This document shows positions 1-64,000 of a DNA stretch of 64,000 nucleotides, one piece after another. Position numbers and translations under genes: made by a program. Location of the stretch: contig JBFXCP010000010.1 in assembly GCA_050182055.1 (NCBI GenBank), positions 42,773-106,772 on the forward strand, in the 5' to 3' direction. The notes beneath the pieces were generated by a model. That model worked only from the letters and a program-made list of their open reading frames with translations, did no database searches and was not told the origin of the DNA. Numbering within the stretch: position 1 is the first letter of the stretch; every line of letters starts with the position of its first letter. The stretch comes from Hyphomonadaceae bacterium. GTDB lineage: Bacteria; Pseudomonadota; Alphaproteobacteria; Caulobacterales; Aquidulcibacteraceae.

Positions 1-198
1 GACCGCGCCGAGAAGGGCGAAAGCGTTACGATCACCCGGCACGGCAAGCCGGTCGTCGAAATGCGGCCGGCCGCAGCGCCGCCGCGGCGCATGACCAGCG
101 CCGATTTGGACAGGCTTGCCCAAGGCCGTCGCGCGCGCAAAGCAAAGGGCAGCCCCGTCGCCCAAATGCTGAAGTGGCGCGACGAAGGGAGCCTATGA
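1..198 (+). CDS. Phd/YefM-type antitoxin, 5' end cut by window edge
   Basis: Frame 1 reads DRAEKGESVTITRHGKPVVEMRP..., a typical Phd/YefM antitoxin core. Its TGA (196-198) overlaps the ATG (195) of the downstream PIN gene (ATGA coupling). Confidence 0.6.
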   Translation, partial: DRAEKGESVTITRHGKPVVEMRPAAAPPRRMTSADLDRLAQGRRARKAKGSPVAQMLKWRDEGSL

Positions 199-611
199 GG
201 CTTTATCTCGACGCGAGCGTGCTCGTGGCGCTGTTTGTCAACGACCCGCTCAGCCAGCGCGCCCATGCGGCCATTGCCGCCGCGGATGCGGGGCTCATCG
301 TGAGCGACTTCGCCTCGCTCGAGTTCGGCGCTTCAATCCAGCGCTTCGCTCGCGGAAAGCTCATCACCGGAAAGGACGCCCGCTCGGCGCTGCAAGAGTT
401 TGACCGCTGGACAGCCGTCAGCTGCGAGCGGGCGGAGACGATGGGATCGGATATTGTCGACGCAGCTGTCTTGGTGCGCCGGGACGACCTTGCGCTTCGG
501 GGCTCGGATGCGGTTCATGTTGCTATTGTTCAGCGGCTGGCGGCGCGCTTGTTGACCTTCGACAGGAAAATGGCGAGCAACGCGAAGAGGCTGGGATTGG
601 CCGTTGCCTAG
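195..611 (+). CDS. vapC: PIN-domain toxin (VapC family)
   Basis: MRLYLDASVLVALF... N-terminus with conserved Asp, about 138 aa, PIN-like. The ORF track starts at GTG 174, but ATG 195 gives the classic 4-nt overlap with the antitoxin. Confidence 0.8.
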   Translation: MRLYLDASVLVALFVNDPLSQRAHAAIAAADAGLIVSDFASLEFGASIQRFARGKLITGKDARSALQEFDRWTAVSCERAETMGSDIVDAAVLVRRDDLALRGSDAVHVAIVQRLAARLLTFDRKMASNAKRLGLAVA

Positions 612-636
612 CGCGTTCCATGTGGGAAACTGAAGC

Positions 637-2052
637 ATGATCCGCCGCGCCATTCCTTTCGACACCGGGCCCATTCATTTTGTCGGCATCGGCGGCATTG
701 GCATGTCCGGCATCGCCGCGGTGATGAAGAACCTCGGCTACGAGGTCACCGGCTCCGACGCCAAGGACGGGGCCAATATCGAACGTCTGCGCGCGCAGGG
801 CATTCAGGTGACGATCGGCCACAGAGCCGAGGCGGCCGCCAATGCCGGCGTCGTGGTGATTTCCTCCGCCATCAAGGACGGCAACGCCGAGGTCGATACA
901 GCGCGCGCGCGCGGCGTGCCGATCGTGCGCCGCGCCGAGATGCTGGCCGAGATCATGCGGCTGAAGTGGAACGTCGCCGTCGGCGGCACGCACGGCAAGA
1001 CCACCACCACTTCGATGATCGCCGCGCTGTTGGATGCGGGCGGCAAGGATCCCACCGTCATCAATGGCGGCATCATCAACGCTTACGGCGCCAACGCGCG
1101 CATGGGCGAGGGCGAGTGGATGGTGGTGGAGGCCGACGAAAGCGACGGCACCTTCACGCGCCTGCGCGCCACCGCCGTCGTCGTCACCAACATGGATCCC
1201 GAGCACCTCGATCATTACGGCTCGGTCGACGCCATGAACGACGCCTATCGTCAGTTCGTCGAGAACATCCCGTTCTACGGCTTCGCGGTGATGTGCCTCG
1301 ATCATCCGCAGGTGCAGGCGTTGGCCGCGCAGGTGCGCGACCGGCGCATCATTTCTTACGGCTTCAACCCGCAGGCGGACGTGTGCGCCGTCAATGTGCG
1401 CCCCTCCCGCGATGGCTCCACGTTCGACGTGGTCGCGCGCAAGAAGGGCGAGGGCCCGGGGGTGACGCTGCACGATCTCTTCTTGCCGGTGGCGGGGCGT
1501 CACAACGTGCAGAACGCCGTCGCCGCGATTGCCGTCGCCCGCGAATTGGGCGTCACCGACGCGGGCCTCCGCAAGGGCCTGAAGAAGTTCGCCGGTGTGA
1601 AGCGCCGCTTCACCACCACCGGCTACTGGAACGAGGTTCGCATCGTCGACGATTATGGCCACCACCCGGTCGAGATCGCCGCCGTGCTGTCCGCCGCGCG
1701 CGAAATGACGGAGGGCCGCGTCATCGCCGTGGTGCAGCCGCACCGCTACACGCGCTTGCGCGATCTGTTCGGCGATTTCTCCACCTGCTTCAACGACGCT
1801 GACATCGTCGCCGTCGCGGATGTATACGCGGCGGGTGAACAGCCGATCGATGGGATCAGCGCTGAGACTCTCGCCGCCAGCATCAAGAGTCACGGCCATC
1901 GCGACGCGCGCCGCCTCGAAAGCCTCGACGATCTGCCCGATCTCGTCCGCGCCGAAGCGCGGCCTGGCGATATCGTGGTGTGCCTCGGTGCGGGCGATAT
2001 CACGGCGTACGCGAACGCGCTGCCGGCGAAGCTCGGCGCGGCTGCGGCTTAG
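637..2052 (+). CDS. murC: UDP-N-acetylmuramate--L-alanine ligase
   Basis: 471 aa. [26 protein letters not shown]-loop and DDYGHHP motifs of Mur ligases, in a dcw context. Confidence 0.97.
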
Positions 2053-2060
2053 AGGCTAGA

Positions 2061-2813
2061 TTGGCCGAAGCGGTATACGATGGCTTGGGTCTGGGCGAAG
2101 GCTATGCGCTCCGCCGCCGCCCGGACCCGCGCATTGCGTCGGCCATCGCCGCCGCGCTGGGCGATGCGCGCTTGGTGATCAATGTTGGTGCGGGCGCGGG
2201 GTCGTACGAGCCGGCCGATCGTATCGTGCGGGCCGTCGAGCCCTCCAACGTGATGATCGCCCAGCGCCCAGCGAACGCCGCGCCGTGCGTGTGCGCGGCG
2301 GCAGAATCTCTTCCGTTCGTGGATGATGCGTTCGACGCGGCGATGGCGGTGCTGACGATCCATCACTGGTCGGATTGGCGCGCGGGCCTGCGCGAGATGC
2401 GCCGCGTCGCGCGCCGCCGCATCGTGCTGCTGACGTTCGATGTCGAGGCTTCGGATTTCTGGCTGACCCAGGACTATTTCCCTGAGCTCGCTGAGTTGGA
2501 TCGGCGGATCATGCCTAAGCTCTCGGACATGGCGGGGGAGCTCGGCCCGTTCGAAGCCGCCCCGGTTCCGATCCCGCACGACTGCGTCGACGGGTTCCTC
2601 GGCGCGTATTGGCGCCGGCCTGAAGTGTATCTTGATGACGGCGCGCGCAGGTCGATGTCGTCCTTCGCCAAGATCGACGCGCAAGATGGGTTGAAACGGC
2701 TGGGCGATGATGTCGCCAGCGGCGCGTGGCGCAGCCGCTACGCGCCGCTGCTCGGCCTGGACGCGTTGGACGTGGGCTATAGATTGGTACGCTGGGAGCT
2801 TCCGCAGGAGTGA
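2061..2813 (+). CDS. class I SAM-dependent methyltransferase (Methyltransf_11-like)
   Basis: VINVGAGAGSYEP motif I, followed by FDAAMAVLTIHHW. In-frame TTG at 2061 just after the murC stop. Start is uncertain. Confidence 0.7.
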   Translation: MAEAVYDGLGLGEGYALRRRPDPRIASAIAAALGDARLVINVGAGAGSYEPADRIVRAVEPSNVMIAQRPANAAPCVCAAAESLPFVDDAFDAAMAVLTIHHWSDWRAGLREMRRVARRRIVLLTFDVEASDFWLTQDYFPELAELDRRIMPKLSDMAGELGPFEAAPVPIPHDCVDGFLGAYWRRPEVYLDDGARRSMSSFAKIDAQDGLKRLGDDVASGAWRSRYAPLLGLDALDVGYRLVRWELPQE

Positions 2814-2817
2814 TCGC

Positions 2818-3120
2818 ATGCCGCTGATGAGATGTCTGCTCGTTGGCGTTCTCGCTCTGGCTGCTTGTGGGACGAGTTCATCGCTGCTGCCGACCGATCG
2901 CGTTCGAGACATGGCTAGCGCCGTAAGGATTGCTAGGGAGCTCTGCACGCCTGGCCGCTCGACTTCGCCTGAACAAGGTTGGTGGCGCGCCCGGCTGCGC
3001 GACCGTGTCTGGCGTGTTTGGCTTGTTGCGCCAAACGAACGCATCCCAACCTACGAAGTCAGTATTCAGGCGTCCGACGGGTCGTCTACGGGGTGCGCGA
3101 TCGCCGTCAGGGCGGATTGA
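2818..3120 (+). CDS. small lipoprotein, unknown function
   Basis: MPLMRCLLVGVLALAACG signal plus lipobox. ATG at 2818 lies inside the longer track ORF 2707..3120. Confidence 0.55.
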   Translation: MPLMRCLLVGVLALAACGTSSSLLPTDRVRDMASAVRIARELCTPGRSTSPEQGWWRARLRDRVWRVWLVAPNERIPTYEVSIQASDGSSTGCAIAVRAD

Positions 3121-3191
3121 GGCGCTTGCTGCGCCTCATTCATCGCACGCTCATCTCGGCTCCGCGACCATGCATTGAAAGAAGGCGAAAC

Positions 3192-3668
3192 ATGCGGTTG
3201 ACCTTGCTGCTGCCGATTGCTGCGCTTGCGCTGGCGTCCTGCGCCGCAGGGCCAACGGCTCAAACGCATGCCGTCACCCGTGTCGTGGCGACGACCTCGT
3301 TCGGCATGTGCGTCGGCTATTGCACCACGCGGCTGGAGATCAGCGAGGGCCAAGCCGTGCTCATCCGCGAAGCGCGCGCGGGGCGCGGCGGCGGCGGGCC
3401 GGTGCAGGACACGCAGCGTTTCACCGCGCAGCTCTCCGCGCTGGAGTGGCAAGAGATTCAACGCCTCGCCGCAAGCGCCGATTTCGATGCGCTGCCGGAT
3501 GTTGTCGGCTGCCCCGATTGCGCCGACGGCGGTGCGGAGAGCCTCACGGTCGAAGGACCAACGGGCGCGGAGAGCGTGTCGTTCGAATTTGGCGCAACGC
3601 TCGCGCAAGCGCGGCCGCTGCTGGAACGGGTCCGGGCGCTGCGGGATCGACTCATGCCCCGGGAGTGA
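3192..3668 (+). CDS. lipoprotein, unknown function (Cys-motif GMCVGYC ... CPDC)
   Basis: MRLTLLLPIAALALASCA lipobox. Loosely the same design as the exported protein at 61770..62270. Confidence 0.6.
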   Translation: MRLTLLLPIAALALASCAAGPTAQTHAVTRVVATTSFGMCVGYCTTRLEISEGQAVLIREARAGRGGGGPVQDTQRFTAQLSALEWQEIQRLAASADFDALPDVVGCPDCADGGAESLTVEGPTGAESVSFEFGATLAQARPLLERVRALRDRLMPRE

Positions 3669-3671
3669 CAC

Positions 3672-3700
3672 TTGACAGTAAGGCAATCTAACCTTACATT
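3672..3700 (+). promoter_or_regulatory. sigma70-like promoter with embedded palindromic operator for the vapBC pair
   Basis: TTGACA (3672-3677), 17-nt spacer, TACATT (3695-3700). The spacer holds the inverted repeat GTAAGG-N8-CCTTAC (3678-3697). The ATG is at 3707, so the mRNA would be almost leaderless. Confidence 0.45.
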
Positions 3701-3706
3701 GGCGGG

Positions 3707-3967
3707 ATGACAACGCTCACGATTACGGCCAAGGGGCAAGTCACGCTCCGCAAAGACGTGCTGGAACATCTCGGTGTAGGCCCGGGTGAGAAGATCAGCG
3801 TCAGCAGGCTGCCAGATGGGCGGATTGAGGTGCGGGCGGCCGCGTCCGGCGAAATCTCGGCGGTCTTCGGCATGCTTAAGCAAAAAGGCAGACGCACGCT
3901 TTCGGTCGACGAGATGAACCAGATCGCCCAGCAGGGATGGGCCGGCGCGCGGCGCAAGAAAACGTGA
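3707..3967 (+). CDS. vapB: AbrB/MazE/SpoVT-fold antitoxin (VapB-like)
   Basis: MTTLTITAKGQVTLRKDVLEHLGVGPGEKI is the swapped-hairpin AbrB signature. 86 aa, immediately upstream of a PIN gene. Confidence 0.8.
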   Translation: MTTLTITAKGQVTLRKDVLEHLGVGPGEKISVSRLPDGRIEVRAAASGEISAVFGMLKQKGRRTLSVDEMNQIAQQGWAGARRKKT

Positions 3968-4362
3968 GGATCACGGTTGATACCAACGTCTTGGTGCGCG
4001 CGATCGTTGAGGACGATTCAAAACAAGCCAAGATCGCGCAGGCTGCGCTCGCGAAGGCCGACCTGATCGCCATTCCGTTGCCGACCCTATGCGAGTTTGT
4101 TTGGGTGCTGTCGCGAGGGTACGGCATCGCCGTCGCGGAGATTGTTCAGGCCATTCGGCAGCTCATGGCGAGTGCGAAGGTGGAGGCCAATCGGCCGGCG
4201 GTCACCGCCGGATTGGCCGCGCTTGAGCAAGGAGGCGATTTTGCCGACGGCGTTATCGCATTCGAAGGCGCGAGCCTCGGCGCCGACACGTTTGCGTCGT
4301 TCGACCAAGACGCGGTGAAGCTGTTAAAGCGCGAAGGAATCGGCGTGCTGCTGCTGGGCTAG
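3964..4362 (+). CDS. vapC: PIN-domain toxin (VapC family)
   Basis: VRITVDTNVLVRAIV... PIN N-terminus. GTG 3964 overlaps the antitoxin TGA (GTGA). The track ORF begins earlier, at 3937. Confidence 0.8.
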   Translation: MRITVDTNVLVRAIVEDDSKQAKIAQAALAKADLIAIPLPTLCEFVWVLSRGYGIAVAEIVQAIRQLMASAKVEANRPAVTAGLAALEQGGDFADGVIAFEGASLGADTFASFDQDAVKLLKREGIGVLLLG

Positions 4363-4378
4363 TCTCGCGGGCGACTCG

Positions 4379-5293
4379 ATGCCGAAACAATTTGACCTCG
4401 TCGACGACTCTGCGCAGCGCGGATGCATGGCCGACACTGCTCACCGCAAGCCGAAGCCGCTCCGCGCCGCCATGGTCTACGATTTCGACGGCACGCTGGC
4501 GCGCGGCAATCTGCAGGAACGCAGCTTCATTCCCGACATCGCCGGCATGAACCACGCGGACTTTTGGCTGGAAGTGAAGCGCCTGGCGAAGGCCGAGGAT
4601 GCAGACGAGATCCTCGTCTACATGCACCTGATGCTCGACCGTGCGCGCGCGGCGGGCCATCCGGTGACGCGCAAGCAATTGCGGGCCTCGGGGGCCGATC
4701 CGGACTTCTTCGACGGGCTCGATCATTGGTTCGACCGCGTCGACGCGTTCGCCGACGATCTGGGCCTCGCCCTCGACCACTACATCATCTCATCGGGCAT
4801 CTATGAGATGATCGAGGGCTGCCCGCTGTTTCCGCGGTTCCGCAACGTGTTCGCCTCGCGCTTTCTCTACGACACCAAGGGCGAAGCGAAGTGGCCGAGC
4901 GTTGCCATCAATTACACGACGAAGACGCAGTTCCTCTTCCGCATCAACAAGGGCATTGACAACGTCCACGACACCGAAGCGATCAATCGTTGGGTGCATG
5001 ACGACGCGCGCGATCTGCCGTTCGAGCGGATGATTTTTATCGGCGATGGCGACACCGACATTCCGTCGATGAAAATGGTGACCAGCCAGGGCGGCTGCGC
5101 CATCGCCGTGCTCGATCCGTATCAGTGGACCGAGCCGCGCAGCCTCGACAAGATCTCGCGCCTGATCGCGGAAGATCGCGTCAGCTACGTCGCGCCGGCC
5201 GACTATCAGCCGAAGAGCCAACTCGATGTGATCGTGCAGGGCGCGCTCGGGCGCATTGCGCTCCGGGCGGGTTTGCCGGTGAGCGCGCGCTAA
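4379..5293 (+). CDS. HAD-superfamily hydrolase-like protein
   Basis: MVYDFDGTLA (DxDGT motif I) and FIGDGDTDIPSM (motif IV). The true start may be an internal Met (residue 17 or 32). Confidence 0.65.
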   Translation: MPKQFDLVDDSAQRGCMADTAHRKPKPLRAAMVYDFDGTLARGNLQERSFIPDIAGMNHADFWLEVKRLAKAEDADEILVYMHLMLDRARAAGHPVTRKQLRASGADPDFFDGLDHWFDRVDAFADDLGLALDHYIISSGIYEMIEGCPLFPRFRNVFASRFLYDTKGEAKWPSVAINYTTKTQFLFRINKGIDNVHDTEAINRWVHDDARDLPFERMIFIGDGDTDIPSMKMVTSQGGCAIAVLDPYQWTEPRSLDKISRLIAEDRVSYVAPADYQPKSQLDVIVQGALGRIALRAGLPVSAR

Positions 5294-5336
5294 TGATCCG
5301 CTCATCCCTCCCCGCGATGCGGGGAGGGATTGCTGC

Positions 5337-5699
5337 TTAACTGCCGGCGGGCGCGGTGACTGGCGCGCGCTCGATCAGCGTAACCGGATAGGGGAACGGC
5401 GGATCGCCGCCCATCAGCTGCACGCCCAATCCGTTGCCGACGCAGATAAAGCTCGTGGTCGAGCGGATGGCGATCGCGTGCGCCCAATCGAGGTCGCGCG
5501 TGTTCTGGCGGATGGTCAGGTAGTACTCGCGCTGCGGGCTGACGGTCACGCGGATGCGATGCTCGTCCAGTACGCCATAGCCGCTGACGTCCAGTGCGCG
5601 AAAGCAATCACGCTCTGTGGCGCCGCTGCTGGCGGTTTCGGTTGACGCGCACGCGGCGAGTGAAAGCGCGGTTGCGGCGAGGAAGGCGCTACGAAGCAT
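5337..5699 (-). CDS. small lipoprotein, paralog A (resembles DUF6491-type proteins, from memory)
   Basis: MLRSAFLAATALSLAACAS lipobox. GGAGA lies 9 nt upstream of ATG 5699. Shares the pattern CF...V.G......H/N.R.....YYLT...N..DLDW...IAI.....CVGNGLGV....GG with the next gene. Confidence 0.7.
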   Translation of the reverse strand: MLRSAFLAATALSLAACASTETASSGATERDCFRALDVSGYGVLDEHRIRVTVSPQREYYLTIRQNTRDLDWAHAIAIRSTTSFICVGNGLGVQLMGGDPPFPYPVTLIERAPVTAPAGS

Positions 5700-5720
5700 C
5701 AAACATATCTCCTTCGGGTT

Positions 5721-6086
5721 TCACCCGTTCTGCGCGGCGGGTTGTTCCGGCGCGCGTTCGACCGATGTGATCGGATAGGTGCGGCGCGGGTCGCCGCCGA
5801 TGATCTCGACGCCAAGGCCGTTGCCGACACAGACGCGGCCCGTGGCGGTGCGAATGGCGATGCGCTGCTCCCAGTCGAGGTCGTAGGCGTTCCACATCGT
5901 GGTCAGCACATACTGGCGGTTGGCGCCGACCCGAAGGCCGACGCGGTTGCGGTCGATGACGTCGAAGCCATGCACTTGGCTGGTGCGGAAGCAGTCTTGC
6001 GCCGCCGCCGTCTGGGCCGGCGGCTCGGTCGCGCTGGCGCACGCGGCAAGCGCCGCGGCGGCGATCAGAATGCCCATAATTCGCAT
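5721..6086 (-). CDS. small lipoprotein, paralog B
   Basis: MRIMGILIAAAALAACASA lipobox with GGAGA upstream. Collinear similarity to 5337..5699 (CVGNGLGVEIIGGDP versus CVGNGLGVQLMGGDP). Confidence 0.7.
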   Translation of the reverse strand: MRIMGILIAAAALAACASATEPPAQTAAAQDCFRTSQVHGFDVIDRNRVGLRVGANRQYVLTTMWNAYDLDWEQRIAIRTATGRVCVGNGLGVEIIGGDPRRTYPITSVERAPEQPAAQNG

Positions 6087-6185
6087 GTGCGCGTCTCCGT
6101 CGGGGTTCAACCAGCACGAACGCTGGGATAACCTAATCGCACACAGCCGCGCCGCCGCTCAAAAGCATGAGAGTGCCCATCAACA

Positions 6186-7097
6186 ATGAGTGAACTCGAC
6201 CTTCCGCCGGTGCGCGGGCAGCTGCTGCGCGGCGAGACGTTGGCGCCGTTCACTTGGTTTCGTGTCGGCGGGCCGGCCGATGCGCTGTTCTTACCGGCCG
6301 ACACGGACGACCTGGCGCAGTTTCTGGCGGCGCTGCCGCCGGACGTTCCGGTGCTGCCGATCGGGGTCGGCTCCAACCTGATCGTGCGCGACGGCGGCCT
6401 GCCGGGCGTTGCGATCCGGCTCGCGGGGCGCGCGTTCGCGCAGGTCGAGCCGCTGGACGGCGCGCGCATCCGCGCCGGCGCTGGCGCGCTCGACTCGATG
6501 GTGGCGAAGGGCGCGGCGAAGGCAGGCGTGGCGGGGCTGGAGTTCTACGTCGGCGTGCCCGGCACGATCGGGGGCGCGCTGACCATGAACGCCGGCTGCT
6601 ATGGGCGCGAGACATGCGACGTGCTGGTCGAAGCGACAGCACTCGATCGCAGCGGCAAACGCGTGACGCTGACGAACGCCGATTTCGGCTTTACCTATCG
6701 CCACAATGCGCTTCCGGACGGCCTCATCTTTCTCGGCGCCACATTCCAGGGGACGCCGGACGAGCCCGCAGCGATCGCTGCACGCATGGCGGAGATCACG
6801 GCGCGGCGCGAGGGCTCGCAGCCGATCCGCGAGAAGACGGGCGGCTCGACCTTCAAGAACCCCATGTTGCCCTCCGGCGAGAAGGGTTCTGCGTGGAGAT
6901 TGGTCGATGAAGCGGGGATGCGCGGCCATCGCCGTGGCGGCGCGCAGGTGAGCGAGAAGCACGCCAACTTTCTGATCAACACGGGCGAAGCCACCGCCGC
7001 CGACATCGAAGGCCTGGGCGAGGAGGTGCGCGCGGCGGTGAAGGCCCGGCACGGTGTTGAGCTGCAATGGGAGATCAAGCGGGTGGGGCGCGCATGA
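6186..7097 (+). CDS. murB: UDP-N-acetylenolpyruvoylglucosamine reductase
   Basis: 303 aa with the FAD-binding PCMH pattern ([30 protein letters not shown]). dcw context. Confidence 0.95.
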
Positions 7098-7282
7098 AGA
7101 AGGCGTTTCTCATCGGCTTCGGCGCGCTCTTCATCGGCCTCGGGCTCTTGATGCTGGTCGTCATCGTCCGCGACGGCGGCGGCGATGGCGGTTCGGGCCA
7201 AGCGGCGCTGCTGCCGCTGGGCCTGATTGGCGCGGGCGCCATGTCGATCTCACGCGCGCGGCGTCCGCCGAAGACGTGGTGA
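7094..7282 (+). CDS. small two-TM membrane protein
   Basis: [25 protein letters not shown]... plus a second hydrophobic span. ATG 7094 overlaps the murB TGA (ATGA). Confidence 0.5.
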
Positions 7283-7463
7283 GGGCCGCGCCGGCGTGGT
7301 TAAGCGCGCGCAACACGTCTGAAGGCAAATTTACCATAAAAAACAGCAACTAAAGCGGCCGCCCTCACCATGCCTTAACCGTGGCGCGTGTCATTATGAC
7401 ACTTCCGGAATGGGCGCAGAAAAGGCGCTCGCCGGGGCGGTGTTGGTTGGTTGAGGCGCGGCG

Positions 7464-8384
7464 ATGGCCCGTGTGGCGGTGCTTCTTGGGGGCTTAAGCC
7501 CCGAACGGCCTGTGAGCTTGGTCTCCGGGCGCGGCTGCGCCGACGCACTGCGCCGGCTCGGGCACGACGTCGTTGAAATCGATCCGCAGGACGACGGCTG
7601 GATCGCCGCCCTGAAAGCCGCCCATCCCGACAAAGTGTTCAACGCGCTGCACGGCGAATGGGGCGAAGACGGGCGCACGCAGGGCGTGCTGGACTATCTG
7701 AAGCTGCCCTACACGCATTCCGGCATGCTCGCGTCGGCGATCGCCATGGACAAGGACAAGTCCAAGGCCGTGTTCGCGCAAGCCGGTTTGCCGCTGGCGA
7801 ATGGCAAGCTGATGAGCCGCTTCGAGGCGGCCAAGGCGCATCCAATGCCCGCGCCCTATGTGGTGAAGCCGAACGCGCAAGGCTCGTCGGTCGGCATCTT
7901 TATCGTGCGGGAAGGCGCCAACCGCCCGCCCGAACAATTGCTCGATCCGGATTGGACCTTCGGCGACGACGTGCTGGTCGAGGAATTCATCGACGGCAAG
8001 GAATTGACCGTCGCCGTGATGCACGATCGCGGCGCGCTCGCGGTCACGGAAATCTTCGTGACCAGCGACGGCGACTGGTATGACTTCGACGCCAAGTACG
8101 CTGCTGGCGGCTCGCGGCACGAGGTGCCGGCGAACATCCCGCCAAGCGTCGCCGAGCAGTGCATGCGCGCCGCAGAGGCGGCCCATCATGCGCTGGGCTG
8201 CCGCGGCGTGACGCGCAGCGACTTCCGCTACGACCCCAAGCGCGACCGCATCGCGCTTCTGGAAGTGAACACCCAGCCGGGCATGACGCCGACATCGCTC
8301 GTTCCGGAGCAGGCGGCGCACGCGGGCATGACCTACGACGAGTTGGTGGCGTGGATCCTGGAGGACGCGTCATGGCCTCGGTGA
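7464..8384 (+). CDS. ddl: D-alanine--D-alanine ligase
   Basis: 306 aa, ATP-grasp fold. [18 protein letters not shown]-like start and [14 protein letters not shown]-terminal motif. Confidence 0.95.
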
Positions 8385-9298
8385 GAGCACGTCGCAGTTC
8401 TGGAGGCGGCCGTGGCCGCCGGCACGCCCCCCCGCCCGGCCCCATGCCGCGGCTGGCGCACATCAAATTGAGCGGCGGCATCGCGGGCGGCGAGGTGAAG
8501 GTCTCCGGCCGCAGTCTCGCTTTGGCGTTGACGGGCGCGGTCTTCTTCCTGGGCGCGGGCATCGCCGGCGCCGCGTGGCTCGGTTCGTCACTGTTCGACG
8601 CGCGCGAAGCGCTCGCGCGCTCCGCCGACGCCGCCGCCGCGAAGATCGGCTTCAGCATCGGCGAAGTCGACGTCGCCGCGATGGCGAATGCGCCCGAGAT
8701 CACCGAGGCGCGCATGGCCGAAGTGCGCGCGCTGATCGTGCCCGAAGGGCGTCACTCAATCCTGTCGCTCGATCCCGACGACGTGAAGGCGCGCATCGAG
8801 AGCCTCGACTGGGTTGCGGAAGCGCGCGTGCGCCGGTTGTGGCCGTCGACGTTGCGGGTCGAAGTCGCGCGCCGTCAGGAATATGCGCTCTGGCAGGAGG
8901 GCGACCAGGTTTCTGTTATCGACGCCAACGGCGAACGCCTGCTGGCCGAGCGCGCCGCCGATCATCCGGACTTGCCGCGTGTCGTCGGCGCCGGCGCTGG
9001 GCCTGCCGCCGAGCCGCTGCTGATTGCGCTTGAAGATCTGCCGCAGCTGCGCGCGCGTTTGCGCCAGTTGGTGCGCGTGGGCGGCCGCCGCTGGAATGTC
9101 GAGCTGACGTCCGGCGCCACTGTGGCGCTGCCGGAACAGGGCGCGGTCGAAGCGCTCGCGCGGCTGGAAGCGTTGCAGGGCGAGTACGCGCTGCTCGACC
9201 GCCCGGTCGAAATGCTCGACATGCGCGCGCCGGGGCGTCTCGCGGTGCGCGTCCATCCCCAACTTGCGGGCGGTCCGCTGCTGGCCGGGGGCGTTTGA
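8372..9298 (+). CDS. ftsQ: cell division protein FtsQ
   Basis: Basic N-terminus, one TM ([22 protein letters not shown]), then POTRA/FtsQ-type region. Position is ddl-ftsQ-ftsA. Start chosen at ATG 8372 inside track ORF 8159..9298. Confidence 0.85.
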
Positions 9299-10614
9299 GC
9301 ATGGCGGCGCTCACGCACGCTCACACAGCGGAAGACGCAGCGCTGCTCGCGCCGCTGGTCGCGGCGCTCGATGTCGGCGTTTCGAAGACCGTGTGCCTTG
9401 CTGCGCGCCGCGATCCGGTGCTCGACATGCATCCGGACCGTCCGTTGCGCGTGCTCGGCGTCGGACAGCAGACCGCGCCGGCGATCGCATCGGGCAAGGC
9501 GGGGGATTTCGACGCCTGCGCGCGCGCGATCCAGGTGGCGATCGAAGAGGCGGCCGCCATGGCCGGCGCGCCGATTTCGCGTGTGGTCGCCAGCTATTCC
9601 GGTCCGGGTCTTAGTGCGCGCCTCGTGCGCGGCGCGGTGCGCGTGCGCGGCAACGCCATTTGTGCGCGCGACGTGGACGCGGCGATTGCGGCGGCGATGA
9701 AGGACGCGCCGACACCGCAACTCTCGTTCCTGCATGTCGAACCGCTCCGCTACATGATCGACGACGGCGAGGGCATCGCCGATCCGATCGGCCATCCTGG
9801 CAAGATGCTCGCGGTGGAGGCGTGCGTCGTCACCGCGCCGACTGAAGCGCTCAACGCGCTGAAGGCGTGCATTCGCCAAGCGGGGGCCGAGGTCGAAGAA
9901 ATCGTCGCGGCGCCGAAGGCGGCCGCGCTCTGTGCGCTCACCCAGCAGGAGCGCGAAGACGGCGCGCTGGTCATCGATCTCGGCGCCGGCTCGATCGGTC
10001 TTGCGGTGTTCGCAGGCGACATGCTGGTGCATGCGGAAACGCTCGCCGCTGGAGGCGTGCGCCTCACGCGCGATCTCGCCGTGAAGCTGCAGACGACCTT
10101 CGCCGCCGCGGAGCGCGTGAAAGTCGCATTCGGCGCGGTCGGCGACGCCTGCGATCCGCGTGAGCCGGTGCAGGCGCCGAGGCTCGGCCTCGATGGCCGG
10201 CTCGAAGCCGCCACGACCTTGCGCGGCGTCATCGCGGAGACTCTGACCCCGCGCTTGGCGGAAATGCTGTTGGCGGCGCGTCAGCAATTGGTGCGCGCCG
10301 GCTTTGTCGGCGAAGATGCCCCGCAGCGTGCCGTGCTCGTCGGCGGCGGAGCGCAGATTCCCGGTGTGCGCGAACTGGCGGCTGAAGCGCTTGGCATTCC
10401 CGTCCGGCTCGGCCGGCCGTTCGAACTCTGCGGCTTCGACCATGGCGAAGTTGGTCCGGCCTACGCCGCCGCCGCCGGCATGTTGCGCTGGCGGCTCGAC
10501 ACCCCGACGCTGGAGGATGTCGACACCTCCTTCCAGCCCACGCTCGCGCACGCGGCGGCTTCGCTGCGCAACGCCTGGCGCGGGACCTGGGGCTGGCTGC
10601 GCGAGAACTTCTGA
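9295..10614 (+). CDS. ftsA: cell division protein FtsA
   Basis: 439 aa, actin-like ATPase (ALDVGVSKTVCL, VIDLGAGSIGLAVF, VLVGGGAQIPGV). Start could be ATG 9301. Confidence 0.93.
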   Translation: MSMAALTHAHTAEDAALLAPLVAALDVGVSKTVCLAARRDPVLDMHPDRPLRVLGVGQQTAPAIASGKAGDFDACARAIQVAIEEAAAMAGAPISRVVASYSGPGLSARLVRGAVRVRGNAICARDVDAAIAAAMKDAPTPQLSFLHVEPLRYMIDDGEGIADPIGHPGKMLAVEACVVTAPTEALNALKACIRQAGAEVEEIVAAPKAAALCALTQQEREDGALVIDLGAGSIGLAVFAGDMLVHAETLAAGGVRLTRDLAVKLQTTFAAAERVKVAFGAVGDACDPREPVQAPRLGLDGRLEAATTLRGVIAETLTPRLAEMLLAARQQLVRAGFVGEDAPQRAVLVGGGAQIPGVRELAAEALGIPVRLGRPFELCGFDHGEVGPAYAAAAGMLRWRLDTPTLEDVDTSFQPTLAHAAASLRNAWRGTWGWLRENF

Positions 10615-10627
10615 GCGCTGCCGCGCG

Positions 10628-11170
10628 TCACCGGCATGTCACCGGATCGCCATCTCGCCACGGTTGCAGCGTCACCTCGTAAATCTCAATGCGGTCGATC
10701 ATGTACGGCCAGTGTTCGATGCCGCGCAGACCCGGTCGCACGAGGCACACGTCGGTCGCTTCCGTGCGGCCGCGCACGGTGATCAGCGCGCGATATGCGA
10801 ACGCGCGGTCGTAGCCATTTTCGATCGCCAGCAGCGTTTCGTTCTTGCCTGGGACTGGCATGAACCGGATGCGCACGACGCCGGACTGGACCGGCGCCGG
10901 CGGCGGATCGTCCGGGTGCGAGACCATCGGCGCGGCGGTGGGGCCGCTGGCCCAATCGTAGTCTCCCGAGCCCAGCTGCGCCGCCGTGCGCTGCTCAAGC
11001 GGGGTCAGCGCCCCGGCGGACGCACGTTCGATCACCTGCACGGCGCCGCCGTCGATCCGCGCCAAGACGCTTTCGCCCAGCCCAATGGTAACGCGGTGGC
11101 TCGCCGTCTCGGGTGCGGAGGCGCACGCGGCCAGGGTCCAAAGTGCGGCGGCGGCGAGGACGAAACGCAT
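10628..11170 (-). CDS. lipoprotein, unknown function, antisense between ftsA and ftsZ
   Basis: MRFVLAAAALWTLAACASA lipobox, 180 aa. It is only the 3' third of the 673-aa track ORF 10628..12649, whose remainder is antisense to ftsZ. Confidence 0.6.
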   Translation of the reverse strand: MRFVLAAAALWTLAACASAPETASHRVTIGLGESVLARIDGGAVQVIERASAGALTPLEQRTAAQLGSGDYDWASGPTAAPMVSHPDDPPPAPVQSGVVRIRFMPVPGKNETLLAIENGYDRAFAYRALITVRGRTEATDVCLVRPGLRGIEHWPYMIDRIEIYEVTLQPWRDGDPVTCR

Positions 11171-11367
11171 CGAATTCTCCCAAGCCATCTGCACACGATC
11201 TTGCCAGCCGCGGCAAGCGCGGCAGGACTGACATTGGCGTGAAAGGCGAGCAGTTCGGCGTGCATCCGCTCGAGTTCGGCTGCGGCGCGATTTGCGGCGA
11301 TTTCCCTTGTCGTGATCTGTGTTTGGCCGCCGCGGCGCCGCAAAAGCGCCGTGCGGGTTTCCAACCA

Positions 11368-11382
11368 TTAACGAAGACTTAA
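11368..11382. promoter_or_regulatory. CtrA-type binding motif TTAA-N7-TTAA upstream of ftsZ
   Basis: Exact TTAACGAAGACTTAA, 71 nt upstream of the ftsZ ATG. Rough chance expectation in this GC-rich window is about 0.03. Confidence 0.45.
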
Positions 11383-11452
11383 AGCGCGCCCGCCAGGGTG
11401 CGGTGCGAGCGTGGGCGAATCGTGCGACGCGGGATCGCCTCTGGAGCGGGCA

Positions 11453-12805
11453 ATGACCAACTACAGCGCGCCAACGATCAGCGACCTGAAACCGCGCATT
11501 GTGGTGTTCGGCGTCGGCGGCGCAGGCGGCAACGCCGTCAACAACATGATGGATGCGCGTCTGCAAGGCGTGGAATTCGTCGTCGCCAACACCGACGCGC
11601 AGGCGCTGACGCGCGCGAAGACCCCGAACCGTATCCAGCTCGGCCATTCCATCACCGAAGGCCTGGGCGCGGGCGCGCGCCCGGAAGTCGGCCATGCGGC
11701 GGCCCAGGAGAGCCAGCCGGAGATCATCGAATTCCTGGAAGGCGCGCACATGGTGTTCGTCGCCGCCGGTATGGGCGGCGGCACTGGCACGGGCGCCGCG
11801 CCGGTGATCGCGCGCACCGCCCGCGAGCGCGGCATCCTGACGATCGCGGTGGTGACCAAGCCGTTCCACTTCGAAGGCCAGCGCCGCATGCAGCTGGCGG
11901 AGGCGGGCGTGCAGGAATTGCGTAAGCACGTCGACACGCTCATCGTCATTCCGAACCAGAACCTCTTCCGCGTCGCCAATGAGCGCACCACGTTCGCCGA
12001 AGCCTTCCAGCTGGCCGACCAGGTGCTCTACTCGGGCGTGCGCGGCGTCACCGATCTGATGGTGATGCCGGGCCTGATCAATCTCGACTTCGCCGACGTC
12101 CGCACCGTGATGGCCGAGATGGGCACCGCGATGATGGGCACGGGCGAGGGCGCCGGCCCCAACCGCGCGCTCGAAGCCGCGCACGGCGCGATGGCCAATC
12201 CGCTGCTCGACATTGTCTCGATGCGCGGCGCCAAGGGCGTGCTGATCAACATCACCGGCGGCTTCGACATGACGTTGTACGAAGTCGATCAGGCCGCGAA
12301 CGAGGTTCGCGCCGAGGTCGATCCGCACGCCAACATCATCCTGGGCTCGACATTCGATGAGAGCCTCGAAGGCCGCATGCGGGTGTCGGTGGTCGCGACC
12401 GGCATCGACGACGAGGCCATCGTCACGCAGCAGACCGTGATCGAGCCCGCGCGCCGCGCTTCGGAAACGCCGGTGCGCCGTCCAGTGGTGCAGCCGCGTC
12501 CGCCGGCGGCGGCGCGCGAGCCCGAGCCGGCGCCGGCGCCGCGCGACACGTATGAAGAGCCGCGCCCAAGTTTCGCCAACGACGTCGAGCCGCCGCGCCG
12601 TTCGGGCGGCGGGTTCAATCTGTTCGGCTGGAAAAAGCCGGAGACGCACGACGGCGATGCATCGCTCGCGGATTTCGGCGTCGCAGAAGAAGCGGCGCCT
12701 GAGCCCGCCCCGGCGTCGCGCCGCGCCGAGGAGCCGCGCGATCCGTCGCTCGACGAAGAGCTGGAAATCCCTGCGTTCCTTCGCCGGCAGATGAACCCGC
12801 GCTAA
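11453..12805 (+). CDS. ftsZ: cell division protein FtsZ
   Basis: [15 protein letters not shown] and [13 protein letters not shown] tubulin signature. Long Pro/Glu-rich linker and C-terminal [13 protein letters not shown] peptide. Start at ATG 11453. Confidence 0.97.
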
Positions 12806-12815
12806 GGGCGATCCG

Positions 12816-13688
12816 TCAAACGCGAATGGCTTCCATCGCCTTGGTGGACGCGGTCAGCTCGCGATAGTGGCGATCGAAAGCGTCCGGCCCGCCGTCTCCC
12901 GCGATCTGCCTTGCCCAGCCTCTGCAGTCGTCGAGCCTGCGCTGCTCGTCGAACGTGGAGAGCGGCATTGCGTTGTTGTCGAACCACATCGACGTCTCCA
13001 GGTGGTCGCCCATGGTCTCGGCGGCTTCGCCGGTCATCAGCACGAGCGGATCGTTGGCGCCCGGGGCGCCGATCTTGTGCGTGCGTCCGAACACCAGCGC
13101 TTTCTTTCCGAAGCGAATGAAATTCGGGTACGTGAACAGCGCGGCTTCTTCGATCGGCGGCACGATGCGCAGCACATAGTCGCGACTGCCGTCGAAATAG
13201 AAGGCGTTGGCGGCGAGCGCGGCCAATCGCTGGACGTCGCGCGGCTGCTCGATGCGATGCAGCGTGATCTTGCCGGTGGAGATCGCCCTGCGAAGCTTAC
13301 CGTTGGCTTCTTTCGGAAAGCCGAAGCCCAGGCTCAGGGCGATCTTGGTTTCGAAGATCGGCGAAGCGCCAGCGTCGATGTAGTGACGCCACAGGTACTC
13401 GAGATCTTGCGCGTAGCGGCGTAGCGCAAACACCTCGCCGGCAGGAACGACGAAACGCTCCAGTTGACCCCAAGATGCAAAACCGAACTCTCTGCAGATG
13501 GTGCGGCGGCTCGTCTCCGTTATGTTGCCGCCGGACAGCCATTTTCGAATAGATGTCTCAGAAATGGTTGTTCTGTCGGCCAGGTTCCGCACCGAGAGTC
13601 TGAGGCGTGTGAGCAGACCCTCGATAATGATCGCCGTGCTCGGCTGCGATGAAATGCGCTTTGAAATTGGTTCGGGCGAGTGCGGCAT
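12816..13688 (-). CDS. HTH (XRE-like) domain protein with unknown ~220-aa C-terminal domain
   Basis: From MPHSPEPISK...: LRLSVRNLADRTTISETSIRKWLSGG helix-turn-helix. The 5' half of the gene is visibly AT-richer than its surroundings. The track ORF extends to 14120 across the divergent promoter, and that extension is rejected. Confidence 0.6.
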   Translation of the reverse strand: MPHSPEPISKRISSQPSTAIIIEGLLTRLRLSVRNLADRTTISETSIRKWLSGGNITETSRRTICREFGFASWGQLERFVVPAGEVFALRRYAQDLEYLWRHYIDAGASPIFETKIALSLGFGFPKEANGKLRRAISTGKITLHRIEQPRDVQRLAALAANAFYFDGSRDYVLRIVPPIEEAALFTYPNFIRFGKKALVFGRTHKIGAPGANDPLVLMTGEAAETMGDHLETSMWFDNNAMPLSTFDEQRRLDDCRGWARQIAGDGGPDAFDRHYRELTASTKAMEAIRV

Positions 13689-13874
13689 CGAAAGTGGCTT
13701 TCGGTTGTATACCGGTGTTGTCGCAGTGTGCCAGTAGTTTCGAAATGCAGTTAAATCCAATGTCCTCAGTGGAATAGAATGGTCCGACAGTACGGACAAC
13801 AGCGGCCTTGTCTGTGGGTTGTACAATATGCCGCCGTTCATTGTCCCGGCTATCGTGTGTCCCTGGAGGCGCAT

Positions 13875-15980
13875 ATGTCGGTGCATGAATTTCCACGACC
13901 GTCGCGGCCGGACACGCCCGTCAATCAAGAACGTTTCGCAACACAGCGCGCGCGGCTCGCGGACTACGATCTGCCCGGGCCTGCCCAAAACGAGCTGGCG
14001 CGGCGCGCGCCGGACTTTGGCGCGCTGGTGCGCCCGCGTCCGCTGTTGGAGGCGGTCGCGCAGATGGGCGCTGGCGAAACCGTCCGGATCGAGTTCCGCC
14101 GCGGCGACAAGGGCTGGCACATCGAATTGGCGGGCAGCCGGGCGGGCGCGCGAGCGAAGTCCGCGGCCGGTTTTTCGGCCCTCTTGAGCGCGGTGGCGCC
14201 GGGGGCCGAGTTCTGCAGCGATGCCGCGTCCCCGCCCAAGCGCTGCGCGTCGGTCGTTCGGTTGGCGCCGCGGCCCACGCAGGTGGAGGGAGCGGTGGAT
14301 GGCGCGCTTTGGCTGCCGCCCATGGGGTGGGGCGAGCCCGATCTTACACAGGCGCTGCGGATCGCGTTCGATCTCGGCGTGGAAACGCTGGCGTTCGAAC
14401 TCCGGCCTTTCCAGCTTGAGAGCGGCATGCGCGAACAGCTCGTGTCAGCCTCGTACCGGCTCGCCGAAAAAGGCAGCCCACACAACGAGGCGGCGCGCGA
14501 CTGCATCGCCACATGGCTCGGGGCGGGGTGCGGCTGCAGCGTCGGCGTCGAGGTCGCCTCCGCGCGCGCGTTGACCGAAGAAGGACTGAATGCACTCGCG
14601 CTCGCCTTGTTCGGCTGTACCCGCCATGCCGGCGCCGCGAAGGGCCTGGATTTGCGCATGGCGGTGCCGCTTGGCGCGCTGCCGGTTTGGCGCTTCTGGC
14701 CCACCTCCGGCGATCTACGCCGTTACGGCCGGCACAACGTCAAGATTGGCGCGGGATACGGCGCGCTCACTCTGGGCGTCGATGCAGCGGGGCGGTCTGT
14801 GCGCCTCGCCGCACGCGATCGCCCGTACCACGTTTTCGTGTGCGGCGTGGCGGGCTCGGGCAAGTCGACCCTGATTGGCAACTGCTGCCTCGAGGACATT
14901 AGGAATGGCGAGGGCATTCTGCTGATCGATCCGCACGGCGACCTGGCGCACAAAGTGCGCGCCGCCGTGCCGCGCAAGCGGCGGCGCGACGTGATCTGGA
15001 TCGATTTGGGCGATGAGACGCACGCGTGGCGCCTCGACCCGCTCCACACGCCAATGCGCCATCCTGACGCCGAGCGCGATCGCATCTCGAGCCAGCTGAT
15101 CAGCTATTTCCGTCAAATCTACGCTGGCGTGCCGGAGGCATTCGGGCCGTTGTTCGACAACGTCTTTCGAGGCGTCATGGCGTTGCTGCACTCGGCTAAG
15201 GAAGACGAGGATCGCACGCTGCTGAAGTTCAGAAAGGTGCTCGTCGACTCCCAGTTCCGGCGGAAGCTGCTGTCAGAGTGCACGGACAGCGACGTGGTCG
15301 AACTCTGGGACGAGATCCAGGAAGTCCACGGTGAGTGGTCGCTTGACAACATCTCACCGTACATCACTTGCAAGCTGAACCACCTGACGGGTCCAGGCAT
15401 GCGCCGCTTCATCGGCGGCGATAAGCCACGCCTCGATCTGCGCAAGGCCATGGACGAGCGCCGCATCGTCATCGTCAATCTCAACAAGGGTCAAATGAGC
15501 GACTTGGGCGCGCGTTTGGCGGGCGCGCTTGTTCTGATGGCGCTGAATGAAGCCGCGATGGGGCGCAGCGACATACCGGAAGATCAGCGCGTGCCGTTTC
15601 GCGTCTATTGCGACGAGTTCCAGACCATGGCCTCGGATCAGGCGGCGATCGCGCTCGCCGAGTGCCGCAAGTTCAACATCTCGTTGATGCTGGCCAACCA
15701 GAATCTCGCGCAATTGCGCGGGGGCTGGCAGGGGCCGACCGATGTCAGCCAGACGGTGCTCGCCAACTGCAACTCGCTGATCGCGTTGCGCACCGGCATC
15801 CATGACGCGCAGATTCTGGCGCCGTTGCTGGGGCTGGAGGACCACCGCGCCTTGGTGGACCTGAGTGTAGGCGAGATGATCGTCCGGCGGCTTGTCTTGG
15901 GCGTTCCTGGGTCTGCGCAGCGACTCTACGGGCTGCCGCCGGTGGCCCCGCCGCCGAAGCGCACCGCCAACGATCCGTGA
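13875..15980 (+). CDS. soluble TraD/VirD4/HerA-like (FtsK-HerA superfamily) P-loop ATPase with unknown N-terminal domain
   Basis: GGAGG lies 5 nt upstream of ATG 13875. 701 aa. Walker A is VCGVAGSGKST (nt 14844-14870), followed by LLIDPHGDL, and Walker B is FRVYCDEFQ (D580/E581, nt 15612-15617). RKFNISLMLANQNLAQL is a TraG/TraD C-terminal-like motif. No TM segments. Residues 1-320 are unassigned. Confidence 0.75.
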   Translation: MSVHEFPRPSRPDTPVNQERFATQRARLADYDLPGPAQNELARRAPDFGALVRPRPLLEAVAQMGAGETVRIEFRRGDKGWHIELAGSRAGARAKSAAGFSALLSAVAPGAEFCSDAASPPKRCASVVRLAPRPTQVEGAVDGALWLPPMGWGEPDLTQALRIAFDLGVETLAFELRPFQLESGMREQLVSASYRLAEKGSPHNEAARDCIATWLGAGCGCSVGVEVASARALTEEGLNALALALFGCTRHAGAAKGLDLRMAVPLGALPVWRFWPTSGDLRRYGRHNVKIGAGYGALTLGVDAAGRSVRLAARDRPYHVFVCGVAGSGKSTLIGNCCLEDIRNGEGILLIDPHGDLAHKVRAAVPRKRRRDVIWIDLGDETHAWRLDPLHTPMRHPDAERDRISSQLISYFRQIYAGVPEAFGPLFDNVFRGVMALLHSAKEDEDRTLLKFRKVLVDSQFRRKLLSECTDSDVVELWDEIQEVHGEWSLDNISPYITCKLNHLTGPGMRRFIGGDKPRLDLRKAMDERRIVIVNLNKGQMSDLGARLAGALVLMALNEAAMGRSDIPEDQRVPFRVYCDEFQTMASDQAAIALAECRKFNISLMLANQNLAQLRGGWQGPTDVSQTVLANCNSLIALRTGIHDAQILAPLLGLEDHRALVDLSVGEMIVRRLVLGVPGSAQRLYGLPPVAPPPKRTANDP

Positions 15981-15983
15981 GTC

Positions 15984-17702
15984 TCACCCGCCCCAGAGCT
16001 TCTTGCGGAGCTCGGCTTCCGCCGTGGTCATGACGCCGGCCTTCGCAAGCTCGTCGAACTTCGCGAGCGCGCTGACGCGGTAGTGCTCGGCGTCCACGCC
16101 GCCAAGGCCGGCGAGATGCGATTCCACGATGGCGCAGAAGCGAAGGCCGTCGACGTCGTCGTGCGCGAAGATGCGGTCGGCGAGCGCCAACTCGTCTTCC
16201 CAGGCGCCGCGCGCGGCCGCGACGTCGCCGCAAGCGCGGGCGGCGATGCCGACGCGCTCAAGTGCGGCGGCGAGCGCGTGCGCGGCGCGCGCGTCGTTCG
16301 GTGCGGCGGCGACGAGGTCGAGTCGCAACGCCACGCTTTCGTGAAACGCAGCGCGCGCGGAGGCGTTGGCGCTTGCTTCGAGTTCGGCCTCGCCGAGTTT
16401 GACCAACGCCGCCGCAAGACCGCGCGCGAAGCGCACGTTGTCCGGCGCGCGCTCGCGCGCCATGCGGCGGAACTCCACCGCGCGAGCGAAGCCGTCTTGC
16501 GCTTGCGCCGGCGCGCGCGCGAGGCGCGCAACTTCGCCAAGCCGATCCCAGCAGGCGCCGATGTCGCCGAACCAGGCCGGGTGCGCGCCCGGTTTCCGCG
16601 CGAAGCGCTCGCATGCCGCGCGCGCCGTATCGGCTGCCTCGCGCGCGGCGGCGGCGTCCTTGCAGCGCAGCGCGAGGTCCGCCTGATCGAGCAGGGTATG
16701 CACCCAGAACCGAAGGGGGGCCTCCTCGTCCGGCGTTTGCCTCAGCAGCGTCTCGACAATCGCGCGCGCCTGCACGAGTGAGTCCGCCGCCGTAGCGTGA
16801 TCCTGCAGCGCTTCCAGCAGAGCGGCGCGGACGCGCCATGCCCCCGCGAGCGCCCACGCCTCCTGCGGATGGCTGGCGGCGAGGCGCACCCGGGCTTGCA
16901 GCGCCTTGTCCATCGCGGCGCGCGCGCGCTGCGGTTCCTCGCGGGCGAGTTCCGCTTCTGCCATCAGCGCCCACGCATCGGAGAGCACGGCCCGCCAGTG
17001 CGGCTCGGTTTTTTCTGTCGCTGCGAGCGCCTCGTAGCGGCCGATGGCTTCGCGCAAGCGGCGCGTGGCGGAGGCCGGTTGATCCGCGTCCAGTTCCATC
17101 GCGCCCAGGCGCATCTCTGCGTCGGCGATGTCGGCGGCGAGCACGGGCGTTTCGCCGATCTGCGCTGCGGCCGCACGCAACAGCGCGAGCGCGCCTTCGG
17201 CGCCGGCGCGCGCACGCGCGAATTCGCCATTGCGCGCGTCGAGTTCCGCAAGGCGCCCGCGCGCGCGGGCGAACCAACGCGCGGCGGTGACGTCCGTGCG
17301 GTCGCTGGCGAGCAACGTGTCCTCGATGCGGAGCGTGGTCGCGTAGGCGTCGCGTGCGGTGGTCATGTCGCCCTCGACGCGCGCCATTTCACCCAGCATG
17401 AACGCCGCGCGCGCCCGGGCGCGCGGGTCGGTGCTGTCGGCGAACACTGCTCGCGCTTCCGCACGCGCGGCAGCCAGGTCGCCGTTCTCGGCGTGGAGGC
17501 GGGCGAGCGCCAGTTTCGGCGCCGGATCGGCCGGTTCGAGCCTGGCGGCGATGGCCAGCGCTTCGCGGGCCAGGGCTGGGTCCTTCCGCTCGGCCAGCAC
17601 CGCCGCCCGTTTCGCGGCCAGCGCCGCCTTCGGCCCGCCAGTTTTTGCAAGCGCGAGAAGCGCCTGCGGATCGGGCGGCGGGGGAGGAATATTTTGGCCC
17701 AT
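15984..17702 (-). CDS. TPR-like all-alpha repeat protein (572 aa)
   Basis: Ala/Arg/Leu-rich helical repeats throughout (…ALAIAARLEPADPAPKLALARLHAENGDLAAARAEA…). No signal peptide. Its stop is 3 nt from the stop of the ATPase gene. Confidence 0.7.
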   Translation of the reverse strand: MGQNIPPPPPDPQALLALAKTGGPKAALAAKRAAVLAERKDPALAREALAIAARLEPADPAPKLALARLHAENGDLAAARAEARAVFADSTDPRARARAAFMLGEMARVEGDMTTARDAYATTLRIEDTLLASDRTDVTAARWFARARGRLAELDARNGEFARARAGAEGALALLRAAAAQIGETPVLAADIADAEMRLGAMELDADQPASATRRLREAIGRYEALAATEKTEPHWRAVLSDAWALMAEAELAREEPQRARAAMDKALQARVRLAASHPQEAWALAGAWRVRAALLEALQDHATAADSLVQARAIVETLLRQTPDEEAPLRFWVHTLLDQADLALRCKDAAAAREAADTARAACERFARKPGAHPAWFGDIGACWDRLGEVARLARAPAQAQDGFARAVEFRRMARERAPDNVRFARGLAAALVKLGEAELEASANASARAAFHESVALRLDLVAAAPNDARAAHALAAALERVGIAARACGDVAAARGAWEDELALADRIFAHDDVDGLRFCAIVESHLAGLGGVDAEHYRVSALAKFDELAKAGVMTTAEAELRKKLWGG

Positions 17703-17832
17703 AATTCAGTCCACTAGCAGAGTTCGCCGAACAGTCACAAACCGTAACGCAACGTGTGTTTGAGCGGCGGAACCGGCGCCTTACACGAAGGCTTGGGTCG
17801 GGGGGCCCAAAAGCCCTGCGGGGGGACAGAGG

Positions 17833-18762
17833 GTGAAGTCGTTGCGTCGTCAGCAGACTATTGCGGGCCCGGCCATGTGCGCCGGGATTGGCGTCCATTC
17901 CGGGGCGCATGTGCGCATGGCGCTGACGCCCGCGCCAGTGAATACCGGCATCGTGTTCGTCCGCAGCGACATGCGCGGGGGCGACAACGCCATCCGCGCG
18001 CATGCGGATTCGATCTCAGAAACCCGCAATTGCACCACGATCGCCAACGCCTACGGCGCCGAACTGGCGACGGTTGAGCACCTGATGTCGGCATGCGCCG
18101 GGCTTGGCGTCGACAATCTGCTGGTCGAGGTGGACGGCCCGGAATTGCCGATCCTCGACGGCTCATCCGCCCAGTTCGTGCAGGTGCTCCTCAACGCCGG
18201 GATCAAGGCGCAGCACGCCGAACAGCGCATGATCCGCGTTCTGGAGCCGATCGAAGTGCGCATGGGCGCCAAGAGCGCCGCGTTGCTGCCCGCCACCGAT
18301 TTCGACGGCCTCGACCTCGACGTCACCATTCGCTTCGCCGACCCCGCGATCGGCGTGCAGCGCCGGCGGGTGCGGCTGACGCCGCAGACGTTCCTCACCG
18401 AAATCGCCGACGCGCGCACGTTCGGTTTCCTGGCCGACGCCGACGCCATGCGCGCCGCCGGGCTTGGTCTCGGCGCGTCGATGGACAACGCCATCGTGGT
18501 GGACTCGGGCCGGGTGGTGAATCCGGACGGGCTTCGCTTCGACGACGAATTCGTCCGGCACAAAATGCTCGACGCGATCGGCGACCTGGCTATGGCCGGT
18601 GCGCCCATTTGTGGCCGCTTTGTGGCGGACCAGCCGGGCCACGCCCTCAACGCGCGCCTCGTCCGCGCCTTGCTGGATACGCCGGAAGCTTGGTGCTGGG
18701 AGCCTGCTATCGAGGTCGAAACGGTCCGCGAAGCCGTCCCCGCCTTGGCCGCCGCCCGCTGA
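17833..18762 (+). CDS. lpxC: UDP-3-O-acyl-N-acetylglucosamine deacetylase
   Basis: 309 aa. GIGVHSG, TVEHLMSA and HKMLDAIGDLAMAG motifs. Confidence 0.95.
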   Translation: MKSLRRQQTIAGPAMCAGIGVHSGAHVRMALTPAPVNTGIVFVRSDMRGGDNAIRAHADSISETRNCTTIANAYGAELATVEHLMSACAGLGVDNLLVEVDGPELPILDGSSAQFVQVLLNAGIKAQHAEQRMIRVLEPIEVRMGAKSAALLPATDFDGLDLDVTIRFADPAIGVQRRRVRLTPQTFLTEIADARTFGFLADADAMRAAGLGLGASMDNAIVVDSGRVVNPDGLRFDDEFVRHKMLDAIGDLAMAGAPICGRFVADQPGHALNARLVRALLDTPEAWCWEPAIEVETVREAVPALAAAR

Positions 18763-18878
18763 GCGCCCACCCGTTCGTGCCACAGCCGCAGCCGCTTTGC
18801 GGCGGGCGCGCCATCCTGTATCAGCGGGACGCCGGCTCGCGGCGCACCGATTTGTTCTGACCAAGAAGAGGCCAGAGG

Positions 18879-19727
18879 ATGACCCTCCGACACCTGAATC
18901 CAGCGCGTGGGCTGGCCTTGGCGTTGCTGGCGGCGGGCCTTGGCGCCTGCGGCGGCGTCACCGATCGCGAGCGGGTGCAGTATTCGGACGAACCGGTCGC
19001 GCGCATCTACAATCGCGGCGCCGACAATCTCGACCGCCGCCGCTGGGAGCAAGCGCTGGGCGCGTTCGAGGAGGTCGAACGCCAGCACCCGTACTCGTCG
19101 TGGGCGCGCCGCGCGATGATCATGGAAGCGTACGCGCACTATATGGCCAACCAGTACGATGAGGCCATCGAGGACGCGCAGCGCTTCATCGCCTTGCACC
19201 CGGGCAACGAGAGCGCGCCGTACGCCTACTACCTGGTCGCGATGTGCCACTTCGAGCGCATCCTCGACGTGGGCCGCGACCAAGGCACCACCGAGCGTGC
19301 GCTCGCGGCGTTGACCGATGTCGTGCGCCGCTTTCCGGATTCGCCCTACGCGCGCGACGCACGGCTGAAGATCGACATGGTCTACGACCAGCTCGCCGGC
19401 AAGGAGATGTCGGTCGGCCGTTTCTATCTCGAGCGCGACCAGCATCTCGCCGCCATCAACCGCTTCCGCAATGTGATCGAGGACGAGCACTTCCAGCGCA
19501 CGTCGCACGTGCCGGAAGCGCTGCACCGTTTGGTCGAATCCTATCTGTCTGTCGGCATGAGCGAGGAAGCCCAGCGCATGGCGGCGATCCTCGGGCACAA
19601 TTTCCCAGGCAGCGAGTGGTACCAACGCTCGTATGCGCTGATGACAGACAGCGGCGTCGCGCCGGTCGCCGAGGACGAAGCCCGCCGCCGCGGCTGGTTG
19701 CGCCGCACGTTCGGCACGGTGTTCTAA
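18879..19727 (+). CDS. bamD: outer membrane protein assembly factor BamD
   Basis: Lipobox LLAAGLGAC. TPR-like YfiO pattern (YNRGADNLDRRRWEQALGAFEEVERQHPYSSWA). Confidence 0.9.
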   Translation: MTLRHLNPARGLALALLAAGLGACGGVTDRERVQYSDEPVARIYNRGADNLDRRRWEQALGAFEEVERQHPYSSWARRAMIMEAYAHYMANQYDEAIEDAQRFIALHPGNESAPYAYYLVAMCHFERILDVGRDQGTTERALAALTDVVRRFPDSPYARDARLKIDMVYDQLAGKEMSVGRFYLERDQHLAAINRFRNVIEDEHFQRTSHVPEALHRLVESYLSVGMSEEAQRMAAILGHNFPGSEWYQRSYALMTDSGVAPVAEDEARRRGWLRRTFGTVF

Positions 19728-19740
19728 GCTCCCTCGGTAA

Positions 19741-22080
<2,340 letters not shown>

Positions 22081-22091
22081 GCGCAGGAACG

Positions 22092-22487
22092 TCACCGTCC
22101 CATTGCGATCGCGGTGCCGAGCGTGTCCGCGTATTGCTGGAACGCGGCGATCTTGCCGTTCTTGACGCGGAAGACGTGCGCGAATTGCGCGCGCATCTGC
22201 TTGCCGGTCGCCTTGCACACGCCGCTGTAGTGGCCGAGCGAGACAATGGTGTCGCCGCCGTCGATCATCTCTTCCGAATTCGCGGCGAAGCCATCCCAAT
22301 CGGCGCCGATGCGCGCGAAGACGCCCATGAGCACCGCTTCGGGGCCGATGTAGGGGTTGCGGTCGGCGTAGGGATAGTTCTCGGCTTCGTTCCAGACGAT
22401 GTCGGGGGCCATGGTCGCGAGTGCCGCGGGCATGTCGCCGTTGGCGAAGGCGGCGTAGAGCGCGCGGACGGGTTCCGTGTTGGGCAT
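22092..22487 (-). CDS. SnoaL-like / NTF2-fold protein
   Basis: 131 aa. VRALYAAFANGDMPAALATMAPDIVW is a typical SnoaL_2 N-terminus. Confidence 0.75.
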   Translation of the reverse strand: MPNTEPVRALYAAFANGDMPAALATMAPDIVWNEAENYPYADRNPYIGPEAVLMGVFARIGADWDGFAANSEEMIDGGDTIVSLGHYSGVCKATGKQMRAQFAHVFRVKNGKIAAFQQYADTLGTAIAMGR

Positions 22488-22496
22488 GTGTTTCCC

Positions 22497-23153
22497 CTAG
22501 GAGGCTTTGCGGGGCAGTTCTGTCAGCGCCGCTGCGCCCACGACAATCAGATACACCGCCAGCGCACGCGCGCCGAACGCGGCGCTGACCTCGCCTTCCG
22601 GTTCGCCGGGCATGATCATCGGCACGATTTGCAGAACGACCAGCGCCGCAATCAGCGCGATCGCCGGCCACGCGGCGGCGCCCAGCGTCTTGCGGCTCGC
22701 GACCCACATCGCGCCCGTCACGCCCAACAATCCCATTTCCAGCGCCTGCTCAGGCACGGGATAATTCCAGAGGCCGAGTCCAACTTTCTCGCCTCCGATC
22801 CAGAGTTCGAGATCGGGGCGATGCACCAGCCAATCGAGCGCCCAGTGCGACGCGACGACGAGGCCGACGACGACACTGGCCCACGTTGACAGCCGCAGCA
22901 GGAGCTTCGCCAGCAACGCCGCGCCCACGGCCCACGCCAACGTCATCGGCGCGGAGTGCGTCCATGGCATGTGGTAGAGGTCGAGGTTGGAGCCGGGCAG
23001 CGACGGATCGATGCGCGCGCGCTCGACGCCCGTCATGATGAAACTCGCCCAGCCAATGTCGACGAGCTGCGCCGCAGCGGCAAGCGTCCACATCGGCGCC
23101 TTCGGCTCGATGGCTTTGGCGGCGAACGCCGCAGCGTAGTGACCGACGAACAT
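22497..23153 (-). CDS. polytopic membrane protein (YdjM/DUF457-like metal-dependent hydrolase family?)
   Basis: MFVGHYAAAF..., then HMPWTHS and SHWALDWLVH histidine motifs within about 5 TM spans. The start shares 1 nt with the upstream stop (TGATG). Confidence 0.5.
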   Translation of the reverse strand: MFVGHYAAAFAAKAIEPKAPMWTLAAAAQLVDIGWASFIMTGVERARIDPSLPGSNLDLYHMPWTHSAPMTLAWAVGAALLAKLLLRLSTWASVVVGLVVASHWALDWLVHRPDLELWIGGEKVGLGLWNYPVPEQALEMGLLGVTGAMWVASRKTLGAAAWPAIALIAALVVLQIVPMIMPGEPEGEVSAAFGARALAVYLIVVGAAALTELPRKAS

Positions 23154-24694
23154 CAGCGCGCCAGTTCGTACATGATGTCGATGAAGCCCATCACCGCGCC
23201 CTCGATGCCTTGAACGCGCGGATTGACGCTGTCGATCAGGAAATACTCGTTCGGCGCATGCGCGCCATTGCCATGGCCGAGGCCGAACTGGCCCGCGGGC
23301 AGGCTGACCGGCGCGGCCGTGAACACCGCGCCGGGCCATGAGCCGGCGAGGCGCGGATTGAGCGTCGCGCGCGCGTTGAAGCGGCGATAGACGGCGAGCT
23401 GCGCTTGCACGATGGCGGACTCTTCCGCGGTCTCGGTCGGGTCGTAGCCGCCGCTGACGTTGATTTCGACGTCCTCGTAGCCGCGCGCATCGAGGTGGGC
23501 GCGCAGCTTTGCTTCCGCTTCGGCGCGCGTCTGGTTCGGGACCAGACGGAAGTCCAGCTTGGCGACGCCGCGGTGGGGCAGGATGGTCATGCCGCCGGGG
23601 CCGGTGTAGCCGGCGACCAGGCCTTCGATGTTCACCGTGGGCTGGGAGGCGAGGCGCTCCAACGCCTGCGCCCACGGCAGATCGTCGATGAAGCGCGACA
23701 CGCCGTTGCGCTGCTTCCAGTCCTCTTCGCTGGTGTTGCGTGCGTTCAGTTGGATCAGTTCGCGTTCGCGGTCGGTGAGCGGGCGCACGTTCTCGAACCA
23801 GCCATCGATGGCGGGCGTGTTGCCGTCTTCGCTGACCAGCGTCTCAAGCGCATGGACGAGCCGCCACACCGGCGAGTCGACCATCGCTTTGGTGCTGGAA
23901 TGAATGTCGCGTGTCGGCCCGCGGCCCCAGCGTGCCCCGCTGGCGATCAGCTCACACTCTATGATGCCTTTGACGCCGAGATTGACGCTAACGCCGCCGG
24001 TGGTCGGGTCTTGCCATGCGCTCGGAATGAAGACGCCAACGGCTTGTTGCAGGCGCGCCATGATGTCGGGGCGGCGCACGATCTGATGGAAGTGCGGGCT
24101 GCCGATTTCCTCTTCGCCTTCGCAGACGAGCACGATGTTCACCGGCGGCTGGCGCCCGGCGGCGCGCAGCGCGCGCAACGCGGCCAGGAAGCTGATCTCC
24201 GGTCCTTTCTGGTTCACCGCGCCGCGGCCGACCATGATGCGCCCGAGCGGATTGTCGACCAGCCGCGCTTCCAGCGGCGGCGAGGACCACTCCTCCGGAT
24301 TGAACTGCTTCACGTCGTACATGAAGTAGACGGCAAGCGTTTTCGGCGCGCCCGCGTCGAGCGTCGCGTACACGCCGGGCACGCCGTCGGTCGGCACGAT
24401 TTCGGCGGTCTGGAAGCCGGAGTCGCGTGCAAGCTGCGCCATGTACTGGGCGCCTTGTTCGACGTTGAGTCCTTCGGCGGCGATGGTGGGATTGCGGATC
24501 CAATCCTGGAGCAGGGCGACCGTCTCGTCCTTCTGCCGCGCCACGATGCGGCGCAACGCGTTACGGTTCGGCGTCACAGCGTCCGCCGCGCCCACCAGCA
24601 TTGCCGCTGGCGCCAACGCTGCCGCGCCTGTCCAGAGACCGCGGCGCGTCGGCTTCGCTGCGGTGTCGATCGGCGGAATCTCGTCCCGGTCCAT
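23153..24694 (-). CDS. M20-family metallopeptidase, Tat-exported
   Basis: Twin-arginine signal PTRRGLWTGAAALAPAAMLVGA. LVCEGEEEIGSPHF and GLGHGNGAHAPNEY motifs of the M20/ArgE/DapE family. Confidence 0.85.
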   Translation of the reverse strand: MDRDEIPPIDTAAKPTRRGLWTGAAALAPAAMLVGAADAVTPNRNALRRIVARQKDETVALLQDWIRNPTIAAEGLNVEQGAQYMAQLARDSGFQTAEIVPTDGVPGVYATLDAGAPKTLAVYFMYDVKQFNPEEWSSPPLEARLVDNPLGRIMVGRGAVNQKGPEISFLAALRALRAAGRQPPVNIVLVCEGEEEIGSPHFHQIVRRPDIMARLQQAVGVFIPSAWQDPTTGGVSVNLGVKGIIECELIASGARWGRGPTRDIHSSTKAMVDSPVWRLVHALETLVSEDGNTPAIDGWFENVRPLTDRERELIQLNARNTSEEDWKQRNGVSRFIDDLPWAQALERLASQPTVNIEGLVAGYTGPGGMTILPHRGVAKLDFRLVPNQTRAEAEAKLRAHLDARGYEDVEINVSGGYDPTETAEESAIVQAQLAVYRRFNARATLNPRLAGSWPGAVFTAAPVSLPAGQFGLGHGNGAHAPNEYFLIDSVNPRVQGIEGAVMGFIDIMYELAR

Positions 24695-24721
24695 AGCTTC
24701 CCCCTTTCTGCGGGGGAAAGC

Positions 24722-26533
24722 CTAGAGCGGCTTGGTCGCGCTTTCCAGCCACGCCTTGGCGTCGCCGTCGAGCTGCGGGGCGATTTTGTCCCACACACGC
24801 GCGTGGTAGGCGTCGACCCAGGCGATCTCTTCTTTCGTCAGCAGCTTTTTGACGATCAATTCGCGGGCGATCGGCGCGAGCGTCAGCGTTTCGAAGCCCA
24901 GCATCGGCCGTTCGCCACCTTCGATCTCGGCGGCGGGCGTGACGACCTGTAGGTTCTCGATGCGGATGCCGTAGGCGCCGGTCTTGTAATAGCCGGGCTC
25001 GTTCGAGACGATCATGCCCGGCTCGAGCGGCTGGGTGTTGACGAACTTGGCGATGCGGTGCGGGCCTTCGTGCACGCCGAGATAGACGCCGACGCCATGG
25101 CCAGTGCCGTGATCGTAGTCGAGCCCGGCTTCCCACAAGCTCATGCGCGCGAGCGCATCGAGTTGGTGGCCTGTCGTGCCCTTCGGGAAGCGCACGCGCG
25201 AGAGTGCGATGTGGCCTTTGAGCACGCGCGTGAAGCGGTCCTTCATCTCCGGCGAGGCGCGCCCGATGGCCACGGTGCGGGTGATGTCGGTGGTGCCGTC
25301 CAGATATTGGCCGCCGCTATCGATCAGGAACAGCGATCCGCGCGCGAGCCGGCGGTTGGTCTTCTTGGTGACGCGATAGTGGACGATCGCGCCGTTCGGC
25401 CCGGCGCCTGAAATCGAGTCGAACGAAAGATCCTTGAGCTGGCCCGTTTCGGCGCGGAACGCCTCGAGCTTCTGGCACGCTTCGATCTCCTGCACCCTGC
25501 CGGTCTGCCCCTCTGTGGCGAGCCAGTGCAGGAAGCGCGAGACGGCCGCGCCGTCGCGCGTGTGCGCTTTGCGCGAGCCTTCGATTTCCGCCGCGTTCTT
25601 GCACGCACGCGGCAGCACGACCGGGTCTTGCCCGCGCACGATTTCGGCGCCGGCGTCCGTGAGTTGCTTGAAATACCAAGCCGAGGCGGTCGCGGGATCG
25701 AGCTTCACGCGCTTGCCGCGCAGGCCGGCAAGCGTCGGCTGCAATTCCGAGCTCGGCTTCACCGCGACTTCGTTGCCGAGCCATTGGCGGAGTTCGGGCG
25801 AGACTTTTTCTTCGGCAAGGAAGAGATCGGCCGTGCCGTCGGCGCGCAGCAGCGCTTCGCCCAGCGGCAACGGCGTGCGTGCGACATCGCCGCCGCGCAC
25901 GTTGAAGAGCCACGCGATCGAGGCCGGCGAGGTGATCACGACGGCGTCGGCCTTTTCGGCCGCCAGCGCATCGCCGAGCCGGTGGCGCTTGGAGGCCGCG
26001 GCCTCGCCGGTAAAGCTCTCGGGCTGCGGCACGACTTTGGCTGTCGGGATCGGCGGCCGGTCGTCCCAGATCGCATCGATGGGGTTGGCTTCGACGGGGA
26101 CGAGCACTGCGCCGGCGGCGTCCGCGGCCGCGCGAAGCCGATCGAGATTGTCTGGACTGTGCAGTTTCGGGTCATAGCCGATCCTGGCCCCCTTCGGCGC
26201 GCGCTCGCGGATGTAGGCGGCGGGCCCGCCGTCGACGAGATCGCGGTAGGCGTAGAGTTCGCCGTCAACCTGCGCGCGGACCTGAAGGGTGTAGCGGCCG
26301 TCGGTGAAAATCGCGGCCTCGTCGGCGAACACCACCGCCGCGCCCGCCGAGCCGGTGAAGCCCGTGGCCCAGGCCAGGCGATCATAGGCCGGGGGCACGT
26401 ATTCGTTCTGCCATTCATCCTCGTGCGGCACGATGAAACCGTCGAGGCCGGCGGCCTTGAGCGCTTTCCGTAGGCGGGGCAGATGCTTACGGCCGAGGGC
26501 GGGGCCGCCGGGATCGTCGTAGGTCTGGAACAC
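24722..26533 (-). CDS. aminopeptidase P family (M24B Xaa-Pro aminopeptidase)
   Basis: 603 aa. Creatinase-like N domains plus an M24 core (DSGGQYLDGTTDITRT, HGTGHGVG, SNEPGYY, IRIENL). Confidence 0.9.
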   Translation of the reverse strand: MFQTYDDPGGPALGRKHLPRLRKALKAAGLDGFIVPHEDEWQNEYVPPAYDRLAWATGFTGSAGAAVVFADEAAIFTDGRYTLQVRAQVDGELYAYRDLVDGGPAAYIRERAPKGARIGYDPKLHSPDNLDRLRAAADAAGAVLVPVEANPIDAIWDDRPPIPTAKVVPQPESFTGEAAASKRHRLGDALAAEKADAVVITSPASIAWLFNVRGGDVARTPLPLGEALLRADGTADLFLAEEKVSPELRQWLGNEVAVKPSSELQPTLAGLRGKRVKLDPATASAWYFKQLTDAGAEIVRGQDPVVLPRACKNAAEIEGSRKAHTRDGAAVSRFLHWLATEGQTGRVQEIEACQKLEAFRAETGQLKDLSFDSISGAGPNGAIVHYRVTKKTNRRLARGSLFLIDSGGQYLDGTTDITRTVAIGRASPEMKDRFTRVLKGHIALSRVRFPKGTTGHQLDALARMSLWEAGLDYDHGTGHGVGVYLGVHEGPHRIAKFVNTQPLEPGMIVSNEPGYYKTGAYGIRIENLQVVTPAAEIEGGERPMLGFETLTLAPIARELIVKKLLTKEEIAWVDAYHARVWDKIAPQLDGDAKAWLESATKPL

Positions 26534-26650
26534 GAATTGCGTCCTTAAGGGGCGGGTTCAGGGCAGGTTCAGTGGCCTGAGTTTAGGGGTTTCGCTGTGG
26601 CGGTTTAAGAGGCTGGCCACGGAATTTCCGGCTGGAGCCGCGGAGAACGC

Positions 26651-27100
26651 ATGGCGTCTTGGGTGAAACGGGCGATGGCGGCGGCGGCCGCGCTTGCGCT
26701 GTTGGCGGGTCCCGCCGCGGCGCAGGTGCCGGACCCGTATGCCCGCGAACTGGCCCAGAAGCTCGCCCGCGCCCAGACTGTCGTGACCGAGCGGGGCTAT
26801 CAGCGCGCCGCCGGACCGTTCGCCGGGGGGCTGGGCGCCAGCGAAGATGCGCGCTTTCAGGTGATGCTGCGGGCGGGCATGGATTATCGCATCGTCGGCG
26901 TCTGCGACTCGCGCTGCAGCGATCTCGACATGCGCCTCTATGACCCGAACGATCAGCGCGTTGCGGAAGACGTTCTCGACGACGCGGTGCCGGTGATCCA
27001 CATCTTGCCGCAATCCACCGGCCAGCACACGATCGAAGTGCGGATGCGGCGCTGCGGCAGCGATCCGTGCTGGTTCGCGTTCAACGTCTATTCGCGCTGA
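26651..27100 (+). CDS. secreted Cys-rich beta-domain protein, homologous to the periplasmic domain of the TIR protein at 36259..37311
   Basis: Sec signal MASWVKRAMAAAAALALLAGPAAAQ. Motif DYRIVGVCDSRCSDLDMRLYD...RMRRCGSDPCWFAFNVYSR aligns with DYSIVGVCDGDCGDLDLVLYD...VMHNCTVSPCFYALALYGR. Confidence 0.65.
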   Translation: MASWVKRAMAAAAALALLAGPAAAQVPDPYARELAQKLARAQTVVTERGYQRAAGPFAGGLGASEDARFQVMLRAGMDYRIVGVCDSRCSDLDMRLYDPNDQRVAEDVLDDAVPVIHILPQSTGQHTIEVRMRRCGSDPCWFAFNVYSR

Positions 27101-27993
27101 GGCTTGCGCCACACTAGCGTCATCCACGCTTCTTTTGGAATCTGGCGATCGAGCACGAGGCCGCGCGAGGCATAGGCTTCGCGCACCAGCGGCGCTTGCG
27201 TGCGCAGCAGGCCGGATAGAATCAGCGCGCCGCCCGGCGCCACGGCGGGAACGAGTTTTGGCGCCAGCCGGATCAGCGGGCGCATCAGGATGTTCGCGAA
27301 CACGAGATCGAATTTCTGCTGCGCGATGTAGCGCGCGCCGTCGCCGGCGATGACACGCACGCGCTGGGCGACATCGTTCTGCCGCGCGTTGATTTGAGCA
27401 ATCGCCGCAGCGCGCGGATCGATCTCGATGGCGAGCGCATCTGCCCCTGTCTTTGCTGCTGCAATCGCAAGTACGCCTGAGCCGGCGCCAACGTCGAGCG
27501 CGCGATATCCCGGAGTGCGCGGCTTCAGCCGCGCTTGCGGGTCTGAGGACCCGCGGTCCTTGGCCCGCGCGCGCAGAAAGTGCTCCAGCGCCATCAGGCA
27601 GCCCCAAGTGGTGCCGTGGTGACCGGTGCCAAACGCTTCCGATGCCTCGATCCAGACCTTGGTGCGTCCGCTTTTGTCGCGTTGCAGCGCATGCGCGCCG
27701 GCGACGACGAAGCGCCCTGCGCGCACGGCGGGCAGTCCTTCCAGCGCCATCGCCACCCAGTCGGCCGCCTTCACTTTTTTCTGCACCATGTGCAGTTCTG
27801 GTGCGGCTGCGCCAACGATTGCGCACGCGCTGGCGGCGTCCTGCTTCGACGGCACATACACTTCGAGCCTGAACTTGTTCGGGCTCTCCTCGAACCAGCT
27901 CACCGCGTCGGCAGGCGAGGGATCGTGGCGATCCAGTTCGTCGGCCGCGGCCTTGATCAGCCCCAAGGGGCCAAGAGTCGTGAGCACGTACAT
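27088..27993 (-). CDS. prmA: ribosomal protein L11 methyltransferase
   Basis: 301 aa. AFGTGHHGTT and ALDVGAGSGVLAIAAAKTGA motifs. Confidence 0.9.
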   Translation of the reverse strand: MYVLTTLGPLGLIKAAADELDRHDPSPADAVSWFEESPNKFRLEVYVPSKQDAASACAIVGAAAPELHMVQKKVKAADWVAMALEGLPAVRAGRFVVAGAHALQRDKSGRTKVWIEASEAFGTGHHGTTWGCLMALEHFLRARAKDRGSSDPQARLKPRTPGYRALDVGAGSGVLAIAAAKTGADALAIEIDPRAAAIAQINARQNDVAQRVRVIAGDGARYIAQQKFDLVFANILMRPLIRLAPKLVPAVAPGGALILSGLLRTQAPLVREAYASRGLVLDRQIPKEAWMTLVWRKPQRE

Positions 27994-28049
27994 CGGGCGC
28001 TAGCGTCTACGGCCATGGCCCGGCTTTGTCACGTCGCGAAGCGCGCGCA

Positions 28050-29594
28050 TTAGGGTGTGGTGGGCGCTGCGGCGGGATCGGCTGGCGCCGCCTCGGCGGG
28101 CGCATCGTAATACTCGGCGGCAGGCGCCTCGGTCGCTGCACCATAGTAATTGGGATTGTCGGTCCAGCGGCACCCGCGGTCAGCGTGCTGACAGCGGTAG
28201 GCGAAGTTGTTTGCGGTGCTGTCGGCCTCATCGGCCACGGTGTCGCTGAGTTCGATGAATGAGTCCTGCCAAGACCGGCCCAGAATGGCGAGATAGGGGG
28301 GCGGGGGAATGCTAACTTCTTCCTCGCGGTTGTTGGTGCGTCCGTGCACGAGCTGGACGCGCGCATTCTGGCCCTCCGTGTCCCACACTGTTCCTACAAA
28401 GATCGATCCGGCCGCATACTCCCCATAGTCTCGGGTCTGAATGAAATACGTCCCGACAATCCGGCTCATGAATTCGAGGTCCGAACTGTCCAGTTCGCCC
28501 GACATGCTGAGCATGAGCAGGCGCGGATCGAGCCATGCGCCGGAGCTGTTGCGCAGTGCAGCGTACGTCCACCCGCCTTCGCATGCATTCATGGAGCGCG
28601 CAGCGCAGGTATAAGGAAAGCGTTCGCGGTCGAACACGTTTTGTCGTGCGAACAGAGCGTCAGAAAGCGATTGCAGCTCCGCCCGCCACGAACCGCCGAG
28701 ATATGTGAGTTGATCGCGGGCAACGGTGATTGCACGTTCCGGCCTGGCTGTTCTGCCGTAGACAACGTTCACATCGAGTTTGCCGTCGGGCCGCCAGGCC
28801 ACGCCGCGGACGACCGCGCCGGCTGCGATATCGTCACCGCCGGCAACCGCCTCGCCAGAACCGCCCACGTACATGAACAATCCGCCGATGCAGTTGCATG
28901 GCGCCTTGTCTGAGCTCGGCGCTTGCGCCGTCCAGCGGCCGCGCTCGCTGACGACGTTCTCGGCGGTCCACGAACTTGTTGCTGGAGAGAGCCGGGCTGG
29001 GCACAGCACGAAGAAGTATGCAGCCGCGGCAACTACCGCCAGCGCGGCCAAGCCGCCGCCAACCATCGCCAACATCCGCGTCGGCAGGGCGCGCTGCTGG
29101 GGCTTGGCCGCGGGCTGGACGCGCGGGGCCGCGAACGCCGGCGCCGGCGCGGCGTGCGCCGCCGGTTGCTGCGTGGCGGTCTGCTGGTCCGGCAGCGCGA
29201 GCAGGCGGCGCACTTCGGTGACGAAGTCATCCCACTCGGGATGGTCCATCGCGCCGTTCCAATCCGAAAGATCGGCGGCCTGCATCTGGCCCCAGCCGAG
29301 CGGCACGGTGCAGCGCTCGAGCATCACCGGCATGACCGACTTGCCCATCTGCTGGGAGGCTTTGGCTTCGTCGAGCACCCAGCTGGCCTGCGATGGGTCC
29401 TCGGTGCGCTTCGACCAACAGACGACCACGATGCGCGCGTCGCGGATTTGCGCGCCGATCCAGGACGCCCAGGTTTGCCCGGGTGGAATTTTCTGGTCCC
29501 ACGCGACCGATATGCCGAGTTGCGTCAGCCCCTGAACAACAGCCTCGACGCGCTCCCTGTCCTCGCGCTTATAGCCGATGAAGACATCCGCCAT
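28050..29594 (-). CDS. TIR-domain membrane protein (cytoplasmic TIR, 1 TM, duplicated periplasmic domain)
   Basis: MADVFIGYKREDRERVEAV... TIR_2-like N-terminus with SWVLDEA (the Glu aligns with the catalytic Glu of the SxWCxxE motif). Pro/Gln/Ala linker. TM at residues ~174-197 (nt 29004-29075). About 315 aa exported region with paired Cys and an internal repeat. Confidence 0.85.
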   Translation of the reverse strand: MADVFIGYKREDRERVEAVVQGLTQLGISVAWDQKIPPGQTWASWIGAQIRDARIVVVCWSKRTEDPSQASWVLDEAKASQQMGKSVMPVMLERCTVPLGWGQMQAADLSDWNGAMDHPEWDDFVTEVRRLLALPDQQTATQQPAAHAAPAPAFAAPRVQPAAKPQQRALPTRMLAMVGGGLAALAVVAAAAYFFVLCPARLSPATSSWTAENVVSERGRWTAQAPSSDKAPCNCIGGLFMYVGGSGEAVAGGDDIAAGAVVRGVAWRPDGKLDVNVVYGRTARPERAITVARDQLTYLGGSWRAELQSLSDALFARQNVFDRERFPYTCAARSMNACEGGWTYAALRNSSGAWLDPRLLMLSMSGELDSSDLEFMSRIVGTYFIQTRDYGEYAAGSIFVGTVWDTEGQNARVQLVHGRTNNREEEVSIPPPPYLAILGRSWQDSFIELSDTVADEADSTANNFAYRCQHADRGCRWTDNPNYYGAATEAPAAEYYDAPAEAAPADPAAAPTTP

Positions 29595-29663
29595 GATCCG
29601 TGCTCCCGCCGCCGGGCACTAGATACCACGCCGTGACGATAAGGGAACGGGCTGGCGCTGCGG

Positions 29664-30188
29664 CTAGGGGCGTGTCACGCGGCCATTTTCCCAGTAGCCG
29701 GCGGCGATGATCCCGCCCTGAGGGTCCCAGTAGACGCCGTAGCCGTTCTGCATGTCGTCGCCGTAGCGGCCTTCGTAACGGCGTCCGTCGACGAAGACAT
29801 ACACGCCGTAGCCGGTCTTGACGCCGCCGTTCTCGCCCTGGCGATGCTCGCCTGCGTAGTACTCGCCGTCGTTCCAGAAAATGAAGCCGTAGCCGTGGCG
29901 CTGCGGCACGTCGGCGTCGCATTCGGCGCATTCGCCCATGTAGGAATCGCCGCCGACGCCGGTGAACTGAATCGTGCCGCGTGCGCGGCCCTGCGACCGC
30001 GCAGCTGCCTGTAGCGCAAGCTGCGCGGCGCGGCGCGCGGTTTCGACCGCCTCGCGGACATCGGGGCTGAGCTGCGCCAGATCATAGGGCGCGGCGGTTT
30101 GCTGTTGCGCTGCGGCCTCGCGCGGCGCGGTCGTGACGGCCGCGACGAGAAACGCGGCAACGGCCAGAGATCGGAGCGTGGAGTGCAT
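29664..30188 (-). CDS. exported MORN-repeat protein
   Basis: Start at MHSTLRSLAVAAFLVAAVTTAPREAAAQ (signal). Repeats of the type YAGEHRQGENGGVKTGYGVYVFVDGRRYEGRYGDDMQNGYGVYW. 69 nt upstream of the TIR gene. Confidence 0.7.
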   Translation of the reverse strand: MHSTLRSLAVAAFLVAAVTTAPREAAAQQQTAAPYDLAQLSPDVREAVETARRAAQLALQAAARSQGRARGTIQFTGVGGDSYMGECAECDADVPQRHGYGFIFWNDGEYYAGEHRQGENGGVKTGYGVYVFVDGRRYEGRYGDDMQNGYGVYWDPQGGIIAAGYWENGRVTRP

Positions 30189-30196
30189 CTGTCGCC

Positions 30197-30892
30197 TCAC
30201 ATCGGTTGTACGAGTTCGCCGCCCTGCCAAAGGCCCGCGCGCTCGACTTCGCCTTCGGGATTCCAAAGCACGCCATAGCCCTGATACTGGCCGCCGGAGA
30301 ACTGACCCTCGTAGCGCCAACCGGTCGGCAGGCGTTGCACGCCGAAGCCGTTGGTGCGCCAGTTGGCGACTTCACCCGAGCGGATTTGGCCGTCGCGATA
30401 GATGCGCACGCCGACGCCGTTCGCCTCGTCGTTGGCGAACTGGCCCTCGAAGCGCAATTGGCCGGGCGTGTTGTTCTCGTTGTCGGCCCAATTGTAGACG
30501 CCGTAGCCCTGGTAGCGATTGTCCGCGTGCTCGCCCTGGTAGGAGTCGCCGTTGAAGACGCCGCCGATGAAGGTGGTGACGCCGTGGCCCTGCGCGCCGT
30601 TCTGGCCCCAGCCGCCGGCGTAACGCTGACCTTCCGTGCTGTTGTCGACGAAGAAGCCGCGCTCGCCGCGGCGTGCGCGTTCGGCGGCTTCGGCGCCGCG
30701 TGCAGCGTGTTCGCGTGCGGTCGCGGCGGCGCGCTGCGCCTCCGCTTCACGTTGGCGCGCGGTGAGGACCGCATCGCGCACGGTGGGATTGAGGGCGCTC
30801 ACATCGTAGCCGCCGCTGGCCTGCGGGGCGCCTGTCGTCGCGCACGCCGCCGCAGACAGTGCGAACGCCAACGCTATCGCCAAATTTCGCAT
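30197..30892 (-). CDS. MORN-repeat lipoprotein
   Basis: MRNLAIALAFALSAAAC lipobox. Repeats YQGEHADNRYQGYGVY..., FEGQFANDEANGVGV..., YEGQFSGGQYQGYGVLW. 8 nt upstream of the next MORN gene. Confidence 0.75.
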   Translation of the reverse strand: MRNLAIALAFALSAAACATTGAPQASGGYDVSALNPTVRDAVLTARQREAEAQRAAATAREHAARGAEAAERARRGERGFFVDNSTEGQRYAGGWGQNGAQGHGVTTFIGGVFNGDSYQGEHADNRYQGYGVYNWADNENNTPGQLRFEGQFANDEANGVGVRIYRDGQIRSGEVANWRTNGFGVQRLPTGWRYEGQFSGGQYQGYGVLWNPEGEVERAGLWQGGELVQPM

Positions 30893-30969
30893 GAAGTCCC
30901 CCAGCTGCGTTGGGCGACCTTAGCTCGCGCCGCGCCGATGTGAAGAGCCGTTTGACGACGGCCCTGCGA

Positions 30970-31674
30970 TCAGCGCCAGTCGGCGTAGTGCGCCTCGATG
31001 TCGGCGTCGAGCTGGACGCGGTCCACGTCCGGGCGCACGCGGAAGAGGGCCATGCGCCCGACATTGCGCACGCGTTCGAGGTGGCGCTCGACCACGTAAT
31101 AGTGTTCGCGATCCATGTAATCGTCGATGAGGATCGCGCCCTCGCGGCCGATCAGGAAACGCGCCGCCGAAAGCGCGCAGGCGACGCGGAAGCGGCCGTC
31201 CACCAGCACGAGGTGTGGGCCGGGCAAATGCTCCATCGCCGCCCACGGCGCGCTGGGATAGCGCCTCCAGCGCGCGACGCGCGCCGGCGTCGGCGTGCGC
31301 ATCAGCGGCGCGCCCCATGCTTCGGTGACGCCGATGTCGACGGCCAGAAGATCCTGCTTCTGGCGATCGAAACGACCGAGCGATGTGAGTTTGCGCTTCA
31401 CCGCAGCGAGAAAGTGCTTGTCGGACTCGACCGTCGTCATGCGCATGCCGTGCATCGCCGCAAGCACGGTCGATCCGCCAGCGCCGAATTCCAGATAGCT
31501 GGTTGCGACGGCGAGACATTCGAGGAAGAACGGCACGCACGCCGCCTCAAACTCGGGCTGATCGGAAACGGTGAATCCGCTGACGCGCTGGACATAGGCA
31601 AAGCGTACGTAATCGACCACGCGGCCGATCTTGTTGCTTGCCCAATCCCCCAAGATCGCACTGACCGCGTTCAT
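30970..31674 (-). CDS. class I SAM-methyltransferase-like protein (unknown substrate)
   Basis: SYLEFGAGGSTVLAA (motif I-like) and LVLVDGRFRVAC. 234 aa. Weak assignment. Confidence 0.5.
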   Translation of the reverse strand: MNAVSAILGDWASNKIGRVVDYVRFAYVQRVSGFTVSDQPEFEAACVPFFLECLAVATSYLEFGAGGSTVLAAMHGMRMTTVESDKHFLAAVKRKLTSLGRFDRQKQDLLAVDIGVTEAWGAPLMRTPTPARVARWRRYPSAPWAAMEHLPGPHLVLVDGRFRVACALSAARFLIGREGAILIDDYMDREHYYVVERHLERVRNVGRMALFRVRPDVDRVQLDADIEAHYADWR

Positions 31675-31826
31675 GTGCTGCGCCGGCTGAACCCGGCTTC
31701 ATGCGCTACGCTCAAATTGGCCCGCCGTCCACGCGACACTCGCCTTGAACGAGTTTCGCGCGCGCTGGGCGGCGCGGTTCATGGTTACCCCACGCGTTAG
31801 CCATTTCGCGGAACTTTGACGCGGGT

Positions 31827-34283
31827 CTAGGCTGCGCTCGCGGGGATGACGAAGCTGTCGATCACGCGCTTTTCGCCGGCCTTGTCGAAATCGACGGTGA
31901 GCTTGTTGCCTTCGACGGCGCGGACGCGGCCGTAGCCGAACTTCTGGTGGAAGATGCGATCGCCGACGCCGTAGTGCGTATCGCCGTCGCCGGAACGTGC
32001 AATGAGGCGCGCTTCGCCTTCGATCATGGGCGGCTTCGACACGCCGCGCTTTTCCATGTTTTCCTGGGCGCGCCGCCAGCCCGGGCTTTGATACGCGCTG
32101 TTGAAACCGGCGCCCGGCGCGTAGGCGTCGAAGCGCGCGCCCGCCGCTTCGCGCACCGCGCCCGGATTGAGCCCGTAGCCGGTTTCGCTGATCGCATCGA
32201 CATTGGCCGCGGGAAGCTCGTCAATAAAGCGCGACGGCAGCACCGTCTGCCAACGGCCGTAGATTTGGCGATTGGCCGCAAAAGAAATCCGTGCGCTCTC
32301 GCGGGCGCGCGTGATGCCCACGTATGCGAGGCGGCGTTCTTCCTCCAAGCCCTTCTCGCCGCTTTCGTCGATCGCGCGCTGCGAGGGAAAGACCGTCTCT
32401 TCCCAGCCGGGCAGGAACACCAATGGCCATTCCAGGCCCTTGGCCGCGTGCAACGTGGAGAGTTGCACGTTCTCGCCATCGCTTTCGGCCTCAATGTCGA
32501 GCACAAGCGCGACGTGCTCGAGATAGGCTTCGAGCGTGTCGTATTGGCCCATAGACTGGACCAGTTCCTTCAAGTTCTCGAGCCGCGTCTGCGCCTGCGG
32601 AGATTTGTCGTTGCGCAGCATGTCGGTGTAGCCGCTCTCGTCGAGCACGGTCTCCGCCAGTTCGACGTGGCTGATTTCGTGCGCCCGTGCGCGCCAGCGG
32701 TCGAGATCGGTGAGAAACGCGCGCAGCGCCGTGCGCGCTTTGAGCGGCAGCTCGTCGGTCAGCACCAATTCGCGGGTCGCGCCGACCAGCGAACGGAAGC
32801 GCGCCGCGCCGCCCGGCGCCTCCGGCGCTTCGGTCACCACTTCGCCGGTGACGGCGTCGAAGAGGGGGCCATTGTCGGTGACGAAGCGCACCGGCGGCTT
32901 GCCGGCATGCGCGTGCAGCTTCTGCACCGTGCCTTCGCCGATGCCGCGCTTGGGCTGATTGACGATGCGCTCGAACGCGAGGTCGTCATCTTCGGAGCGG
33001 ATGAGGCGCAGATAGGCGTGCGCGTCGCGCACCTCGGCGCGCTCGAAGAACCGCGGCCCGCCGATGACTTTGTACGGAATGCGCAGCATCAGGAAGCGTT
33101 CTTCGAACGCCCGCATCTGCCAGGCCGCGCGCACCAGCACGGCGCAATCGGCGTAGGAGCGATTGCTCTGGCGCCACTGCTCGATGTCGTCGGCGACCAG
33201 CCGCGCTTCGGCCTCGCCGTCCCAGACGCCGCGCACCTTGACGCGCTGGCCGTCTTCATCGTCGGTGAACAGCGTCTTGCCGAGCCTGCCGCGATTGTTG
33301 GCGATCAGGTGCGACGCCGTCGCCAGGATGTGGCCCGTGGAGCGATAGTTGCGTTCGAGGCGCACGACGACGGCGCCTGGAAAGTCGTGCTCGAAGCGGA
33401 GGATGTTGTCGACCTCGGCGCCGCGCCAGCCGTAGATCGACTGATCGTCGTCGCCGACGACGCAGAGATTCTTGCGCGCCTGGGCGAGCAGGCGCAGCCA
33501 CAAATACTGCGCGACGTTGGTGTCCTGATACTCGTCCACCATCAGGTGGCTGAGTTTGCGGTGGTAGGTCTCCAGCACGTCGGGATGGCGCTGAAACACA
33601 TCGATCATGTGCATCAGCAGATCGCCGAAATCGCACGCGTTCAGGATTTTGAGCCGCGCCTGGTAGATCGCGTAGAGCTTCACGCCCGCACCGTCGGCGA
33701 AGCCGAACGCCTCGCCTTTCGGGACCTTGTCCGGTGTCAGCGCGCGGTTCTTCCAGGTGTCGAGCAGGCCTGCGAGCTGACGCGCCGGCCAGCGTTTCTC
33801 GTCGATGTTCTCCGCTTCGATGATCTGTTTCAGCAGCCGGATCTGGTCGTCGGTGTCGAGGATCGAGAAGTTGTTCTTGAGGCCGACCAGTTCGGCGTGC
33901 GTGCGCAGCATGCGCGCGCTGATCGAGTGAAAGGTGCCGAGCCACGGCAAGCCGCCGCCGCCGGGGCCGAGCAAATGCTCGACGCGCTCGCGCATTTCGC
34001 GCGCGGCCTTGTTGGTGAAGGTGACGGCCAGCACGCCCCATGGCTTGGCGCGGCCGGTCGAGAGCAGGTGCGCAAGCCGCGTCGTTAGCACGCGCGTCTT
34101 GCCGGTGCCGGCGCCGGCGAGCACGAGGACCGGTCCATCCAATGCCTCCACCGCCGCGCGCTGCTCGGGGTTCAGCGACGCGAGATAGGGCGCAGCCGCG
34201 GCGGCGCGCTGGGAGATGGGCAGAGAGTCTGCGGACACGGCGCAGGCACTGTACCTGCTTCGCTCGGCACGAAACAGGAACAA
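31827..34283 (-). CDS. uvrD: ATP-dependent DNA helicase UvrD/PcrA family (with C-terminal Tudor-like extension)
   Basis: LNPEQRAAVEALDGPVLVLAGAGTGKT, MVDEYQDTN, TLHAAKGLEWPLVF and YVGITRAR motifs. The start may be the GTG near 34237. Confidence 0.93.
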   Translation of the reverse strand: MFLFRAERSRYSACAVSADSLPISQRAAAAAPYLASLNPEQRAAVEALDGPVLVLAGAGTGKTRVLTTRLAHLLSTGRAKPWGVLAVTFTNKAAREMRERVEHLLGPGGGGLPWLGTFHSISARMLRTHAELVGLKNNFSILDTDDQIRLLKQIIEAENIDEKRWPARQLAGLLDTWKNRALTPDKVPKGEAFGFADGAGVKLYAIYQARLKILNACDFGDLLMHMIDVFQRHPDVLETYHRKLSHLMVDEYQDTNVAQYLWLRLLAQARKNLCVVGDDDQSIYGWRGAEVDNILRFEHDFPGAVVVRLERNYRSTGHILATASHLIANNRGRLGKTLFTDDEDGQRVKVRGVWDGEAEARLVADDIEQWRQSNRSYADCAVLVRAAWQMRAFEERFLMLRIPYKVIGGPRFFERAEVRDAHAYLRLIRSEDDDLAFERIVNQPKRGIGEGTVQKLHAHAGKPPVRFVTDNGPLFDAVTGEVVTEAPEAPGGAARFRSLVGATRELVLTDELPLKARTALRAFLTDLDRWRARAHEISHVELAETVLDESGYTDMLRNDKSPQAQTRLENLKELVQSMGQYDTLEAYLEHVALVLDIEAESDGENVQLSTLHAAKGLEWPLVFLPGWEETVFPSQRAIDESGEKGLEEERRLAYVGITRARESARISFAANRQIYGRWQTVLPSRFIDELPAANVDAISETGYGLNPGAVREAAGARFDAYAPGAGFNSAYQSPGWRRAQENMEKRGVSKPPMIEGEARLIARSGDGDTHYGVGDRIFHQKFGYGRVRAVEGNKLTVDFDKAGEKRVIDSFVIPASAA

Positions 34284-34301
34284 TTCACATCAAGCCATTT
34301 T

Positions 34302-34335
34302 GACTTGGCGTAAGTTAAGACTTACGGTTAGTCAT
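34302..34335. promoter_or_regulatory. imperfect 34-bp palindrome (likely ArsR-family operator) overlapping the arsR-like start
   Basis: TGACTTGGCGTAAGTTAAGACTTACGGTTAGTCA, with a perfect core CGTAAGT-TAAG-ACTTACG at 34309-34326. TTGACT at 34300 could serve as a -35. Confidence 0.4.
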
Positions 34336-34639
34336 GACTTACACATTGGCGCTCGCGGCTCTTGGCGATCCCACACGGCGCGCCGTGTTCGAGCGGCTTC
34401 GCGAGGGCCCGCAGGGCGTCGCTGAGATCGCCGCCGGGCTGCCTGTCAGCCGGCCGGCCGTGTCGCAGCACCTCAAGGTCCTCAAGACCGCGGGGCTGGT
34501 GATCGACGAGCCGCGGGGCGCGGCGCGGATCTACCGCATTCACGCGGACGGTTTGCGCGCGCTGCGGGCATGGCTGGATGGCTTTTGGGACGACGCGCTG
34601 TTGCGGTTCAAGGCGCATGCGGAGGAGGACGGGACATGA
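34334..34639 (+). CDS. ArsR/SmtB-family transcriptional regulator
   Basis: LAALGDPTRRAVFERLREGPQGVAEIAAGLPVSRPAVSQHLKVLKTAGLV winged-HTH signature. Confidence 0.85.
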   Translation: MTYTLALAALGDPTRRAVFERLREGPQGVAEIAAGLPVSRPAVSQHLKVLKTAGLVIDEPRGAARIYRIHADGLRALRAWLDGFWDDALLRFKAHAEEDGT

Positions 34640-35109
34640 GTGTGGTGGAACTTGCGCCGATCGTGAAGTCGATCGATGTCCGCCGCTCGGCGGCCGATGC
34701 ATTTCGTGTATTCACCGAGGAAATCTCGGCGTGGTGGCCTGTGAAGACGCATTCGCGCGCACGCGACGCCGCGGGCGAACGCACGGTCCACGTGACGATC
34801 GAGGGCAAAGTGGGCGGGCGCATCTACGAAACGCTCAACGACGGGCGCGAACTCGATTGGGGCGTTGTCACCGCGTTCGAGCCCGGCGCGCTGTTCGCCC
34901 TCGAGTGGCGCATGGGCCGCCCGGCGGCGCAATCCACTGACGTGTCGGTGCGCTTCGAGCCGCTCGGGGAGGAGCGTTGCCGCGTGACGCTCACCCACGA
35001 AAACTGGGAGCGCATGGGCGCCGACGGCCCCAAGCTGCGCGAGGGCTACAACGTCGGCTGGGTGATGGTGTTCGAGGAGGGGTTTGGCGCCCGCGCCGGG
35101 CGCGCGTGA
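34636..35109 (+). CDS. SRPBCC / AHSA1-like domain protein
   Basis: ATGA overlap with the arsR-like stop. IDVRRSAADAFRVFTEEISAWWP pattern of Aha1-like START-fold proteins, which commonly pair with ArsR. Confidence 0.8.
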   Translation: MSVVELAPIVKSIDVRRSAADAFRVFTEEISAWWPVKTHSRARDAAGERTVHVTIEGKVGGRIYETLNDGRELDWGVVTAFEPGALFALEWRMGRPAAQSTDVSVRFEPLGEERCRVTLTHENWERMGADGPKLREGYNVGWVMVFEEGFGARAGRA

Positions 35110-35210
35110 CGCTTCGCCGGGCGGCGGCAGACGTTTGTTGCCAACTCGAAAGTTTCGTGTCCCTCCGTGCGCGTTGTTAGCCTTGCGGCGAGTCGCTACG
35201 AAGGGCGCGC

Positions 35211-36197
35211 ATGGCGGACGTGTTCATCTCCTATGCCCGAGAGGATCGCGCGCGGGCCGATCAAGTCGCGCGCGGCCTGGCGGCGCTTGGCTTGGAGTCG
35301 TTCTGGGATAACGAGATCCCGCCTGGGCAGACCTGGGCCGACTACACCGAGGAAAAGCTGACCTCGTGCAAAGTCGTGGTGGTGTTGTGGAGCCAGCACT
35401 CGACCAAGTCGCAATGGGTGCGCGAAGAGGCGCGCATGGGGCGCGACAAGTCGAAGCTGATCCCGGCGATGATCGACAACGTGGCGATGCCGTTCGGTTT
35501 CGGCGAAGTGCAGGCAGCCAATCTCTCGACCTGGCAGGGCGAGGCGCAGCACCCGGATTGGATGCGGTTCACGCAGGCCGTCTATCGCGCCGCGCGCGGG
35601 GGCGAGGCGCCCGCGCCGCCGTCGGCCGCGCCGCAATGGGCGCCGCCGCCGCAAGCGCCGCCCAAATCTCCGCCTGCGGCTCAATCCGGCGGCTGGTCGA
35701 TTCCGCAACCGCCGCCGCAGCGCGAGAGCTGGACTCAAGCGCGGGAGGCGAGTGCGGCCGGGCTGCGTGCGCCGCTCTTCTACGTCAAGAAGTGCCTGCG
35801 GCAGTTCGCCGACGGCGCCGGGCGCGCGCGGCGCGCCGAGTATTGGTGGTGGCTGCTGTTCGGTTTCCTGTTGTCGGTGATCGCGTACGGCGTCGATGCG
35901 CAGATTTTCGGCGCGGACCCCTACACCAGCATTCCGTACCAGCAGGTCGCTTCGGCCATCGTCGGGCTGGCGCTTCTGGCCCCGAGCGTGAGCGTAACGA
36001 GTCGCCGGCTGCACGATTTCGGCATGAGCGGCTGGTTCGCCGGCGCGATCACCGCCGCGCTGACGATCGGAAGCGCCTTTCCGACGACAGTTCTCGGCGG
36101 CTTGGTCAGCCTCGCGGCGCTGATTGCGGTGATCGGCGTCGGCGTGGCGCCGGCGACACCTGGGCCCAACCGATACGGCCCCAATCCCAGGGGCTAA
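35211..36197 (+). CDS. TIR-domain protein fused to a DUF805-type polytopic membrane domain
   Basis: MADVFISYAREDRARADQV...SQWVREEARMG TIR. Pro-rich linker. The C-terminal RAEYWWWLLFGFLL...SRRLHDFGMSGWF matches the DUF805 (YhaH/YhaI-like) signature from memory. Confidence 0.85.
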   Translation: MADVFISYAREDRARADQVARGLAALGLESFWDNEIPPGQTWADYTEEKLTSCKVVVVLWSQHSTKSQWVREEARMGRDKSKLIPAMIDNVAMPFGFGEVQAANLSTWQGEAQHPDWMRFTQAVYRAARGGEAPAPPSAAPQWAPPPQAPPKSPPAAQSGGWSIPQPPPQRESWTQAREASAAGLRAPLFYVKKCLRQFADGAGRARRAEYWWWLLFGFLLSVIAYGVDAQIFGADPYTSIPYQQVASAIVGLALLAPSVSVTSRRLHDFGMSGWFAGAITAALTIGSAFPTTVLGGLVSLAALIAVIGVGVAPATPGPNRYGPNPRG

Positions 36198-36208
36198 GGC
36201 TTTTTTTT
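36178..36208 (+). terminator. weak candidate intrinsic terminator between the two TIR genes
   Basis: GCCCC-AATCCCA-GGGGC stem-loop overlapping the stop codon, then TAAGGC and a T8 run (36201-36208), which is rare in this GC-rich DNA. The stem is short and 6 nt separate it from the T tract. Confidence 0.3.
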
Positions 36209-36258
36209 GCTTCGCACCCGGCGCGCAGCGTCTTAGGTAAACGTCTGCAGGAGAAGGC

Positions 36259-37311
36259 ATGGCGGACGTATTCCTATCGTATGCGCGCGAGGATTCCGGG
36301 CGCGCTCAACAGATCGCCGAAGGCCTTCAGGCCGAGGGGCTGGCCGTGTTCTGGGACACCGAGATTCCACCCGGCACGACGTGGGCCGACTACATCGAAG
36401 AGAAGCTCGCACAGTGCAAGGCGCTGATCGTGCTGTGGAGCGAGCACTCGACCAAGTCGCAATGGGTGCGCGAGGAAGCGCGCATGGGGCGCGACAAGGG
36501 CGTGCTGATCCCGGTCATGATCGATGCGTCGCAGCCGCCGTTCGGCTTCGGCGAAGTGCAGGCCGCCAATCTCGCGAACTGGGCCGGCGATCGTCAGGAT
36601 GTGAACTGGCGTCGCTTCGCCGACGCCGTGACGCGGTTCTCGAGCGCGGCGCCGCGGCCGGCGCCGGCGCCGCAGACCGATCCCGCGCCGCAACCTCAGC
36701 CTGCGCCGCAACCGCTGCATCACACGCCGCAGCCTCAGCCCGCGGGGCCGTCTGCGTGGTCAACGCAGGCGCCGCCGGCGCAGGGCGCGCGAAAAGCGGT
36801 GCCGCAATGGATGCTCGTCGCCGGCGCCGCCGTCGCGACGCTGATCGTGATCGCGGGCATCACGATGTTCATGAACCGAGACGGCGGGCAGACGCCGCAG
36901 GGCGTGCAGACCGCTGTCGGCGGCGGCGGCCAAAACTACCAGCAGCAGATCAACGACCGCTTGGCGGCGGTGGCGCCGACCTTCACCTCACGCGGCTACC
37001 AGCAACTCACGCAGCCGGTGAGCGGCAGTCTGGAGCAAGGCGCAGTGGCCAACGTGCCGATCAACCTGGAGGCTGGCGGCGACTACAGCATTGTCGGCGT
37101 CTGCGACGGCGATTGCGGCGATCTCGATCTGGTTCTCTACGATCAGAACAGCGTGCTGATCTCGCAAGACAACGCCGCCGACGCCACGCCGATCGTCTCG
37201 GTCGCGCCGCAATGGAGCGGGCCGTTCACGGTTCAGGTGGTGATGCACAATTGCACGGTGTCGCCGTGCTTCTATGCGCTGGCGCTCTATGGGCGCCGCG
37301 CCGGGCAGTGA
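36259..37311 (+). CDS. TIR-domain membrane protein (cytoplasmic TIR, 1 TM, Cys-rich periplasmic beta domain)
   Basis: MADVFLSYAREDSGRAQQI...SQWVREEARMG TIR. Pro/Gln linker. TM WMLVAGAAVATLIVIAGITMFM. C-terminal domain homologous to 26651..27100. Confidence 0.85.
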   Translation: MADVFLSYAREDSGRAQQIAEGLQAEGLAVFWDTEIPPGTTWADYIEEKLAQCKALIVLWSEHSTKSQWVREEARMGRDKGVLIPVMIDASQPPFGFGEVQAANLANWAGDRQDVNWRRFADAVTRFSSAAPRPAPAPQTDPAPQPQPAPQPLHHTPQPQPAGPSAWSTQAPPAQGARKAVPQWMLVAGAAVATLIVIAGITMFMNRDGGQTPQGVQTAVGGGGQNYQQQINDRLAAVAPTFTSRGYQQLTQPVSGSLEQGAVANVPINLEAGGDYSIVGVCDGDCGDLDLVLYDQNSVLISQDNAADATPIVSVAPQWSGPFTVQVVMHNCTVSPCFYALALYGRRAGQ

Positions 37312-37312
37312 C

Positions 37313-37555
37313 CTAGACGCGGTTTTCCAGCACGAACACCCGCACGGCCGAAGCGAGTGAGGCGTCGGGCGAGGCCTTGCCGCGCTTTTCGTCGATGGAC
37401 GCGATCAGCACCGGCAGCGTCATCCCCTTGGCGCGCGCGATGTTTTCGAGTGCGGACCAGAATTCCTGCTCCAGCGCCAGCGATGTGCGGTGACCTGCGA
37501 TGCGCATGGAGCGCTTCTGCAGCGCGCCTCTAGTGATCGTAATCATCATGTTCAC
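37313..37555 (-). CDS. ribbon-helix-helix (RHH_4-like) protein
   Basis: LQKRSMRIAGHRTSLALEQEFWSALENIARAKGMTLPVLIASID pattern. Its stop is 1 nt from the TIR gene stop. Confidence 0.6.
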   Translation of the reverse strand: MNMMITITRGALQKRSMRIAGHRTSLALEQEFWSALENIARAKGMTLPVLIASIDEKRGKASPDASLASAVRVFVLENRV

Positions 37556-37721
37556 GTCTGTGTCCGTCGAGTTTTCGCTCGGCGGCCTCTGCTTCGGTCT
37601 GAGCCAGTTTCTTGTCGGCCTTCTTGCGGCCGAACTTGGCGCGGTTCGCCGACGCCTTGGCGTCTGCTGCGACTCGCGCCTTGTCTTTGCGCACGCGTTT
37701 CAGGTTCACGACATCGCCCAT
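37530..37721 (-). CDS. small basic protein (DUF4169-like)
   Basis: MGDVVNLKRVRKDKARVAADAKASANRAKFGRKKADKK. From memory, this family accompanies the RHH gene near fumC in alphaproteobacteria. Confidence 0.55.
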   Translation of the reverse strand: MGDVVNLKRVRKDKARVAADAKASANRAKFGRKKADKKLAQTEAEAAERKLDGHRREHDDYDH

Positions 37722-37865
37722 TGCCGCAAAACTAAGCCGCTACCGCTTGCGCGCCAACTACGACAAAGGGACTAGAAGCGTTGCTTACACTCTTTTGTGT
37801 AACGCGAACTCCGCTTGTCACGCGTCTGCGAGCCAATTGCGAGAATCGAGCGGACGCGCGCATGT

Positions 37866-39251
37866 TCAACCCGGCGCGATCATGTTCTCCGGCCGCACGA
37901 TGGCGTCGAAGTCATCGGCGGGGATGCCGTCCTTGATCGCTTCTTCGCGCAGTGTGGTGCCGTTCTTGTGCGCGGTCTTGGCGATCTTGGCGGCGCGGTC
38001 GTAGCCGTATTTCGGCGCGAGCGCGGTTACGAGCATCAGGGAGTTTTCGAGACTGCGCTGAATATTGTCGCGGCGCGGCTCGATGCCGATGACGCAATTG
38101 TCGGTAAAGCTCACCGCGGCGTCAGCCATCAGGCGCACGCTCTGAAGGAAATTGTAGGCCATGACCGGGTTGAACACATTCAGTTCGAAGTGGCCGCTGG
38201 CGCCGGCGAAGGTGATCGCGGCGTGATTGCCGAACACTTGCGTGCAGACCTGCGTCAGCGCCTCGCATTGCGTCGGATTCACCTTGCCGGGCATGATCGA
38301 CGAGCCCGGCTCGTTCTCCGGCAGCATCAGCTCGCCGAGGCCGGAGCGCGGGCCGCTCCCCAGGAAGCGGATGTCGTTGGCGATCTTGAAGAGCGACGCC
38401 GCCACGGTGTTGATGGCGCCGTGGCTGAACACCATCGCGTCGTGCGCGGCGAGCGCTTCGAACTTGTTCGGCGCGGAGGTGAACTTCATCTGCGTGATCG
38501 CGGCGATGCGGTCGGCGACCTTCTCCGCAAAACCGATCGGCGCGTTGAGGCCCGTCCCAACCGCGGTGCCGCCCTGCGCCAGCTGCATGAGCATGGGCAT
38601 TGTCTGCTGGATGCGCGCGATGCCGTTCTCGACTTGCGTGGCGTAGCCGGAGAATTCCTGGCCCAGCGTGATCGGCGTCGCATCCTGCGTGTGGGTGCGG
38701 CCGATCTTGATGATGTCCTTCCAGGCCTGCGCCTTGTCGTTGAGCGCGTTGCGCAGTTTCGAGAGCGCGGGCAGCAGACGGTGCTCGATCTCTTCGGCGC
38801 AGGCGATGTGCATCGCTGTCGGGAAGGTATCGTTCGACGACTGGCTCATGTTCACATGATCGTTCGGGTGGACGGGCTTCTTCGAGCCCATCTCGCCGCC
38901 CAGCATCTCGATGGCGCGGTTCGAGATCACCTCGTTGGCGTTCATGTTCGACTGGGTGCCGGAGCCGGTCTGCCAAACCGCGAGCGGGAAGTGCGCGTTG
39001 AGCTTGCCTTCGATCACTTCCTGAGCGGCCTTCACGATCGGCTCGCCGATCTCCGGCTTCAGCACGCCAAGCGCCATGTTGGCTTCCGCCGCAGCGCGCT
39101 TGACGATCCCAAGCGCCCGCACGATCGGGGCCGGCATTTTCTCCTCGCCGATCCTGAAATTCTGTAGCGAGCGCTGCGCCTGGGCGCCCCAGTACTTGTC
39201 GGCCTCGACCTGGATCGGGCCAAACGTATCCGTCTCGGTGCGGGTTTTCAT
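37866..39251 (-). CDS. fumC: class II fumarate hydratase
   Basis: [28 protein letters not shown] start and the [16 protein letters not shown] signature. Start at ATG 39251 within the longer track ORF. Confidence 0.96.
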
Positions 39252-39327
39252 GGATGCTCGCTTGAGGAATCTGCTGCCGCAGGGGATATGGGCGCCGGTT
39301 GTGGCGATCAAGCCGGAAGGTGGGCGA

Positions 39328-39696
39328 ATGGCGGGGGAGTGGTCCGGCCGCGGCAAGGTGCGGGCCCGCGAGATCGCCGGCGGCGTCGAGATCGCCATCG
39401 ACGGCGTCACGACGCAGGCGCGCTACTACAAGCCGCTGGTCTACGAGTTTTTCCGCAAGGAGTTCGCCATCCGCCCGGGCTGGGGCGAGTACGAGGTCGA
39501 CCTCGTCATGGAGTACGCGGGCGAAATCCCGCGTCTCGATCTGGATAACCTCGCCAAGGCGCTGCTCGACGCGCTCAAGGGCCACGTCTTTTTCGACGAC
39601 AGCCAGATCGCGCGCCTCGTCTGCGAGCGCAGGGCGGGCGAGCGCGACCGGATCGGCGTATTAGCCCGGCGGCGCGCGGCTACTGCGCCGGGGTGA
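39328..39696 (+). CDS. rusA: RusA-family Holliday junction resolvase
   Basis: [29 protein letters not shown] is the RusA catalytic Asp motif. About 122 aa. GGAAGGTGGG RBS lies before ATG 39328. Confidence 0.7.
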
Positions 39697-40153
39697 CTGT
39701 CACGCTGGTGGACGTGGCGTTCGGCGTGGTGACGATCAGGTACTCTTCGAGCGTGCCGATTTGACCGTTCGACTGGTCCATCCAGTTGCGGCTGATCTTG
39801 AGGACAACCTCGTTGCCGCGATCCTCGTGCACGCTCCACGAATTGAAGTCGCCGATCTGAAACACGCGCCACGCCACATCCGGCGCTTCGCCGTAGACGG
39901 CGATGTAGGTGTAGAGCCCGTTCATGGCGGGGTCGCCGCCGACGGTGGAGAAGATCTTCGCGCCGCTCTGCAGCTGCGCCACATCCGAGACGCTGGCCGC
40001 GTGCTGGATTTGATCGCCCTCGGCCAGCGCGACGGTCTGCGGCGGCCCGGACGGGGCTACGGCTTCCGCCGTGGTGGTTGCGGATTCGCCGCTTTTGCCG
40101 TCGCCGCCGCACGCCGCGAGCGCCAGGGCCGCAACTAGAACCAAACTGCGCAT
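39680..40153 (-). CDS. lipoprotein, unknown function
   Basis: MRSLVLVAALALAACGG lipobox, 157 aa. Confidence 0.6.
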   Translation of the reverse strand: MRSLVLVAALALAACGGDGKSGESATTTAEAVAPSGPPQTVALAEGDQIQHAASVSDVAQLQSGAKIFSTVGGDPAMNGLYTYIAVYGEAPDVAWRVFQIGDFNSWSVHEDRGNEVVLKISRNWMDQSNGQIGTLEEYLIVTTPNATSTSVTVTPAQ

Positions 40154-40268
40154 GTTCCCCTCCCAAAACCGCGGCGGCGACACTGCGGCATGTGCGGGCG
40201 CGCCGCAACTCTCAAACGAAACGCCCGCCGAAGGGCGGGCGTTCATGCAGCTGATGTGCGCGTAAAGC

Positions 40269-40763
40269 TTATTTCTTCCGGAATGCGTCCAGACTGACCA
40301 CCGAATTGTCGCTCGCCGCGGGCGCCTCCTGCGGCGGGGTGGCGACCAGCGTCGGCGCCGGGTGTCCGGAATCGTCGCCCGACGCCATGCGCGCTTCGTC
40401 GACGTGGTGCTGCTCGAACTGCAGACCGAACTTCACGCTGGGATCGAAGAAGCGTGTCACCGCCGCGAGCGGAATGGTGATCGGGTGCGGCTGGCCGGAG
40501 AATTTCAGGATGACGCGGAAGCGATCGGGAAAAACTTCGAGGTCCCAAAACTGGTGCTCGAGCACGATCGTCATCTCGTCGGGATAGCGCGTGCGCAGAT
40601 GTTCGGGGATGATCACGCCCGGCGCGTGCGTGCGGAACGTGATGTAGAAGTGGTGCTTGCCGGGAAGGCCGCGCGGATTGGCCGCCTCTTGCAGCGCCTG
40701 GCGCACAACCGTGCGCAGCGCATCCTGCATCAGCTGCTCATATCCGATCATGTCGTCGGCCAC
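40269..40763 (-). CDS. sspB: ClpXP adaptor SspB (alpha-proteobacterial type)
   Basis: YEQLMQDALRTVVRQALQEAA...HHFYITFRTHAPGVIIPEHLRTRYPDEMTIVLEHQFWDLEV matches the SspB fold signature. C-terminal tail ends in a basic ClpX-binding-like peptide (LDAFRKK). Confidence 0.8.
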   Translation of the reverse strand: MADDMIGYEQLMQDALRTVVRQALQEAANPRGLPGKHHFYITFRTHAPGVIIPEHLRTRYPDEMTIVLEHQFWDLEVFPDRFRVILKFSGQPHPITIPLAAVTRFFDPSVKFGLQFEQHHVDEARMASGDDSGHPAPTLVATPPQEAPAASDNSVVSLDAFRKK

Positions 40764-41084
40764 GGCCGCTCCCCCTTGGCTTCCGGGCTCACCCTTACCG
40801 GCTCATTCCGGGCAGTCAATTGTTGATCCACAAGGCGCGAAAACACCAATCTTTCCAACGTCACGAGGCGAAACGTTTGCGACGAATAACGGGGCGCGCG
40901 AAAGCTGCGGCGCAGCACGCAACGAGGCGCGCGGCTTCGCGCATTGCGCGAGCGGGCGATCGCGGAACTCGCCAAATGTTTGCGACGAAACAAGAAAACC
41001 GATGCGACCCACGCGCGATGCGCGCAATGCGCGGCCAACGAGGCGCCTGCGACTCGCGTGCGGCGCAAATCTGTTCGCAAGCGC

Positions 41085-41470
41085 GGGGAGAGAATCCCCG
41101 GCTTCTGTTGCCGGGCGCCGGGGGGCCCCGCCTCGTGATGCTACTCAGGAGGACTTAGGTTCGGAAAACTCCGCACTGCTTACGCAGCGAGGGCGAATTC
41201 CTCAGCGTTGTTGTCATTCGCAACTATGCTGTTTGGCCTGTGACGGGACCACCCGAGCAAAAGCAGCAGCCTTCAACGTCCGTCGATCCTATTTCGGCCC
41301 CTTCAGGAGACAGAAGCCAGAAATCAGAAACCAGAAAGCGCACTTCTGACTTCTGGGTTCTGCCTTCCGGCGCCTGGTGGAGCCGCCGGGCATCGCACCC
41401 GGGTCCGATCCGCCTATCTCTGCGCGTTTATCGCCATAGTCCGGAGCAAGCCCCGGACGAGTCGGAATAT
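41085..41470 (-). ncRNA. ssrA: two-piece (circularly permuted) tmRNA gene; outer boundaries approximate
   Basis: On the minus strand the T-arm and 3' end read GGACCCGGGTGCGATGCCCGGCGGCTCCACCA, ending at 41375. A 73-nt hairpin-forming intervening segment spans 41302-41374. The coding piece starts GGGGCCGAAATAGGATCGACGG at 41301. The acceptor stem GGGGCCG/CGGCUCC keeps the G3-U pair. The tag ORF GCG AAT GAC AAC AAC GCT GAG GAA TTC GCC CTC GCT GCG TAA (41180-41221) encodes ANDNNAEEFALAA. Confidence 0.85.
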
Positions 41471-41556
41471 AGGGGCGCAGAGCCGGCGTTGGAAGCTTCC
41501 CTCGCAAGCGCGGCGACTCGGGCTATCCCGAGGCGGGGTTCCAGCGGAGACCGCCC

Positions 41557-42267
41557 ATGCTCAAGAAATTTGCGGCCGAGTTCGTCGGCACGTTCGCGTT
41601 GGTGCTGATCGGCTGCGGCGCCGCTGTGCTCGCCGGTTTCGGCGCGATCGGCCAGGAGGGGATCTCCTGGGCGTTCGGCCTGGCCATCGTCGCCATGGCC
41701 TACGGCATCGGTCAGGTCTCCGGTTGCCACATCAATCCGGCGGTGAGTTTTGGCGTCTGGTCCGCCGGCCGCATGAACACGCGCGACATGCTGGTGTACT
41801 GGCTGGCGCAATGCGCGGGCGCCATTGTCGGCGCGGGCGTGCTCTATCTGATTGCGTCCGGCGCGCCGGCCTATGAGATTGCCAACGGCCTCGGCCAAAA
41901 CGGCTACGGCCTGCGCAACCCCGTGACTGAACAAGGATCGCCGGGCGACTACAGCCTGATCGCCTGCGCCGTGTTCGAGGTGGTGGCGACGTTCCTCTTC
42001 GTCGTCACCATTCTCGGCGTCACCCAGCGCGGCGCCCCCAACCATCTCGCGGGCCTGGCCATTGGGCTGACGCTGACCGCGATCCATATTGTCGGCATCA
42101 AGGTGACTGGCGTATCGGTGAACCCGGCCCGCTCGCTTGGACCGGCGGTTTGGGTGCAGGGCGGGGCGCTGGCGCAGCTGTGGCTGTTCATCGTCGCGCC
42201 GATGGCGGGAGCATTGCTGGCTGGATGGGCCTTCAGGACCAACTTGCTGAGTGGCGAGGACGCCTAA
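41557..42267 (+). CDS. aqpZ: aquaporin Z (MIP family)
   Basis: Two NPA boxes (HINPAVS, VNPARS). 236 aa, six TM spans. Confidence 0.93.
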   Translation: MLKKFAAEFVGTFALVLIGCGAAVLAGFGAIGQEGISWAFGLAIVAMAYGIGQVSGCHINPAVSFGVWSAGRMNTRDMLVYWLAQCAGAIVGAGVLYLIASGAPAYEIANGLGQNGYGLRNPVTEQGSPGDYSLIACAVFEVVATFLFVVTILGVTQRGAPNHLAGLAIGLTLTAIHIVGIKVTGVSVNPARSLGPAVWVQGGALAQLWLFIVAPMAGALLAGWAFRTNLLSGEDA

Positions 42268-42299
42268 CGCGCGGCTTCGATCAGGCGCGCCAGTATGTT

Positions 42300-42995
42300 G
42301 TGCAGAACGCCCCGGAATGGGGCCGCCAAGTGCGCCGCCGCCCTGCGTCGAGCGGCGCCGCCGCGTTCGCGGTGCTGGTGTTGGCGTATCTCTACATGCC
42401 GATCCCGGCGCCCAGCGCCGCCGAGCCTGCGCCGGGCGATTGCGTGCAGCTGCACATGTGGTCGAACGGCTACCACAGCGACATCGGCGCGCCGGCCGAC
42501 ATCTTTCCGGCCGATCATCCGCTGCGCCGACTCTACCCCGAAGCCCGCACGCTGTTGATCGGCTGGGGCGATGAGCGGTTCTACTTCTCGGAGGGCTCCG
42601 ATCTTTGGCTCGGCCTCGACGCGCTCATTCCACCGAGCCCCAGCGTCATGCATGTCGCCTTCAACGCCGAGAGCTCGGCGCACTATCTGGGCCCGAACGA
42701 TGACACCCAGATCGCGATCTCGCACGAGGGCGCGGCGCGCTTCGTCGACTACGTGACGCGCGCCTTAGTGCTCGACGAGGCGGGCGCGGTGATCGTGACG
42801 TCGCCGGGCAAGGTGATCGGCCATTCGTCCTTCCTGCGCACGCGCGGTTCGTTCCATCTGTTCAACGTCTGCAATCAGTGGATGGCGCGCGCGCTGCGGG
42901 CGGCCGGGGTCGACGTCAACGCCCGCGGCGCCTGGCTGGCGGGCGGCCTCATCCGCCAGGTGCGGCGCGAAAGCCGCGCGGCCTGCCCAGCGTAG
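42300..42995 (+). CDS. DUF2459-like membrane-anchored protein
   Basis: N-terminal anchor [13 protein letters not shown], then [17 protein letters not shown] and [14 protein letters not shown]. Family recalled from memory. Start guessed at GTG 42300. Confidence 0.55.
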
Positions 42996-43036
42996 CGGTA
43001 GGAAATAGCGCCGAGTCAGCACATATACAGGGCGAA

Positions 43037-43879
43037 ATGAGCGCTCAACCCGCCCCAGCGTCCTCAGCCCCCCCGAGCCAAGCCGATATTGCCTATCTCG
43101 GCTTGCTGCAGGACATCCTCGACAACGGCGTCGACCGCGGCGACCGCACCGGCACGGGCACGCGCGGCGTCTTCGGCCGCCAGCTCCGCTTCGATTTGAG
43201 CGCCGGCTTCCCGCTGCTGACGACGAAGAAGGTGCATCTGAAAAGCATCATCCTCGAACTGCTCTGGTTCCTGCGCGGCGATAGCAACGTGCGTTGGCTG
43301 CAGGAGCAGGGCGTCACGATCTGGGACGAATGGGCCAACGAGCAGGGCGAGCTTGGCCCGGTCTACGGCAAACAATGGCGCTCGTGGGAGGCGAAGGACG
43401 GGCGCGTCATCGATCAGATCGGCAACGTCGTCGCCGCCATCAAGACCAACCCGAACTCACGTCGCCACATCGTGTCGGCCTGGAATCCGGCCGAGGTCGA
43501 TCAGATGGCGCTGCCGCCGTGCCATTGCCTGTTTCAGTTTTTCGTGGCTGACGGGAAGCTCAGTTGCCAACTCTACCAACGCAGCGCCGATGTTTTTCTG
43601 GGCGTGCCGTTCAACATCGCCTCTTATGCCTTGCTCACGCAAATGATGGCGCAAGTGACGGGGCTGCAACCCGGCGAATTCGTCCACACCTTCGGCGACG
43701 CGCACTTGTATCACAACCACTTCGACCAAGCGCGCTTGCAACTCACCCGCACGCCATACCCGCCGCCGACGATGCTGATCAATCCAGAGCGGACGGACAT
43801 CTTCGCGTTCGAGTACAGCGATTTCAAACTCGAAGGCTATCAGGCGCATCCGACGATCAAGGCGCCGATCGCAGTTTAA
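43037..43879 (+). CDS. thyA: thymidylate synthase
   Basis: [22 protein letters not shown] (catalytic Cys) and DAHLYHNH motifs. Confidence 0.96.
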
Positions 43880-43885
43880 TGCCCG

Positions 43886-44506
43886 CTACTCCCGTTCCGG
43901 CGGGCCGCACCAACCGTCGGCGCACTCGAAGTCTCCGTTCCCCCAGCCCGTGCGCCCGTCCGCGAGTCGAAACTGGGTCCACTCGCCAGTAATGGCGCCG
44001 GGCGGGAGCGGCAAAGGCTCGTCCCACGTGATCGGTTCGTTTTCATCGCCCTCGGCCCAGGCCGAATCGAAGGTCTGGCCGCGACGCCAGATGCTGTAGG
44101 TGCCTTCGCCCAGAGGTTCGAGCATATAGACGACGTCGCCCGCTTCCAGTCGGCCCAGGTCGCGATAATCCACGTCTTCCGTTACGACGCCGCGGCGCGG
44201 CGCGAAGCGCAACTGCCCGCCGATCGGCCAGGCCAGATCGCCCGTTGCGACTGTCGCGACAACAGGGGAGGCCGGATCAGGGCGCTCGCGCAGTACGCTC
44301 GGCGCTGTCGCGCGCCATGGCTCGTCGGTGCAGCCAAACTCGCTGCCGATGCAGATGCCGTGAGCCACGTAGACGCCATTCTCAAGCGGCGGCAGTTCAT
44401 TCGACGCGGCGGCGCTTGGTGCGGGAACTCCTCCAAAGTGCTGAGCGCAACCGGCGGCCAGGAGCATCATTGCCGCAATGAACGTCTGCGAAACGTGCTG
44501 GCGCAT
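43886..44506 (-). CDS. lipoprotein, unknown function
   Basis: MRQHVSQTFIAAMMLLAAGCA lipobox. Cys-rich, 206 aa. Confidence 0.6.
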   Translation of the reverse strand: MRQHVSQTFIAAMMLLAAGCAQHFGGVPAPSAAASNELPPLENGVYVAHGICIGSEFGCTDEPWRATAPSVLRERPDPASPVVATVATGDLAWPIGGQLRFAPRRGVVTEDVDYRDLGRLEAGDVVYMLEPLGEGTYSIWRRGQTFDSAWAEGDENEPITWDEPLPLPPGAITGEWTQFRLADGRTGWGNGDFECADGWCGPPERE

Positions 44507-44543
44507 GGCTTTCCCCTCGCCGCAAAGGCATACGATTGCTTGC

Positions 44544-45212
44544 ATGAAACCCCGCGCACTTCTAGCCGCAGCGCAGATTCCAGGCGGCGGTGAACTGCGC
44601 CTCTACAGGCGCGACGGGGATTTCATCATTGCGCTCGGCGGCAACGAGTTGATGTCGAGCCGTTTGAGCGGTTCGGAGGAGGCGCTGGCGCTCCTGACGT
44701 GCGACCGGCTGCACAACAAGGACGCGCCGCACGTGCTCATCGGCGGTTACGGTATGGGCTTCACCCTCCGCGCCGCGCTGGCGCGCCTCGGGCCGCATGC
44801 GCGCTGCACGGTGGTTGAGCTTGTGCCGGAGATCATCGACTGGGCGCGCGGGCCGATGGCAGACCTGAGTGCGGGATGCCTTGGCGATCCGCGGGTCGAC
44901 CTCGTCATCCGCGACGTCGCCCGCGCCATCGCCGCCGCCGAGCGCGGCTACGAGGCCATCTTGCTCGATGTCGACAACGGCCCCGACGGCCTCACCCGCG
45001 CCGACAACGATCACATCTATTCCATGCCCGGATTGCAGGACGCGAAGCGCGCGCTGAAGCCTGGCGGCGTGTTGGCGATCTGGTCCGCGGCGCCCGATGA
45101 GCGTTTCACGCGCCGCTTGAAGCACGCGGGATTTCAGGTTGAGCAAGTGATGGTCCGCGCCGGGCGCGGCGGCAAAGGCGCCCGGCACATTATTTGGTTC
45201 GCGCGGGCCTAG
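44544..45212 (+). CDS. spermidine-synthase-like SAM-dependent transferase
   Basis: VLIGGYGMGFTLRAAL and ILLDVDNGPDGL, followed by LKPGGVLAIWS. Spermine/spermidine synthase-like pattern. Confidence 0.7.
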   Translation: MKPRALLAAAQIPGGGELRLYRRDGDFIIALGGNELMSSRLSGSEEALALLTCDRLHNKDAPHVLIGGYGMGFTLRAALARLGPHARCTVVELVPEIIDWARGPMADLSAGCLGDPRVDLVIRDVARAIAAAERGYEAILLDVDNGPDGLTRADNDHIYSMPGLQDAKRALKPGGVLAIWSAAPDERFTRRLKHAGFQVEQVMVRAGRGGKGARHIIWFARA

Positions 45213-45247
45213 ATGACGGGCGTGGCCGCCAACGCTAAGACGACGCC

Positions 45248-45754
45248 GTGAGTCCAAAATTGACCCTTGTCGTCGCCGTGGCCCGCAATGGCGTGATCGG
45301 CCGCAATGGCGCGCTGCCGTGGCGGCTTTCCTCCGACATGAAGCGCTTCAAGGCCGTCACCATGGGCAAGCCGGTGCTAATGGGGCGCAAGACCTGGGAG
45401 TCGCTGCCGCGCAAGCCGCTGCCGGGGCGTCAAAACTTGATCCTCACGCGCGACGCCGGCTTCTGCGCGGACGGCGCTTGGGCCTTCACGGATTTGGCGG
45501 CGATGATCGCCGCCGGCCGGGCGATGGCGGCGGAGTCGGGTGCGGGCGAGGTGTGCGTCATCGGCGGCGCGCAGCTCTACGAAGCCGTGCTTGCGCTGGC
45601 GAACCGCATCGTCCTCACCGACGTCAATCTCGAGCCGGAGGGCGACGCGTATTTGCGGCTTGATCTCTCGCAGTGGCGCGACGTCAGCCGTGAAGACGTT
45701 GCGGCAGGACCGAACGACGATGCGGATTTCGTCGTGCGGGTGCTGGAGCGTTAG
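45248..45754 (+). CDS. folA: dihydrofolate reductase
   Basis: LVVAVARNGVIGRNGALPWRLSSDMKRFKAVTMGKPVLMGRKTWESLP. Confidence 0.93.
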   Translation: MSPKLTLVVAVARNGVIGRNGALPWRLSSDMKRFKAVTMGKPVLMGRKTWESLPRKPLPGRQNLILTRDAGFCADGAWAFTDLAAMIAAGRAMAAESGAGEVCVIGGAQLYEAVLALANRIVLTDVNLEPEGDAYLRLDLSQWRDVSREDVAAGPNDDADFVVRVLER

Positions 45755-45795
45755 GCTGCAGTTTCATTCCGCACGCGCGCCGCTAAGGTGCGGGA

Positions 45796-46707
45796 ATGAG
45801 CGAAATAGAAATCGTCGCCGAGGGGCTGCAGTTTCCTGAGGGCCCCGTGGTCATGCCGGACGGCAGCGTGATCTTGGTCGAGATCAAGCGCCAGACGTTG
45901 ACGCGGGTGTGGAAGGGGCGGAGCGAAGTCATCGCCCACCTGGGCGGCGGCCCAAACGGCGCAGCGTTCGGGCCGGATGGCGCCATCTACGTCACCAACA
46001 ATGGCGGCTTCGCGTGGCATGAAGCGAACGGACTGACCATCCCCGGTCACGCCGCGAAGGACTACACAACCGGCCGCATCGAGCGCGTCGATCTCTCCAC
46101 GGGCAAGTTCGAGCGCCTCTACGACCGTGTTGGCGAGCACAGCCTGCGCGGCCCGAACGATCTTGTGTTCGACCGCGGCGGCGGCTTCTGGTTCACCGAC
46201 CTTGGCAAGACTTTCGCCCGCTCCAAGGATCGCGGCGGTCTCTACTATGCGCGCCCGGACGGCTCGTCGCTGAAGGAGGCGGCGTATGGGTTTGTAGGGC
46301 TGAACGGCGTCGGTCTCTCGCCGGATGAGAAGGTCGTTTACGCGGCCGAGACCGAAACCGCGAAGCTGTGGGCGTTCGACATCACGGGCGAAGGCGCGGT
46401 CGCGCCGGGCGCGCTCGGCCTCTCTGGCCGGCAGATCGTGGCGCAGACGATGCTGGTCTATTTCGACAGCCTCGCCGTGCAAGCCAATGGCGACGTGTGT
46501 ATCGCCACCATCCTGAACGGCGGCATCACCACGATTACGCCGGCCGGGGTATCGACGCACACGCCGTTTCCAGATCCGCTGGTGACAAACATCGCGTTCG
46601 GCGGCGCCGACATGCGCGACGCGTACGTAACGCTCTCCGGCACCGGCAAGCTCGTGAAGACGCGCTGGCCGCACGCCGGGCTCAAGCTCAATTTCAATCC
46701 GTACTGA
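45796..46707 (+). CDS. SMP-30/gluconolactonase/LRE-family protein
   Basis: EGLQFPEGPV start and PNDLVFD, six-bladed propeller pattern. 303 aa. Confidence 0.85.
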   Translation: MSEIEIVAEGLQFPEGPVVMPDGSVILVEIKRQTLTRVWKGRSEVIAHLGGGPNGAAFGPDGAIYVTNNGGFAWHEANGLTIPGHAAKDYTTGRIERVDLSTGKFERLYDRVGEHSLRGPNDLVFDRGGGFWFTDLGKTFARSKDRGGLYYARPDGSSLKEAAYGFVGLNGVGLSPDEKVVYAAETETAKLWAFDITGEGAVAPGALGLSGRQIVAQTMLVYFDSLAVQANGDVCIATILNGGITTITPAGVSTHTPFPDPLVTNIAFGGADMRDAYVTLSGTGKLVKTRWPHAGLKLNFNPY

Positions 46708-46715
46708 GGCGATCC

Positions 46716-47348
46716 ATGTCCATCATTGTCCACCATCTCGAAGAGTCGCGCTCGCAGCGGGTGCTTTGGCTTCTGGAGGAACTGGAGCTCGACTACGAGG
46801 TGCGCCGCTATGCGCGCAATCCGCAGACGCGGCTCGCGCCGCCGGAGCTGAAGGCGATCCACCCTCTCGGCAAATCGCCGATGATCGAGCGCGACGGACG
46901 CGTTTTCGCCGAGAGCGGCGCGATCGTCGAGTATCTGGCGGAGCGGGAGGCGGGCGGGAGGCTCGCCGTGGCGCAGACCGATCCGCTGCGGGCGGAGTAT
47001 CTCTATTGGCTGCACTTCTCCGAAGGCTCGGCGATGCTGCCGCTTCTGCTGAAGCTCTACGTCGGTCTGCTCGGCGAGGCCGGCGCGCCGTTGATGCAGA
47101 TGCGGATCGAGCCGGAGATCGACAATCACCTCGGACACGCCAACGCGGCGCTCGGCGCCAGCGACCACTTCGTCGGCGATCGTTTCACCGCCGCCGATGT
47201 CCAGATGAGCTTTGTGCTCGACGCGGCCGCACAGCGCGGCGGTCTGGAGCGGTATCCCAACCTCGTGCGCGCGCGCAACGCGCAGCAGGCGCGGCCGGCG
47301 TATCGGCGCGCCCTGGAAAAGGGCGGCCCCTACAAGATGGGTCAGTAG
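46716..47348 (+). CDS. glutathione S-transferase
   Basis: SRSQRVLWLLEELELDYEV...HPLGKSPMIERDG...ESGAIVEYL thioredoxin-like GST N domain. Confidence 0.88.
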   Translation: MSIIVHHLEESRSQRVLWLLEELELDYEVRRYARNPQTRLAPPELKAIHPLGKSPMIERDGRVFAESGAIVEYLAEREAGGRLAVAQTDPLRAEYLYWLHFSEGSAMLPLLLKLYVGLLGEAGAPLMQMRIEPEIDNHLGHANAALGASDHFVGDRFTAADVQMSFVLDAAAQRGGLERYPNLVRARNAQQARPAYRRALEKGGPYKMGQ

Positions 47349-47414
47349 GGCGTAGTGCGCAGCCGGTAGGAGGGGCCTATTGACTACTGACTATTGACTC
47401 CAGACTAAGAGCGC

Positions 47415-48827
47415 ATGCGCGCACGCGATTGCAAGATTGTCGCCACGATGGGGCCCGCCAGCGATCCGCCCGAGCGGTTGGCGATGCTGATCCAATCCGG
47501 CGTCGACTGCTTCAGACTCAACTTCAGTCATGGCGCCCGCGAGGACCACGCGCGGCGGATGGCGGCGATCCGCGCTGCGGAGACGCAGGCCGGCGCCGCC
47601 GTTGGCGTGTTCGCCGACTTGCAAGGGCCGAAGATTCGGGTCGGGACCTTTGAAGGCGGGCAGATCACGCTCAAGTTCAACGACATCGTGACGCTGGAAG
47701 CGTCCGATGCGCCGGGCGAGGGCAAGCTGCTGCGGTTGCCGCATCCCGAACTCGTCAACGCACTCGAAGTGGGAGATGTTCTCAAGTTCGACGACGGCCG
47801 CTTGCAGGTGACGGTGATCGAGCGCGGCCGCACCCAGGTGAAGGCGCGGGTGGATTTTGGCGGCGTCTTGAAGAACCAGAAGGGCGTCAACGTGCCGACG
47901 CGCCGCATTCCGATCTCGGCGCTCACCGACAAGGACCGCGAAGATCTCGCCTTCGCGCTTGAGCTCGGCGTCGACTACGTGGCGCTCTCGTTCGTCCAGC
48001 ACGCCGAGGATGTGCGCGAGGCGCGGGCGCTCGTCGGCGAGCGCGCCGGCATCATCGCCAAAATCGAGAAGCCGTCTGCGCTGGCGGAAATCGACGCCAT
48101 CGTCGAAGCCGCCGACGCCGTGATGGTGGCGCGCGGCGACCTCGGCGTGGAGCTGCCGCCCGAACAGGTGCCGATCGCGCAGCGCAAGATTATTCGCACC
48201 GCGCGCGCCGCCGGCAAGCCGGTGATCGTGGCCACGCACATGCTGGAGAGTATGGTCGATGCGCCGACGCCGACGCGCGCCGAGGCAAGCGATGTGGCGA
48301 CGGCGGTATATCAGGGCGCAGACGCGGTGATGCTCTCCGCCGAGAGCGCCGTGGGGCGCCATCCGCAATCGGCGGTGGCGATCATGGATCGCATCATTCG
48401 CGCCGTCGAAAACGACAACGAATACTGGTCTTCGCTGCCGCGCGACATGACGCCGCCGCAGGCCACCACTGCCGACGCCATTGCGCTCTCGGCGCGCCAC
48501 ATCGCCGACACACTCGGCTGCGCCGCCATCGTTGCGTACACCGCGACCGGCTCGACGGCGTTGCGCGTGGCGCGTGAGCGCCCGCGCTGCGGCGTGATCG
48601 GGTTGACGCCGATCGTGGAGACCGCGCGGCGGCTTTCTTTGGTGTGGGGCGTCAAGTGCGTTGTAACCGAAGACGCCACCGACACCGAGGACATGATCGC
48701 CAAGGCGGACCGGACCGTGCGCGCGCTCGGCATTGCCGAGCCCGGCGACCGCGTCGCCGTCATCGCCGGCATTCCGTTCGGCCGCCCGGGCAAGACCAAT
48801 ACGATCCGCTTGTTCCGGCTGGAGTAA
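47415..48827 (+). CDS. pyk: pyruvate kinase
   Basis: KIVATMGPAS, FRLNFSHG, MVARGDLGVE and ATHMLESM motifs. 470 aa. Confidence 0.96.
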   Translation: MRARDCKIVATMGPASDPPERLAMLIQSGVDCFRLNFSHGAREDHARRMAAIRAAETQAGAAVGVFADLQGPKIRVGTFEGGQITLKFNDIVTLEASDAPGEGKLLRLPHPELVNALEVGDVLKFDDGRLQVTVIERGRTQVKARVDFGGVLKNQKGVNVPTRRIPISALTDKDREDLAFALELGVDYVALSFVQHAEDVREARALVGERAGIIAKIEKPSALAEIDAIVEAADAVMVARGDLGVELPPEQVPIAQRKIIRTARAAGKPVIVATHMLESMVDAPTPTRAEASDVATAVYQGADAVMLSAESAVGRHPQSAVAIMDRIIRAVENDNEYWSSLPRDMTPPQATTADAIALSARHIADTLGCAAIVAYTATGSTALRVARERPRCGVIGLTPIVETARRLSLVWGVKCVVTEDATDTEDMIAKADRTVRALGIAEPGDRVAVIAGIPFGRPGKTNTIRLFRLE

Positions 48828-48841
48828 GGCTGCGCGCCGCG

Positions 48842-49741
48842 TCAGCCGATGTACAGCGTGTTGATCAGGCAGTCGCCCAGCGCTTGTTTGGCGGCGCGAT
48901 ACTGCGCCGGCGTCAGACCGGTCAGTTGCTTGAAGTCCTTGGCGAAGTGCGCCTGATCGTGGAACTGGAGCATGACGTCGCGGTCCCCGGGATGGTCCCA
49001 TGGCTTGGGGTGGATGTGTCGTAGCGCCGCCTGCAGACGTGCGATGCGCAGCAAGTGCTTCGGCGACCAGCCGCTGGCGATGGACAGGCGCTTGTGCAGG
49101 CCGCGCGTGCTGACGCCGGTGTCGCGCGCGATCGCCTCGACGCTTCCCGTCACTTGGCCTTGCGCCATGGCGTCTGCAAGCAGCAGGTCGCGGTCATCGT
49201 AAATCCGGCGCGCCGACAGCGCCGAACGGAGCCAGTCCGCAATGAGAGCCGTTCGTGCGGCGAAGTCAGGCGCTTCGCGCAAGCGCGCGATCATGTCCGC
49301 ATCCGCGACGTTCAGGTCCTGGATGCAGACGCGCCGATCCACCAAGTCGCCGACCGGCGCCTGCGCCAACACCGCAGCGCCGAGATGGGTCAGCACCACG
49401 CAATACACATGCACGGGTCCCGCAACGCGCGCCTCCCAGACCGCGGCCGTCGGCCCCCACAGAGCAACCAGCGGGACTGGCGCGAAGGCGCCGCCGCCGT
49501 TGTGGCGGCGCAGTTCATAGTCGGCGCCGATGACAAACTGCAGGAGCGGGCTGGGATCGGGGAGCTCGATGGCGCCGCCCAGCTGGCCGGTGTCGCGCCG
49601 TTCGACGAAGGCCTGCACGAACGGCGTGAGGTCGTTCGGTACGGCGGCCTTCTCAAGTCCGACCGCCGGTGCGTGGAGTTTGCGCGCGCTCAATGGACTG
49701 TTCCGATTTCTACAATGCCCCGCCGGCCCGGCGCGATACAA
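48842..49741 (-). CDS. AraC-family transcriptional regulator
   Basis: C-terminal double HTH (IARDTGVSTRGLHKRL..., HFAKDFKQLTGLTPAQYR). N-terminal start is uncertain. Confidence 0.8.
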   Translation of the reverse strand: MYRAGPAGHCRNRNSPLSARKLHAPAVGLEKAAVPNDLTPFVQAFVERRDTGQLGGAIELPDPSPLLQFVIGADYELRRHNGGGAFAPVPLVALWGPTAAVWEARVAGPVHVYCVVLTHLGAAVLAQAPVGDLVDRRVCIQDLNVADADMIARLREAPDFAARTALIADWLRSALSARRIYDDRDLLLADAMAQGQVTGSVEAIARDTGVSTRGLHKRLSIASGWSPKHLLRIARLQAALRHIHPKPWDHPGDRDVMLQFHDQAHFAKDFKQLTGLTPAQYRAAKQALGDCLINTLYIG

Positions 49742-49769
49742 GACCGCTGCTCAACGAGGAGTGACCAGC

Positions 49770-50927
49770 ATGCGCGCTGCCGTGTTGACCGCCGTCCTGT
49801 TCGCCGCAGCGTGCGCGTCCGCGCCGCGAGGCGAGTTCCCGCCAGTGCCCAGCAGCAGCGCCATCGACGCCCAGGTGCGCACGCTCATGGCGCGCGAGGA
49901 TGTGAAAGGGATGGCGGTGGCCGTCATCGAGGACGGGGCGGTCGTGCATGTCGGCGCCTATGGGTATCGAAACGTCGCGGAGAATCTGCCGTTGCAGACC
50001 GACACGATCATGTACGGGGCGTCGCTCACGAAGGCCGCGTTCGCCTACATGGTCATGCAGTTGGTCGACGAGGGCCGCATCGACCTCGATCGCTCCATCG
50101 CCGAGTACCTGCCCCGGCCGTTGCCGGAGTATGAGGACTACGCAGACTTGGCGGGGGACGAGCGCTGGCGGCTCCTGACGCCGCGCATCATCCTCAACCA
50201 CCGCACCGGGCTCGCCAACATGCGCTGGCTCGAGGACGACCAGAAGCTGCGCTTTCATTGGACGCCAGGCGAGCGCTACGGCTACTCCAACGAAGGTTTC
50301 TGGGTGCTGCAGACCGTGCTGGAGCAGGGGCTCGGGCTCGATATCGGCACGGAGATGCAACGGCGCGTGTTCGATCGCTTCGGCATGACCCGCACGTCCA
50401 TGCAATGGCGCGACGACTTCGCCGGCAATCTCGCCGACGGCTATGCACTCGACGGCAGCTTCGAGCCGCATGACCGGCGCGATAATGTCGCCGCCGCGGG
50501 ATCGATGGATACGACGATCGCCGATCAGGCGCGCTTGTGGGCCGGCGTGGTGCGCGGCGAGGGCCTCTCGGCGGCGTCACGCGCTGAACTGGTCCGTCCC
50601 CAGTTCGGCATCGATTCCGCCGGCCAGTTTCCAACGCTCAGAACCGACACCGATCCGCGCGGCCCCGCCATCAATCTGGCGGCTGGCCTTGGGGTCATCA
50701 TCTTCGACGATCCGCAGGCTGGGCGCACGTGGTTCAAGGGCGGGCACAACGATTGGACCGGCAACCTGGTGATCTGCCAGGAAGCGCGCCGGCGTTGCGT
50801 TGTTTTCCTCGGCAATTCGGTGCGCGCCGAGCTGATCTACCCGGAGCTGGCGCACTTCATCCTCGGCGACATCGCGATGCCGTGGTGGTGGGGCGGCTGG
50901 TCCAGTTCGCCTCTGCGTGGCGGCTAG
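49770..50927 (+). CDS. serine hydrolase, beta-lactamase/PBP4*-like family, exported
   Basis: Signal MRAAVLTAVLFAAACAS. SxxK motif (GASLTKA) and YSN motif (YGYSNEGF). Confidence 0.85.
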   Translation: MRAAVLTAVLFAAACASAPRGEFPPVPSSSAIDAQVRTLMAREDVKGMAVAVIEDGAVVHVGAYGYRNVAENLPLQTDTIMYGASLTKAAFAYMVMQLVDEGRIDLDRSIAEYLPRPLPEYEDYADLAGDERWRLLTPRIILNHRTGLANMRWLEDDQKLRFHWTPGERYGYSNEGFWVLQTVLEQGLGLDIGTEMQRRVFDRFGMTRTSMQWRDDFAGNLADGYALDGSFEPHDRRDNVAAAGSMDTTIADQARLWAGVVRGEGLSAASRAELVRPQFGIDSAGQFPTLRTDTDPRGPAINLAAGLGVIIFDDPQAGRTWFKGGHNDWTGNLVICQEARRRCVVFLGNSVRAELIYPELAHFILGDIAMPWWWGGWSSSPLRGG

Positions 50928-50954
50928 CGCCGCCCGGGAACCGGTGCGGCGGCC

Positions 50955-52730
50955 TCAGGACTGCGCGTCCTCGCTGCGCGACATCTCCAGAATCTGGCGC
51001 ACCGTAGTGATGATTCCGCGCTCGCGGTCGTGCATTTCGCCGTCGGCTTCGGCGATTTTTTGCAGCATCTCCAGCAATGCCTCGATGCCCGCGGCCGAGA
51101 GATAGCGCGGCAGCCACTCGGTCATCTTGGTGAGCGCCGTCAGACCGTCCGGGTGGCGGCACATCTCGCGGAATTCGCGCTTGTCGAAACCGCCGATGCG
51201 GTTCGAAGCCTCGCGCTCGGCCACTTCCATCTCGCGTTCGTCGACGACGCCGTCGGCGATCACCATGTGGGCCAGGAAGCCGGTGAGGAAGCCGACGAAG
51301 ACCTCGTCGTCGGTGCGCTCCACCTTCGGCACGTCGCGCGGGCCGATGATGAGCTGGTGGTAGATCCCGGTGAGGATCTCCTCGACGTTTTCCTGGTTGT
51401 CGAGCGCCATGTGTGCGGGCCGGACGGCGAAGAAGCGTTCCATCACCCGCGCTTGCGAGGTGACGTCGACGATGTTGAGGCCGAGTTGCTCGAGCCGCTC
51501 TTGCGTCGTGGGGTGCGAGTCGGTCGGGTGGGGCGTATGTGCGTTCAGAGAGTACGCCACAAGCGGCGGCAGTTTGTCGGGGTCGACGTCGAGGCGCAGC
51601 TTGTCTTCGAAGTTCTCCGACATGTTGCGCCGGAAGCGGCCGCGCGAAATGTCGCCGACGGTGTCTTCCATTTCCTTGTGCCAGAGCATCGAGAGAATGC
51701 CGCATTTGATGAGCGCATAGCCCAGGTCGGTCGGCGTCGCAGCGCTCGCGCCGATGCCGTCGGCGCGCAGTTCGCGCGCGCGGCTGGCTTTGGCGGCGTT
51801 GTGATGGAAGCACGTCATCATGAAGCGCAGGAAGAGACGCGCGGGCATGAGCAGCGGATTGCGGTCGTGCGCCTTGTTTTCGTCGGCGACGTGCGAGGCT
51901 TCCTCGAGGCCGCGATAGATCGGCGCGAATTGGCGGCTATAGAGGGTGTCGCTCCCCGAGAAGTGCGCCAGTTCGTGACCGATGACGGCGCGCACCTCTT
52001 CCAGCGACAGCACCCGCATCAACGGCAGCGAGAGATAGAGCGTCTGCCCGGTCAGAGGCTGACGCAGCACAGGCAGGTGGATCGGCGCGGTGGTGGCGAA
52101 GAAGTTCGTGTCCAATCCGAGCACGATGTTGTCGGGATTGCGCGCGCCGGTGGCCTTGGCGATGTTCTGTACCATGAGCGCCAGGCGCGGCTGCTCGATC
52201 GGCGAGAGCGGGATACCGATCACGCCGCCCGCGGCGGGCCGGAACATCCGCATCGTCCGCCACAGGATCGACAGACCCAGCAGCGCGCCGATACCGCCAA
52301 GGATGAAGAGCACGAATGCGTGCGTTTGGCCAAGCCAGTGCGCTTCGGCGAAATAGGCGCCCCACGCCAGGATCGCGATCTGCGCCGTGACGATCACGGC
52401 GACCATCACCAGCCCGATGAACGAGAGTGCGGGAAACACGAAACTGAGCAGCACGCGATTGGAGCCGGTGAGGAAGCTTGCCAGCGCGAACGCGACAATG
52501 AGGCCAAGGCCGGCCGCGGCGGTCGCCGCGCAAAGAACGAGGAAGTAGTAGTGCATCTGCACGCCGGCGCACGCCGGCGCCAGCGTGAGAGAGAGCCCGT
52601 CGGGTTGGCAGCGGCCGGTCAGGTCGCCGATCGACACCCCGGTCGTCGAGACCGAAAGAATGTACAACACGAGGCCGGCGCCGAGCGCGGGAATGAAAAG
52701 GGCCGCGAGAACGGCGCGAAGCGTGGGCAT
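50955..52730 (-). CDS. polytopic M48-family Zn-metallopeptidase fused to a C-terminal TerB-like domain
   Basis: About 5 N-terminal TM spans. HELAH (VIGHELAHFSG) plus the downstream ELRADGIGA. The C-terminus carries two ADG-x-x-x-x-E TerB-type motifs (VIADGVVDEREM, AEADGEMHDRER). Start at ATG 52730. Confidence 0.75.
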   Translation of the reverse strand: MPTLRAVLAALFIPALGAGLVLYILSVSTTGVSIGDLTGRCQPDGLSLTLAPACAGVQMHYYFLVLCAATAAAGLGLIVAFALASFLTGSNRVLLSFVFPALSFIGLVMVAVIVTAQIAILAWGAYFAEAHWLGQTHAFVLFILGGIGALLGLSILWRTMRMFRPAAGGVIGIPLSPIEQPRLALMVQNIAKATGARNPDNIVLGLDTNFFATTAPIHLPVLRQPLTGQTLYLSLPLMRVLSLEEVRAVIGHELAHFSGSDTLYSRQFAPIYRGLEEASHVADENKAHDRNPLLMPARLFLRFMMTCFHHNAAKASRARELRADGIGASAATPTDLGYALIKCGILSMLWHKEMEDTVGDISRGRFRRNMSENFEDKLRLDVDPDKLPPLVAYSLNAHTPHPTDSHPTTQERLEQLGLNIVDVTSQARVMERFFAVRPAHMALDNQENVEEILTGIYHQLIIGPRDVPKVERTDDEVFVGFLTGFLAHMVIADGVVDEREMEVAEREASNRIGGFDKREFREMCRHPDGLTALTKMTEWLPRYLSAAGIEALLEMLQKIAEADGEMHDRERGIITTVRQILEMSRSEDAQS

Positions 52731-52961
52731 TTTGTCCCTCCCTGTCCGAACCGTAATCATGCAGGCGCCCCGGCGGCAAGCCCTTGCATGCGGTTGTTGG
52801 CGCCCGCAATCGCCTCGATCCGAGGACGCGCCATGGCGAAGGCGTGAAATTCCCGGCCGACGCGGCCGCAAGCCTCACCAACCCGGCGTCCTAAGCCACG
52901 AATGTGTTGCATGACGCCTACAGGTGGCTGCGCGCCAAACTGTCGGCAGTACGGTGCGCGC

Positions 52962-54053
52962 CTATTTGAACCGTATCGTGGGCGCGGCTTTCGCCAGGCG
53001 CGCCACATTCGCCAGCGCCGCTTGCGCGATTTCCACGAAGCGCACGCTCACCGGATGCTCCGGCGCGTGCGCCACCAGCGGCATTCCTGCATCGCAGCTT
53101 TCGCGCAGGCGCACGTCGATCGGGACTTCGCCCAGGAACGGCACGCCCGCCTGCGCCGCCGTGCGCTGCGCGCCGCTCTCGCCGAAAATGTAGACGCGCG
53201 GGGCGCCGTGCCCGGGATCGAAGTAGCTCATGTTCTCGATCACGCCGAGGATCGGCGCGTGCGTCTTCTCGAACATCGCAAGCCCGCGGCGTACGTCGGC
53301 CAGCGCCATTTCCTGCGGCGTCGAGACGATGACAGCGCCCGCGAGCGGCACGCGCTGCAGCAGCGTCAGCTGCACATCGCCAGTGCCCGGCGGCAGGTCC
53401 AGCAGCAGCACGTCGAGCGCGCCCCACGCGACTTCGTCGATCATCTGCCGCACGGCGCTGGTCGCCATCGCGCCGCGCCAGATCATTGGCGAGGCCGGAT
53501 CGACGAGATAGCCGATCGACATGGTCTTCAGGCCGTGCGCGTCGAGCGGTTCAAGGATCTTGTCGGGCCGCATCGCCGGTTTGCGGCCGGCGACGCCCAG
53601 CAAGGTCGGCGCGGAGGGGCCGTAGACATCGAGGTCGAGCAGCCCGGTCTTGTTCCCCAATGAGGCGAATGCGCAGGCGAGGTTGACCGCCACTGTCGAC
53701 TTGCCGACGCCGCCTTTGGCGCTGGCGACGGCGATCACGTGCTTCACCGCGCCGATGCCGGCGCCCTTCGACTCCTTCGCCGCCGCCGGCGCTTCGTGCG
53801 CCGTCAACACGGCGGTGACGCTTGTGACGCCCGGCGCCGTCTTCACCGAAGCCTCCGCGCGATCGCGCACCGCGACATAGTGTTCGGCGACGCCCGCGGG
53901 CGCTTCGATGGTGAACGAGACCTTGCCGCCGTCGCGCACCGCGAGCCCAGAAATGCGGCCAGACGTGAACAATCCCTTGCCGCTGATAGGGTCGGGGATC
54001 GCATCCAGTCGCGTTTCGAGCGCTTCGCGAGTGAGCGCCAACCGGTTGTTCAT
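52962..54053 (-). CDS. apbC: Fe-S cluster carrier ATPase Mrp/ApbC
   Basis: N-terminal DUF59-like domain, AVASAKGGVGKST deviant Walker A, CxxC-type region (ENMSYF...). Confidence 0.92.
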   Translation of the reverse strand: MNNRLALTREALETRLDAIPDPISGKGLFTSGRISGLAVRDGGKVSFTIEAPAGVAEHYVAVRDRAEASVKTAPGVTSVTAVLTAHEAPAAAKESKGAGIGAVKHVIAVASAKGGVGKSTVAVNLACAFASLGNKTGLLDLDVYGPSAPTLLGVAGRKPAMRPDKILEPLDAHGLKTMSIGYLVDPASPMIWRGAMATSAVRQMIDEVAWGALDVLLLDLPPGTGDVQLTLLQRVPLAGAVIVSTPQEMALADVRRGLAMFEKTHAPILGVIENMSYFDPGHGAPRVYIFGESGAQRTAAQAGVPFLGEVPIDVRLRESCDAGMPLVAHAPEHPVSVRFVEIAQAALANVARLAKAAPTIRFK

Positions 54054-54166
54054 GCTTGATCCCTTAGCACAGGAGCCACATATCGGCGCGCACAGGGGAG
54101 GGACAATCCCCAGTCGGCGCCCGGAAGCGGCGCGCGAACCCATCGAGGGCGGGGACAGAATTTCCA

Positions 54167-55276
54167 ATGCCTTGGAATGATCAATCGAGCGGCCCCGGCG
54201 GCGGTGGTCAAGGCCCATGGGGCGGCGGCCCGCGCAAGCCGTGGGGTCAACCGCCCCGCCAGCCGCAAGGTCCGCAAGGGCCCGACCTCGAAGACATCCT
54301 GCGCCAATTCCGCGAGCGGCTTGGGCTCGGTGGCGGCGCCGGCGGCGGCGGCCGTGGAACCGGCGGCGGGCGCGGCATCTCCGCGCCGTTGATCTTCGGC
54401 ATTCTCTTCTTCGGCTGGATCATGTCGGGCGTCTATACGGTCGATGAAGGCGAGCGCGGCGTCATCACGCGCTTCGGCGAGTACAGCCGCACGACGGGCC
54501 CCGGCATCCAGTTTCATCTCCCGTACCCGCTCGAAGCGCGTCAGGTGATCAACGTCACCGGGCAGCGCACGGTGGAAGTGGGCTACACAACCGACGGCAC
54601 CACGACCACGGACAATGCGGAAGAAAGCCTGATGATCACGGGCGACCGCAATATCGTCGAGGTGCACTTCCGCGTCGTCTACAACATCTCCGACGTCGTG
54701 CGCTTCGCGTTCCTCGTGCAGGATCCAACCGCCGCCGTCCGCGGCGTCGGCGAGAGCGCCATGCGCGAGGTCATCGGCACGCTTGAGCTCGAACCGATCA
54801 TCACCGGCGGCCGTGCGACGGTGGAAGAGCGCGTCGAACAGCTGATGCAGCAGATCTTGAACGAGTATCAGTCCGGCGTGCAGGTGCTGCAGGTCGAGCT
54901 GTTGCGTGCGCGTGCGCCGCAAGCTGTGATCGACGCCTTCAACGATGTGTTGAACGCCCAGCAAGACGCCGAGACCGCGGTCAACAACGCCAACCGCGAA
55001 ACGGCACAGATCGTCAACGCCGCGCAGGCCTACCGCGAGCGCGTGATCCGCGAGGCGACCGGCGAGGCGCAGCGTTTCCTCGCCGTCTACGAACAATACC
55101 GCCAGGCGCCGCAAGTGACGCGCGACCGGCTCTATCTGGAAACCATGGAACGCGTATACGCACGCGGCGATCTGATCATCCTCGATCAGCGCGGCGGCGC
55201 GGTTCCGTATCTGCCGCTGGACGGCATGCTGCGGCGCAACGGCCAGACGCCGACGCCGAGCCAGGGAGGACGCTGA
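54167..55276 (+). CDS. hflK: FtsH protease modulator HflK
   Basis: Gly/Pro-rich N-terminus MPWNDQSSGPGGGGQGPWGGGP, one TM, SPFH/band-7 domain. Confidence 0.92.
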   Translation: MPWNDQSSGPGGGGQGPWGGGPRKPWGQPPRQPQGPQGPDLEDILRQFRERLGLGGGAGGGGRGTGGGRGISAPLIFGILFFGWIMSGVYTVDEGERGVITRFGEYSRTTGPGIQFHLPYPLEARQVINVTGQRTVEVGYTTDGTTTTDNAEESLMITGDRNIVEVHFRVVYNISDVVRFAFLVQDPTAAVRGVGESAMREVIGTLELEPIITGGRATVEERVEQLMQQILNEYQSGVQVLQVELLRARAPQAVIDAFNDVLNAQQDAETAVNNANRETAQIVNAAQAYRERVIREATGEAQRFLAVYEQYRQAPQVTRDRLYLETMERVYARGDLIILDQRGGAVPYLPLDGMLRRNGQTPTPSQGGR

Positions 55277-56127
55277 TGCAACGCCCCGGCCTCATGTTCA
55301 TTATCGGCGCGGTCGTCGTTGCGATCGTGACCCTCCTCAACACGTTCTTCATCGTGCGGCAGGATCGCCAAGTCATCGTGCTCCGCTTTGGCGAGTACGT
55401 GCGCGTGATCAACGCCCCAGGCGCAGATGCGCCCGGTTTGCACTTCAAGATTCCGTTCGTCGATCAAGTGATCGAGTACAGCCGCCGCAACATGGGCCTG
55501 ACCCTGCGCGGCCAACTCTTCACCGCGTCCGACCAGGAACAGCTGACCGTCGACGCCATGGTCCGCTGGCGCATCCGCGATCCGCGCCTCTTCTATCAGG
55601 GCGCGCAAGCGATGGACGTGGGCGAATCCCGTCTCGAGACCTTCACCGAAGCCGCGGTGCGCCGCGCGCTGGGCTCCGCCAGCTCGAACGAGATCATCTC
55701 CGGCCGCCGCGCGGCGCTGATGCAGACGATCGAGCGTGACCTGAACGCCGCCGCCGCGTCCTCGCTTGGCGTCGAGGTGATCGACGTGCGCATCCGCCAA
55801 GTCGACTTCCCCGACACCACCCGCGAGCGGGTGTATGACCGCATGCGCTCCGAGCGCCAGCAGGTCGCCGGCCGCTTCCGCGCCGAAGGCGAACGCGACG
55901 CCGCCATCATCCTCGCCACCGCACGTCAGGAAGCGGCGCGCCTGGAGGGCGAGGGCGACGCCGAACGCGCCCGCATCTACGCCCGCGCCTACGGCCGCGA
56001 CGCGGAGTTCGCAGCGTTCTATCGCTCGATGCGCGCTTATGAGGTCGCGGTGGAGCAGGGCACGCCGATCGTCGTCCCGCCGGACAGCGACTTCTTCCGC
56101 TACATGCAGCGCCGCCGCGGACAATAG
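55276..56127 (+). CDS. hflC: FtsH protease modulator HflC
   Basis: TGATG junction with hflK. N-terminal TM plus SPFH domain. Confidence 0.92.
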   Translation: MQRPGLMFIIGAVVVAIVTLLNTFFIVRQDRQVIVLRFGEYVRVINAPGADAPGLHFKIPFVDQVIEYSRRNMGLTLRGQLFTASDQEQLTVDAMVRWRIRDPRLFYQGAQAMDVGESRLETFTEAAVRRALGSASSNEIISGRRAALMQTIERDLNAAAASSLGVEVIDVRIRQVDFPDTTRERVYDRMRSERQQVAGRFRAEGERDAAIILATARQEAARLEGEGDAERARIYARAYGRDAEFAAFYRSMRAYEVAVEQGTPIVVPPDSDFFRYMQRRRGQ

Positions 56128-56226
56128 CGCCGGCGCAGCCTGCCTTCGCCGGGCTTCGCTCAGAAAGGGCCTGGCGCGGCGCCGCCGCTGATTGCGCCTT
56201 TGGCGAACGCCGCTAGGTTCGCTCCT

Positions 56227-57632
<1,406 letters not shown>

Positions 57633-57636
<4 letters not shown>

Positions 57637-58277
57637 CGCAACAAGGAGCGCACGTCGCTCAGCGACTTGAGCACAAGCGCGCGGGCGCGCGTGTCTTCGG
57701 TCGGTTCGAGTAAATCCGGGATCATCGCCACCATGCAGCCTGCCGCGTGCGCCGACTGTACGCCGGCATACGAATCCTCCAGCGCCAGGACGTTCTCCGG
57801 AACGTGCCCGAGGGCCGCGACGGCGCGCTCGTAGGGTTCGGGGTGCGGCTTGCCGTTCTCGCAATCGAGCCGCGTCACCACGGCGCGGAAGCGTTGGCCG
57901 AGGCCATGCGCGGCGAAGTGGCGCTCCACCCAGGGGCGGCGCGACGAGGTCGCCAGCGCGAACGGCAGGCGCAAGCTCTCCAACTCGGCCATGAGGTCGA
58001 GCGCGCCGGGCTTCAGCGGCGCAGCGCGTTCGCCGATCTGCGCGCGTGTGAGAGCGATGAAGCGGTCGAGCGGGAAGTGCTCGCCGTAGTACCGCTTCAG
58101 TTGCACGTCGTTGGCTTCGCGGTGGAGGCCGACCAGCGCCAGAAACTGCGCTTCGGTCATGGTCACCCCGAGTTCCGCGCAGGCGGCGAAGTGCGCGTCG
58201 CGCACCAACGCTTCGCTGTCGATCAGCGTCCCGTCGAGATCGAATACGACCGCAAGCGGCCGGCGCGGCAGCTTCAA
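57633..58277 (-). CDS. HAD-family phosphatase (beta-phosphoglucomutase-like subfamily)
   Basis: AVVFDLDGTLIDSE motif I and ALEDSYAGVQSAHAAG motif III/IV. Confidence 0.8.
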
Positions 58278-59060
58278 TCAGGGCTCCAGATAATTCGAAC
58301 ACGCGGGCAGGGGTTGGTCCGGCGCGTATGCGCCGTCGGCGCCGCGCGCATAGGTCCGGCGATAGCTGCATGTTTCGTCGGCCGCCCAGACCAGGTCCGA
58401 CTCCGAAAGCGGCGTGCGCGCCAATGAGTCCGCGCTGCGCGTGACGCGGCCAGGGTAGCTGCCGGCCGCCGTTTCCAGCACAAGACGCGGCGCGCCGCTG
58501 GCGCCGCCTTCGCCCAGACTGATGCGCGTCACGAAGCTGTATTCGTCTTTGCACGCGCCCGCGCGCTGGGTTTCGTCGTCTGCATCGAAACAGGCGCGGA
58601 TTTCGGCGCGGCCGCCCAGCGGCAAGCGCGCAACCTCGCGCGCAGCGCCGCTGCGCACCTCGAACAGGATCAGCTGCTCTGCCGAGGCGCTGCCGCCGGA
58701 GTACATCTGTTGGTCGGTGGCGACGACGCCCACCAGCGCGCTCTCTGCGCCGGTCCGGACGATGAGATTCCAAGGCGCGTGCGTCGCTTCGGCGCCCGGC
58801 AGCGAGATCGCGCCGGCGCCGCGGATGACGCGAGGCGGTGTGTCGCCCTCCGTTTCCAGGCACCAGGCGCCGTCGCTTGTGCACCACCGCGCGCCGGATT
58901 GAGTCAGCGCCTCCATGCGGTTGCCGGCGTCGTCGGCGACCGGGAGCGTCACAGCCGCCAACGCAGGCGCCGCGTTTGCTTCGGCTTCCGCGCCATCCCG
59001 CGCGGGCGGCGGCGAACAGGCGCAGGCGATGGCAGCAGCGGCGACGATCCAGCGTTTCAT
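58278..59060 (-). CDS. exported or lipoprotein-like protein, unknown function
   Basis: MKRWIVAAAAIACACS signal. 260 aa, several Cys. Its start overlaps the serB stop by 4 nt and its stop abuts the HAD gene start. Confidence 0.55.
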   Translation of the reverse strand: MKRWIVAAAAIACACSPPPARDGAEAEANAAPALAAVTLPVADDAGNRMEALTQSGARWCTSDGAWCLETEGDTPPRVIRGAGAISLPGAEATHAPWNLIVRTGAESALVGVVATDQQMYSGGSASAEQLILFEVRSGAAREVARLPLGGRAEIRACFDADDETQRAGACKDEYSFVTRISLGEGGASGAPRLVLETAAGSYPGRVTRSADSLARTPLSESDLVWAADETCSYRRTYARGADGAYAPDQPLPACSNYLEP

Positions 59061-59950
59061 GTGGCGAACTCCTGGCGCCGGTAGCCCTGAAAGAAAAGGG
59101 CGGTTTCCAGCGAGGTGTAGTCGATCTTCGCATCCGCTTCGAGCGCGACGATCGGCTTGGCGCGGTAGGCGACGCCGAGACCGGCGGCCTTGATCATGTC
59201 GAGGTCGTTGGCGCCGTCGCCGATCGCCAACGCATCGGACTCGCGCGCGCCGGCGGCCTTCGCCTCCGCGCGCAGTGCGTCGAGCTTGGCAGCGCTGCCG
59301 AGGATCGGTTGCGCCACCTCGCCGGTGAGCGTTGCGCCGTCATCCAGCAATGTGTTGGCGCGGTGGGCGTGAAAGCCTGCCGCTGCGGCGACGCGCGAGG
59401 TGAAGAATGTGAACCCGCCGGAGACGAGCACGCAGCGCGCGCCGTGGCTCGCCATCGTGCGCACCAGGCTCGCGGCGCCTGGGTTGAGTTGAACGCGCTC
59501 GTCGTAGGTCCGCTGCAGCGCCGCCAACGCCAAGCCCTTCAATTTGCCGACGCGCTCAACCAGCGCCGGCTCGAATGCCAATTCCCCGCGCATCGCACGC
59601 TCGGTGATGGCTGCGATCTCCGCCTTGAGCCCTGCGAAATCCGCCAGCTCATCCAGGCATTCTACGTTGATGATCGTCGAATCCATGTCGGCGACGAGGA
59701 GTTTCTTACGCCGGCCCGCGACGGGCGTGAGCGCCCAGTCCACCGGTAGCTCCGCCACCGCAGCCGCGGCTTCCTCGCGCAGCTCGGGATCAATGGTGGG
59801 GTAGATCCACTGGGCGCTTTCCCAGCCGGACAAAACGTCCGGCGGCGGCAGCTTTCGCGTCAGCGCCACCCGGCCCAGCATCAGCAGCGCTTCGCGGTAG
59901 GCGGGCTTGTCGTCCGGCGGCGCGACGAAAACGAGGGCGTGGGCGGTCAT
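59057..59950 (-). CDS. serB: phosphoserine phosphatase
   Basis: LLVADMDSTIINVECLDELA, VSGGF and IGDGANDLDMIKAAGLGVAY motifs. Confidence 0.9.
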   Translation of the reverse strand: MTAHALVFVAPPDDKPAYREALLMLGRVALTRKLPPPDVLSGWESAQWIYPTIDPELREEAAAAVAELPVDWALTPVAGRRKKLLVADMDSTIINVECLDELADFAGLKAEIAAITERAMRGELAFEPALVERVGKLKGLALAALQRTYDERVQLNPGAASLVRTMASHGARCVLVSGGFTFFTSRVAAAAGFHAHRANTLLDDGATLTGEVAQPILGSAAKLDALRAEAKAAGARESDALAIGDGANDLDMIKAAGLGVAYRAKPIVALEADAKIDYTSLETALFFQGYRRQEFAT

Positions 59951-59953
59951 CTA

Positions 59954-60095
59954 GGGGCTGGGGGCTCGGGGCTCGGGATTGGAGATTCGGGATTGGGCGC
60001 CTTGGTTTTCCAGGTAACGCTTCGCGATCTTGGAATGACTCTGTCATTGTGACGCGCCATCTCCAATCCCCAATCCCGAGCCCCCAACCCCCAGC
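59954..60095. repeat. long imperfect inverted repeat (G-rich arm / C-rich arm) filling the serB-miaA divergent spacer
   Basis: The left arm GCTGGGGGCTCGGGGCTCGGGATTGGAGATT (from 59957) is the reverse complement, with 2 mismatches in the first 26 nt, of the right arm ending at 60095 (…AATCCCCAATCCCGAGCCCCCAACCCCCAGC). About 70 nt of central spacer. Confidence 0.75.
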
Positions 60096-61016
60096 ATGAC
60101 CCCAGCGCTTCTCATCATGGGGCCCACGGCCAGCGGCAAATCGGCGCTGGCGTTGGCGGTGGCCGAGCGTCTCGGCGGCGAAATCGTCAATGCGGACTCG
60201 ATGCAGGTGTACCGGGACTTCCGCGTGCTGACTGCGCGGCCGTCGCCGGAGGAGGAGGCGCGCGCGCCGCATCATCTGTACGGCCACGTCGACGGCGCGG
60301 AGGCGTACTCCACAGGCCGATGGCTTGCCGATGCGCTCGCGGCGATCGCCGCCGTCCGCGCGCGCGGCGCCACGCCGATCCTCGTCGGCGGCACGGGCCT
60401 CTACTTTAAGGCGCTCACCGAAGGCCTAGTCGACATCCCGCCGGCCGATCCCGACGTGCGCGCAGCCTTACGCGCGCGCGCCGAAGCAGAGGGCGCGCCG
60501 GCGCTCCATGCCGACCTCGCCGCGCGCGATCCGCACACTGCGGCGCGGCTTGAGCCCAACGACGCGCCGCGCATCCTGCGCGCGCTCGAGGTGCTGGAGA
60601 CTACTGGCGAGAGCATCACGGCGTTGCAGGCCAACACCAAACCCGCGCTTGCACCTACTAATTGGCGCGGGCTCGCGCTGACGCCGGATCGCGAAACCCT
60701 CTACGCGGCGATCAATGCACGCTTCGATGCGATGTTGGCCGAGGGCGCCTTGGATGAGGTAAGTGCCTTCGCGGCCCGCAACCTCGATCCGGCGCTGCCC
60801 GCGATGAAGGCGCATGGCGCTCCGGCGTTGAGCGCGCATCTGCGCGGCGAGATTTCGCTCGCCGCAGCGGCCGAGATCGGCAAGCGCGACACACGCCGCT
60901 ACGCCAAACGCCAATTCACTTGGATCGCCGGGCAAATGCCGCACTGGCCGCGCGTCGCCGAGGCCGATCTGGATGCGCGCGTGGCGCTGGCAGAGCGGCT
61001 TGTGTCCGGGCGGTGA
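60096..61016 (+). CDS. miaA: tRNA dimethylallyltransferase
   Basis: [15 protein letters not shown]-loop and [16 protein letters not shown]. Confidence 0.95.
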
Positions 61017-61077
61017 CAACAGACACACTGTTTCGCGCCAAGCATTCCCATGTTACGCGCCGCACGACGGAGGCCTT

Positions 61078-61773
61078 ATGGATCTGGGCGTAAACGAATG
61101 GGTGGCGATCGGTTCGGCGGCGCTGGCGCTGGTGTCGCTGGTGCTGAACTGGCTGGTCGTGCGGCGTCAGACTGAACTTCAATATGAGACTTTGAAGGCG
61201 GAGATGGACGCCGAAGTGATCGCCTGGACGCACGAGGCGATCGACCAAGTCTCGCAGGGCATTGCGCTGGCGCGCGGCCGGGGACACGCCTATGCGCCGG
61301 CGGAGTTTGCGCGCGCGGCGTTCGAGACGTCGCAGAAGCTCTCGTCGCTGGCCGACCGCGGCCGCCTTTTCTTTCCCAACGAGTCCCCCGATCGCCACGG
61401 CCAGGACAAGGAATCCGCCTTTCAGGGTTATCGCCAGCCCATTCTGGACGCCGTCGTCTTCGCGTGCGCGCGGCTGGATCGGGTTGAGCGCGCGGCAACC
61501 GAGCCCGACGCCGCCGCCGCCGAATTTCTGACCAAGTGCCGTCGTCTGCTGGTGTCGGAGGCGCAGAACGCCATCGACCCGCGCCGCCGCGGCCAGATGC
61601 TGCGCCGCCTCGCGATCGGCCGTCTCGACGACAAGACGAGCGCATTCGTGGCGGCGGCGGAACTGGGCGAGGCGATGGAAGCGTTGTACCCGGGATATCT
61701 GTTGCAACGCCGTGACGCGAAATGGATTGCCGACCGCGAAGAGATGGCGCGCGCTTCAAGGAGCAGACGATGA
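61078..61773 (+). CDS. N-terminally anchored hypothetical protein
   Basis: MDLGVNEWVAIGSAALALVSLVLNWLVV anchor, then a helical domain. No recognised family. Confidence 0.5.
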   Translation: MDLGVNEWVAIGSAALALVSLVLNWLVVRRQTELQYETLKAEMDAEVIAWTHEAIDQVSQGIALARGRGHAYAPAEFARAAFETSQKLSSLADRGRLFFPNESPDRHGQDKESAFQGYRQPILDAVVFACARLDRVERAATEPDAAAAEFLTKCRRLLVSEAQNAIDPRRRGQMLRRLAIGRLDDKTSAFVAAAELGEAMEALYPGYLLQRRDAKWIADREEMARASRSRR

Positions 61774-62270
61774 ACATCCGCCGCACCGTCCTCGCCGTCA
61801 TTGGCGCGCTGGCGTTCTCTGCGTGCGCGCCGGTCGAGGCGCCTGCGCAGGAGGGGCCGGTGGAAATCGTTCTGGCGCGCACGGCGTGCTACGGCTTCTG
61901 CCCGGACTATACGGTGACGATCACCGGCGACGGCGCGGTGCGCTTCGTCGGACGGCGCTTCGTCAACGCTGTCGGCGAGCGCACAGCGCGAATTCCCGCC
62001 GCCGACGTCGCGCGCTTGCTGGAACGCTTCGACGCGGTTCGCTTCGAGAGCTTGCGCGACGTCTATCGCGCCAACGTCACGGACCTGCCGACCTACACGA
62101 TCCGTCTCACCCGCAACGGCCAGACCAAGACCGTTGTGGACTACGGCGGCGTCAGCGCCGGCATGCCGCCCGCCGTGCGCGAGTTGCAGGACGAAATCGA
62201 CCGTGTTGCAAGAACCGCACAATGGGTGCTGCGCGACGGCCAGCCAGTGCACGAGCGGCCGCAGCCCTGA
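61770..62270 (+). CDS. exported protein with CYGFCPDY motif (DUF6438-like, from memory)
   Basis: ATGA overlap with the previous gene. Signal MNIRRTVLAVIGALAFSACA, then LARTACYGFCPDYTVTITGDGAVRFVG. Confidence 0.65.
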   Translation: MNIRRTVLAVIGALAFSACAPVEAPAQEGPVEIVLARTACYGFCPDYTVTITGDGAVRFVGRRFVNAVGERTARIPAADVARLLERFDAVRFESLRDVYRANVTDLPTYTIRLTRNGQTKTVVDYGGVSAGMPPAVRELQDEIDRVARTAQWVLRDGQPVHERPQP

Positions 62271-62332
62271 GGCTTCCGCCCCGCCCAGGGGCGCCCTAAG
62301 GTGGCGCCAACGGGACACGTGAAGAGGGTGGG

Positions 62333-63274
62333 ATGCACAAGCTTTTGCGCGCCGCGGCCGTAGGCGGTCTGGCGCTTCTTCTCTGCTTGCCGGCTTCGGC
62401 GCAGAACTTGTCGCTGCGCGCGCCGCAATGGGCGCAGGCGCTGCTCAGCGCCGACATCACGCCCACCACCGGCGGGCGCGCGTTCATTTCGGCTGAAGGC
62501 ATTACGCTGGCCGTGCGCGTGACCATTGCCCCGACCCGCGGCGGCGTGGCGCGCGTGATCCGCTACGATCAGCGCGGCGAACAGGGCGCGCTCGCAGTGC
62601 GCCGGTTCACCGGTCATCCCTCCACCGGCTGGTGGCTATGGGGCGCCGACGCGCCGCGCATCACCACGCCGACGCCTGCGCAGCGGACCGAGATCGCCAC
62701 CCTCGTGCGCGCCGCCAGCGGCGTCGCGGCCTCGCTCAGCAGCGGCGACACCGAGGCGTGCCCGCAAGGCGAGCAAGCCTACATCGAGATGGCGATCGAC
62801 GGGCGCGCCACCAGCCTTTCGCGCACCTGCATCGCCAACACCGATGCGGGCGGGCGCTTGGCGCTGCGCCTTTCGGAGCTCGCGGGCTCGCGCACCGAAG
62901 AAGAACTCGCCGCCGCCGCTGTGGCGGAGTTGCTGGACGCGGACCGCGCCTTCGCCGCGAAAGCGCGCGCCGATGGCGTGCCGGCGGCGTTCACGCACTA
63001 CGCCGCAGAAGACGCGCTGATCGTCACCAGCGCCGAAATCATTTCCGGCCGCGCCGGCGTCACCGCCAGCTATGCGGATTGGCCCGCCGGCGCGCGCCTG
63101 GAATGGGCGCCGGAAACGGGCCGTGTCTCCGCGCGCGGCGACATGGGCTGGACCTGGGGCAATTCGATGTACATCGCGCCCGACGGCACGCGCCGCGCCG
63201 GCCGCTATGTCTCGATCTGGACGCGTGACGTTGAAGGCAACTGGCGCTTCGCGTTCGACGCGCCGATCCGCTAG
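62333..63274 (+). CDS. secreted protein with C-terminal SnoaL/DUF4440-like NTF2 fold
   Basis: Signal MHKLLRAAAVGGLALLLCLPASAQ. C-terminal ELLDADRAFAAKARADGVPAAFTHY...YVSIWTRDVEGNWRFAFD. Confidence 0.6.
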   Translation: MHKLLRAAAVGGLALLLCLPASAQNLSLRAPQWAQALLSADITPTTGGRAFISAEGITLAVRVTIAPTRGGVARVIRYDQRGEQGALAVRRFTGHPSTGWWLWGADAPRITTPTPAQRTEIATLVRAASGVAASLSSGDTEACPQGEQAYIEMAIDGRATSLSRTCIANTDAGGRLALRLSELAGSRTEEELAAAAVAELLDADRAFAAKARADGVPAAFTHYAAEDALIVTSAEIISGRAGVTASYADWPAGARLEWAPETGRVSARGDMGWTWGNSMYIAPDGTRRAGRYVSIWTRDVEGNWRFAFDAPIR

Positions 63275-63807
63275 CCGCCGAAGCCGCCTTCCGCCAGGAA
63301 CTGCAATTCCTCGGCGGTGGATTTGCGCCCCAGCGCCGCGTTCCGGTGCGGGAAGCGGCCAAAACGCGAGATGATATCGCGGTGGATTACCGCGTAGCGC
63401 GTGAACTCGGGATCGCGCATGGCTTCGATCAAGGTCACCGCGCGCTCCTGCAAGGTCAGGTCCTCGGCGTGCTCGAACGGCAGATAGAAGAAGACGCGTA
63501 GTTCAGTGTCGGTCGCTGCATCGAAGCGCTTCTCAATCGCGCGCGACGCCACCGCCACCGCCAGCGGGTCGGTGGCGAACGCATGCGCCGAATTGCGGTA
63601 GATGTTGCGCGGGATCTGGTCCAGCAGCAGTACCAGCGCCAGCGCACCCTCGGCGTCGGCCTCCCAGTGGGTGAGTTCGCGCCGCGCCGCGGCGTGGTGC
63701 TCGGCCTCGAGCCCCTTGCAGCGCCCGTCGAACGTCTCGGTCTTGGCAAACCAGGCCCTCGGGCCCGCGTCGCGCCAGAAGCGCACGATCTCCGCCGCAG
63801 TCGCCAT
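63271..63807 (-). CDS. DUF924-family protein
   Basis: IVRFWRDAGPRAWFAKTETFD...LVLLLDQIPRNIYR is typical of DUF924. Confidence 0.8.
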   Translation of the reverse strand: MATAAEIVRFWRDAGPRAWFAKTETFDGRCKGLEAEHHAAARRELTHWEADAEGALALVLLLDQIPRNIYRNSAHAFATDPLAVAVASRAIEKRFDAATDTELRVFFYLPFEHAEDLTLQERAVTLIEAMRDPEFTRYAVIHRDIISRFGRFPHRNAALGRKSTAEELQFLAEGGFGG

Positions 63808-63833
63808 GGGCGTCCTCCTCTTTGCCTAAGTGA

Positions 63834-64000
<167 letters not shown>

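What the first reader, a model, noticed from the sequence alone, without database searches (positions are those of the whole stretch)
12816..17702. Three-gene insertion between ftsZ and lpxC: HTH protein, soluble TraD/HerA-like ATPase with a novel N-terminal domain, and a large TPR protein
Seen in sequence:
- 12816..13688 (-) encodes an XRE-like HTH plus an unknown ~220-aa domain. It has noticeably lower GC in its 5' half.
- Divergently, 13875..15980 (+) has a strong GGAGG RBS and encodes 701 aa.
- The last ~380 aa carry Walker A GVAGSGKST, LLIDPHGDL, Walker B FRVYCDEFQ and RKFNISLMLANQNLAQL. This is a coupling-protein / FtsK-HerA-type ATPase, but it has no TM helices.
- The first ~320 aa match nothing I recognise.
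- 15984..17702 (-) is a 572-aa TPR-like protein whose stop lies 3 nt from the ATPase stop.
Established knowledge: in many alphaproteobacteria ftsZ is followed directly by lpxC-bamD. HerA/FtsK-type ATPases and TPR sensors are recurrent parts of anti-phage systems. No relaxase, integrase, T4SS or tRNA gene accompanies the ATPase, so it is not an obvious ICE. Inference: a candidate stand-alone conflict or defence module, or a division-linked DNA pump, inserted in the dcw neighbourhood.
Basis: partly seen in the sequence, partly recalled or inferred. Interest (0 to 1): 0.72.

Follow-up and report, generated by a model that had tools for sequence, protein, structure and literature searches.

The report
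Two-gene cargo beside ftsZ, not three
Between the division gene ftsZ and lpxC there is a rare, mobile two-gene module (a DNA-binding protein with a nuclease-like fold plus a soluble DNA-pump-type ATPase) of untested, possibly defensive function, while the third "TPR" gene is an ordinary core gene of this bacterial group.

Summary
The "three-gene insertion" reading is wrong.

Gene C (572 aa, TPR-like) lies upstream of lpxC in all 64 related Terricaulis/Vitreimonas genomes that can be assessed, so it is a vertical core gene. Genes A and B are a separate two-gene cargo. They occur in only 1 of 53 species-representative genomes at this junction, which elsewhere is empty or holds unrelated genes.

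The divergent A+B pair recurs in two other genomic contexts and is under purifying selection.
- **B:** a soluble ATPase related to type IV coupling proteins (T4CP), TrwB/TraD-like, with intact Walker motifs. Its 295-aa N-domain is very rare (50 clusters among 1.84 billion representatives) and has no fold match.
- **A:** an XRE-type HTH plus a phospholipase-D-like fold with only a degenerate HKD motif.

No relaxase, type IV secretion system (T4SS), integrase, tRNA or flanking repeats accompany the pair, and it matches no known defence system beyond a generic ATPase hit (mad8).

My best reading is inferred, not shown: a conflict-type ATPase-plus-partner module. A division role is unlikely.

The parts
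12816..13688 (-). Gene A, 290 aa: an XRE-type HTH followed by a PLD-like-fold domain. It is the partner of B and is transcribed divergently from it.
   Evidence: - ORF.
- Only 11 homologue clusters among 5.8 billion proteins.
- AF2 model with pLDDT 82.
- dN/dS of 0.10 against L095.
13449..13688 (-). N-terminal region of A (aa 1-80), holding the Cro/C1-type helix-turn-helix. This is the fastest-evolving part of A and has lower GC.
   Evidence: - Family members hit HTH_31, HTH_3 and HTH_26 (best 3e-6).
- Foldseek hits to C.BclI, C.AhdI and ClgR.
- GC 0.569 and GC3 0.647.
- 46-52% identity, against 65-71% for the C-domain.
12816..13448 (-). C-terminal domain of A (aa 81-290) with a phospholipase-D-like fold. 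It carries a conserved but non-canonical H204-K205...D213-x6-G220 motif.
   Evidence: - Foldseek against PDB: PLD, PLD3, NucT, Nuc, Zucchini, FAM83 and TrmBL2, E = 3e-5 to 5e-3, probability 1.0.
- The alignment shows the invariant residues.
- No Pfam PLD hit.
13689..13874 (.). The 186-bp divergent A/B control region. It has the lowest GC in the locus and includes the GGAGG ribosome-binding site of B.
   Evidence: - GC 0.516.
- Sequence.
- Partly conserved blocks among W, L001, L004 and L091.
- The sigma-70 consensus scan found nothing.
13875..14759 (+). N-terminal domain of B (aa 1-295): soluble alpha/beta, with no known relative by sequence or fold.
   Evidence: - An HMM search of 1.84 billion representatives found 50 clusters, mostly proteins of about 700 aa with the domain at the N terminus; about ten are shorter.
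- AF2 model with pTM 0.70 and pLDDT 66.
- Foldseek found no hit with E < 0.001 in PDB or BFVD.
14760..15980 (+). T4CP-like ATPase of B (aa 296-701). Walker A is at 14844-14870 and Walker B at 15597-15623. An all-alpha insert lies between them, and the LANQ sensor motif is present.
   Evidence: - Pfam TraG-D_C scores 32.5 bits (cut-off 22) and TrwB_AAD_bind 23.8 (cut-off 20.5).
- Best PDB sequence matches are TrwB (7e-8) and DotL.
- PADLOC mad8, 3e-16.
- phrog_5156, 8e-30.
- Motif positions.
15984..17702 (-). Gene C, 572 aa, Ala-rich and TPR-like. It is NOT part of the module. It is a flanking core gene of the clade, convergent with ftsZ where the junction is empty.
   Evidence: - Present upstream of lpxC in all 64 related loci that extend far enough.
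- At least 268 homologue clusters.
- dN/dS of 0.12.
11411..12805 (+). ftsZ, the left flank of the variable junction. Its stop codon is 10 nt from the stop of A.
   Evidence: ORF; Tubulin/FtsZ_C annotation of the orthologues; junction sequences.

Best explanation
**Shown**
- The locus is a two-gene accessory module, A plus B. It sits in a variable junction between the 3' end of ftsZ and a clade-core TPR-like gene, C.
- The junction is empty in about half of related species. In many others it carries unrelated small cargos.
- A and B are kept as a divergent pair in at least three different genomic contexts. Both are under purifying selection.
- B is a soluble member of the coupling-protein (TrwB/TraD/VirD4) branch of the FtsK-HerA ATPases. 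It has intact catalytic motifs and a family-specific N-terminal domain.
- A joins an XRE-type HTH to a PLD-like fold.

**Inferred**
- The pair works as a self-contained conflict-type module directed against mobile elements or phages.
- A binds the shared 186-bp control region and keeps both genes autoregulated.
- A also supplies DNA targeting or sensing through its fast-evolving HTH, and possibly a phosphodiesterase or ligand-binding activity through the PLD-like domain.
- B assembles as a ring ATPase that translocates or captures DNA. Its fast-evolving N-domain acts as the specificity or partner-binding part.
- The module was probably acquired early in this clade, or exchanged within it by recombination through the conserved flanks, and was then lost repeatedly.
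For: **Cargo status**
- Of 53 species-representative loci that hold both ftsZ and C, 25 have less than 40 bp between the two stop codons.
- About 22 hold 0.5-2.8 kb of unrelated genes, and only L030 holds A+B.
- In L091 the junction holds A+B plus the 251-aa and DUF2541 genes that occur alone in L048.
- Carriers are scattered in a neighbour-joining (NJ) tree of LpxC+BamD+LigA+C.

**Pairing**
- Divergent A-like and B-like genes occur in L085 (53% and 51% identity; neighbours are a thioesterase, an acyl-CoA dehydrogenase and a TIR protein).
- They also occur in L088 (48% and 45% identity; neighbours are PIN and GIY-YIG genes).

**Selection**
- dN/dS is 0.10 for A and 0.21 for B against L095.
- The B N-domain and the A HTH evolve fastest.

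**Domains**
- See for B.
- See for A.
- See for the B N-domain.

**Conflict-type neighbourhoods of B relatives**
- Type III CRISPR-Cas (L006/L112).
- CHAT and TPR proteins on a Bradyrhizobium plasmid.
- A conserved Uma2 nuclease-fold partner in L109/L114/L127.
- A large operon of unknowns with weak methyltransferase/mad2 and DO-GTPase2 hits.

**Precedent from the literature**
- HerA/FtsK ATPases recur with DNA-binding domains and nucleases in predicted 'capture' systems (PMC10853773, PMC12839542).
- They also recur in tested HerA two-gene systems (PMC11291478, PMC11514289).
Against: - No function has been tested.
- PADLOC gives nothing for A or C, and only a generic ATPase match for B.
- The other cargos in this same junction are membrane, metabolic and lipoprotein genes, not defence genes. 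The site itself therefore says nothing about defence.
- A lacks a canonical HxK(x)4D(x)6GSxN motif: the spacing is different, S and N are absent, and H204 is N in one homologue. It may be only a regulator, as in the TrmB family.
- GC3 of B and of the A C-domain equals that of the host.
- Divergence of A and B tracks that of the vertical gene C. This points to long residence, not recent mobility.
- More distant B relatives (45% identity or less) have other partners, and none of 80 metagenome loci has an A-like gene.
- No A relative occurs on viral contigs.
Confidence: 0.5

Rival explanations
1. Domesticated remnant of a mobile element. B is a coupling-protein gene and A its repressor, left from a decayed integrative, mobilisable or plasmid element. 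They now serve no defence function, or only help an element encoded elsewhere in the genome to transfer.
For: - The best curated matches of B are to TraD/TrwB/VirD4-type profiles.
- Relatives at 25-35% identity lie on plasmids of Bradyrhizobium, Sulfitobacter, Streptomyces and haloarchaea.
- An XRE repressor next to transfer genes is common (established knowledge).
Against: - NCBIfam TraD scores are far below the cut-offs (46.9 against 366).
- B has no membrane anchor.
- No relaxase, T4SS, integrase, tRNA or flanking repeats were found in any of the contexts seen.
- Both genes are under purifying selection and are kept as a pair across 45-93% identity.
- Most plasmid hits are on records typed non-mobilizable.
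Confidence: 0.2
2. A host-beneficial accessory function that is not defence. A is a ligand-responsive transcription factor, with an HTH plus a PLD-like sensor domain as in TrmB regulators. It controls B, which acts in DNA repair or end processing or another ATP-driven task.
For: - TrmBL2 is among the structural matches of A.
- The HKD motif is degenerate.
- The divergent arrangement with a shared control region is typical of a regulator and its target.
- HerA-NurA is a repair machine (PMC12977600).
- Phage relatives of the ATPase lie in replication and recombination modules.
Against: - The distribution is extremely sparse and patchy: 11 clusters for A, about 50 clusters for the B N-domain, and 1 of 53 related species.
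- B relatives have conflict-type neighbours.
Confidence: 0.2
3. A division-linked DNA pump or dcw-cluster regulator. A+B acts with FtsZ in chromosome clearance or division control.
For: - A+B sits directly after ftsZ in at least five genomes.
- An A-family gene also lies in the murB-ddl junction of a related dcw cluster.
- FtsK is a relative of B.
Against: - A+B is absent from 52 of 53 related species, in which ftsZ abuts C.
- A+B occurs outside dcw clusters in L085 and L088.
- The junctions of this dcw cluster hold many unrelated cargos.
- A and B are transcribed on their own, convergent with ftsZ and C.
Confidence: 0.05
4. A three-gene system as first proposed, with the TPR protein C as sensor of the A+B module.
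For: - The stop codons of B and C are 3 nt apart in the window and in L001 and L095.
- TPR proteins are frequent in conflict systems (established knowledge).
Against: - C is present in 64 of 64 assessable relatives, with or without A+B.
- C has at least 268 homologue clusters, against 11 for A.
- In L091 two other genes separate B from C.
- In L004 the spacer is 66 bp.
- No C-like gene lies near A+B in L085 or L088.
Confidence: 0.03

Closest known systems
Type IV coupling proteins (TrwB, TraD, VirD4, DotL)
   Same: - A nucleotide-binding domain of the FtsK-HerA type, with Walker A and B motifs.
- An all-alpha insert between the Walker motifs.
- A TraG-D_C region.
- Both Pfam hits are above their gathering scores.
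- TrwB and DotL are the best solved relatives by sequence.
   Different: - No N-terminal membrane anchor; a soluble 295-aa domain of unknown fold takes its place.
- No relaxase or T4SS nearby.
- NCBIfam TraD models are far below their cut-offs.
- Paired instead with an HTH/PLD-like protein.
HerA-based two-gene defence systems (SIR2-HerA, DUF4297-HerA) and the predicted HerA/FtsK 'capture' systems
   Same: - A ring ATPase of the same superfamily.
- Encoded next to a partner with an effector-type (nuclease-like) fold and DNA-binding domains.
- Sparse, patchy distribution (PMC11291478, PMC11514289, PMC10853773).
   Different: - B belongs to the coupling-protein branch, not to HerA proper (HerA_antiphage scores 14.9 bits against a cut-off of 800).
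- No HAS-barrel was detected.
- The partner is neither SIR2 nor DUF4297.
- The genes are divergent, not in one operon.
- No activity has been tested.
MAD8 of the MADS defence system
   Same: The best PADLOC match of B is mad8, at 3e-16 over most of the profile. mad8 is required for MADS defence (bioRxiv 10.1101/2023.03.30.534895).
   Different: - MADS is an eight-gene operon whose detection needs mad6, mad7 and mad8. None of the other components is present here.
- The mad profiles were built from HHpred alignments against PDB, so the hit reflects the generic ATPase fold.
TrmB-family regulators and single-HKD PLD nucleases (Nuc, NucT, Zucchini, BfiI)
   Same: - A DNA-binding domain joined to a PLD-like fold.
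- Foldseek recovers both TrmBL2 and the nucleases.
   Different: - The HTH of A is of the XRE type, not winged.
- There is no sequence-level PLD match.
- The HKD motif is non-canonical.

Membership tests
Type IV coupling protein (VirD4/TraD/TrwB) | FtsK-HerA-type nucleotide-binding domain with Walker A and Walker B motifs | tested here: met
   GVAGSGKST at aa 324 and VYCDEFQ at aa 577. Pfam TraG-D_C scores 32.5 bits against a cut-off of 22. TrwB is the best PDB sequence match at 7e-8.
Type IV coupling protein (VirD4/TraD/TrwB) | All-alpha domain inserted in the nucleotide-binding domain | tested here: met
   Pfam TrwB_AAD_bind matches aa 314-659 to profile positions 12-330 of 387, at 23.8 bits against a cut-off of 20.5. 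This is sequence evidence only; no full-length model was made.
Type IV coupling protein (VirD4/TraD/TrwB) | N-terminal transmembrane anchor | tested here: not met
   The maximum Kyte-Doolittle mean over a 19-residue window is 1.41. The N-domain model is soluble alpha/beta.
Type IV coupling protein (VirD4/TraD/TrwB) | Genetic linkage to a relaxase and/or T4SS mating-pair genes | tested here: not met
   Neighbours within about 8 kb are dcw genes, lpxC, bamD and ligA. None is seen in L085 or L088. The rest of the genome was not available.
Anti-phage HerA | Match to curated HerA models and a HAS-barrel N-domain | tested here: not met
   NCBIfam HerA_antiphage scores 14.9 bits against a cut-off of 800. 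PADLOC HerA profiles reach at best 2.2e-7, over about 50 residues. The N-domain has no significant fold match.
MADS defence system | Co-occurrence of mad6, mad7 and mad8, which are mandatory in the authors' model | tested here: not met
   Only a mad8-like hit was found. A and C give no mad hit below 0.05, and the flanking genes are housekeeping. The model definition comes from the paper.
Phospholipase D (HKD) superfamily, for the A C-domain | PLD fold | tested here: met
   The top Foldseek PDB hits are all PLD-superfamily or PLD-like proteins, with E = 3e-5 to 5e-4 and probability 1.0. TM-score normalised to the target is 0.5-0.6 for single-domain targets. The model has pLDDT 82.
Phospholipase D (HKD) superfamily, for the A C-domain | Catalytic HxK(x)4D(x)6G(S/G)xN motif | tested here: inconclusive
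   A conserved T-H204-K205-x7-D213-x6-G220-x-A-A motif is present. D-x6-G fits. H and K are adjacent, the H-to-D spacing is longer, S and N are missing, and H204 is N in P0070. No Pfam PLDc hit was found.
XRE/Cro-C1 HTH regulators, for the A N-terminus | Helix-turn-helix of the Cro/C1 type | tested here: met
   HTH_31 is only 0.09 in the window protein. Six of 12 family members hit HTH_31 or HTH_3 (best 3e-6). Fold matches include C.BclI, C.AhdI and ClgR.
Integrative genomic island | Integrase or recombinase, tRNA target, flanking direct repeats | tested here: not met
   No tRNA. No bounding repeats. Filled and empty sites were compared. No recombinase appears in the annotated relatives.
TPR proteins, for gene C | Recognisable TPR repeats | tested here: inconclusive
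   TPR_16 scores 22 bits against a cut-off of 32.7. Some homologues carry precomputed TPR Pfam hits, and sources name them TPR or MalT-like TPR proteins.

The most novel reading that the evidence does not exclude
A+B is a previously undescribed minimal two-gene system against mobile elements or phages.
- A soluble coupling-protein-like ring ATPase uses a new N-terminal domain to recognise or be recruited to invading DNA.
- It then hands that DNA to, or is licensed by, an HTH protein that carries a divergent PLD-type phosphodiesterase domain.
- Other branches of the same ATPase family use other opposite-strand partners of about 320 aa, including a Uma2 nuclease-fold protein. Together these would form a modular family of 'T4CP-like capture' systems.
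Probability: 0.25. Interest if true: 0.65.

Novelty: new variant of a known kind. Interest (0 to 1): 0.45.

Why it matters
If the inferred function holds, coupling-protein-type ATPases would join HerA as motors of small defence modules. These ATPases are normally thought of as conjugation parts. The finding would also give a function to a very rare N-terminal domain and to an HTH-PLD-like architecture.

Independently of function, the ftsZ-lpxC stretch of the Terricaulis/Vitreimonas group contains two things of interest:
- a clade-specific core gene of unknown role (C);
- a junction, inside the otherwise conserved division cluster, that accumulates unrelated cargo with no visible integration machinery.

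The finding is of moderate interest. There is no direct evidence of function, and the most striking part of the original claim, a three-gene insertion, does not hold.

Tried and rejected
- **Genome scan with B alone.** A scan of genome contigs with the single B protein found nothing.
- **A-like partners of distant B relatives.** I tested whether the partners are cryptic A homologues.
  - L006 (327 aa), L094 (313 aa) and L098 (290 aa) against the A profile: all negative by BLASTP or hhalign.
  - The 331-aa partner of the B-less A homologue in L082, against B: negative.
- **A second C.** The 511-aa gene convergent with B in L098 looked like one because it also has a 3-nt spacing. It is unrelated to C, and by my reading of its sequence resembles a glycine dehydrogenase subunit.
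- **B N-domain.** Searches against PDB and BFVD gave no significant match. The two top viral hits are Bacillus-phage proteins of 800-900 aa, one of them annotated like a phage relative of the ATPase domain, at E about 0.07, which is only suggestive.
- **PDB sequence search with the A profile.** It gave only weak HTH hits.
- **MADS membership.** Rejected; only the generic ATPase matches.
- **Integration signatures.** Flanking repeats, att sites, promoters and terminators gave nothing above chance.
- **Viral origin.** There are no A relatives on viral contigs. B has only ATPase-domain relatives there, at 26-31% identity.
- **Compositional foreignness.** Rejected for the coding parts: GC3 equals that of the host except in the HTH region of A.
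Full report
**1. What is in the sequence**

The window carries a division and cell-wall (dcw) gene cluster followed by envelope and ligase genes:

| Feature | Coordinates | Strand |
|---|---|---|
| ddl | 7464-8384 | + |
| ftsQ | not delimited | + |
| ftsA | 9295-10614 | + |
| 180-aa lipoprotein ORF | 10628-11170 | - |
| ftsZ | 11411-12805 | + |
| gene A | 12816-13688 | - |
| gene B | 13875-15980 | + |
| gene C | 15984-17702 | - |
| lpxC | 17833-18762 | + |
| bamD | 18879-19727 | + |
| ligA | 19750-22080 | + |

- A GGAGG ribosome-binding site lies 7 nt upstream of the ATG of B.
- The four quoted motifs of B sit at residues 324, 349, 575 and 598.
- B has no hydrophobic segment long enough to be a transmembrane helix.
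- The stop codons of B and C are 3 nt apart.
- The 5' part of A and the A-B spacer have lower GC (0.57 and 0.52, against 0.67 for the window).
- The window holds no tRNA gene.

**2. The three genes are not one unit**

B has very few close relatives: 93, 71, 62 and 60% identity. In the contigs that encode the 71% and 60% relatives, the order is the same as in the window: ftsZ, A, B, C, lpxC, bamD, ligA.

To see the junction in relatives with and without the genes, I anchored a scan of one genome per species on LpxC. This returned 74 loci, all from Terricaulis, Vitreimonas and 'Hyphomonadaceae' metagenome-assembled genomes of the order Caulobacterales. I then searched those loci with the window proteins by tblastn.
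- **Gene C:** it lies immediately upstream of lpxC in all 64 loci that extend far enough. Identity is 52-69% in most and falls to 35-40% in the most distant.
- **Genes A and B:** of the 53 loci that hold both ftsZ and C, only L030 has them.
- **Empty junctions:** in 25 loci the ftsZ and C stop codons are less than 40 bp apart.
- **Other cargo:** about 22 loci carry 0.5-2.8 kb of unrelated genes between ftsZ and C. These include small membrane proteins, an Asp/Glu-racemase-like gene, lipoproteins, dehydrogenases and a sulfhydrylase-like gene.
- **Stacked cargo:** in L091 the junction holds A and B plus a 251-aa gene and a DUF2541 gene. Those two genes occur alone in L048.

C has at least 268 homologue clusters, some from named isolates such as Vitreimonas flagellata and Candidatus Viadribacter manganicus. 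A has 11 clusters.

C is therefore a vertically inherited core gene of this group. A plus B is a discrete two-gene cargo in a variable junction.

**3. A and B belong together**

A-family genes are rare, and most of them sit divergently next to a B-family gene.
- Besides the ftsZ junction (window, L095, L004, L091, L001), the pair occurs in L085. There A is 53% and B 51% identical, and the neighbours are a thioesterase, an acyl-CoA dehydrogenase and a TIR-domain protein.
- It also occurs in L088. There A is 48% and B 45% identical, and the neighbours are PIN and GIY-YIG genes.
- There is one exception. In L082/L083 an A homologue lies in the murB-ddl junction of a related dcw cluster. It is divergent from an unrelated 331-aa gene and has no B.

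Both genes are under purifying selection. Against the close relative L095, dN/dS is 0.10 for A and 0.21 for B. For comparison it is 0.12 for C, 0.08 for ligA and 0.01 for lpxC.

In more distant pairs the N-domain of B and the HTH region of A are the fastest-evolving parts. dS is near saturation in those pairs, so the values are rough.

**4. History at this site**

- Carriers are not each other's nearest neighbours in a neighbour-joining (NJ) tree of LpxC+BamD+LigA+C. For example, L001/L030 is sister to L033, which lacks the pair. The tree is only a distance tree with short internal branches.
- Pairwise identities of A (63-69%) and B (61-71%) are in the range of the vertical but fast-evolving C (59-67%). 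They follow roughly the same ranking as LigA.
- GC3 of B and of the A C-domain equals that of host genes.
- The boundaries are tight: 0-10 nt to ftsZ and 3-66 nt to C. They differ between genomes and show no repeats.
- No recombinase gene is nearby.

I infer long residence in the clade with repeated loss, or exchange between relatives by recombination through the conserved flanks. The data do not separate these two.

**5. What the proteins are**

*B, residues 296-701*
- It is a member of the coupling-protein branch of the FtsK-HerA ATPases.
- Pfam TraG-D_C and TrwB_AAD_bind both pass their gathering scores.
- The best solved relatives by sequence are TrwB and DotL.
- NCBIfam TraD and HerA models score far below their cut-offs.
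- The best PADLOC match is mad8 of the MADS system (3e-16). The mad profiles were built from HHpred alignments against PDB, and a MADS call needs mad6 and mad7, which are absent.
- A phage family of unknown function, phrog_5156, matches at 8e-30. In Bacillus phage PBC5 that gene lies in the early replication and recombination region.

*B, residues 1-295*
- A profile search of 1.84 billion representative proteins found only 50 clusters. Most are proteins of about 700 aa with this domain at the N terminus; about ten are shorter.
- The AlphaFold model has moderate confidence (pTM 0.70, pLDDT 66).
- It has no significant match in PDB or in predicted viral structures.

*A*
- The model is better (pLDDT 82).
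- The N terminus is a Cro/C1-type HTH.
- Residues 81-290 adopt a phospholipase-D-like fold. The top structural matches are PLD, PLD3, NucT, Nuc, Zucchini, the pseudo-enzyme FAM83 and the regulator TrmBL2.
- The family conserves T-H-K-x7-D-x6-G-x-A-A. This resembles the HKD motif but does not fulfil it. The domain may be a divergent phosphodiesterase or a non-catalytic binding domain.

**6. Context of more distant B relatives**

Below about 45% identity the A partner disappears. None of 80 metagenome loci has one. Other partners and neighbourhoods appear instead:
- A conserved 314-327-aa gene on the opposite strand in L006/L112/L102, next to type III CRISPR-Cas genes in L006/L112.
- A conserved 344-aa protein with a Uma2 nuclease-fold domain in L109/L114/L127 (5e-25).
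- A 313-aa convergent gene between CHAT and TPR proteins on a Bradyrhizobium plasmid.
- An operon of at least eight unknown genes in L005/L007.

These neighbourhoods look like conflict systems, but this is circumstantial. The ftsZ junction itself is not a defence hotspot.

**7. Interpretation**

*Shown*
- A+B is a rare, selected, two-gene accessory module in a variable junction.
- C is core.
- There is no sign of conjugation or integration machinery.

*Inferred, with about even odds*
- The module is of the conflict type: a ring ATPase plus a DNA-binding protein with a nuclease-like fold.
- This is comparable in logic to the HerA two-gene systems and to the predicted HerA/FtsK capture systems (PMC11291478, PMC11514289, PMC10853773, PMC12839542).
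- A also autoregulates the divergent promoters.

*Rivals*
- A domesticated remnant of a transfer element.
- A ligand-controlled accessory ATPase, for repair or another task.
- A division-linked role, which is much less likely.

The module is not a member of the T4CP, anti-phage HerA or MADS families in the strict sense, because defining features were tested and not met. I file it as a new variant of the ATPase-plus-effector kind. Interest is moderate, because nothing about function is demonstrated and the original three-gene claim fails.

Noticed in passing
window 15984-17702 (-): Gene C is a clade-specific core gene of the Terricaulis/Vitreimonas/Viadribacter group. It always lies divergently upstream of lpxC and convergent with ftsZ. 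It is Ala-rich and TPR-like, has no predicted membrane segment, and shows dN/dS of 0.12. Its function is unknown. Its fixed place between ftsZ and lpxC may point to a division or envelope role.
   Followed up: partly
ftsZ/C junction in L008-L081 (e.g. L010 7569-8149, L044 5854-6546, L053 5591-8150, L080 5352-8140): The junction between the convergent ftsZ and C genes carries many unrelated small cargos in different species. They include membrane proteins, a racemase-like gene, lipoproteins, dehydrogenases, and 251-aa plus DUF2541 genes. No integrase or repeats are present. This is a variable spot inside an otherwise conserved division cluster.
   Followed up: partly
window 10628-11170 (-); ftsA-ftsZ spacers in L012, L015, L021, L029: A 180-aa lipoprotein-like ORF lies between ftsA and ftsZ in the window. 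The ftsA-ftsZ spacer ranges from about 0.1 to about 4 kb among relatives, so this junction is variable too.
   Followed up: no
L082 6575-8693 (and L083, L084): An A-family gene (48% identity) without B lies in the murB-ddl junction of a related dcw cluster. It is divergent from an unrelated 331-aa gene and sits next to a dual-specificity phosphatase and a histidine kinase. This is a second dcw junction carrying an A-family gene.
   Followed up: partly
L005 4940-18169; L007 1533-16457: A B-family ATPase (34-39% identity) is embedded in a conserved co-directional operon of at least eight proteins with no family assignment. The only hits are a weak methyltransferase/mad2 match, a weak DO-GTPase2 match and a weak TPR match. 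This may be a large uncharacterised conflict system.
   Followed up: partly
L109 2612-3181; L114 11764-11994; L127 10654-11688: Another branch of the B family has a conserved convergent neighbour carrying a Uma2 (PD-(D/E)XK nuclease-fold) domain. This parallels the nuclease-like fold of A.
   Followed up: partly
L006 1-7758; L112: A B-family ATPase with its own 327-aa divergent partner lies directly beside type III CRISPR-Cas genes (Cas10/Cmr2 and RAMP proteins), next to the cytochrome bc1 operon.
   Followed up: no
L177 3819-6047 (Bacillus phage PBC5 gp050); Bacillus phage G gp156: Phage proteins of 740-900 aa in family phrog_5156 share the ATPase domain of B. They may also share a similar N-terminal region (Foldseek E about 0.07). 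In PBC5 the gene lies among recombination and replication genes and is mis-annotated as a lipid A export protein.
   Followed up: partly

Follow-up and report, generated by a model that had tools for sequence, protein, structure and literature searches.

Three co-oriented minus-strand genes, encoding the MORN-family proteins MORN-A and MORN-B and the TIR-domain protein T1, occupy a UvrD–PrmA slot of the window (the whole 64,000-nucleotide stretch of DNA analysed; Table 1). The intergenic gaps, recomputed from the open reading frames, are 8 nt and 69 nt, as given in the first-pass annotation. The gene neighbourhood of T1 is housekeeping, and a promoter and terminator scan of the regions between MORN-B, T1 and PrmA showed no terminator-like site and no intergenic signal. 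Insertion of a mobile element at T1 was considered and rejected: no integrase, transposase or tRNA was found among the scanned proteins within ~15 kb of T1, and the flanking intergenic alignment shows only a conserved PrmA leader, with T1 located upstream of that leader.

Table 1. Positions of the genes and protein domains discussed, numbered from the first letter of the window.
Feature	Position	Strand	Description	Basis
x149	26651..27100	+	free exported paralogue of T3 ectodomain	E 1e-27 vs T3
T1	28050..29594	-	514 aa: TIR – Pro/Ala/Gln linker – single TM – tandem rare ectodomain – Ala/Pro-rich tail	
T1 ectodomain unit 2	28161..28565	-	residues ~344-478, C468/C475 pair at end	hmmsearch domain E 1.9e-26 (unit itself belongs to the A1 profile)
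T1 ectodomain unit 1	28575..28976	-	residues ~207-340, C330/C338 pair at end	hmmsearch domain E 1.4e-32 (unit itself belongs to the A1 profile)
T1 TM helix (predicted)	29004..29072	-	about residues 175-197	hydropathy and K/R bias
T1 TIR domain	29199..29594	-	residues 1-132, W72-x3-E76	Pfam TIR_2
MORN-B	29664..30188	-	174 aa exported MORN-family protein (predicted)	internal ATG of longer TTG ORF
MORN-A	30197..30892	-	231 aa MORN lipoprotein (Cys17; predicted)	ORF list, Pfam MORN
h234	30970..31674	-	methyltransferase-like protein	PDB 3CVO match, E 1.5e-24
T2	35211..36197	+	328 aa TIR–DUF805 multi-TM paralogue, three TM segments	tblastn with T1 TIR, E 5e-34
T3	36259..37311	+	350 aa TIR–TM–(x149-like ectodomain) paralogue of T1	

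The low GC content reported earlier for the 3′ half of T1 was recovered both as a percentile and at third codon positions. GC is 0.605–0.615 in 600-bp windows at 28100–28300 (1st–3rd percentile; mean of the window, 0.671), and GC3 is 0.714 in the ectodomain part versus 0.837 in the TIR part of T1 and 0.82–0.88 in most neighbours. The accompanying hint of foreign origin holds, in that T1 looks recently acquired or mosaic. Codon changes between T1 and its 99%-identical copy at locus L002 comprise 42 synonymous and 5 non-synonymous ones, and T1 is therefore a real, functional gene kept by purifying selection.

The N-terminal sequence of T1 is MADVFIGYKREDR, and residues 4–112 match Pfam TIR_2 (PF13676; 67.5 bits, cut-off 28, E 1.9e-18), which agrees with the TIR_2-like domain first proposed. 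The SWVLDEA segment, earlier suggested to carry a catalytic-type Glu, contains W72 and E76; the Glu is kept at this position in 34 of 34 aligned family members, and a W/F/Y-x3-E motif is retained in 90 of 100 metagenome ORFs. Transitive alignment through the paralogue T2 places E76 at the Glu of RUN1 'SRWCLDE' and of PdTIR 'WPQKE' (both solved TIR domains), which we take to be the catalytic residue of those domains. Direct alignment of T1 with AbTir is ambiguous or offset because of a 3-residue insertion immediately upstream of W72, and similarity to solved TIR domains is marginal (E 0.29 for T1, 4e-4 for T2). Read from sequence alone, T1 bears the W-x3-E signature of NAD+-cleaving TIR enzymes and its TIR domain is predicted to be of the NAD-cleaving type, with an intact catalytic signature; the invariant Glu and the frequency of the motif argue for retained catalysis.

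Recount and hydropathy analysis confirmed the linker, the single TM helix and the three Cys pairs previously described for T1. The linker (residues 133–172) contains 8 Pro, 13 Ala and 7 Gln; the paired cysteines are 233/235, 330/338 and 468/475, with further Cys at 59, 95 and 198; and the protein has one hydrophobic segment (about residues 173–198, Kyte–Doolittle peak 2.29), flanked by three K/R on the TIR side and one on the far side. The N-terminus lacks a signal peptide. Homologues of the ectodomain are located behind signal peptides in three other proteins (P0034, P0036, P0037) and behind a TM segment plus PG_binding_1 in a fourth (P0035). These features uphold the earlier placement of the TIR domain in the cytoplasm and of the C-terminal region outside it, and T1 is, as a well-supported prediction, a single-pass inner-membrane protein with ~315 periplasmic residues. 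A reversed or otherwise altered topology, with the C-terminal region in the cytoplasm or the hydrophobic segment not spanning the membrane, is very improbable. The segment is moderately hydrophobic (1.62 in the first 19-residue window to reach the 1.6 threshold), and three proteins with a T1-type ectodomain (P0032, P0033, P0039) have no obvious signal peptide; against this, the K/R bias obeys the positive-inside rule across the TIR-TM family, homologous domains follow export signals or a TM segment as described above, the ectodomain cysteines come in pairs, and an N-terminal TIR domain without a signal peptide would not be exportable.

The ectodomain consists of two tandem copies of a rare ~115-aa domain that is unrelated to MORN. 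An exhaustive search among 1.84 billion proteins recovered the family, with only 10 representative proteins; when alignment A1 of the ectodomain served as query, a word-indexed profile search yielded a single new protein. The ectodomain has no match in Pfam or among PDB sequences. An AF2 model of a single unit (pLDDT 78.6, pTM 0.77) has an SH3-like core, and its best Foldseek matches are SH3 domains that fall short of statistical significance (7nzd, probability 0.99, target-normalised TM-score 0.68, E 0.04–0.05); no match reached E≤0.001 when two models were compared with the PDB by Foldseek, or in a Foldseek search of BFVD. On the basis of this model, the previously undescribed periplasmic domain may tentatively be seen as an SH3-like barrel core with an added helix. 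Only one full-length homologue of T1 was found (P0001, 99% identical), and a scan of genome contigs with full-length T1 returned a single distant, TIR-only locus (L001).

Both neighbouring proteins are predicted to be exported, in keeping with the first-pass annotation. MORN-A (MRNLAIALAFALSAAAC) has a putative lipobox, LSAAAC with Cys17, which by inspection matches the PROSITE-style pattern, and the putative Sec signal peptide of MORN-B, MHSTLRSLAVAAFLVAAVTTAPREAAA|QQQ, was judged by eye. MORN repeats are likewise present in the two proteins: MORN-A scores 40.6 bits against Pfam MORN (PF02493; cut-off 22.5), and MORN-B, just under that cut-off at 20.3 bits, is homologous to MORN-A (E 3e-12). 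A pattern check verified their common N-terminal motif, YD(V/L)..L(N/S)P.VR(D/E)AV.TAR. The Ala-rich helix of MORN-A is Lpp-like (NCBIfam Ala_zip_lipo, E 0.016, below cut-off). Although they share the Y-x-G...G-x-G repeats of MORN-repeat proteins, MORN-A and MORN-B differ from these in their predicted export, in the added YD..L.P.VR.A motif and Ala-rich helix, and in the recurrence of their family as the ectodomain of TIR-TM proteins. This exported MORN family, which repeatedly accompanies TIR-TM proteins, is delimited here as a specific group.

The MORN–MORN–TIR operon proposed at the outset is not a conserved one. Among the relatives examined, T1 adjoins MORN-A and MORN-B only in this window and in the 99%-identical L002, whereas MORN-A orthologues with 54–81% identity occupy the same UvrD–PrmA slot elsewhere. 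The slot holds h234, MORN-A and MORN-B with PrmA directly next in L010/L011, MORN-A only in L012 and L014, and lipoprotein-like ORFs with an additional uncharacterised ORF in L020, and nothing occupies it in L005 and L007; T1 is absent from the first four of these loci, and from L016–L018, where MORN genes are present. In the closest relative outside L002, the place of T1 after MORN-B is taken by a different gene (in L018, a different minus-strand gene stands there), and every more distant relative examined has the MORN genes without T1, the mirror image of the pattern (TIR gene without MORN genes) that the first-pass annotation had named as contrary to its proposal. Gene order thus offers no evidence that T1 and the MORN genes form a unit, and the pairing of T1 with the two MORN genes appears to be recent in this lineage. 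The conserved methyltransferase-like gene h234, overlooked at first, travels with the MORN genes; in L010/L011 and L016/L017 its orthologues lie upstream of those genes, and in L037 the orthologue lies upstream of a fusion gene.

The suggested TIR–MORN association stands at the level of families, through three independent TIR-TM-MORN fusion proteins, and draws no support from synteny for T1 with MORN-A and MORN-B. P0030 combines TIR_2, PG_binding_1 and MORN, each above cut-off, and its C-terminus matches MORN-A (E 4e-19). The L037 fusion (TIR_2 68 bits, MORN 23.7 bits) sits in the orthologous UvrD–h234–X–PrmA slot of a backbone relative, and its C-terminus is homologous to MORN-B (E 7e-15), including the YDLAQL motif. 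The L038 fusion is recognised by the local MORN-family HMM (3.7e-13) and has a free MORN gene adjacent. By the Rosetta-stone criterion (families fused elsewhere), these fusions, with that of L037 at the orthologous position, make a functional TIR–MORN link plausible at the family level.

The first-pass annotation treated a membrane-spanning TIR protein as exceptional; this did not survive comparison with relatives. TM segments occur downstream of the TIR domain in 28 of 30 database relatives and in 64 of 80 complete metagenome ORFs, 48 of the latter having one TM segment and ectodomains whose median length is ~200 aa, and 48 ectodomains fall into 18 unrelated clusters. At least 440 relatives were found in metagenomes. 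The metagenome scan used a 6-sequence TIR alignment (the 19-sequence alignment A4 was too diverse as a query), which biases the 80 loci, 19 of which have an x149-like ectodomain, towards T2/T3-like proteins. In the family plan, an N-terminal cytoplasmic TIR domain is followed by a linker rich in Pro and Ala, by one or more TM segments and by a periplasmic domain that varies greatly, and T1 has the features that define the family: a MADVF(I/L)(S/G)Y start, the TIR domain, a low-complexity linker, a TM segment within ~20–120 residues and a variable C-terminus. PG_binding_1 next to the TM segment in P0030 and P0035, and LprI in P0034, hint at the cell wall; TolB-like/TPR ectodomains occur in P0022 and P0024; and stand-alone family genes exist (e.g., L019). 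By sequence, T1 is thus assigned to a large, abundant, uncharacterised receptor-like TIR family. Literature searches for membrane-spanning bacterial TIR receptors, TIR with MORN or TIR with DUF805 returned no description.

Two further family members, T2 and T3, lie 6–8 kb from T1 in the same window and were overlooked in the first-pass annotation. Both are core, syntenic genes in all relatives, and T2 is conserved in all backbone relatives. The free protein x149, which also matches the C-terminus of P0008 (E 5e-27), is conserved beside PrmA in relatives.

The locus does not correspond to a named defence system, as the first reading had held: PADLOC gave no significant match (best E 0.0065, partial) and NCBIfam no defence-system assignment, and the surroundings, for which co-localisation with defence islands had been raised, are housekeeping and contain no known defence system. 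No ThsA-like, SLOG, Macro or SIR2 effector lies near T1. Thoeris was rejected, there being no ThsA-like neighbour (SIR2/SLOG or Macro/TM) and no PADLOC Thoeris match; NCBIfam ThcB4 matches T2 and T3 only, far below cut-off (33–40 bits versus 220). A CBASS or Pycsar effector was rejected for want of a cyclase or a SAVED, STING or cNMP domain in T1 or its neighbours, and an Avs assignment because the partner genes are missing. T1 shares a TIR with a catalytic Glu with Thoeris, CBASS/Pycsar, TIR-STING, TIR-SAVED and the E. coli systems TIR-I to TIR-IX (PMC11350192), but no ThsA, cyclase, SAVED, STING or other partner gene accompanies it. With the bacterial TIR NADases AbTir, PdTIR (3H16), BtpA/TcpB (4C7M) and ThsB it shares the TIR_2-type fold family, the W-x3-E Glu and, as the likely activation mode, self-association; those enzymes are soluble cytosolic or secreted proteins, whereas T1 is predicted to have an inner-membrane anchor and an extensive periplasmic domain.

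The architecture of animal Toll-like receptors, which the first-pass annotation saw in T1, is matched only in its membrane-split topology. Like Toll-like and IL-1 receptors, T1 has one TM segment between an extracytoplasmic variable binding domain and a cytoplasmic TIR, and both groups form paralogous repertoires of a constant TIR with varied ectodomains. However, the order of parts is inverted (TIR–TM–ectodomain, type II), there is no LRR or Ig domain and the TIR is of the bacterial enzymatic type, so that the type I TLR/IL-1R architecture is rejected and the likeness, an analogy rather than homology, is convergent and not orthologous. ToxR/CadC-type sensors and TM-anchored TPR/TolB-like regulators share the N-terminal cytoplasmic output, TM segment and C-terminal periplasmic sensor, and the TolB-like/TPR ectodomains of the family are typical of that class, but the output domain of T1 is a TIR instead of a DNA-binding domain.

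TIR NADases are usually switched on by TIR domains coming together. In the reading preferred here, whose probability falls a little short of even, T1 is an envelope receptor: its ectodomain would bind a ligand that is associated with the envelope and probably multivalent, be it cell-wall material, a protein of the envelope or part of an invader. Ligand binding would cluster T1 in the membrane and draw the cytoplasmic TIR domains together, and the active TIR would cleave NAD+, either depleting it (with growth arrest or abortive infection as the outcome) or producing a signal derived from ADP-ribose. Points that weigh against this reading are the loci that keep the MORN genes and lack T1 (L010/L011, L016–L018), the missing effector gene and defence island, the core status of T2 and T3, the non-significant SH3-like match and the insertion ahead of W72. 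The predicted periplasmic proteins MORN-A and MORN-B are plausible partners or modulators, since their family forms the ectodomain of TIR-TM proteins in other genomes. T1 could quite possibly act alone, its adjacency to the MORN genes being an accident of insertion in a variable slot and the MORN role periplasmic and unrelated. The varying content of the slot (L005, L007, L010/L011, L012, L014, L018, L020), the position of T1 upstream of the conserved PrmA leader, the ectodomain unrelated to MORN and the solitary family genes such as L019 all fit; the three independent fusions do not, as they indicate that association of the TIR family with the MORN family recurs, the L037 fusion being in the same slot and the L038 fusion having a free MORN gene as its neighbour.

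Phage defence is a common role of TIR NADases, and T1 might be a dedicated single-gene abortive-infection protein that detects phage at the envelope and kills by NAD+ depletion. The gene is accessory and strain-restricted and has an atypical composition, the exchange of ectodomains on a TIR that stays constant would be expected under an arms race, and TM domains occur in some E. coli anti-phage TIR systems (PMC11350192). This role is nevertheless unlikely in view of the PADLOC and NCBIfam results, the housekeeping neighbours with neither a defence island nor mobile-element genes adjoining T1, and the sister paralogues: T2 and T3 are core in all relatives, which is unusual for phage defence. 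An adaptor role is known for many TIR domains, and the TIR of T1 and its relatives could be a non-enzymatic oligomerisation scaffold that tethers the envelope to a cytoplasmic assembly. PG_binding_1 and the Lpp-like MORN-A helix hint at such cell-wall tethering, and the conservation of T2 and T3 resembles that of housekeeping genes; the invariant Glu and the widely retained W/F/Y-x3-E motif speak against a scaffold and leave it distinctly improbable.

Beyond the envelope-receptor reading of T1 itself, it is conceivable, if rather doubtful, that there is a widespread bacterial class of receptor-like TM-TIR proteins, with a constant NAD+-cleaving TIR, one TM helix and interchangeable periplasmic binding domains, a convergent counterpart of TLRs in which free periplasmic copies would be possible co-receptors or decoys. 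The interchangeable domains would be MORN, PG-binding, TPR/TolB-like, x149-like and the new SH3-like domain. To our knowledge, characterised bacterial TIR systems all sense their trigger in the cytoplasm. If a TIR enzyme is coupled across the membrane to a periplasmic domain that varies between family members, outside-in sensing would be added to TIR biology, with envelope cues converted directly into NAD+ depletion or ADP-ribose-derived messengers, and such a family would supply a bacterial parallel to TLR-type signalling that can be tested directly. Given how common the family is among metagenome sequences, and that it counts the core, syntenic genes T2 and T3 of one alphaproteobacterial lineage among its members, its function may go beyond phage defence and include envelope homeostasis.

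The three minus-strand genes that the first-pass annotation read as one operon, encoding two exported MORN-repeat proteins (MORN-A and MORN-B) and a membrane-spanning TIR protein (T1), are all present as open reading frames at the positions listed in the table, spaced by 8 and 69 nt, and the distance from T1 to PrmA is 56 nt. No terminator-like site was found between MORN-B, T1 and PrmA. MORN-A matches the Pfam MORN family, as had been proposed (40.6 bits; cut-off, 22.5), and carries a lipobox-like LSAAAC sequence. MORN-B scores slightly under the same cut-off (20.3 bits) and is homologous to MORN-A (E 3e-12), with which it has in common the YD..L.P.VR.AV.TAR motif seen at first reading.

Coordinates of the features discussed, in window positions
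Feature	Position	Strand	Description
TraG/TrwB-type coupling-protein-like ATPase	13779-15980	+	733 aa
x149	26651..27100	+	exported, 149 aa; free paralogue of T3 ectodomain (E 5e-27 and 1e-27)
T1	28050..29594	-	ORF, 514 aa
T1 ectodomain units 1 and 2	28161-28976	-	two copies, T1 residues ~207-340 and ~344-478
MORN-B	29664..30188	-	ORF, 174 aa; start is an internal ATG within a longer TTG ORF
MORN-A	30197..30892	-	ORF, 231 aa
h234	30970-31674	-	methyltransferase-like; PDB 3CVO match, E 1.5e-24
T2	35211..36197	+	TIR–DUF805 family member
T3	36259..37311	+	TIR–TM–x149-like domain family member

T1 is, as predicted from its sequence, an NADase-type TIR_2 protein. The TIR_2 domain (residues 4–112; Pfam 67.5 bits, cut-off 28) contains the SWVLDEA motif (W72, E76) and is followed by a linker with 8 Pro, 13 Ala and 7 Gln residues and by one hydrophobic segment only (approximately residues 173–198); this segment, the motif and the three Cys pairs (233/235, 330/338 and 468/475) bear out the earlier description. 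E76 is a conserved residue of catalytic type: it is kept in 34/34 aligned family members, and its equivalent in T2, a TIR paralogue in the window, aligns with the Glu of plant RUN1 'WCLDE' and with the PdTIR Glu, which we take to be catalytic. Direct alignment with AbTir was shifted by a 3-residue insertion ahead of W72. T1 is under purifying selection: its codons differ from those of the 99%-identical copy at locus L002 by 42 synonymous and 5 non-synonymous changes. The 3′ half of the gene is AT-richer, as first noticed (GC 0.605–0.615, the 1st–3rd percentile of 600-bp windows), and its GC3 is 0.714 vs 0.837 in the TIR part.

In a protein database search, the sole full-length T1 homologue is P0001 (99% identity), and the remaining matches cover the TIR domain alone. 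Nearly all TIR relatives follow one plan, in which a MADVFISYAREDR-type TIR occupies the N-terminus and is joined through a low-complexity linker to TM segment(s), with a variable C-terminus (DUF805, TolB-like/TPR, PG_binding_1 and others). Across the family, Lys and Arg are more abundant before the first TM segment, where the TIR lies, than after it, so the TIR domain is most likely cytoplasmic, in agreement with the first-pass annotation. A metagenome scan with a TIR alignment recovered at least 440 relatives. The ectodomain varies across the TIR–TM family; among the matches listed, 48/80 complete ORFs are single-pass and 16/80 multi-pass, and clustering of 48 ectodomains gave 18 groups unrelated to one another, that of T1 being a singleton.

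Two further family members within the window, T2 and T3, had been overlooked. They lie in tandem and behave more like core genes than like a defence island, because every backbone relative conserves both in the same place, backbone relatives being the loci that share the PepP–x149–PrmA–UvrD–…–T2–T3–FumC gene order (73–97% amino-acid identity). The interval directly after T3 (37350-37750) is low in GC (~0.60), and the corresponding position in relatives carries small RHH_4 and DUF4169 genes. The free protein x149, for which no Pfam match was found, is paralogous to the periplasmic domains of T3 and of P0008; its gene adjoins PrmA in relatives too, with a 13-nt overlap onto the 3′ end of PrmA. 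In Terricaulis sp. (GCA_044224985.1; L004, 1021-8151), three neighbouring genes are TIR genes by Pfam, showing a local family expansion in a related genus; a fourth, weak TIR-like match lies ~2.6 kb upstream of the trio, with two unannotated genes intervening.

The ectodomain of T1 is built from a repeat unit of ~115 aa (G.W…P.F.HYF…GAIV.G..W…VVHG…LTYLG..W…LSD), in T1 followed by a Cys pair. When 1.84 billion representatives were searched exhaustively, only 10 proteins reached E ≤ 1e-3, and the domain occurs in 1–5 tandem copies (P0032–P0040 and T1), fused, depending on the protein, to TIR–TM, PG_binding_1 or LprI. Signal peptides on P0034 (which additionally has a lysozyme-inhibitor LprI domain), P0036 and P0037, together with the TIR–TM fusions P0035 (TIR–TM–PG_binding_1–3 units) and P0040 (a fragment, TIR–TM–1 unit), place the domain outside the cytoplasm and show that its fusion to TIR–TM arose on more than one occasion. 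No sequence match to it was found in Pfam or PDB. AF2 models (two units, pLDDT 75.6; one unit, pLDDT 78.6, pTM 0.77) have a five-stranded barrel plus a helix, for which the top Foldseek matches are SH3/Tudor/KOW barrels, all below significance. The ~115-aa unit represents a previously undescribed domain family.

The proposal that MORN–MORN–TIR forms a conserved unit does not hold. The interval between UvrD and PrmA is empty or has small ORFs in L005 and L007, MORN-A alone in L014 and L012, h234 with MORN-A and MORN-B in L010/L011 (PrmA directly after) and in L016–L018 (UvrD 97% identical), and lipoprotein-like ORFs plus one more uncharacterised ORF in L020, whereas h234, MORN-A and MORN-B are joined by T1 only in the window and L002. 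This slot is a hot spot of variable periplasmic genes. In L018, the closest relative beyond L002, MORN-B is followed by a different minus-strand gene (1606-2088), whose exported product has recurring G.CR.W.D..P...QP....C motifs; the slot ORFs of L020 (3372-5430) comprise two lipoprotein-like paralogues (GQYRTTV…CVTS motif) and a 135-aa ORF. T1 is probably a recent accessory addition, because the slot varies among relatives and the PrmA leader is conserved with T1 immediately upstream. Among the matches listed, the TIR nearest to T1 (49% identity, with a KRTED…W insertion in common) sits in a 342-aa TIR–TM gene elsewhere in L020 with an unrelated ectodomain, which, taken with the difference in GC3 between the two parts of T1, suggests that ectodomains are exchanged on a common TIR–TM chassis.

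At the family level, a functional tie between TIR–TM and exported MORN proteins is plausible because of Rosetta-stone fusions in three places. P0030 (TIR–TM–PG_binding_1–…–MORN) matches at its C-terminus MORN-A (E 4e-19) and MORN-B (E 2e-13; N-terminal motif aligned, 6e-8). In L038, the gene for a 425-aa TIR–TM–MORN-like protein has a free MORN gene after it. In the backbone relative L037, the slot reads UvrD, h234 orthologue, a single 531-aa gene (TIR – TM – 'YDLAQLHPQVRAAAAEARRA' motif – MORN; TIR_2 68 bits, MORN 23.7 bits; E 7e-15 to MORN-B) and PrmA. h234 accompanies this fusion, and in L010/L011 and L016/L017 it is found with the MORN genes. The fused-plus-free pattern is repeated by T3 and x149.

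Housekeeping genes surround the locus (LigA, M20 peptidase, PepP, PrmA, UvrD, FumC, SspB, aquaporin and ThyA, the M20 label resting on a Pfam match to the L012 orthologue). The GC minimum of the window (12950-13600, down to 0.555) precedes the TraG/TrwB-like ATPase gene, a region that may be a conjugative-element remnant. The earlier view that no nameable system applies still stands: T1 belongs to no bacterial TIR system that has been named, and PADLOC and NCBIfam gave no system match. TM domains occur in some anti-phage TIR systems surveyed in E. coli (PMC11350192); in the searchable literature, no description of the TIR–TM–ectodomain architecture, TIR+MORN or TIR+DUF805 was found.

Judged by sequence, T1 resembles the Toll-like receptors in topology, the sensor lying outside and the TIR inside. 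This much of the suggested TLR likeness stands; however, T1 is not a TLR-family member, because its domain order is inverted and it has no LRR or Ig domain. Clustering of the ectodomain, driven by a ligand or by the state of the envelope, would switch on the cytoplasmic TIR NADase, with NAD+ depletion or an ADP-ribose-derived signal as an output that may serve either defence or envelope homeostasis, and the MORN proteins may act as periplasmic partners of T1.
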